NCBI RefSeq assembly: GCF_032062105.1
Contig: NW_026941099.1
Span: 1 to 64,000 of the forward strand
DNA from: Saccostrea cucullata
Lineage: Eukaryota
DNA: 64,000 bases
Direction: 5' to 3'
Below, piece by piece: positions 1 to 64,000 of this stretch. The position numbers and the translations under genes were made by a program. How positions within the stretch are numbered: position 1 is the first letter of the stretch; each line of letters starts with the position of its first letter. The notes under the pieces are model-generated. The model was not told where the DNA came from, did no database searches, and saw only the letters and a program-made list of their open reading frames with translations.

Positions 1-701
1 TCATTGTTCTCTGAAAAATTAGTTTATTAGTATTATATAACAATTTTTTGTTTCAACTAAGACATTTTTTTTTTCTATTTTCCAGCATTCTCTAGTGAGG
101 GCTTATGGAAATGATCTATGTCTACTCTCAGAATGGTGAAAGACTTTCAGATTATGCAAAGACTAACAGAATATCCTCTCTTGGAAAACTGAAACAAGAA
201 AATCAAACAGGATGGGGGATTTAAGAAGAACATAGATAAATATGATTTCCAACCAATTTAACCAGTACTATCATAGACTGTGGTTTACAGGATGACAAAG
301 AAAGGAGCCAGGATTGTAACTTTAAACATCTCCTTTCCTTCACTAAATTAATCCATCCAATTAAGTACTAAAGTCTTTTGTCTTCATAGACCTTGTACAA
401 ATTATTATATTCTACTTCTAAGGATTTATTACTAGAAAGAAATTTCCAAGATATATGTTAAACTTTGCAGCCGGCCGTTGCTCGAGTACGACAAATTCGA
501 TAAAATCAACCTTTTTGTAACAAATCACCCAGATATTGACGTCATTTTCATATTGCGACAATACAAACATGGAGCAAAAAGTTATATTAAATTTTCTATT
601 TATAGAACATGTGTCTGACTATATGTGTGCCGAATTTCATTCTGATCTGAACTTTGATTTTTGAAATAAAGAGATCGCGAACTTTTTGATCACCCCTCGT
701 A
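1..701. mobile_element. Tc1/mariner-type element, right-hand part (runs off the left edge)
   Basis: Ends in ...TCGCGAACTTTTTGATCACCCCTCG|TA, the same right TIR as the complete copy at 8694-9554. Subterminal sequence at ~440-660 also resembles ~9300-9520. Confidence 0.7.
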
Positions 702-900
702 GTTTACAAATCGTGAAATTATAATCATCATTAAAACGATATTTTTGAGGTAGTCGCAAATGATAGTTTTAAGTGTTAATTATAGTTTACCTTATGGATC
801 AATCGCGTAAACTACAGTTGACAGATGTGGAATATAGAATATAATCGTTAACTGTCAGTAGTTTATATTAACTAGGTCCAGTCCAAATACTATTTCTACC

Positions 901-1510
901 TACGTAGCTATTAATAGCTACGTAGATATTTAAACCTACCCAAAGTAGCTACATATTTACCTTCTTTTTGTATTTTCTGTATTTTGTGACCGAAAGACCA
1001 AACGGCTCAACATGGTGGATACCATGTATTTTGATACAGTCACACTAATGATGAATACGACGAAATTTTGGACAAAAAATAAATACTTCCTAAATCTTCA
1101 CAATTGTACATTTATTACTATTCAAAATTGTTAATTTACGAAGTAATAATTTTTTGATCAAATTTTTGTCATATCCATCATCAGTATAACTGTATCAAGG
1201 AATATGGTACTCACCATATTAGCCCCTTTACGATAACTGCGGTACTACTCCTTTGCAGGGCAAAATAATAACGCTTGGCGAATTTTTTGTTGAAAGATAA
1301 TTAAATGACGTATATTTAATAATTACTTTTACGCCATATTTCACTAAAATATATCATTTTGCCCTGCAAGAGAGCAGTGCCGCAGTTACCGTGAAACGGT
1401 CTATTGCGCTGTTCAGTCGTTTGGCCAAAAATGCAAGTAAAGCAGAAAGTAGGTAAGGATAGCTAATTTGGGTGGGATTAAATACGTACATAACTATTAA
1501 TAGCTACGTA
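901..1510. mobile_element. Foldback/MITE-like element with nested inverted repeats
   Basis: Palindromic ends (TACGTAGCTATTAATAGCTACGTA at 901-924, degenerate copy at ~1484-1510) and ~100-bp imperfect TIRs. Two internal hairpins: ~1010-1075 vs ~1150-1220, and ~1222-1268 vs ~1352-1402. Confidence 0.6.
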
Positions 1511-2388
1511 TCCATTTGAATTTTAAAGAGCTTTAAATCGGCGACGGATTCAACGCTTAATTTATGCAGTTTTTGTTTTTAATCAAGTAGTGCAAATTAT
1601 TTTTTCTTTATGTCTTAAATCCTGGTTTATTTGAGTAATTCACCACATAAAGATTTTTCATATAATATAATTTTGTAAAATGAAATATGAGGTAGTGACC
1701 CATGCCCACAACCTAGCTTATAATCTAAAACGAAAAGAAGAATTTTAATCAATTTTAAGATAAAAATGTAGTAATCTATTTAGAATATCACTTTATTTCA
1801 ACACAATATTGAATGAGTCTTTTATGTCCCATATTTTCGCCTAATTCTATAAGAACAAACTTTGGTGAATTCAAGACTTTAACACAATAATAATCATTCA
1901 ACACAAGAAGGATAACTCTCTTGACAACAGCTAATGTATACATGAAGATTGCTTTGTGATAAGAAGGGCGTCCATTGCTGGACGGAAAAGAAATTACTCA
2001 ATTGTAAGATATTGCTTTACATGCTTTTTTTCTTAACCAGATGTTTATAATCTATATAGCATTTAAATACTTTATTTGGATTATTTTATGAAATTTATAG
2101 CTGAAAATCGGGAGTCACATTTGTCAATCTACAATATGAAATGAAAGTTTTTTGACGATAGTCTGTATATCTCCAAAAAAAGTTTCCATAAATTTTGTGT
2201 TAATGCTGTAAAGAATCAGTACAAAATGGTTTATGAGATTAATATAATATATGAAGCACTTTAAAATTACTTTCGTTTTCACAGACATTTAAAATAAATA
2301 AAAAAAATAAAGAAAGTAAGTAAAGAAACCCATAAGATTCTTCCAAGATAAATGTTCATGTGTACTTCATTTTTTTTTTAGATTTGAT

Positions 2389-3252
2389 ATGCATCCAATC
2401 TGGAGTGTGCAAGATGTCATCCGATGTGACCTATGTAAGACAGCTATAGTACAGATGTACTGTGATTTCTGTCATGTCAACCTTTGTAAACCCTGTATTG
2501 GAGAACACATTGCTGATGAATATGAGAAACATAAAATTGTCCCATTCCAAAACAAAAAGTCAACTTTAATCTATCCTAAGTGCTCAGTACATCAAACAAA
2601 AGGCAGCGAGTTTCACTGTGAAACGTGCAAAACCTCTGTGTGTTCTCTGTGTGCTATATCTGATACACATAGGGGACACAAAGTTTCACCTCTTTCTGAA
2701 CTCTTTTATTCAAAGAGGAAAGACATAAAAAAAGATACTAGAGAATTAGAAAATTCAATTTGTCCAACGTATGCAGAAATTGCAACTGAATTAGAAACCC
2801 AGATAGCTAACATAGATGGAGAATATGGAGATCTTACAGCAACGTTGATAAAATGTGGAGAAGAATGGCACAGAGAAGTCGACTTAATTGTTCAGAAATT
2901 AAGAATTGAAATAGAAAAAGGAAAAACGAAGCATAATAGTATTCTAAGGGATCATTTGAAAGAAATCAAACAGATACAGACTATTATTGAACAAACACTT
3001 CTAAATCTTCAACAAATTGAAGATTCCAATGATGTTTCTTTGACCATGAATTACATCTCACAAGCCAAGGAATTAAGCAAGCTACCCCCAAAAATTCAAA
3101 TATCACTACCAACTTTTATTTCAAGGACAATAGACACAGAACAGTTTTACAAGCTATTCGGATATTTAACAACATTATCCGTCACAACAGAGGAAAATGG
3201 CTACGAATTGAAGAAACCAAAGATATCAACAAAAGACATGCTGGAGGCACAA
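2389..3252 (+). CDS. TRIM-like B-box1/B-box2/coiled-coil exon (no RING); first coding exon of a predicted TRIM-HSPA12 fusion gene
   Basis: B-box1 CDLC..CDFC..LC..C..H, B-box2 CSVH..C..C....C..C...H.GH, then a heptad-rich helical region. Splice acceptor tttttttag at 2381 just upstream of the ATG. Strong donor CAA|GTAAGT at 3253 (phase 0). Confidence 0.88.
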
Positions 3253-3417
3253 GTAAGTGATATTATTTTAACACAATGATAACATTATTTGTAGCCACAG
3301 ACATTTTTATTTTTGTTAGCTTGGGGTCTCTTTCTTCTCTTTATTCTTGTTTACTGTAAATCCTGGACATATATGGTCTTGGTTAAGAAATCCTTATCAA
3401 TAGTTGTATGCCTTCAG

Positions 3418-5601
3418 ACTGGAGACACAGAAAACATACCCTCTACCATGAAAACAGTCATGGTTGCAGCCATTGACTTTGGTACCACCCATACCAGCAT
3501 TGCATTTTCCTATATACATGAATACGAAAAAGACCCTTTGAAGATCTCGTCCATTAATTGGATTGCAGTCTCCCGAGGTCTGACGAACGTAAAGATCCCC
3601 ACCTGTATTCTGTTCAATAAAGACAAAGTGTTCCACACGTTTGGTTATGATGCGGAGGATAAATATTTAGAACTGGTGGATGCAGGGGAACATGAGGAAT
3701 GGTATTACTTCAAACGGTTCAAGATGTCTCTCTTTAACAAAGAGGCAAGTTCATCTCTTAATCTGTAAAAAATGAAAATTATTTAAAGTGAGGATGGTCT
3801 TGAAGGGGCCGGAATTTTCTCCGTTTATAATGGCGAAATCCTACAATTACTCTGGTATTTGCCAAACATTTCTTAGGGGAGAAACTTCAACTCACTTCTA
3901 TATTTTATAGTAAATTGTATAATTAAAACGGATAAATTTGATGAGAATTTGAAGAATGTTCTTGGTAAAAATTTGAGTGGTTAGAATATGTTTTAAATAT
4001 TTATCAATTTATAGCTTTGTGTACTCATACGATACGATTTAATGTTTTTTTTTTATTAGCGGTGGGTATATACAGTCTACAAATCGGTTTAAATGTTGAA
4101 CATATTTCTTACAGGAACTAATTTCAAAAGCCAGTAAAATAAAATCTATAAACGGGAAAGAGATGTATGCTTTGGATGTGTTTTCTGCAGCCATTGAATT
4201 TTTGAGACATCATCTACTACATATTCTAAAACGACAAGGCTCAAGCATCGAAGAAACTGATATATGCTGGGTCTTAACAGTCCCTCCTTTGTGGGATGAG
4301 CCTGGCAGACAGTTTATGAGAGAAGCGGCATTTAGGGTATAAGCTTTAAACTAGCTTAGAGATATATCAACAACTTTAATAAGATTCATTTTTGTACAAG
4401 AATTCTTTTAAGAAATATATCTTTTAAAAATTTAAGGGTGCCGACTGTGGTACAGAGTATTCATTGCGCAATACTTCGCGCATCATAGTAAAATAAAGAG
4501 TATTTATTATTTTAAAACACTTTTTTCACAAAATTAGTAAAATCTATCACACCAGTATTTTAAATAACTGATTCTTACAGCTAATTTTCAAATAATAGGT
4601 AGATTGACGTAGTACATGTAGTAATGTGTCTGTGACGTTAGGATAGATTGAAGTTCTTAAATAGGGGGGTAAATAAAAATGTCATAAAAAATAAAAGTGT
4701 ACAATATAAGGTCTAGAAATTTTATTTGATTATCACAATTATTTTCCTATTTTTTGTATAAAGAATTTGTGTTTGTCATATTTTGTAATATTCCTTAAAA
4801 ACAGGAATACTTTCACTGATTTTGACATTATGAAGGCGCCCCCCCCCTCCCCCCCCCACCCCTTGGAAACAAGGCGGTAAAATGTTTTGTTTTGTTTTTT
4901 TACTTAAAATGTATAAAATGTTACTCATCACATATTATAACACGAGAAAAAAGTCTATTGTAGTGTTCGTATAATTTGTGTTGAAGAGCGAAATATTAGC
5001 ATTTCCCCATAAAATCCTTTTGTAAATGACCTTTATTTTTAGACGGTTCCCTAAAAATACGCAGACGGAAGTTTTCCCCTAAACTTGATAGTATACTTCA
5101 GTCGATATAAGTTATATATGGTTTAAAATTAACGATTTTCTCTATTGTAGTTTTCACGCAATATAGCTTCAGTCGGCTCCTTTTAAAGTTAATTTAAACT
5201 TTAGAAATGTAAAGAACCATGGAAACTAAAAAACAAAAAAATCACCATTTGCAATGAAAAAAACCCAGAGCCCGATAAATAGGGCTTTCAGTTAAAAAAA
5301 AACTGTAGAATTTTAATTGAGGATGCAGTTTGAAAACATCTTTTAAGAATATATTTGTTTAAGGCTTGCTTACAACTATGATGAGATTTTAATTTGTTTT
5401 TAGGCTGGAATATCCGGGGACCAGTTACTGATAGCACCGGAGCCTGTGGTGGCCTCATTATACTGTAAGCATATCCCCATAGAGAAACTGCAGCCTGAAG
5501 GGGAAAACCAGGAATTCAAGGCATTCTTCAAGGGAAGTAAATTCCTAGTTCTGGATTGTAGACGTAAGCTTTTTTTAAATGCCCTGATACACTGTATATA
5601 G
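3418..5601 (+). CDS. HSPA12 (heat shock 70 kDa protein 12)-like N-terminal nucleotide-binding region; exons 3418-3744, 4115-4336, 5404-5563 (or read-through to stop at 5601)
   Basis: Motifs AAIDFGTT, KIPTCILF, FGYDAE, WYYFKRFKMSL, WVLTVPPLWDEPGRQFMREAA, AGISGDQLLIAPEP and KFLVLDC are typical of HSPA12. The introns between these exons are phase 0 with good acceptors (cag 3417, cag 4114, tag 5403). No downstream exons for the rest of the domain were recognised. Confidence 0.85.
4436..5180. mobile_element. Non-autonomous TIR element (Kolobok/piggyBac-type TTAA flanks) in an HSPA12 intron
   Basis: ttaa-GGGTGCCGACTG ... CAGTCGGCTCC-ttttaa. Confidence 0.55.
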
Positions 5602-6818
5602 CACGCCTTTTATATTATCATTATAGCATATCTTCATCAGAAAACATCTTTCTTACAAGTCAAGTGGTTCAAAAAAAAAAAAAATAAATAATACTCATTG
5701 CGTACCATTAGCCTTTGTTACTATCAAATCAAAAGATTTTTTTGTTTTAATTTTTCATTGACTATTGTTTTGCAAAATTGCTGAAAAAGCTTAACTCCAT
5801 TCAGTCTCTTGATATGCTCTCTGAAATAAAAAAAAAATACTTCATAGAAATATAACTATTTACCTACATCATCAAACCATTATTTGATAAGGATAAGCAT
5901 ACATGTACAGTTTAACCTCTTTATCTCAAACTCGAAAATAAGTCAATATGACAGAATAGTGATATGGAAAATATAAGAATACGAGTAACAAGTAAAAAAA
6001 AATTACAAACGATAAACGTTTAAGGAAAATATTAACTCTATCAAAAATGTGTTCAAGTACAGTTAACAATTCAAATTAAAATCTTACAGAATCATTACAT
6101 GTACGAGTATTATTTTGTTTGCATTCAAAATAATTACGTAAATAAGCAAGAATGCTTAGGAAGTTATCTTAGGGCTAAGACAGATCTTAAGATGAACTAA
6201 CGACATATCTTAGTCTTAAGTGGAGCCAACGTAACTATCGTATCTTAGGAGAGTTCTTAGTCTTAATCCTAACATTTAGTGTAAATGTCTACATGTGCAT
6301 TTATAAATGGAAATGGAGAAGGGAATTAATAAACAATGTTGAATAAAAACATTTATGCAAGTTATGGGAGAAAACATTCTATTGAAAATTTATTAAAGCA
6401 CTGTGGAAATAGACAGAATATAGCAGCAATTTATTTTTTACGAGGGGGGGGGGCATGTGCATGGTGTAGGAGGATGCAGTCACATGGTTGTCCGAAAGAA
6501 GCAATTTCAGTTGCCGGGGGAGGGGGGGGGGGGGGGCAAAGACATACATTTTCAGTTTGGGGTCTGTTATTGTTTTATAATAATGCAAAACATTTACATA
6601 CCTTTAGCTTTCTTTGCAGCTTTACCATGTTTACAAGGCGGTGGGGGTGTTAACTATAATTATATACGTTTAGTTATATACTTTAAGAACTCTGGAGGAC
6701 ATGGCCCCGTGCCCCCGTGCCCCCATGCCCTCCCCCTTCCTACATCACACAGGTACAAGTATGTGATTAAAACCTGGAATTGGAACTTTAAGTTGTGCTT
6801 GTTTATAAAAGTGCTTAA

Positions 6819-7742
6819 GGTAGGATTCTTCTCTGGTTTCTGAATAGATGAAATATTCAATGTATATTTGCTTATATGTCTTATATATTTAGTTGAAAGA
6901 GATTTATAATACCATAGTTTTCTTTCCTCACCACAACCGTACAACTTTGAATAGAAATGGTCAATTGTGTTTGAAAACTAGTAGGAACTATATTTTTGGC
7001 GGAATTGTGGCGTATGAAAATGTCATCTTTTCTGCCTCTCAAAATTATTTTAGAACTATGAATTTAGTTATAATTTTTACACAATCAAAGCCGAGAAGAA
7101 TTTTTCAAATGTTAGCAAAATTAATAATAAAGAACTTAAGTTTTAAAAAATAACAAATAAATATGAATTTCCAAACAAAGTACAATTATGTTAGCTTTTA
7201 AAAGTTTCGACTCTAAGTACAGATTTGAGCCAAAAATCCATAAAAAGTGTTTTTACTCTCTAACTAAACGGTCAAAACTTTTTGTTTTTGTATCATTTTG
7301 TATCTCTATATGACTGCTTTACCATATGTGAAAATCAGAAAAAGTTCAATGTTGGGCGCATATAAAAATAACTTAAATATCCTAAAATTTTAAGAAAAAC
7401 AGAGAAAATTCGGATTAGCCAAAAACCATTTTTGTTAAACTATTTGTATTAATTTGGTAATATCATCTTATAGACCCTATATGGTAATATCTTTTTATGC
7501 AAAAAGAAAAACATTTAATCTTTTGAAATAGAAGACCCTATATCATGAATGGATGCTGTTATTTTTATTCATAATGAGAAGGGAAAAGGTTATGACCTTG
7601 ACCTGACCTTGACTCTTACATAAAACGGTCAAAACTAATCTAACTAATAGCATCACTTAGTAATATTGTCTTCTTTGCTCTGTGAAAATTTCATTAATTT
7701 TTGAATACAAGAAATACAGTTTTGTGTGAGAAGAATCCTACC
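6819..7742. mobile_element. TTAA-flanked MITE (Kolobok-like)
   Basis: TTAA|GGTAGGATTCTTCTC ... GAGAAGAATCCTACC|TTAA: perfect 15-bp TIR with TTAA target duplication. It sits between CTTAAG/CTTAGG-rich repeat tracts (~6155-6270 and ~7743-7880). Confidence 0.8.
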
Positions 7743-7895
7743 TTAAGATGGATTTACGACATCTTAACTTAGGATATTCCTAAGATGCTTTTGTTTTAAA
7801 CCTTTAGACGTATCTTAAGATATTCCTAAGATATGTCCTAAGAAATAATTTAAAACACGTCTTAGGACAAATCTTAGGAAAGAAGATGTGGGAAC

Positions 7896-8609
7896 AAGGC
7901 GTGCAGAATGCCTGTAGCGTCACATATTAAGAAACCATATGCAATATTTGAATTGAGTACTTAAATTAACTTCTAATTATTGAAATTTTTCAAAATATGA
8001 GAAAAAAACTTTCTGAGAGAAAAAAAATTCACGGAAAAAAATTTTTCTTTCATAAAATTATTAGATGGTATCCGTGGGATTCGAATCCTAGCAATAAAAA
8101 CTCGACATATCAATATCATACTGTTTTGAGACTAACGCGTTAACCACTATGCTGCATCAGATATGGTAATTTTGGGCATTTAAATCACGTTTGTGATATG
8201 ACCCGCGACTTAATGGACTTGAAGTATTTCTCACAAAGATGCAAATGTTGTGTCATAAAAGTGTACTTTTAGGATATAGTGGGTCTTCATGTTTTTGTAA
8301 GCCAAAATGTCTATTTTATTGCAAACTTTTAGGATCATCTTTCAAAAAAATGGAGCGAAGAACCACTCATATTGAAAAATTTTGTTAAAGTATGAGAAAA
8401 TGATCGTTTTTGTTCATTTTAGTGTGTGTAAGGCTTTTAAAAGGCAAATATTTTCAGTCTTTGTGAGATTTTTGGAAATTGTAGAGATTGTAGAGATTTT
8501 ACATAAAGTATACTTTAATATTAGATGAAATAGCAAATAAAATTTGGATTTAATTGAGATTAACTTTTTCACTTCTAATCTGTCGCACTATAGGCACTTC
8601 GCCTGCCTT
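7896..8609. mobile_element. Degenerate TIR element carrying a tRNA-like segment
   Basis: Imperfect TIR AGGCGTGCAGAATGCCTGTAGCGTCACA / TGTCGCACTATAGGCACTTCGCCTGCCT. Minus-strand A-box/B-box-like sequence at ~8066-8158. Confidence 0.5.
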
Positions 8610-8693
8610 ATCCCCCATCCTCTTTTCATAAGCATGCCTGCAGATCTTTAAATGTCAATGAAACACATAATTAAATATTAAAATGAGAATGTA

Positions 8694-9554
8694 CGAGGAG
8701 TGATCAACAAGTTCGCGAACTAATTGAATAAGTTCCATAAAACATTACGTGACATGCTCTGAAGCATTCTGTTCATAAACGCTAAAATAATTTCCCAAGT
8801 CTAATATTTCTTACCATGCAAGTAATTTTTTATAACAAGAACAGTCCATTTGTCAAAAATGACCAAATCTCGGAAATAGGATGGCTGGATAGGGATATTC
8901 TTTCCCTGAAAGAGCATGGTGACCATCCCAACCCGAGTCTACTGTCTTAAAAACGTCGTTTATCCAATATGGATATATAGTAGGGGTCTTCTTTTTATTA
9001 TATTTAATATGTTTCGAGTTTAAAGTAAACGTTGTTTTAGGGATTTAATAATGAGATTATTGTTAAGACATACAACTATTTTTCTAGCTGTATCTTCGAT
9101 ATCTTTCATAATAAATTGCCCAACAAAGGAAACATCTCTTCCCCAGCTGCTTGCCATCCCTGGCTTACATAACAAACGTCATTTTAAACACTCTCCCTCT
9201 CTTTAGTTTAACAGTCAATCCAATTTATGATTAAACGTTTGGAATGTCTATTGTCTTCATAATTATTGTATAAATTATATTATAAGATACTTCAAAGGAA
9301 TTCCTAAATTATACGTTAAACTTTACAGCCGTTCGTTGCTCGTGTAAGGCTGTGACCACCATTTTTTGTCACAAGTCACCTACATATTGATGTCATTTTC
9401 AAATTTTGACGTCACAGTGATGGAGAAAATGATTTCTTTTCTTATGCTATTAATAGAACATGTTCACGGATATAAGTGTGACAGATTTCATTCTGGTTTG
9501 AATTGTAGTTGTGTAAATATAGAAATAGTTCGCGAACTTTTTGATCACCCCTCG
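8694..9554. mobile_element. Non-autonomous mariner/Tc1 element
   Basis: TA|CGAGGAGTGATCAACAAGTTCGCGAACTA ... TAGTTCGCGAACTTTTTGATCACCCCTCG|TA: mariner-like TIR with TA target site; no intact transposase. Confidence 0.8.
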
Positions 9555-9892
9555 TATTATTTGATGAATAAATAAGAAGTATCCAATTAAATTAAGGTAC
9601 CAGTGAAATATAATAGAATGAATTTTATTCAGGCAACTAATTCCAGATGAGCAATCGAACTTTCAGCTAATCAAATAATAAGATTATATTTCTGAAAAAG
9701 ATATGACAAAATAAAGAAAAACATGAAAAATTAAAGTAATTTCATATTTTCAAATACAGGCACCAATAAAGCTTAGATTGCTTGGTATACAGGGAAACAA
9801 GCCAAACTGTTTATAGCTCGTTAGGTCAAGTGTTAGGCGAGGCAGTGTGCTCGCAAAAAAAAATCATTCTCGTGTAAATATGGAGAATTTAA

Positions 9893-10634
9893 AGGTGAAT
9901 AGACACTTTATTGAAGTTAATAATCTCTCAAATTTTCTGTATGATATCACGACTTATATATTGCAATAGGATTTCACACAAAAATATATTAAAATTCCTA
10001 TTTCATCTAAGAGTTATTGAAAATTCAAAATTTTGGACGAGTTTGATTGACAAATGCTTGCACTTTCAAAAATTTTAATTTTATCCATATTACTCTAATT
10101 TAGAAAAAGTGGCAATCTTGTTGTGTATTAATGAAAAATAGTAAAACTATATTCCAGAAAATTCAGGTAGAAATGTTCAAAAGCAAAACATACACACATT
10201 AACTTCAGTCCGTACAGTTGTGGTGAGCAGACTTTAACAATTGAACATACCCGGTGAATCGTAAACCTTCACAATAACAGAGCTCGTGCCCCGTTTACAA
10301 AACAAAAAAAAAAAGAAAAACTACGTCTCGAGGGTGTGTTCAATTTGATAAGCACTGTACACAACACTAAGCGCGGAATGACGATACTTCTGAAGGGATT
10401 TTGCTTTCGAACATTTCTACTCTGAAAATAATTATTTTTCTGGATTAAAGTTTTAATATTTTTCATTAATACACAACAAGATCTAACTCATCCAAAAACT
10501 TGAAGTATCAGTACGTTTTAGATGAAATAAGATTTTAAATATTTTTTCGTTTGAAATACTATTACAACTTATAAGTTGTGATATTTTGATATTTTACAGA
10601 AGAAAATTAATTTCAAATCTGTGTCTATGAACCT
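9893..10634. mobile_element. TTAA-flanked MITE with long imperfect TIRs (Kolobok-like)
   Basis: TTAA|AGGTGAATAGACAC ... GTGTCTATGAACCT|TTAA; inverted similarity extends over ~250 bp. Confidence 0.75.
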
Positions 10635-11079
10635 TTAAGAAAGTTCTTAACACTGATAAAAAGTGCTTCCAGGATGTCTTGAAAAATATATCATATAAAA
10701 GTGTGCATATTTGGACTAATCAATTAATTTTCAACATAAGGAACCTGCCTTATTTTCATATGAATAAAAGAGAAAAGACTTTTTATGAGCAAAAATTACT
10801 GTTGTTTACTTACATATGGGGGATTCATGGAAAGATGAATTCTTTTACTCATATTTGGTCTAATATGATGCTTAGAGTATTTTATTCTATTAAAGATAAT
10901 TTAATTAAGTGTAAGAACTGTACAAAACTATTTCTTTTATCTTACTTTTAAGAGGAGATCACTCTCAATCCATAAATTTACCTAATAAATAGAACTCTTT
11001 AATGAGCAGTGATTGGACTTCCTTAAGATTTTATAAAGTAGTAACCAAAACCTGCGATTTTTTTCTTTCTAATCTTGCT

Positions 11080-11395
11080 GTCGCCCGCTTGTCGCAGTGT
11101 TTAGAGCGTCTGCTCTAAAGTCGCGAAATAAGGAGTTGATCCTTACGTCACAGGTTCAAATCCCACTGTGGGACGTGGAGACCGGTCCTTCGGATGAGAC
11201 CGTATAAACCGAGGTCCCGTGTCGCAGTAGGTGCTGGCACGAAAATGATCCCTCCCTGCTCAATGGCCCTGAGTGCCGAGTATAGAACAAAATTTGCAGC
11301 TCTCCATCGGCAAGTGATGGCGTCTCCATATGAGTGATAAATTCTCGAAAGGAACGTTAAACAATATAGTATCGTACAATTTATCAGTCAATCAA
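11080..11395 (+). mobile_element. Full-length tRNA-derived SINE
   Basis: tRNA-like head (GCAGTGTTTAGAGCG ... GGTTCAAATCCCAC), conserved core CTTCGGATGAGACCGTATAAACCGAGGTCC, (CAAT)n-like tail, and 12-bp TSD TCTAATCTTGCT on both sides. Confidence 0.88.
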
Positions 11396-11557
11396 TCTAA
11401 TCTTGCTAATTAAGAGTTCCTGTTTACCTCACAAATAAAAAGTGTCGCCAAAATTGATCTACAGTGATCTGCGGTATTCACATTTTCCTTGCAAACCAAA
11501 ACAATGTTTTTACTGTTATATGGATGTTGTGTAACAGTATAAGATAAACTTACATTA

Positions 11558-11885
11558 ATAGACCAATCCACACTTTACAAAAGTTGTTTCCCTGTGCGGG
11601 GTTAACCAAAAGGTCAAAAGGGAAAGAAACAACATTTCTCCTCTTTATGCTACCAAACATTAGGATGGGCTATGATGAATCCACTGTGTTTAAATTGTTT
11701 TCTTTGGAAGTGTGGGTTGCCCCAACATGGGGTTATCAGTATACACTAATGCAACGATTTTTCCCAGTCAAATGACAAAGTTACAAACCTAAACACTTCA
11801 AAGGGCACTGTGAGGATTCTATGGGTTTATCCCCCAAGATGGCGACCAAGGGACATAACTTTTGAAAAGTGTGGATTGAACTATT
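11558..11885. mobile_element. MITE
   Basis: TIR AATAGACCAATCCACACTTTACAAAAGTT / AACTTTTGAAAAGTGTGGATTGAACTATT. Confidence 0.65.
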
Positions 11886-12179
11886 CATAAATTGTTTCAT
11901 AATGTCTTCATTAATCATACATGTATGCATGATTATTATATATGATACATGTATGTTATTGCCCCCCCCCCCCCAAAAAAATATAAAAATGGCGTTTTTG
12001 CATTAAGCTTTTGAATAATAAAAAGGCGTTTGAAGAATTTTCTTACGAGAATAATTACCTTCCGTTAACAATTCATAAATTCAATCTTTGATAGTTAATA
12101 ACTATCGAATAAAATAGTTGTACAACTCGCTGTGCCAAATGTTATCTGCTCTTTATCTTTATTAAGATGGGGATGTTTA

Positions 12180-52134: not shown

Positions 52135-53660
52135 ACGTGAATTGTAATGATCAGGATGGAGTTTCCGAAATCGTAGAGGGTGGATATAAAGACTGTATTT
52201 ATAGCTCTGTATCTTTACAAATATCTAGGTTTCAGGCCGACAATACTTTAGGCCTATATACTAATAAGGAGAAAATAACATTTATAAATAATAGCCCAAA
52301 CCAACAAAGTGAAGTTTATTTTCATCAAATCGCCACAAAGGAAACCAACAAAGAAATCTTTTCTCCTGAGTCTGTCTGTGCAGAGCTCCACAGAGTTTAA
52401 CAAAAGGGAACTAGAGATAGCTGTGAGCGACTCCAGTTAAGATGCTTGTCCAACATTGTCCAATTTGGTAAATGAAACAACAGAGACAAAATCTTCTTGA
52501 TGAAATATTTCCCCATACCTGTTGACATTTCATTTAATGTCTCTCTCTTTTTGTGAAATATATATATTGTTTTTTGCACCTATTTTATTTTCATTTGAGT
52601 GTGGTGGAATGAAAATTTCTCTCTTAATTTAAACCAGACACATTCGAAAATCAAGCAAACAGCCAAAATCATTTACATTAAAAGCTCTTTTTCTTCAATA
52701 CATTTATAAGACATCCTTAAAATTTCTGAATGTAAAACAAAAAAATCTCCGAGAGATAGACCTTATTTGGTCATACGACTGAAATGCGAGTTGTTAAAGG
52801 TAGTCTTTACCCTAATTTTTGCTTAAAGGATCAACTTGTTAAAAATGGTTAATGAACAAACAATAATATACTGAGTATAACATATAATTTGAAGGGGAAA
52901 AGTTTAGGGTTTTTTGCCGGTACGACATAAAAAGCAAAGGTTATAATTTTGATTTTTTCTCAAACCATGAGGTTTTATATAGAATTGCGTGTAAGGTTTG
53001 TTTGTTTGTTTTTTTTTAAAGGTACGTAACAAATACACGACGCATGTATGTAAGAGAAGTTCGCAACTGCATGTGTTGTCTGTGGGCTTGATATGAATCT
53101 GAGTATATTTATTTCTACTGGGATACATTTTACTATTCGATAAAATATTCAATATTAAAAGAAGATATTTTTTACACAAATGTCCTTTATACTAAATAAT
53201 AAATAGAACATGCACGTTTTTATTATTTAGAAACATTTTTGCAATTATAAGTTCCGATTTTGATTTAGAAAAAAATTATAATAATATTAAAAAGCAAATT
53301 TATAACTATGAGTTGTGAGGATTCTTTTTTGTTAACAACAATGAATTAAACATGAAATTCTTATTATAAATACATTCTCTCAAAAATTAACCCAAATTTT
53401 ACGTTTTCATGGAGCTTGTCTGTCATGTTAGTATATTTCCATTGCAAAATGAATAGTATATGTTTTGTTTGCTTACTGTTGTCATGTTTTCTTATTTGTT
53501 GATGTCCAAAGTATTCATAGAATCAATCCCCTTTGTGTTCTTAATAATAGCTTGGCGTTGATTAAATTTAATTGGATAAATAAAATGATATATGTAAGAA
53601 GATCTTCAGAAACATTTCATAATTTCCTTAAAAACATTTTGTCTTGATAAATTCTAACAA

Positions 53661-53910
53661 GTCGTTTGTTTGTTGTTAAAAATCCCTCTCGAGATTTCCA
53701 CTCATTATATAGAGACGCCACCACTTGCATTTCCCGATTGAGAGCTGCAAACCTTAATCTGGACTCGGCACTAACGGCCATTGAGCATTAAGGCATTTTT
53801 TCGAGCACGAACTTACTCCAACGACCGAACTCTACGTCCCACAGTCAAATTCGAACACGCAACTTCGTACGCCGCAAATCTAAAGCAGACAGTCTAACAA
53901 AATGGGCGAC
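53661..53910 (-). mobile_element. tRNA-SINE (ancestral copy upstream of the copy 10 promoter)
   Basis: Paralogous to 23880-24138. Confidence 0.75.
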
Positions 53911-53919
53911 AACAAGTTG

Positions 53920-53992
53920 TAAAAGGAAGTAAACCATAAAATTTATATGGAACTTTAATCCTTTATGTGCAGGAAATTTTACTATAAAAAGG
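53920..53992 (+). promoter_or_regulatory. Putative core promoter of receptor copy 10 (AGGAAGT - GCAGGAAAT - TATAAAA), representative of a module repeated before most copies
   Basis: TATAAAA at 53983 lies 72 nt upstream of the ATG. Same module at ~20160-20240, 24150-24215, 31990-32058, 35590-35657, 45228-45790 (split), 59885-59952. Confidence 0.55.
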
Positions 53993-54054
53993 TAATTAAG
54001 AGGCAAACTTTTAGCATTGGATGTAACAGTTGTTCATGCAGTTTAAAATCAAGA

Positions 54055-55554
54055 ATGATAAAATATTTTGCGCTTGTCTGTCATATGATTTCCATCTGCT
54101 CACTAAGAAATGTAGAAAGTTGTCAAAATTCGTAAGTTTTTTACATTTATTTTTCAATTTATTCTATAATTGAATTATTTTTTTCTTAAACGAAGAGTAT
54201 AAACAAATATTTTAGGCTGAAAGACGATGGATCAGGGGAGTGCTGTACGAACTTTTTCAGGGATGGGAATATCTGTAAAGGTTCTATGCAAAACTTGATT
54301 TAGTTGAAAAATAATCAAATCTTAATAATTTGGGCAGGAAATAAAAATATGCAACATATGGTACGATTTTATAATAAAAATTGACAAACTTTCCCCAAAC
54401 AATATATGAGAAAATTTGTAAAGTTCCTAAAATAAGGAAGTAGTTTACTTTTCAGAATGTCCACGCGGATACTTCGGATTTAACTGTTCTGAAATTTGTC
54501 CTGAACTATATTATGGACCCTTATGTAGTCTGAAATGCGGTAACTGTACAAACTGTAACCATGTATATGGTTGTACACTATCAACAGGTAAGCATATCGA
54601 GAATTTTATTTTTTACTTTGAAACTTCATATGCAGCTACTTAATAAGGTGAATGTTTGATACATTTACGAGAATTATTGAGAAACATTTTAGTATAGTAC
54701 TTATGACGCACATTTGTAATACACTGTGTTTCATATTATTAGAGCCTATTAAATCAGATGTGTCAAGAAAAGGAAGTTCTAACACAAGACCTGCTATTTC
54801 TATCATGTCGACCATGGCAGCAGTCCATACAACAGATGTACCTGAAAATCAAAGTTCCATCACAGTATTGATAGGTGGTAACAAGACTGAAAATGAAAGT
54901 TCTAGTCTAGTATTTTTAAATGGTCCTCCTAAATTGAATATTGCAATAATTATCTATACAAGCGGATCACTTATATCTTTTATAATTCTACTGATAATTG
55001 TGAGAGAAATACGACTTTTTTGCAAGACATCGGCTCCTCCCACAATTAAAAACAAGTCACACAACAGTGATTTCGTAGAAAACATATTTTCTCAGGTTTC
55101 TGATGTTATTGATGACATCATTTTACGTGAAGAGATTGACCCATCTATGTTAAATGTAAATAGTTATGACAAAGATGGAGCGTCCAAAAACTCAGAGGGT
55201 GACTGTAAAGGCTGTATTTATAGCACTATATTTAGAGAGAAGGAAGAGACTGACGAACCAACATTATCTTTACAAACATCTTGGTTTGAGGCCAGCAATA
55301 CTTTAGGCCTATGTACAAATAAGGAAAAAACAACGTTTAAAAATGATTATTCTGACCAACAACATGAAATTGCTTTTCATCAATCCTCCGCAAGTGAGAA
55401 ACACAGAGAAATTTTATCATCAGAGTGTTTGCAAACCTCTTCAGAATTTAACGGAAGAGATTTAGAGATAGCTATGAGCGAAAGAAATCAGGATACTAGT
55501 CCATTTGTCCAATTTGTATTGGTAAATGAAACAACAGAAATAACGCCTCTTTGA
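54055..55554 (+). CDS. EGF/MEGF10-like single-pass receptor, copy 10, intact (346 aa)
   Basis: Exons 54055-54131, 54261-54280, 54456-54587, 54743-55554 in frame: ECPRGYFGFNCSEICPELYYGPLCSLKCGNCTNCNHVYGC, longer stalk, TM, NIFSQV (Y>F), CIYSTI, C-terminal EITPL. Confidence 0.87.
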
Positions 55555-56269
55555 TGTCATGTTCCCCACCTACTGACATTCATTGTATTCCTTTCCCTTT
55601 TGGTGACAGACATTAAGATGTTATTTTGACCAGATGTATAATTGTTTGAGTATGGTTGAATAAAAATTTCTCTATAATTTTAAACAAGAGTCACTCGAAC
55701 GTTGTAACCAAACAAACAAGATTATCTACATCCGTAAAAATCTTTAAATTTTCTCAATTTGTAATAAAACAGCTTTAAGATGTTTGTTTATGAAAACACA
55801 GTAAAAACGTACAACATACTAGTAAATGAAGAAATAAATAAAATGCAAAGACATTTTTTTCTCTAATATAATTGATTGAACATGTAACAACCAGTAAGCA
55901 TATTTCTATAGTGATTATATTTTATGTTTTGGTAGTCAAATTTTGTCACTTTATCTTGTAAATGATGTTTAAAGTATCCATAATATTAATGTCTAATGTA
56001 TCCTTTGTTAAAAGCTCAATAGTTAATTAAATTAAATGATATATATTACAACCTATTTATAAACATATAGAGTTTCTTTTAAAAAAGTGTAGTAGATATT
56101 TGTCGGTATATTTTGACACGCTGTAAAAGGAATTAAATCATTGATTTATTTTAAGCCTTTATCCTCTATGAGCAGGACGAAATTTTACTAGAAAAATTTT
56201 ATTGAAATGCCAAAATTTAGCCATGGAAGTAAAAGTTGTTCATGCGTTTTTGAATTTAAAAGTAAAGCG

Positions 56270-57130
56270 AAGCTAATAATTGTGTTTATTTAATGATCCT
56301 TCATTAAGAATAAGTCGCCCGCGTGGTGCAGTGGTTAGAGTGTCTGCTCTAGAGTCGCGAAGTAAGGAGTCCTTACATCGCGGTTCGAATCCCACTGTGG
56401 GACGTTGAGAACGGTCTTTCGGATGAGACCGAATAAACCGAGCTCCCGTTTCGCAGTAGGTGTTGGCACGAACAAGATCAGTGCATATTAAACCAGACTA
56501 TAGCGCTAGCTTTGCAATTCTATAATGTGTTCCATGTCATCAAATAATACATCAGACGTGTTTGAAAATGGATGTTCCATCATAGTGTTTATAGATGGAC
56601 TCATAGGTTTTATATCTCTAACATTACTATTAATCCGGATCAGTAATACCCATTGTAACTCTCTACTAACATGAATAATAAATTCATATCTACTGCAAGA
56701 TAGCATCTCAGCCAACAAGGATACATAATTGAGCGCAAAACAACATAGAGGTCTCTGACTTCCTTGATGTGATCATTTCAGGTAAAGAGATTGCCTCATT
56801 TAAGTTAAAGGTTATAACTAAATTTAATGTCAATGCTGGAATTTTTGAGCTCTTGGAGGATAACTATAATTAATGAACATGTATTCATAGTGTTGTTTGC
56901 AAAGAGATAGAAGGGACTTGTGAACAATAGAAAAGTTCGATGCAGAAAATACTTAAGGTCTATGTACTTACAATGAAGAAAACATTTATAAAAAATTGAA
57001 CTAAGTAAGATTAGTTTTCCCCAAATCTCTACAAAGGATAATAAAGAAGAAAGCATTTTCTTGAGTTTTTTCCGAGCTCCAGAGAAATCAACAAAAGTGA
57101 AATAGTGGTAGGTATAAACAGTATTCATGG
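56270..57130 (+). pseudogene. Receptor copy 11, heavily decayed
   Basis: Promoter/5' remnant up to AAGAAT, then a SINE fragment, then a decayed last exon (CATATTAAACCAGAC..CCATGTCATCAAATAATACATCAG..CCGGATCAGTAATA..GAGATTGCCTCAT..CAAATCTCTACAAAGGA). Confidence 0.65.
56314..56480 (+). mobile_element. tRNA-SINE 5' half
   Basis: GTCGCCCGCGTGGTGCAGTGGTTAGAGTG..GGTTCGAATCCCACTGTGGGACG..TTCGGATGAGACCG; 3' end lost along with exons 1-3 of copy 11. Confidence 0.8.
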
Positions 57131-57244
57131 GAATAATATTCAAACATGTGCATGTTATTGATTGTTTTTGTCGTGTTGATGTGCAACAAAAGACGATCTT
57201 CTGTAGCTGGTGAAGGACTTTTCTTCTTCGCTGAATTTAGGGCA

Positions 57245-57455
57245 TAGTGTATACAGGGAAATTTTCGCCCCCGTTTTATTTTCGCCCCTTTCGCCCTACC
57301 CTCATTTGGGCGAATTTAAAACGGGGCTAATTCAAAGAATACAATAGTAATTCTTAAACAAAAGTATGACAGGGCGAATTTAAAACGGGGCAAAATTGTT
57401 TGCAAGTGTGAAAGGGGAAAAATAAGACGGGGCGAAAATAACCCTGTATACAGTA
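57245..57455. mobile_element. Tc1/mariner(pogo)-type MITE
   Basis: TIR TAGTGTATACAGGGAAATTTTCGCCCC / GGGGCGAAAATAACCCTGTATACAGTA; internal TTTTCGCCC/GGGCGAA repeats. Confidence 0.8.
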
Positions 57456-58045
57456 GTTCTACATCTGCAAGTAATGCTTCAAACTGCATACTTGTATGCA
57501 AATACATTCATGTTACGTCATAGGTGACCATTGTACATTCTGAATCTCTCACATATCTTATTAATTGCTACCGGACAATAAGTTCAATAATTGCTGTATT
57601 CTTACTGATTATCATAATACAATACATACCCAAAAACAATTGATACTGGACCAGCTACTGTTACAGGAACTGAGTACGTTGATTTAATAGATGTCGTGAT
57701 CGATCACAATGTATTGATATCAATATCTCCTACCTACCTTACATCATGTATAAAATGTCTTTATAGAGATAAATTTGACAACACTAAGATCTTCAATGAA
57801 AGAAGTTAGTTATAATAGTTATACAGAGGTTTAATTCTTCCATTGAGCTTTTCAGTCATGTTAGTCAGCAAACAGGTATTGCAAAATGAATAGTATGTGT
57901 TTTCTTTGCATACTGTTATTATGTTTTCCTTATTTATAGAGCTCAACGTATTCTTGGCATTACTTAGACATCAATGCAATTGGTTGCACGTAACAACGCC
58001 CTCAAAAACATGTAATTCCGTTAAAATTGTTGAAAATGTTGTCTA

Positions 58046-59589
58046 TGGGCGGCGAAAAGGGTAAAAAAAGACGTTATGCAAAACAAACAACTAATTTTAT
58101 AAACATAATGAAACACAAAACAGACAACCTAAACAACAAAATCAATAGACTCGTTTGCAAAATCAACAGACTCCGATGCAAAACCAACGATCACCAATGC
58201 AAAACGAACAATTATTCAAGGAATTGTCGCTAGATGGCGTGCAAAAACATGCATTACCTGAATTAACGCTAGTTTTTCTACGTCATCTTTGTTGTGTACT
58301 TTCATAGGACCGTAAATCTGCTAAATTCGCTTATTTGAATAGGGGTCAGAGTTTTGGGGGGTGGGGCTGGGGGTCCATGGTCATTTAAAGTTTAAAGTAA
58401 ACTTGGTCAAGTGTAAAAAAAAAAAACAACTCTGCAAAATCCTAGGGGGTTGGGGGGGGCAACGCCCCCTTTAGATCCGTGCATATATATCTATATTATT
58501 GAAAACTGTGTAATTATTGGGCAATACATGTAGTTTGATAAATTATTTTTTACTAATTGTCTAACATATTAACCATATTTTGGCATAATACATGTACTTC
58601 CTAAATCAATCTGATTAAAATCAGATCATTTGATCCGCTCACATAGAATGCTACACAAGTTTTTAAGAATGTAAATAGAATTTGTTTTTCTTTCAAAAAT
58701 TTTCTCTTGGGGAAAAAAAAATATCTGCTACTGGTTTGTTGAAATATATTTACAGTCGTTTGTAGATGTCTTGCTGCCTCTAATATGTTTGAATTTTGAG
58801 AGAGTCGAAATGATGCTATTTTCCGAGGACTGCCAAATAGATGTTGATAGACCATTTCGCAGGATTTGGACCCGGACCACAATAAGCTTACATATAGACT
58901 TATATAGTAAAAACATAATATGTTTTGCTTTCTTTGTAACTATTTAAAAAAGATTCATTTCCAAAATACCCAGTATTTTTTACCACATGATAGAGCACTG
59001 TGTCTGATAAATATTCACATTAAAAATAGGGGGTTTATAATGTGGTTATCCCAGGTTATCAATAAACCTAGCCCTCTGACGTCATGACCTCAGAATAGCT
59101 CCTGCTTGGCTTAAAAAAGTGTAAATAAACCAAACGACCTCTCATTTCAATACATATTTCTATGCATTATTTATGCTTGAAATGTAACTTGATGCATATC
59201 ATTGCTCTAAACTTTGGAAATTAAACTTTTATTCTATACCCTGAAAGTATCACAAACATGTGACCTGTTTTTATTTTCATCATCGAAAAGGAGGTATGTG
59301 GATTTCATGCATGTGCTATATTTCAGCCTTTTGACTTCACCGTTAAAAACTTGCGCGCCATCAAGCGTAAATTCAGGTCATGGATGTTTTTTGCACGCCA
59401 TCTAGCGACAATTCTGTGAATAATCGTTGATTTTGCATTGGTAATCGTTGGTTTTGCATCGGAGTCTGTTGATTTTGCAAACAAGTCTGTTGATTTCGTT
59501 TTTAAGGCTGTCTGTTTTGTATTTCATTATGTTTATAAAATTAGTTGTTAGTTTTGCATAAACGTTTTTTTTACCCTTTCCGCCGCCCA
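58046..59589. mobile_element. Non-autonomous DNA element with ~210-bp TIRs
   Basis: TA|TGGGCGGCGAAAAGGGTAAAAAAA...CGCTAGATGGCGTGCAAAAA (58046-58250) is mirrored at 59385-59589|TA; TGCAAAA(C/T)CAAC subrepeats. ORFs 58027+ and 59402- are mirror translations of the TIRs. Confidence 0.85.
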
Positions 59590-59613
59590 TAATTATCGAT
59601 ATTTTCTCTTGCA

Positions 59614-59873
59614 GGTCGTTTATTGTCAAGATTCTGACTCATGATATTGAGACACTACCACTTGTATTTCCCGATTATGAGTTGCAAACCTTGTCCTTTA
59701 CATTGCACTTACGGCCATTGAGCGGTATCTGTAAGGGATCTTTTTTGTGCCAGCACTTACTGCGACGACCGTTCTTCACTTTCCATATTCGGATTTGAAC
59801 CCGCGAATTAAAGATCAACTTTGTACTCTGCAAGTCTAGAGCGACAATCTAACCAATGCTCCACGTTGGCGAC
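59614..59873 (-). mobile_element. tRNA-SINE (ancestral copy upstream of the copy 12 promoter, more diverged)
   Basis: Same position relative to ACAAGTTGTAAAAGGAAGT as the other four. Confidence 0.7.
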
Positions 59874-60014
59874 TACAAGTTGTAAAAGGAAGTAAATTAT
59901 TAATATACATTAAACTTTAATCCTTCATGTGCAGGAAATTTAACTATAAAAAGCTAATTGACATGCAAACTTAGCTATAGCATTGGAATTAAATGCATTT
60001 TTTTTAAATCAAGA

Positions 60015-61535
60015 ATGACAAGATATTTTGCACTGGTTTTTCATATAATCAACATTTGCACACAACGAAATGGCGTAAAAAGTTGTCGAAATACGTAAGT
60101 TTTTTGCATTAATTATTCAATTTATTCTAAATTTAAAATATTTTTTTCATATAAGGAGTAGTTCGAAGAGTATAAACTGGTATAATTTTAGGCTCGAGAA
60201 AAATGGATCAGAAGCGTGCTGTTTTAACTTTTACAGGGATGGGGATATCTGCAAAGGTTGTATGCAATGCTTGATTCACCTGATAAATTATTAAATCTGA
60301 ATTCATTTGCATAATATGCAACGTAACTAACGCTTTTATTGTGAAAATTGAAAAAACACTTCACACAATGTATGAGAAAACTTACTTAATTACTAGTCAA
60401 AATAAAGAAGCAATCTAATTTTCAGACTGTCCACCCGGATACTTCGGATCTAATTGCTCTCTTATTTGTCCTGAACCATATTATGGACACTTTTGTGGTC
60501 TAAAATGCAGAAACTGTACAATTTGTCATCACATATACGGCTGTACACAATCTACAGGTAATCTTGTGTTATATTTTACTTTCTCCATCAAAATTTTATT
60601 TTTATTAACAAAATTAGGATAAGATTAACACAATAACAATGTTTAGTACTTAAGTTGGTCATTTTAATTCAATATAATTTGTCTTTTTAGAGCAAATTAA
60701 ATCAGACGTCCTAAGAAAAGGAAGTTCTACTATTAGACCTGTAACTGCTATCAAGCCGTTCTTGCCTTCAAATAACACATCAGAAGTAATTGAAAGTTCC
60801 AGCATGGTATCTCTGTATGGTAACAAGACTCCTCCCAAGTCTAACCTTGCAATAATTATCTATACAACAGGATCACTAATATCTTTTCTTATTCTACTGA
60901 TAATTGTGAGAGAAATACTTAACTTTTACAAGTTATCAGTTTCTCCAACAAATGAAAAGAAGCCACACAACAGTGATGTCGAAGACAACATATATTCAGA
61001 AGTTTCTGACGTTATTGATTGCGTAATTTCACGTAGAGATATTACTTCCTCTATGTTCAACGTAAATAGTAATGAACAGGATGGCGTTTCCGAAATCTTA
61101 GAAGGTGACAGTAAAGACTGTACTTATAGCACTGTATTTAGAGAGAAAGAAGAGACTGGCGAACCGAAATTATCTTTACAAACATCTGGGTTAGAGGCGA
61201 GAAATTCCTTAGACTTATGTGCTAATAAGGAAAACATAACGTTTATAAATGATTGCCCTGACCAACATAATGAAATTAATTTGCATCAAATCTCCACAAA
61301 GGAAAGCAATGAAGAAATCATTTCTCCAGAGTCTTTGCAGAGCTCTACAGAATTTAAGGGAAGAAAAATAGAGATATCTATGAGCGACTCCAGTCAGGAT
61401 ACTAGACTGAGTCCAACATTTGTCCAATTAGTATTGGTAAATGAAACCACGGAGACAACACCTCGCAGCACTGTTAAGGCCTACTATGAGAAATCAACGG
61501 AAAATAGACGAGCAAAAAAAGGGGGACCTTTTTAA
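60015..61535 (+). CDS. EGF/MEGF10-like single-pass receptor, copy 12, open frame (358 aa) with a transposon-derived C-terminus
   Basis: Exons 60015-60094, 60237-60256, 60426-60557, 60691-61535 in frame: DCPPGYFGSNCSLICPEPYYGHFCGLKCRNCTICHHIYGC, TM, NIYSEV, CTYSTV. The last 23 aa are read from the inserted element. Confidence 0.85.
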
Positions 61536-62504
61536 AACTGAATTTATTTTAATTTAGCTGTTTTATTATCACAAAACAAATACTTATTGAAAAAGCATAG
61601 TATAACCCACTCTGTACTGTATGAAGTTTGGTCCCATCGATGGACAGTCACGTGATGAATGCATAGTTTGTGTACTGAATGTAGGTCATGAACAAATTTC
61701 AATATCGCAAGGGCATACCCTAGTTGAAATTAAAAATTCAAGTTATTATTTGTATCTGCATACTTTGTAGTTTGGGAAAAGTGCTGCTGCTTTGAATATA
61801 TTTCGCGTTTCAATAGTTAAATTTTCAGGTAAATAAGCTAATGTCGAAATATGTTTGACTTTTACCAAATATTTTGTGTACTTTTAAAATCACGCCATCG
61901 ATTTAAAGAAAGCAGCAGCACTTTTCAAGTTAAGAAAAATATCCTTTATCTATATTCAAAAAATGGTTAAGATCTATGAAGTGTATGCCCTTGCGAAAGT
62001 GCGATTTTATGAGGCATCTCGATGCAAAATATACGTAACATGTACATAAAAACACGATATAATTAATTAAACACATTCTCTTGATAATTAATTAATAATC
62101 GCAAAAAACAGAGGATATGCATTGGTATTAATCGACTATTTAAAACCTGTAAATAATATTTCGTTTAATAATAAAACACATTTTTCATTATTAAAAAATT
62201 CCTCAATCTGCCTCTCACAGCACATGAAATACGTCATTTTTACCAAAATGACGTCACGTTTACAAGTTCATGTCGATCAGTGCTTTGTCTATAACAAGCT
62301 ACATGGGACTTAATTAGCAAGTTTTTCAGATACATTGATAAGTTTAATTGTTGTTTATTATGCGAATACAGTTAAAATTTGCAAACTATTTCATTTTCAG
62401 GTACAATGAGAAATACATAAAAATCATATTTTGTGTGACGTCACAGTAAACTTTTCCCATATAATTAGGCCCCGCACCCTTATTCAAGCCTTAACAATGC
62501 TGTG
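61464..62504. mobile_element. CACTA/EnSpm(CMC)-like non-autonomous element
   Basis: CT|CGCAGCACTGTTAAGGC ... GCCTTAACAATGCTGTG|CT: 17-bp TIR with 2 mismatches and a 2-bp TSD. Removing it restores ACA ACA CCT CTT TAA TGTTAAGATT, matching the end of copy 8. Confidence 0.8.
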
Positions 62505-63789
62505 CTCTTTAATGTTAAGATTCTACAATCTATTGACATGTCATTAAATCTCTAGTTGAAGGGTACATGTTGTCATTTTTACCTTTTGTATTGATCTATG
62601 CGAGTAAAGGGATGACATTTCCCGTCTTACTTAAAAATGTTAAATTCTTCCAGGTTTATGACTCATTTTTTATTTCCATATTTTTTAACGGCATTTTTCC
62701 AAAATAAAAAAAAACCACTTAAATATAAAAAAGGAAGAAAATCCTAAACATGTTAAGATAAGTAGTCCTAATCACGTGACGCATAGTGGGTACAGCATTT
62801 CAAACCTTCATCTTTATAATAATTTCAAATCTCAACTTTTAGACCTTCTACTCATAAGTCTCGATAAATTATTCTAGTAATTTAAATGATGTTAATATTT
62901 TCTCCTTGGAAACATAGCTTTCTTACCAGAGGGTTGAATTACTAAATGCATATGACACATGAAGATTTATGGAATAAGGGAATACGATTTGACAGAAGGC
63001 CGGTGCTTTATTCAGCTAAAGAGGATACTTTCGGAGGTTAAAGGATTATAAAATCTTAATATGAATTACATACTACTCCACTTTTAACCTGATGACACCT
63101 GTGTTTTCTTCTTTGCACAATTTGAATAAATACTTTAGATGAACTATTGAGCTTTAATACAGTTTTTTTATATTCATAACAAAAATGCTAATTTTTTGTA
63201 AACTTCAACTTTTTTTTTCACCGTGAAGAGCTAGCGTGCACGTCTTTAAATGTAGAAACTTTTCCCAATAGCTTTCTGATAAATTCTTCATAATATTGAA
63301 TGCAAAAGTGTCTTAACAAAAATGATCTCTTTGTTTAGTTATCAAATGAAGTTAGATATAATTATAATTAAGTAATTGATCAAAATTGAAATCTTATCTA
63401 CAGAATTTGTTTTACGTTGGATTTCATACATACTGGTATGCATGATAGAGAACGTAATTTAAGAAAAAGTGGAGAAAACTCTACCAATGTTCTAATCTTA
63501 CTTTGTTTGATAAACACCAAGAAAAGTCCAGATTTGGATAAAGTTTAATAATATTTAACCAGATACATAAAAAATGATACAACTGTTAAAGACTCTGATA
63601 CTAGTAATTAGTCTCTGAGACTTAAGGTCAAGATCTTGTACATGACTTTAGACAAACTAACTTTGGTGCTAGATCTTTTATGACGTCATAATCACTTTCA
63701 ACTTTCTTTTTTCTGATAGAATTATGAAGAAAATAAAGTATTTTAAATAATTCAATTTGATCATACGTTATAAGATATGTACGAGTACA

Positions 63790-64000
63790 TTCAAATCAAA
63801 TTCAGAGTTGGCGTAAGACAGGAACACATCTAATGCCAATAATAAGATATGAATGATCGAAAGAATGTTACATGTACTAGCTTTATTTAACTTTATTTAA
63901 TTTAAGAATGTTTAAAGTATTCATAGTGTAATATTTGTTGCATGTTTGGTGTTGTTAAAGCACAATCGGTTAATTTAAATGATACAAGTTATATTTTTAA
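63790..64000 (+). repeat. Start of a further array unit (upstream spacer)
   Basis: AAATTCAGAGTTGGCGTAAGACAGGAACACATCTAATGCCAATAATAAGATATGAATGATCG matches 41130-41270, upstream of copy 7. Confidence 0.7.

Follow-up and report, generated by a model that had tools for sequence, protein, structure and literature searches.

TRIMCyp, the TRIM5-cyclophilin A fusion of primates and rodents (PMC4378998, PMC2279257, and PMC6677749), is among the closest described counterparts in layout of the oyster gene family reported here. Both have a B-box/coiled-coil scaffold with a C-terminal module from a protein-folding gene, joined by a new in-frame splice that in the oyster family is predicted. However, the oyster fusion has no RING, it has kept four HSPA12 introns and is not a retrocopy, the client-binding part of its module has been deleted rather than used, and it exists in about 12 copies.

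Two types of bivalve gene correspond to its halves. Oyster RING-less B-box/coiled-coil/NHL proteins (for example, Saccostrea echinata XP_061167921.1; "TRIM2/3/71-like" in RefSeq) represent the source of exon 1, of the splice acceptor ahead of it, and of the upstream DNA. In those genes the exon goes on to encode an NHL propeller, which the fusion lacks. Bivalve HSPA12 (with Saccostrea cucullata XP_062615745.1 and S. echinata XP_061165022.1 as the parent) shares exons 2 to 5, the intron positions, the GC donor of intron 2, and the Hsp70-type ATPase fold with the fusion. In contrast to HSPA12, the fusion has lost a C-terminal β-sandwich of ~138 aa, evolves at an ω of ~0.7 rather than 0.017, and has eroded invariant motif residues. 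M. gigas has 89 HSPA12 genes (PMC11268181). Client binding by human HSPA12A is ADP/ATP dependent, and its substrate-binding domain is the part that was used to demonstrate it (PMC6345817). Crassostrea TRADD-N proteins have variable C termini, including B-box or HSP70 domains, and so resemble the fusion in the shuffling of HSP70 domains into lineage-specific immune-type architectures. Their scaffold is different, and the accessible part of that report (PMC8195603) describes no B-box/coiled-coil-HSPA12 protein. Our literature search, which extended little into subscription journals, found no published description of this architecture.

Results

We analyzed a window of 64,000 nucleotides from S. 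cucullata (contig NW_026941099.1, positions 1 to 64,000 of the forward strand). Its reading frames contain a B-box/coiled-coil and HSPA12 chimera in four stop-free exons totaling 524 codons (288 in 2389 to 3252, 109 in 3418 to 3744, 74 in 4115 to 4336, and 53 in 5404 to 5562/3). Exon 1 ends at the donor CAA/GTAAGT (3252/3253), and exon 2 starts at the acceptor TTCAG/ACT (3417/3418). A preliminary description of the locus had proposed this donor and acceptor, a 165-nt phase 0 intron, and at least 524 codons in four exons, all of which we confirmed. It had also extended the gene to 5601, but the TAG at 5599 to 5601 is the stop met by reading on into intron 4, and the absence of exon 5 had been missed. 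The features of the locus, in window coordinates, are as follows.

2269 to 2280, minus strand: ISRE-like motif (GAAA-NN-GAAA-GT), 120 nt upstream of the ATG
2370 to 2388, plus strand: splice acceptor (AG at 2380 to 2381) and 7-nt 5′ UTR ahead of the ATG; origin in the B-box/NHL donor gene
2389 to 3252, plus strand: coding exon 1, 288 codons; B-box 1 (about codons 13 to 50), B-box 2 (63 to 102), two long helices (about 102 to 211), and a flexible linker; no RING
3247 to 3252, plus strand: fusion breakpoint; the 6 terminal nt of exon 1 correspond to the end of the parent HSPA12 non-coding exon, and NHL-gene similarity stops just upstream
3253 to 3417, plus strand: intron 1 (GT-AG, 165 nt, phase 0), a homologue of the intron in the 5′ UTR of the parent HSPA12 from S. 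echinata
3418 to 3744, plus strand: exon 2, 109 codons; phosphate-1 motif and lobe I of the Hsp70-type ATPase domain
3745 to 4114, plus strand: intron 2, with the same GC-AG borders that the parent gene has
4115 to 4336, plus strand: exon 3, 74 codons; contains a patch with a weak positive-selection signal across copies
5404 to 5563, plus strand: exon 4, 160 nt; E191V and G229R at family-invariant positions
5564 to 11560, plus strand: remnant of intron 4, colinear with intact copies to ~11560
11560 to 11885, no strand assigned: dispersed repeat of ~326 nt with many copies at 89 to 94% identity, located where homology stops

The open reading frame at 2389 to 3279 has two stretches matching Pfam zf-B_box (E = 5e-14), and its start methionine is 12 residues upstream of B-box 1. 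The acceptor at 2380 to 2381 implies a non-coding exon further upstream. Pfam found no RING in exon 1 or in the RefSeq models of complete copies; on this evidence, the protein is not a TRIM. The best public match to exon 2 is a 737-aa S. cucullata protein, XP_062620265.1, with the alignment beginning at its residue 289. Exon 2 starts with 18 nt of former HSPA12 5′ UTR that is coding here, and the parent ATG has become ATA (3436 to 3438). The window copy has only residues 1 to 229 of the 444 in the Hsp70-type ATPase domain.

The 12 best genomic matches to exon 2 (62 to 72% identity) form a distinct group, and all except one have a B-box exon or its remnant 163 to 181 nt upstream. The exception, on contig C10522, is the unfused parent HSPA12, which is 96 to 100% identical per exon to S. 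echinata XP_061165022.1. Once apparent haplotig pairs were merged, there were about 12 fusion loci. Because the same exon pair, spacing (163 to 181 nt), and intact GT..AG were found at all 11 loci that we read, the join is not due to chance; these are independent loci, which also rules out an assembly error as its source. Four complete RefSeq models (XP_062620265.1, XP_062618636.1, XP_062599964.1, and XP_062620275.1) are 735 to 740 aa long with zf-B_box and HSP70 domains, and they are named only "HSPA12-like." A fifth copy (C20505:58153) looks complete from its exon matches. Approximately half of the fusion loci are broken by frameshifts, stops, or deletions. We searched public proteins for the junction, using three of them (P0001, P0156, and P0157) as queries and the window exons one by one. 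These searches found no junction-spanning protein from another species and no transcript-derived protein across the junction, and a metagenome scan produced no match.

Unusual structures were also seen. On contigs C2952 and C9881 (L040 and L041), exon 5 of one copy directly abuts the last 55 nt of the next copy's exon 1, followed by intron 1 and exon 2, a layout that reflects a deletion within a tandem pair. In a RefSeq model on C23634 (P0392), a segment of a Mutator-like transposase is attached to the B-box exon and exon 2, which is probably an annotation artifact from an insertion in intron 2.

The splicing of exon 1 to exon 2 that we propose for this family has strong evolutionary support. 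The GTAAGT donor and CAG acceptor are identical in all seven open copies, whereas the interior of intron 1 is only ~80% identical. That intron has accumulated 11 indels whose lengths are not divisible by three, compared with zero in 1,410 coding bases of exons 1 to 3. We considered whether there might be no fusion, with a short B-box gene ending at 3279 adjoining an HSPA12 gene that starts at the ATG at 3448. RefSeq annotates one copy in this way, and the parent ATG is kept in four of the seven open copies. However, the other three, including the window copy, have lost that ATG and their downstream frame is open nonetheless. Reading through the exon 1 donor also produces tails that differ in length between copies, from 8 to 21 residues, and the two splice sites are invariant around an indel-rich interior. 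Finally, the intron is HSPA12's own, and the B-box exon sits in place of its upstream exon. Two adjoining genes are, in our view, highly improbable. In RefSeq, the exons are joined on C23634, whereas the matching copy on C8765 is annotated as two separate genes; these models are therefore not independent proof. Even so, we are confident that the family is a real translated fusion.

The closest unfused relative of exon 1 is the single-exon B-box/coiled-coil/NHL gene of S. echinata (XP_061167921.1), with 72 to 74% amino acid identity to family members. DNA identity to this gene is 83 to 85% for three paralogues; the window copy, aligned together with the flank upstream of it, has 78%. The similarity ends at codons just upstream of NHL, and relatives of this exon run on into NHL at precisely this position, as the preliminary description had anticipated. 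The next 6 nt, the donor, and the whole of intron 1 align with the end of the 5′ UTR exon and the adjacent intron of the S. echinata parent HSPA12 (72 to 77% over intron 1 and exon 2). Decayed NHL sequence was rejected as an explanation for intron 1, which aligns with the HSPA12 5′ UTR intron. These alignments show a DNA-level fusion, in which a B-box/coiled-coil/NHL gene was joined ~6 nt upstream of the donor of the HSPA12 non-coding exon. With the breakpoint just ahead of that donor, HSPA12's own intron would therefore splice the fusion in frame, and 18 nt of HSPA12 UTR became a linker. The later introns of the fusion copies are homologous to those of the parent HSPA12. Therefore, the fusion arose by recombination, not retrotransposition. 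The earlier proposal that exon shuffling placed an Hsp70-like module on a TRIM scaffold holds for the spliced RING-less B-box/coiled-coil and HSPA12 chimera but not for the TRIM identity.

Synonymous divergence (dS) of the copies is 0.35 to 0.62 from the S. cucullata parent, 0.47 to 0.65 from the S. echinata parent, and 0.25 to 0.32 from each other. The slightly lower dS to the S. cucullata parent, together with the dS among copies, suggests that the fusion arose near or after the split of the two species. This timing has modest tree support, 85/87 for exon 2 and no resolution for exon 3. Among the subset of candidates scored, we found no intact NHL orthologue of the B-box donor in S. cucullata, the best being 73%. 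The 5′ UTR intron of the S. cucullata parent (C10522, L039) no longer resembles that of S. echinata and has a tandem repeat in its place; the older HSPA12 intron is retained in the fusion copies and not in this parent.

HSPA12 sequences have also been joined to other domains. An Argopecten irradians protein (P0060) has an Ig domain and the start of HSPA12, and a protein from a Logan contig (P0061) has HEPN/DZIP3 and a full HSPA12. This suggests that HSPA12 is a recurrent fusion partner. We found no B-boxes in the long HSPA12 proteins that we examined from other bivalves, which have tandem HSPA12 or Ig/HEPN domains.

Exon 5, encoding parent residues 230 to 444, is not in the window, and there is no match to it on the contig. 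Homology in intron 4 of the window copy ends in the dispersed repeat, 100 to 170 nt before the expected exon 5 acceptor. A contig that is 96 to 99% identical to the locus, C2019, shows the same repeat join and is probably its other haplotype. These two concordant contigs rule out an assembly error as the source of the loss. C2019, which like exon 5 of most copies is known from search matches, is one base shorter across exon 4 and has no protein match there; either a frameshift or a slip in the assembly could account for the missing base. The only alternative last exon that qualified downstream was a LINE frame, and it was rejected. Reading through the exon 4 donor adds 12 codons before the TAG, and so the only remaining product of the window copy would be 536 aa with half an ATPase domain. 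The window copy is likely to be non-functional, a probable recent pseudogene. It also looks mosaic, with its upstream region and exon 1 nearest to C20505:58153, and its intron 1 and exon 2 not.

The window has further features. A second dispersed repeat of ~290 nt lies inside intron 4 (11080 to 11370) and has many genomic copies at 88 to 92%. Positions 24540 to 26665 contain broken pieces of a LINE-type reverse transcriptase (RVT_1, E = 3.5e-14). A tandem array at 21500 to 61500 has about nine diverged copies of an exon that encodes a stalk rich in Ser and Thr, a single transmembrane helix, and tyrosine motifs in a cytoplasmic tail. Several of these copies end in a PDZ-like T-S-L, many are frameshifted, and none of the array has a Pfam match over the cutoff.

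All four complete fusion models stop at parent residue 444 to 446. In two copies that we read, codon 445 has changed from TAT to TAA, and a decayed remnant follows it. Exon 5 frames that match the fusion type are all short (221 to 266), compared with ~350 to 450 in other HSPA12 genes. The predicted structure of the parent HSPA12 has an Hsp70 fold with a β-sandwich at residues 446 to 577 (pLDDT 92), and a profile alignment places the cut directly past the equivalent of the BiP interdomain linker. The region missing from the fusions is therefore this C-terminal β-sandwich (~138 aa), the substrate-binding domain. The model of P0157 has two B-boxes, helices at 102 to 158 and 162 to 211 that form a predicted coiled coil downstream of them, a linker of ~70 residues modeled with low confidence, and an ATPase domain that is well formed. 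The ATPase domain of complete paralogues matches Pfam HSP70 and, by Foldseek, the ATPase domains of BiP and DnaK (E ~1e-17).

With the substrate-binding domain absent, this is not a chaperone fusion. The complete protein is a scaffold with a client-less ATPase domain and not a scaffold with a chaperone. This bears on the possibility that it is a restriction factor like TRIMCyp, with the client site of a chaperone recognizing a pathogen protein. The two do share a layout of coiled-coil scaffold and swapped C-terminal module. However, the deleted part is the substrate-binding domain, the very domain with which client binding by human HSPA12A was shown (PMC6345817), and there is no RING. Such a function is barely credible. 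The chaperone swap on the TRIMCyp model that had been suggested for this locus is not supported, given that both domains are lacking and that the fusion originated in DNA recombination with introns rather than in retrotransposition.

The preliminary description had called for dN/dS analysis of both halves. We ran this on open copies, chosen for being open. For exon 1, ω was 0.42 (P = 5e-14 against 1); for exon 2, 0.54 (P = 3e-4); and for exon 3, 0.75 (P = 0.16). Exon 4, for which two broken copies were included, had an ω of 1.05 (P = 0.85). In a branch model of exons 2 to 4, ω was 0.017 on the parent branches and 0.71 on the copy branches (P = 7e-29 for the difference), and the copy value was below 1 (P = 0.003). 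The window branch (0.71) was not distinguishable from other copies or from 1. This shows that the open copies have been under purifying selection, with the ATPase domain far more relaxed than that of the parent. Its dN is 0.18, compared with 0.10 for the B-box half. Site models indicated positive selection in exon 3 only (P = 0.01, one of three tests), mostly around parent residues 132 to 148, and exchange between paralogues could mimic this signal. Positive selection was rejected for exons 1 and 2 (P = 0.12 and 0.29).

We also inspected the DxGTT, EPxAA, DxGGGT, and GGFS motifs and the invariant lysine K95, which from its position would be the equivalent of Hsc70 K71. The four complete models have changed 10 to 15% of family-invariant positions, compared with 35 to 44% of variable ones. 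In every one of them, two or more of the invariant positions K95, E191, A193, G231/T232, G254/G255, and T16/T17 are lost, in different combinations. Nucleotide-contact residues are retained, and none of the four has altered D13, G15, E189, D227, G229-G230, E298, K301, R302, or the GGFSES motif.

One interpretation of this erosion is that the fusion is real but only its B-box/coiled-coil half matters. The ATPase domain would then be folded for stability and drifting, and the family would be mostly a by-product of birth and death by tandem duplication. An ATPase ω of ~0.7, the loss of different invariant residues in each copy, the broken state of about half of the loci, and an exon 4 ω of ~1 (with the two broken copies) would all fit this. 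Against it, exons 2, 3, and 5 have stayed open over a dS of ~0.3 in several copies, the residues listed above are unaltered in every complete model, and overall ω is below 1 (P = 0.003). We consider a drifting ATPase domain somewhat unlikely.

Discussion

Our best overall explanation, which we regard as close to an even call, is that the window contains a truncated copy of a young B-box-coiled coil-ATPase family (~737 aa) whose members may act as a dimeric bait or decoy. The coiled coil would dimerize and display two Hsp70-like ATPase domains. These would still bind nucleotide but lack the client-binding partner, often with damaged catalytic motifs. Proteins that target the ATPase domain of Hsp70, either pathogen factors or host co-chaperones, could then be drawn to them as to a bait or decoy. 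The B-boxes might mediate higher-order assembly or bring in further proteins of the large B-box family. We propose a bait mechanism because hundreds of variable B-box genes make up the family from which the scaffold derives, because the ATPase domain outpaces the scaffold in divergence, and because there is birth-and-death turnover. Plant NLR integrated decoys are host target domains, often catalytically eroded and fast evolving, that are grafted onto an immune scaffold. The oyster fusion is a similar graft of an eroded domain, and the resemblance is an analogy only. HSP70 domains are also present in other oyster immune-type architectures, at least in the accessible part of PMC8195603, which is a further reason for this proposal. 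As an analogy, the bait mechanism taken by itself is possible, at somewhat less than an even chance.

The ISRE-like motif upstream of the ATG is exact in 7 of 11 family copies, with a one-base variant in 3 others and in the S. echinata B-box/NHL relative. The pattern has four matches in the window, compared with 1.2 expected. Such a motif would fit a bait, and it may equally be the pyrimidine tract of the splice acceptor when read on the plus strand, which makes it a weak lead. A more specific version of the proposal is an integrated Hsp70 ATPase decoy on a TRIM-like scaffold, with diversifying baits for the proteins by which pathogens attack or hijack Hsp70, possible control by IRF, and an architecture that arose more than once. 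We think that this combination is unlikely.

A role directed at the host is another possibility. A dimeric, client-less ATPase domain might titrate co-chaperones or HSPA12 partners, or sense ATP/ADP during heat, air exposure, or hypoxia. The retained nucleotide-contact residues and the cut immediately past the linker equivalent would suit this, as would the nucleotide-dependent client binding of human HSPA12A (PMC6345817) and the 89 HSPA12 genes of M. gigas (PMC11268181). However, such partners are conserved in the host, yet the B-box half has changed more slowly than the ATPase domain (dN of 0.10 versus 0.18), and there is no triple heat-shock element in the 450 nt upstream. This also seems an unlikely function, and we continue to prefer a bait or decoy.

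The ESM Atlas has three clusters (67 to 107 members, 1,054 to 1,228 aa, scores of 0.88 to 0.89) with HSP70 and zf-B_box families. A second query returned no usable match. These clusters are leads only, and the combination of B-box and Hsp70 may exist beyond the oyster family.

In this young gene family, the two parents, the point of fusion, the intron and UTR that were taken over, and the loss of a domain can all be read from sequence. The ATPase domain of one of the most constrained oyster genes (ω of 0.017) now sits on an immune-type scaffold that evolves fast. The family also suggests that some of the genes behind the "HSP70 expansion" that surveys report for bivalves do not encode chaperones. 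If the ATPase domain does act as a bait, then it would point to a new class of targets in oyster immunity.
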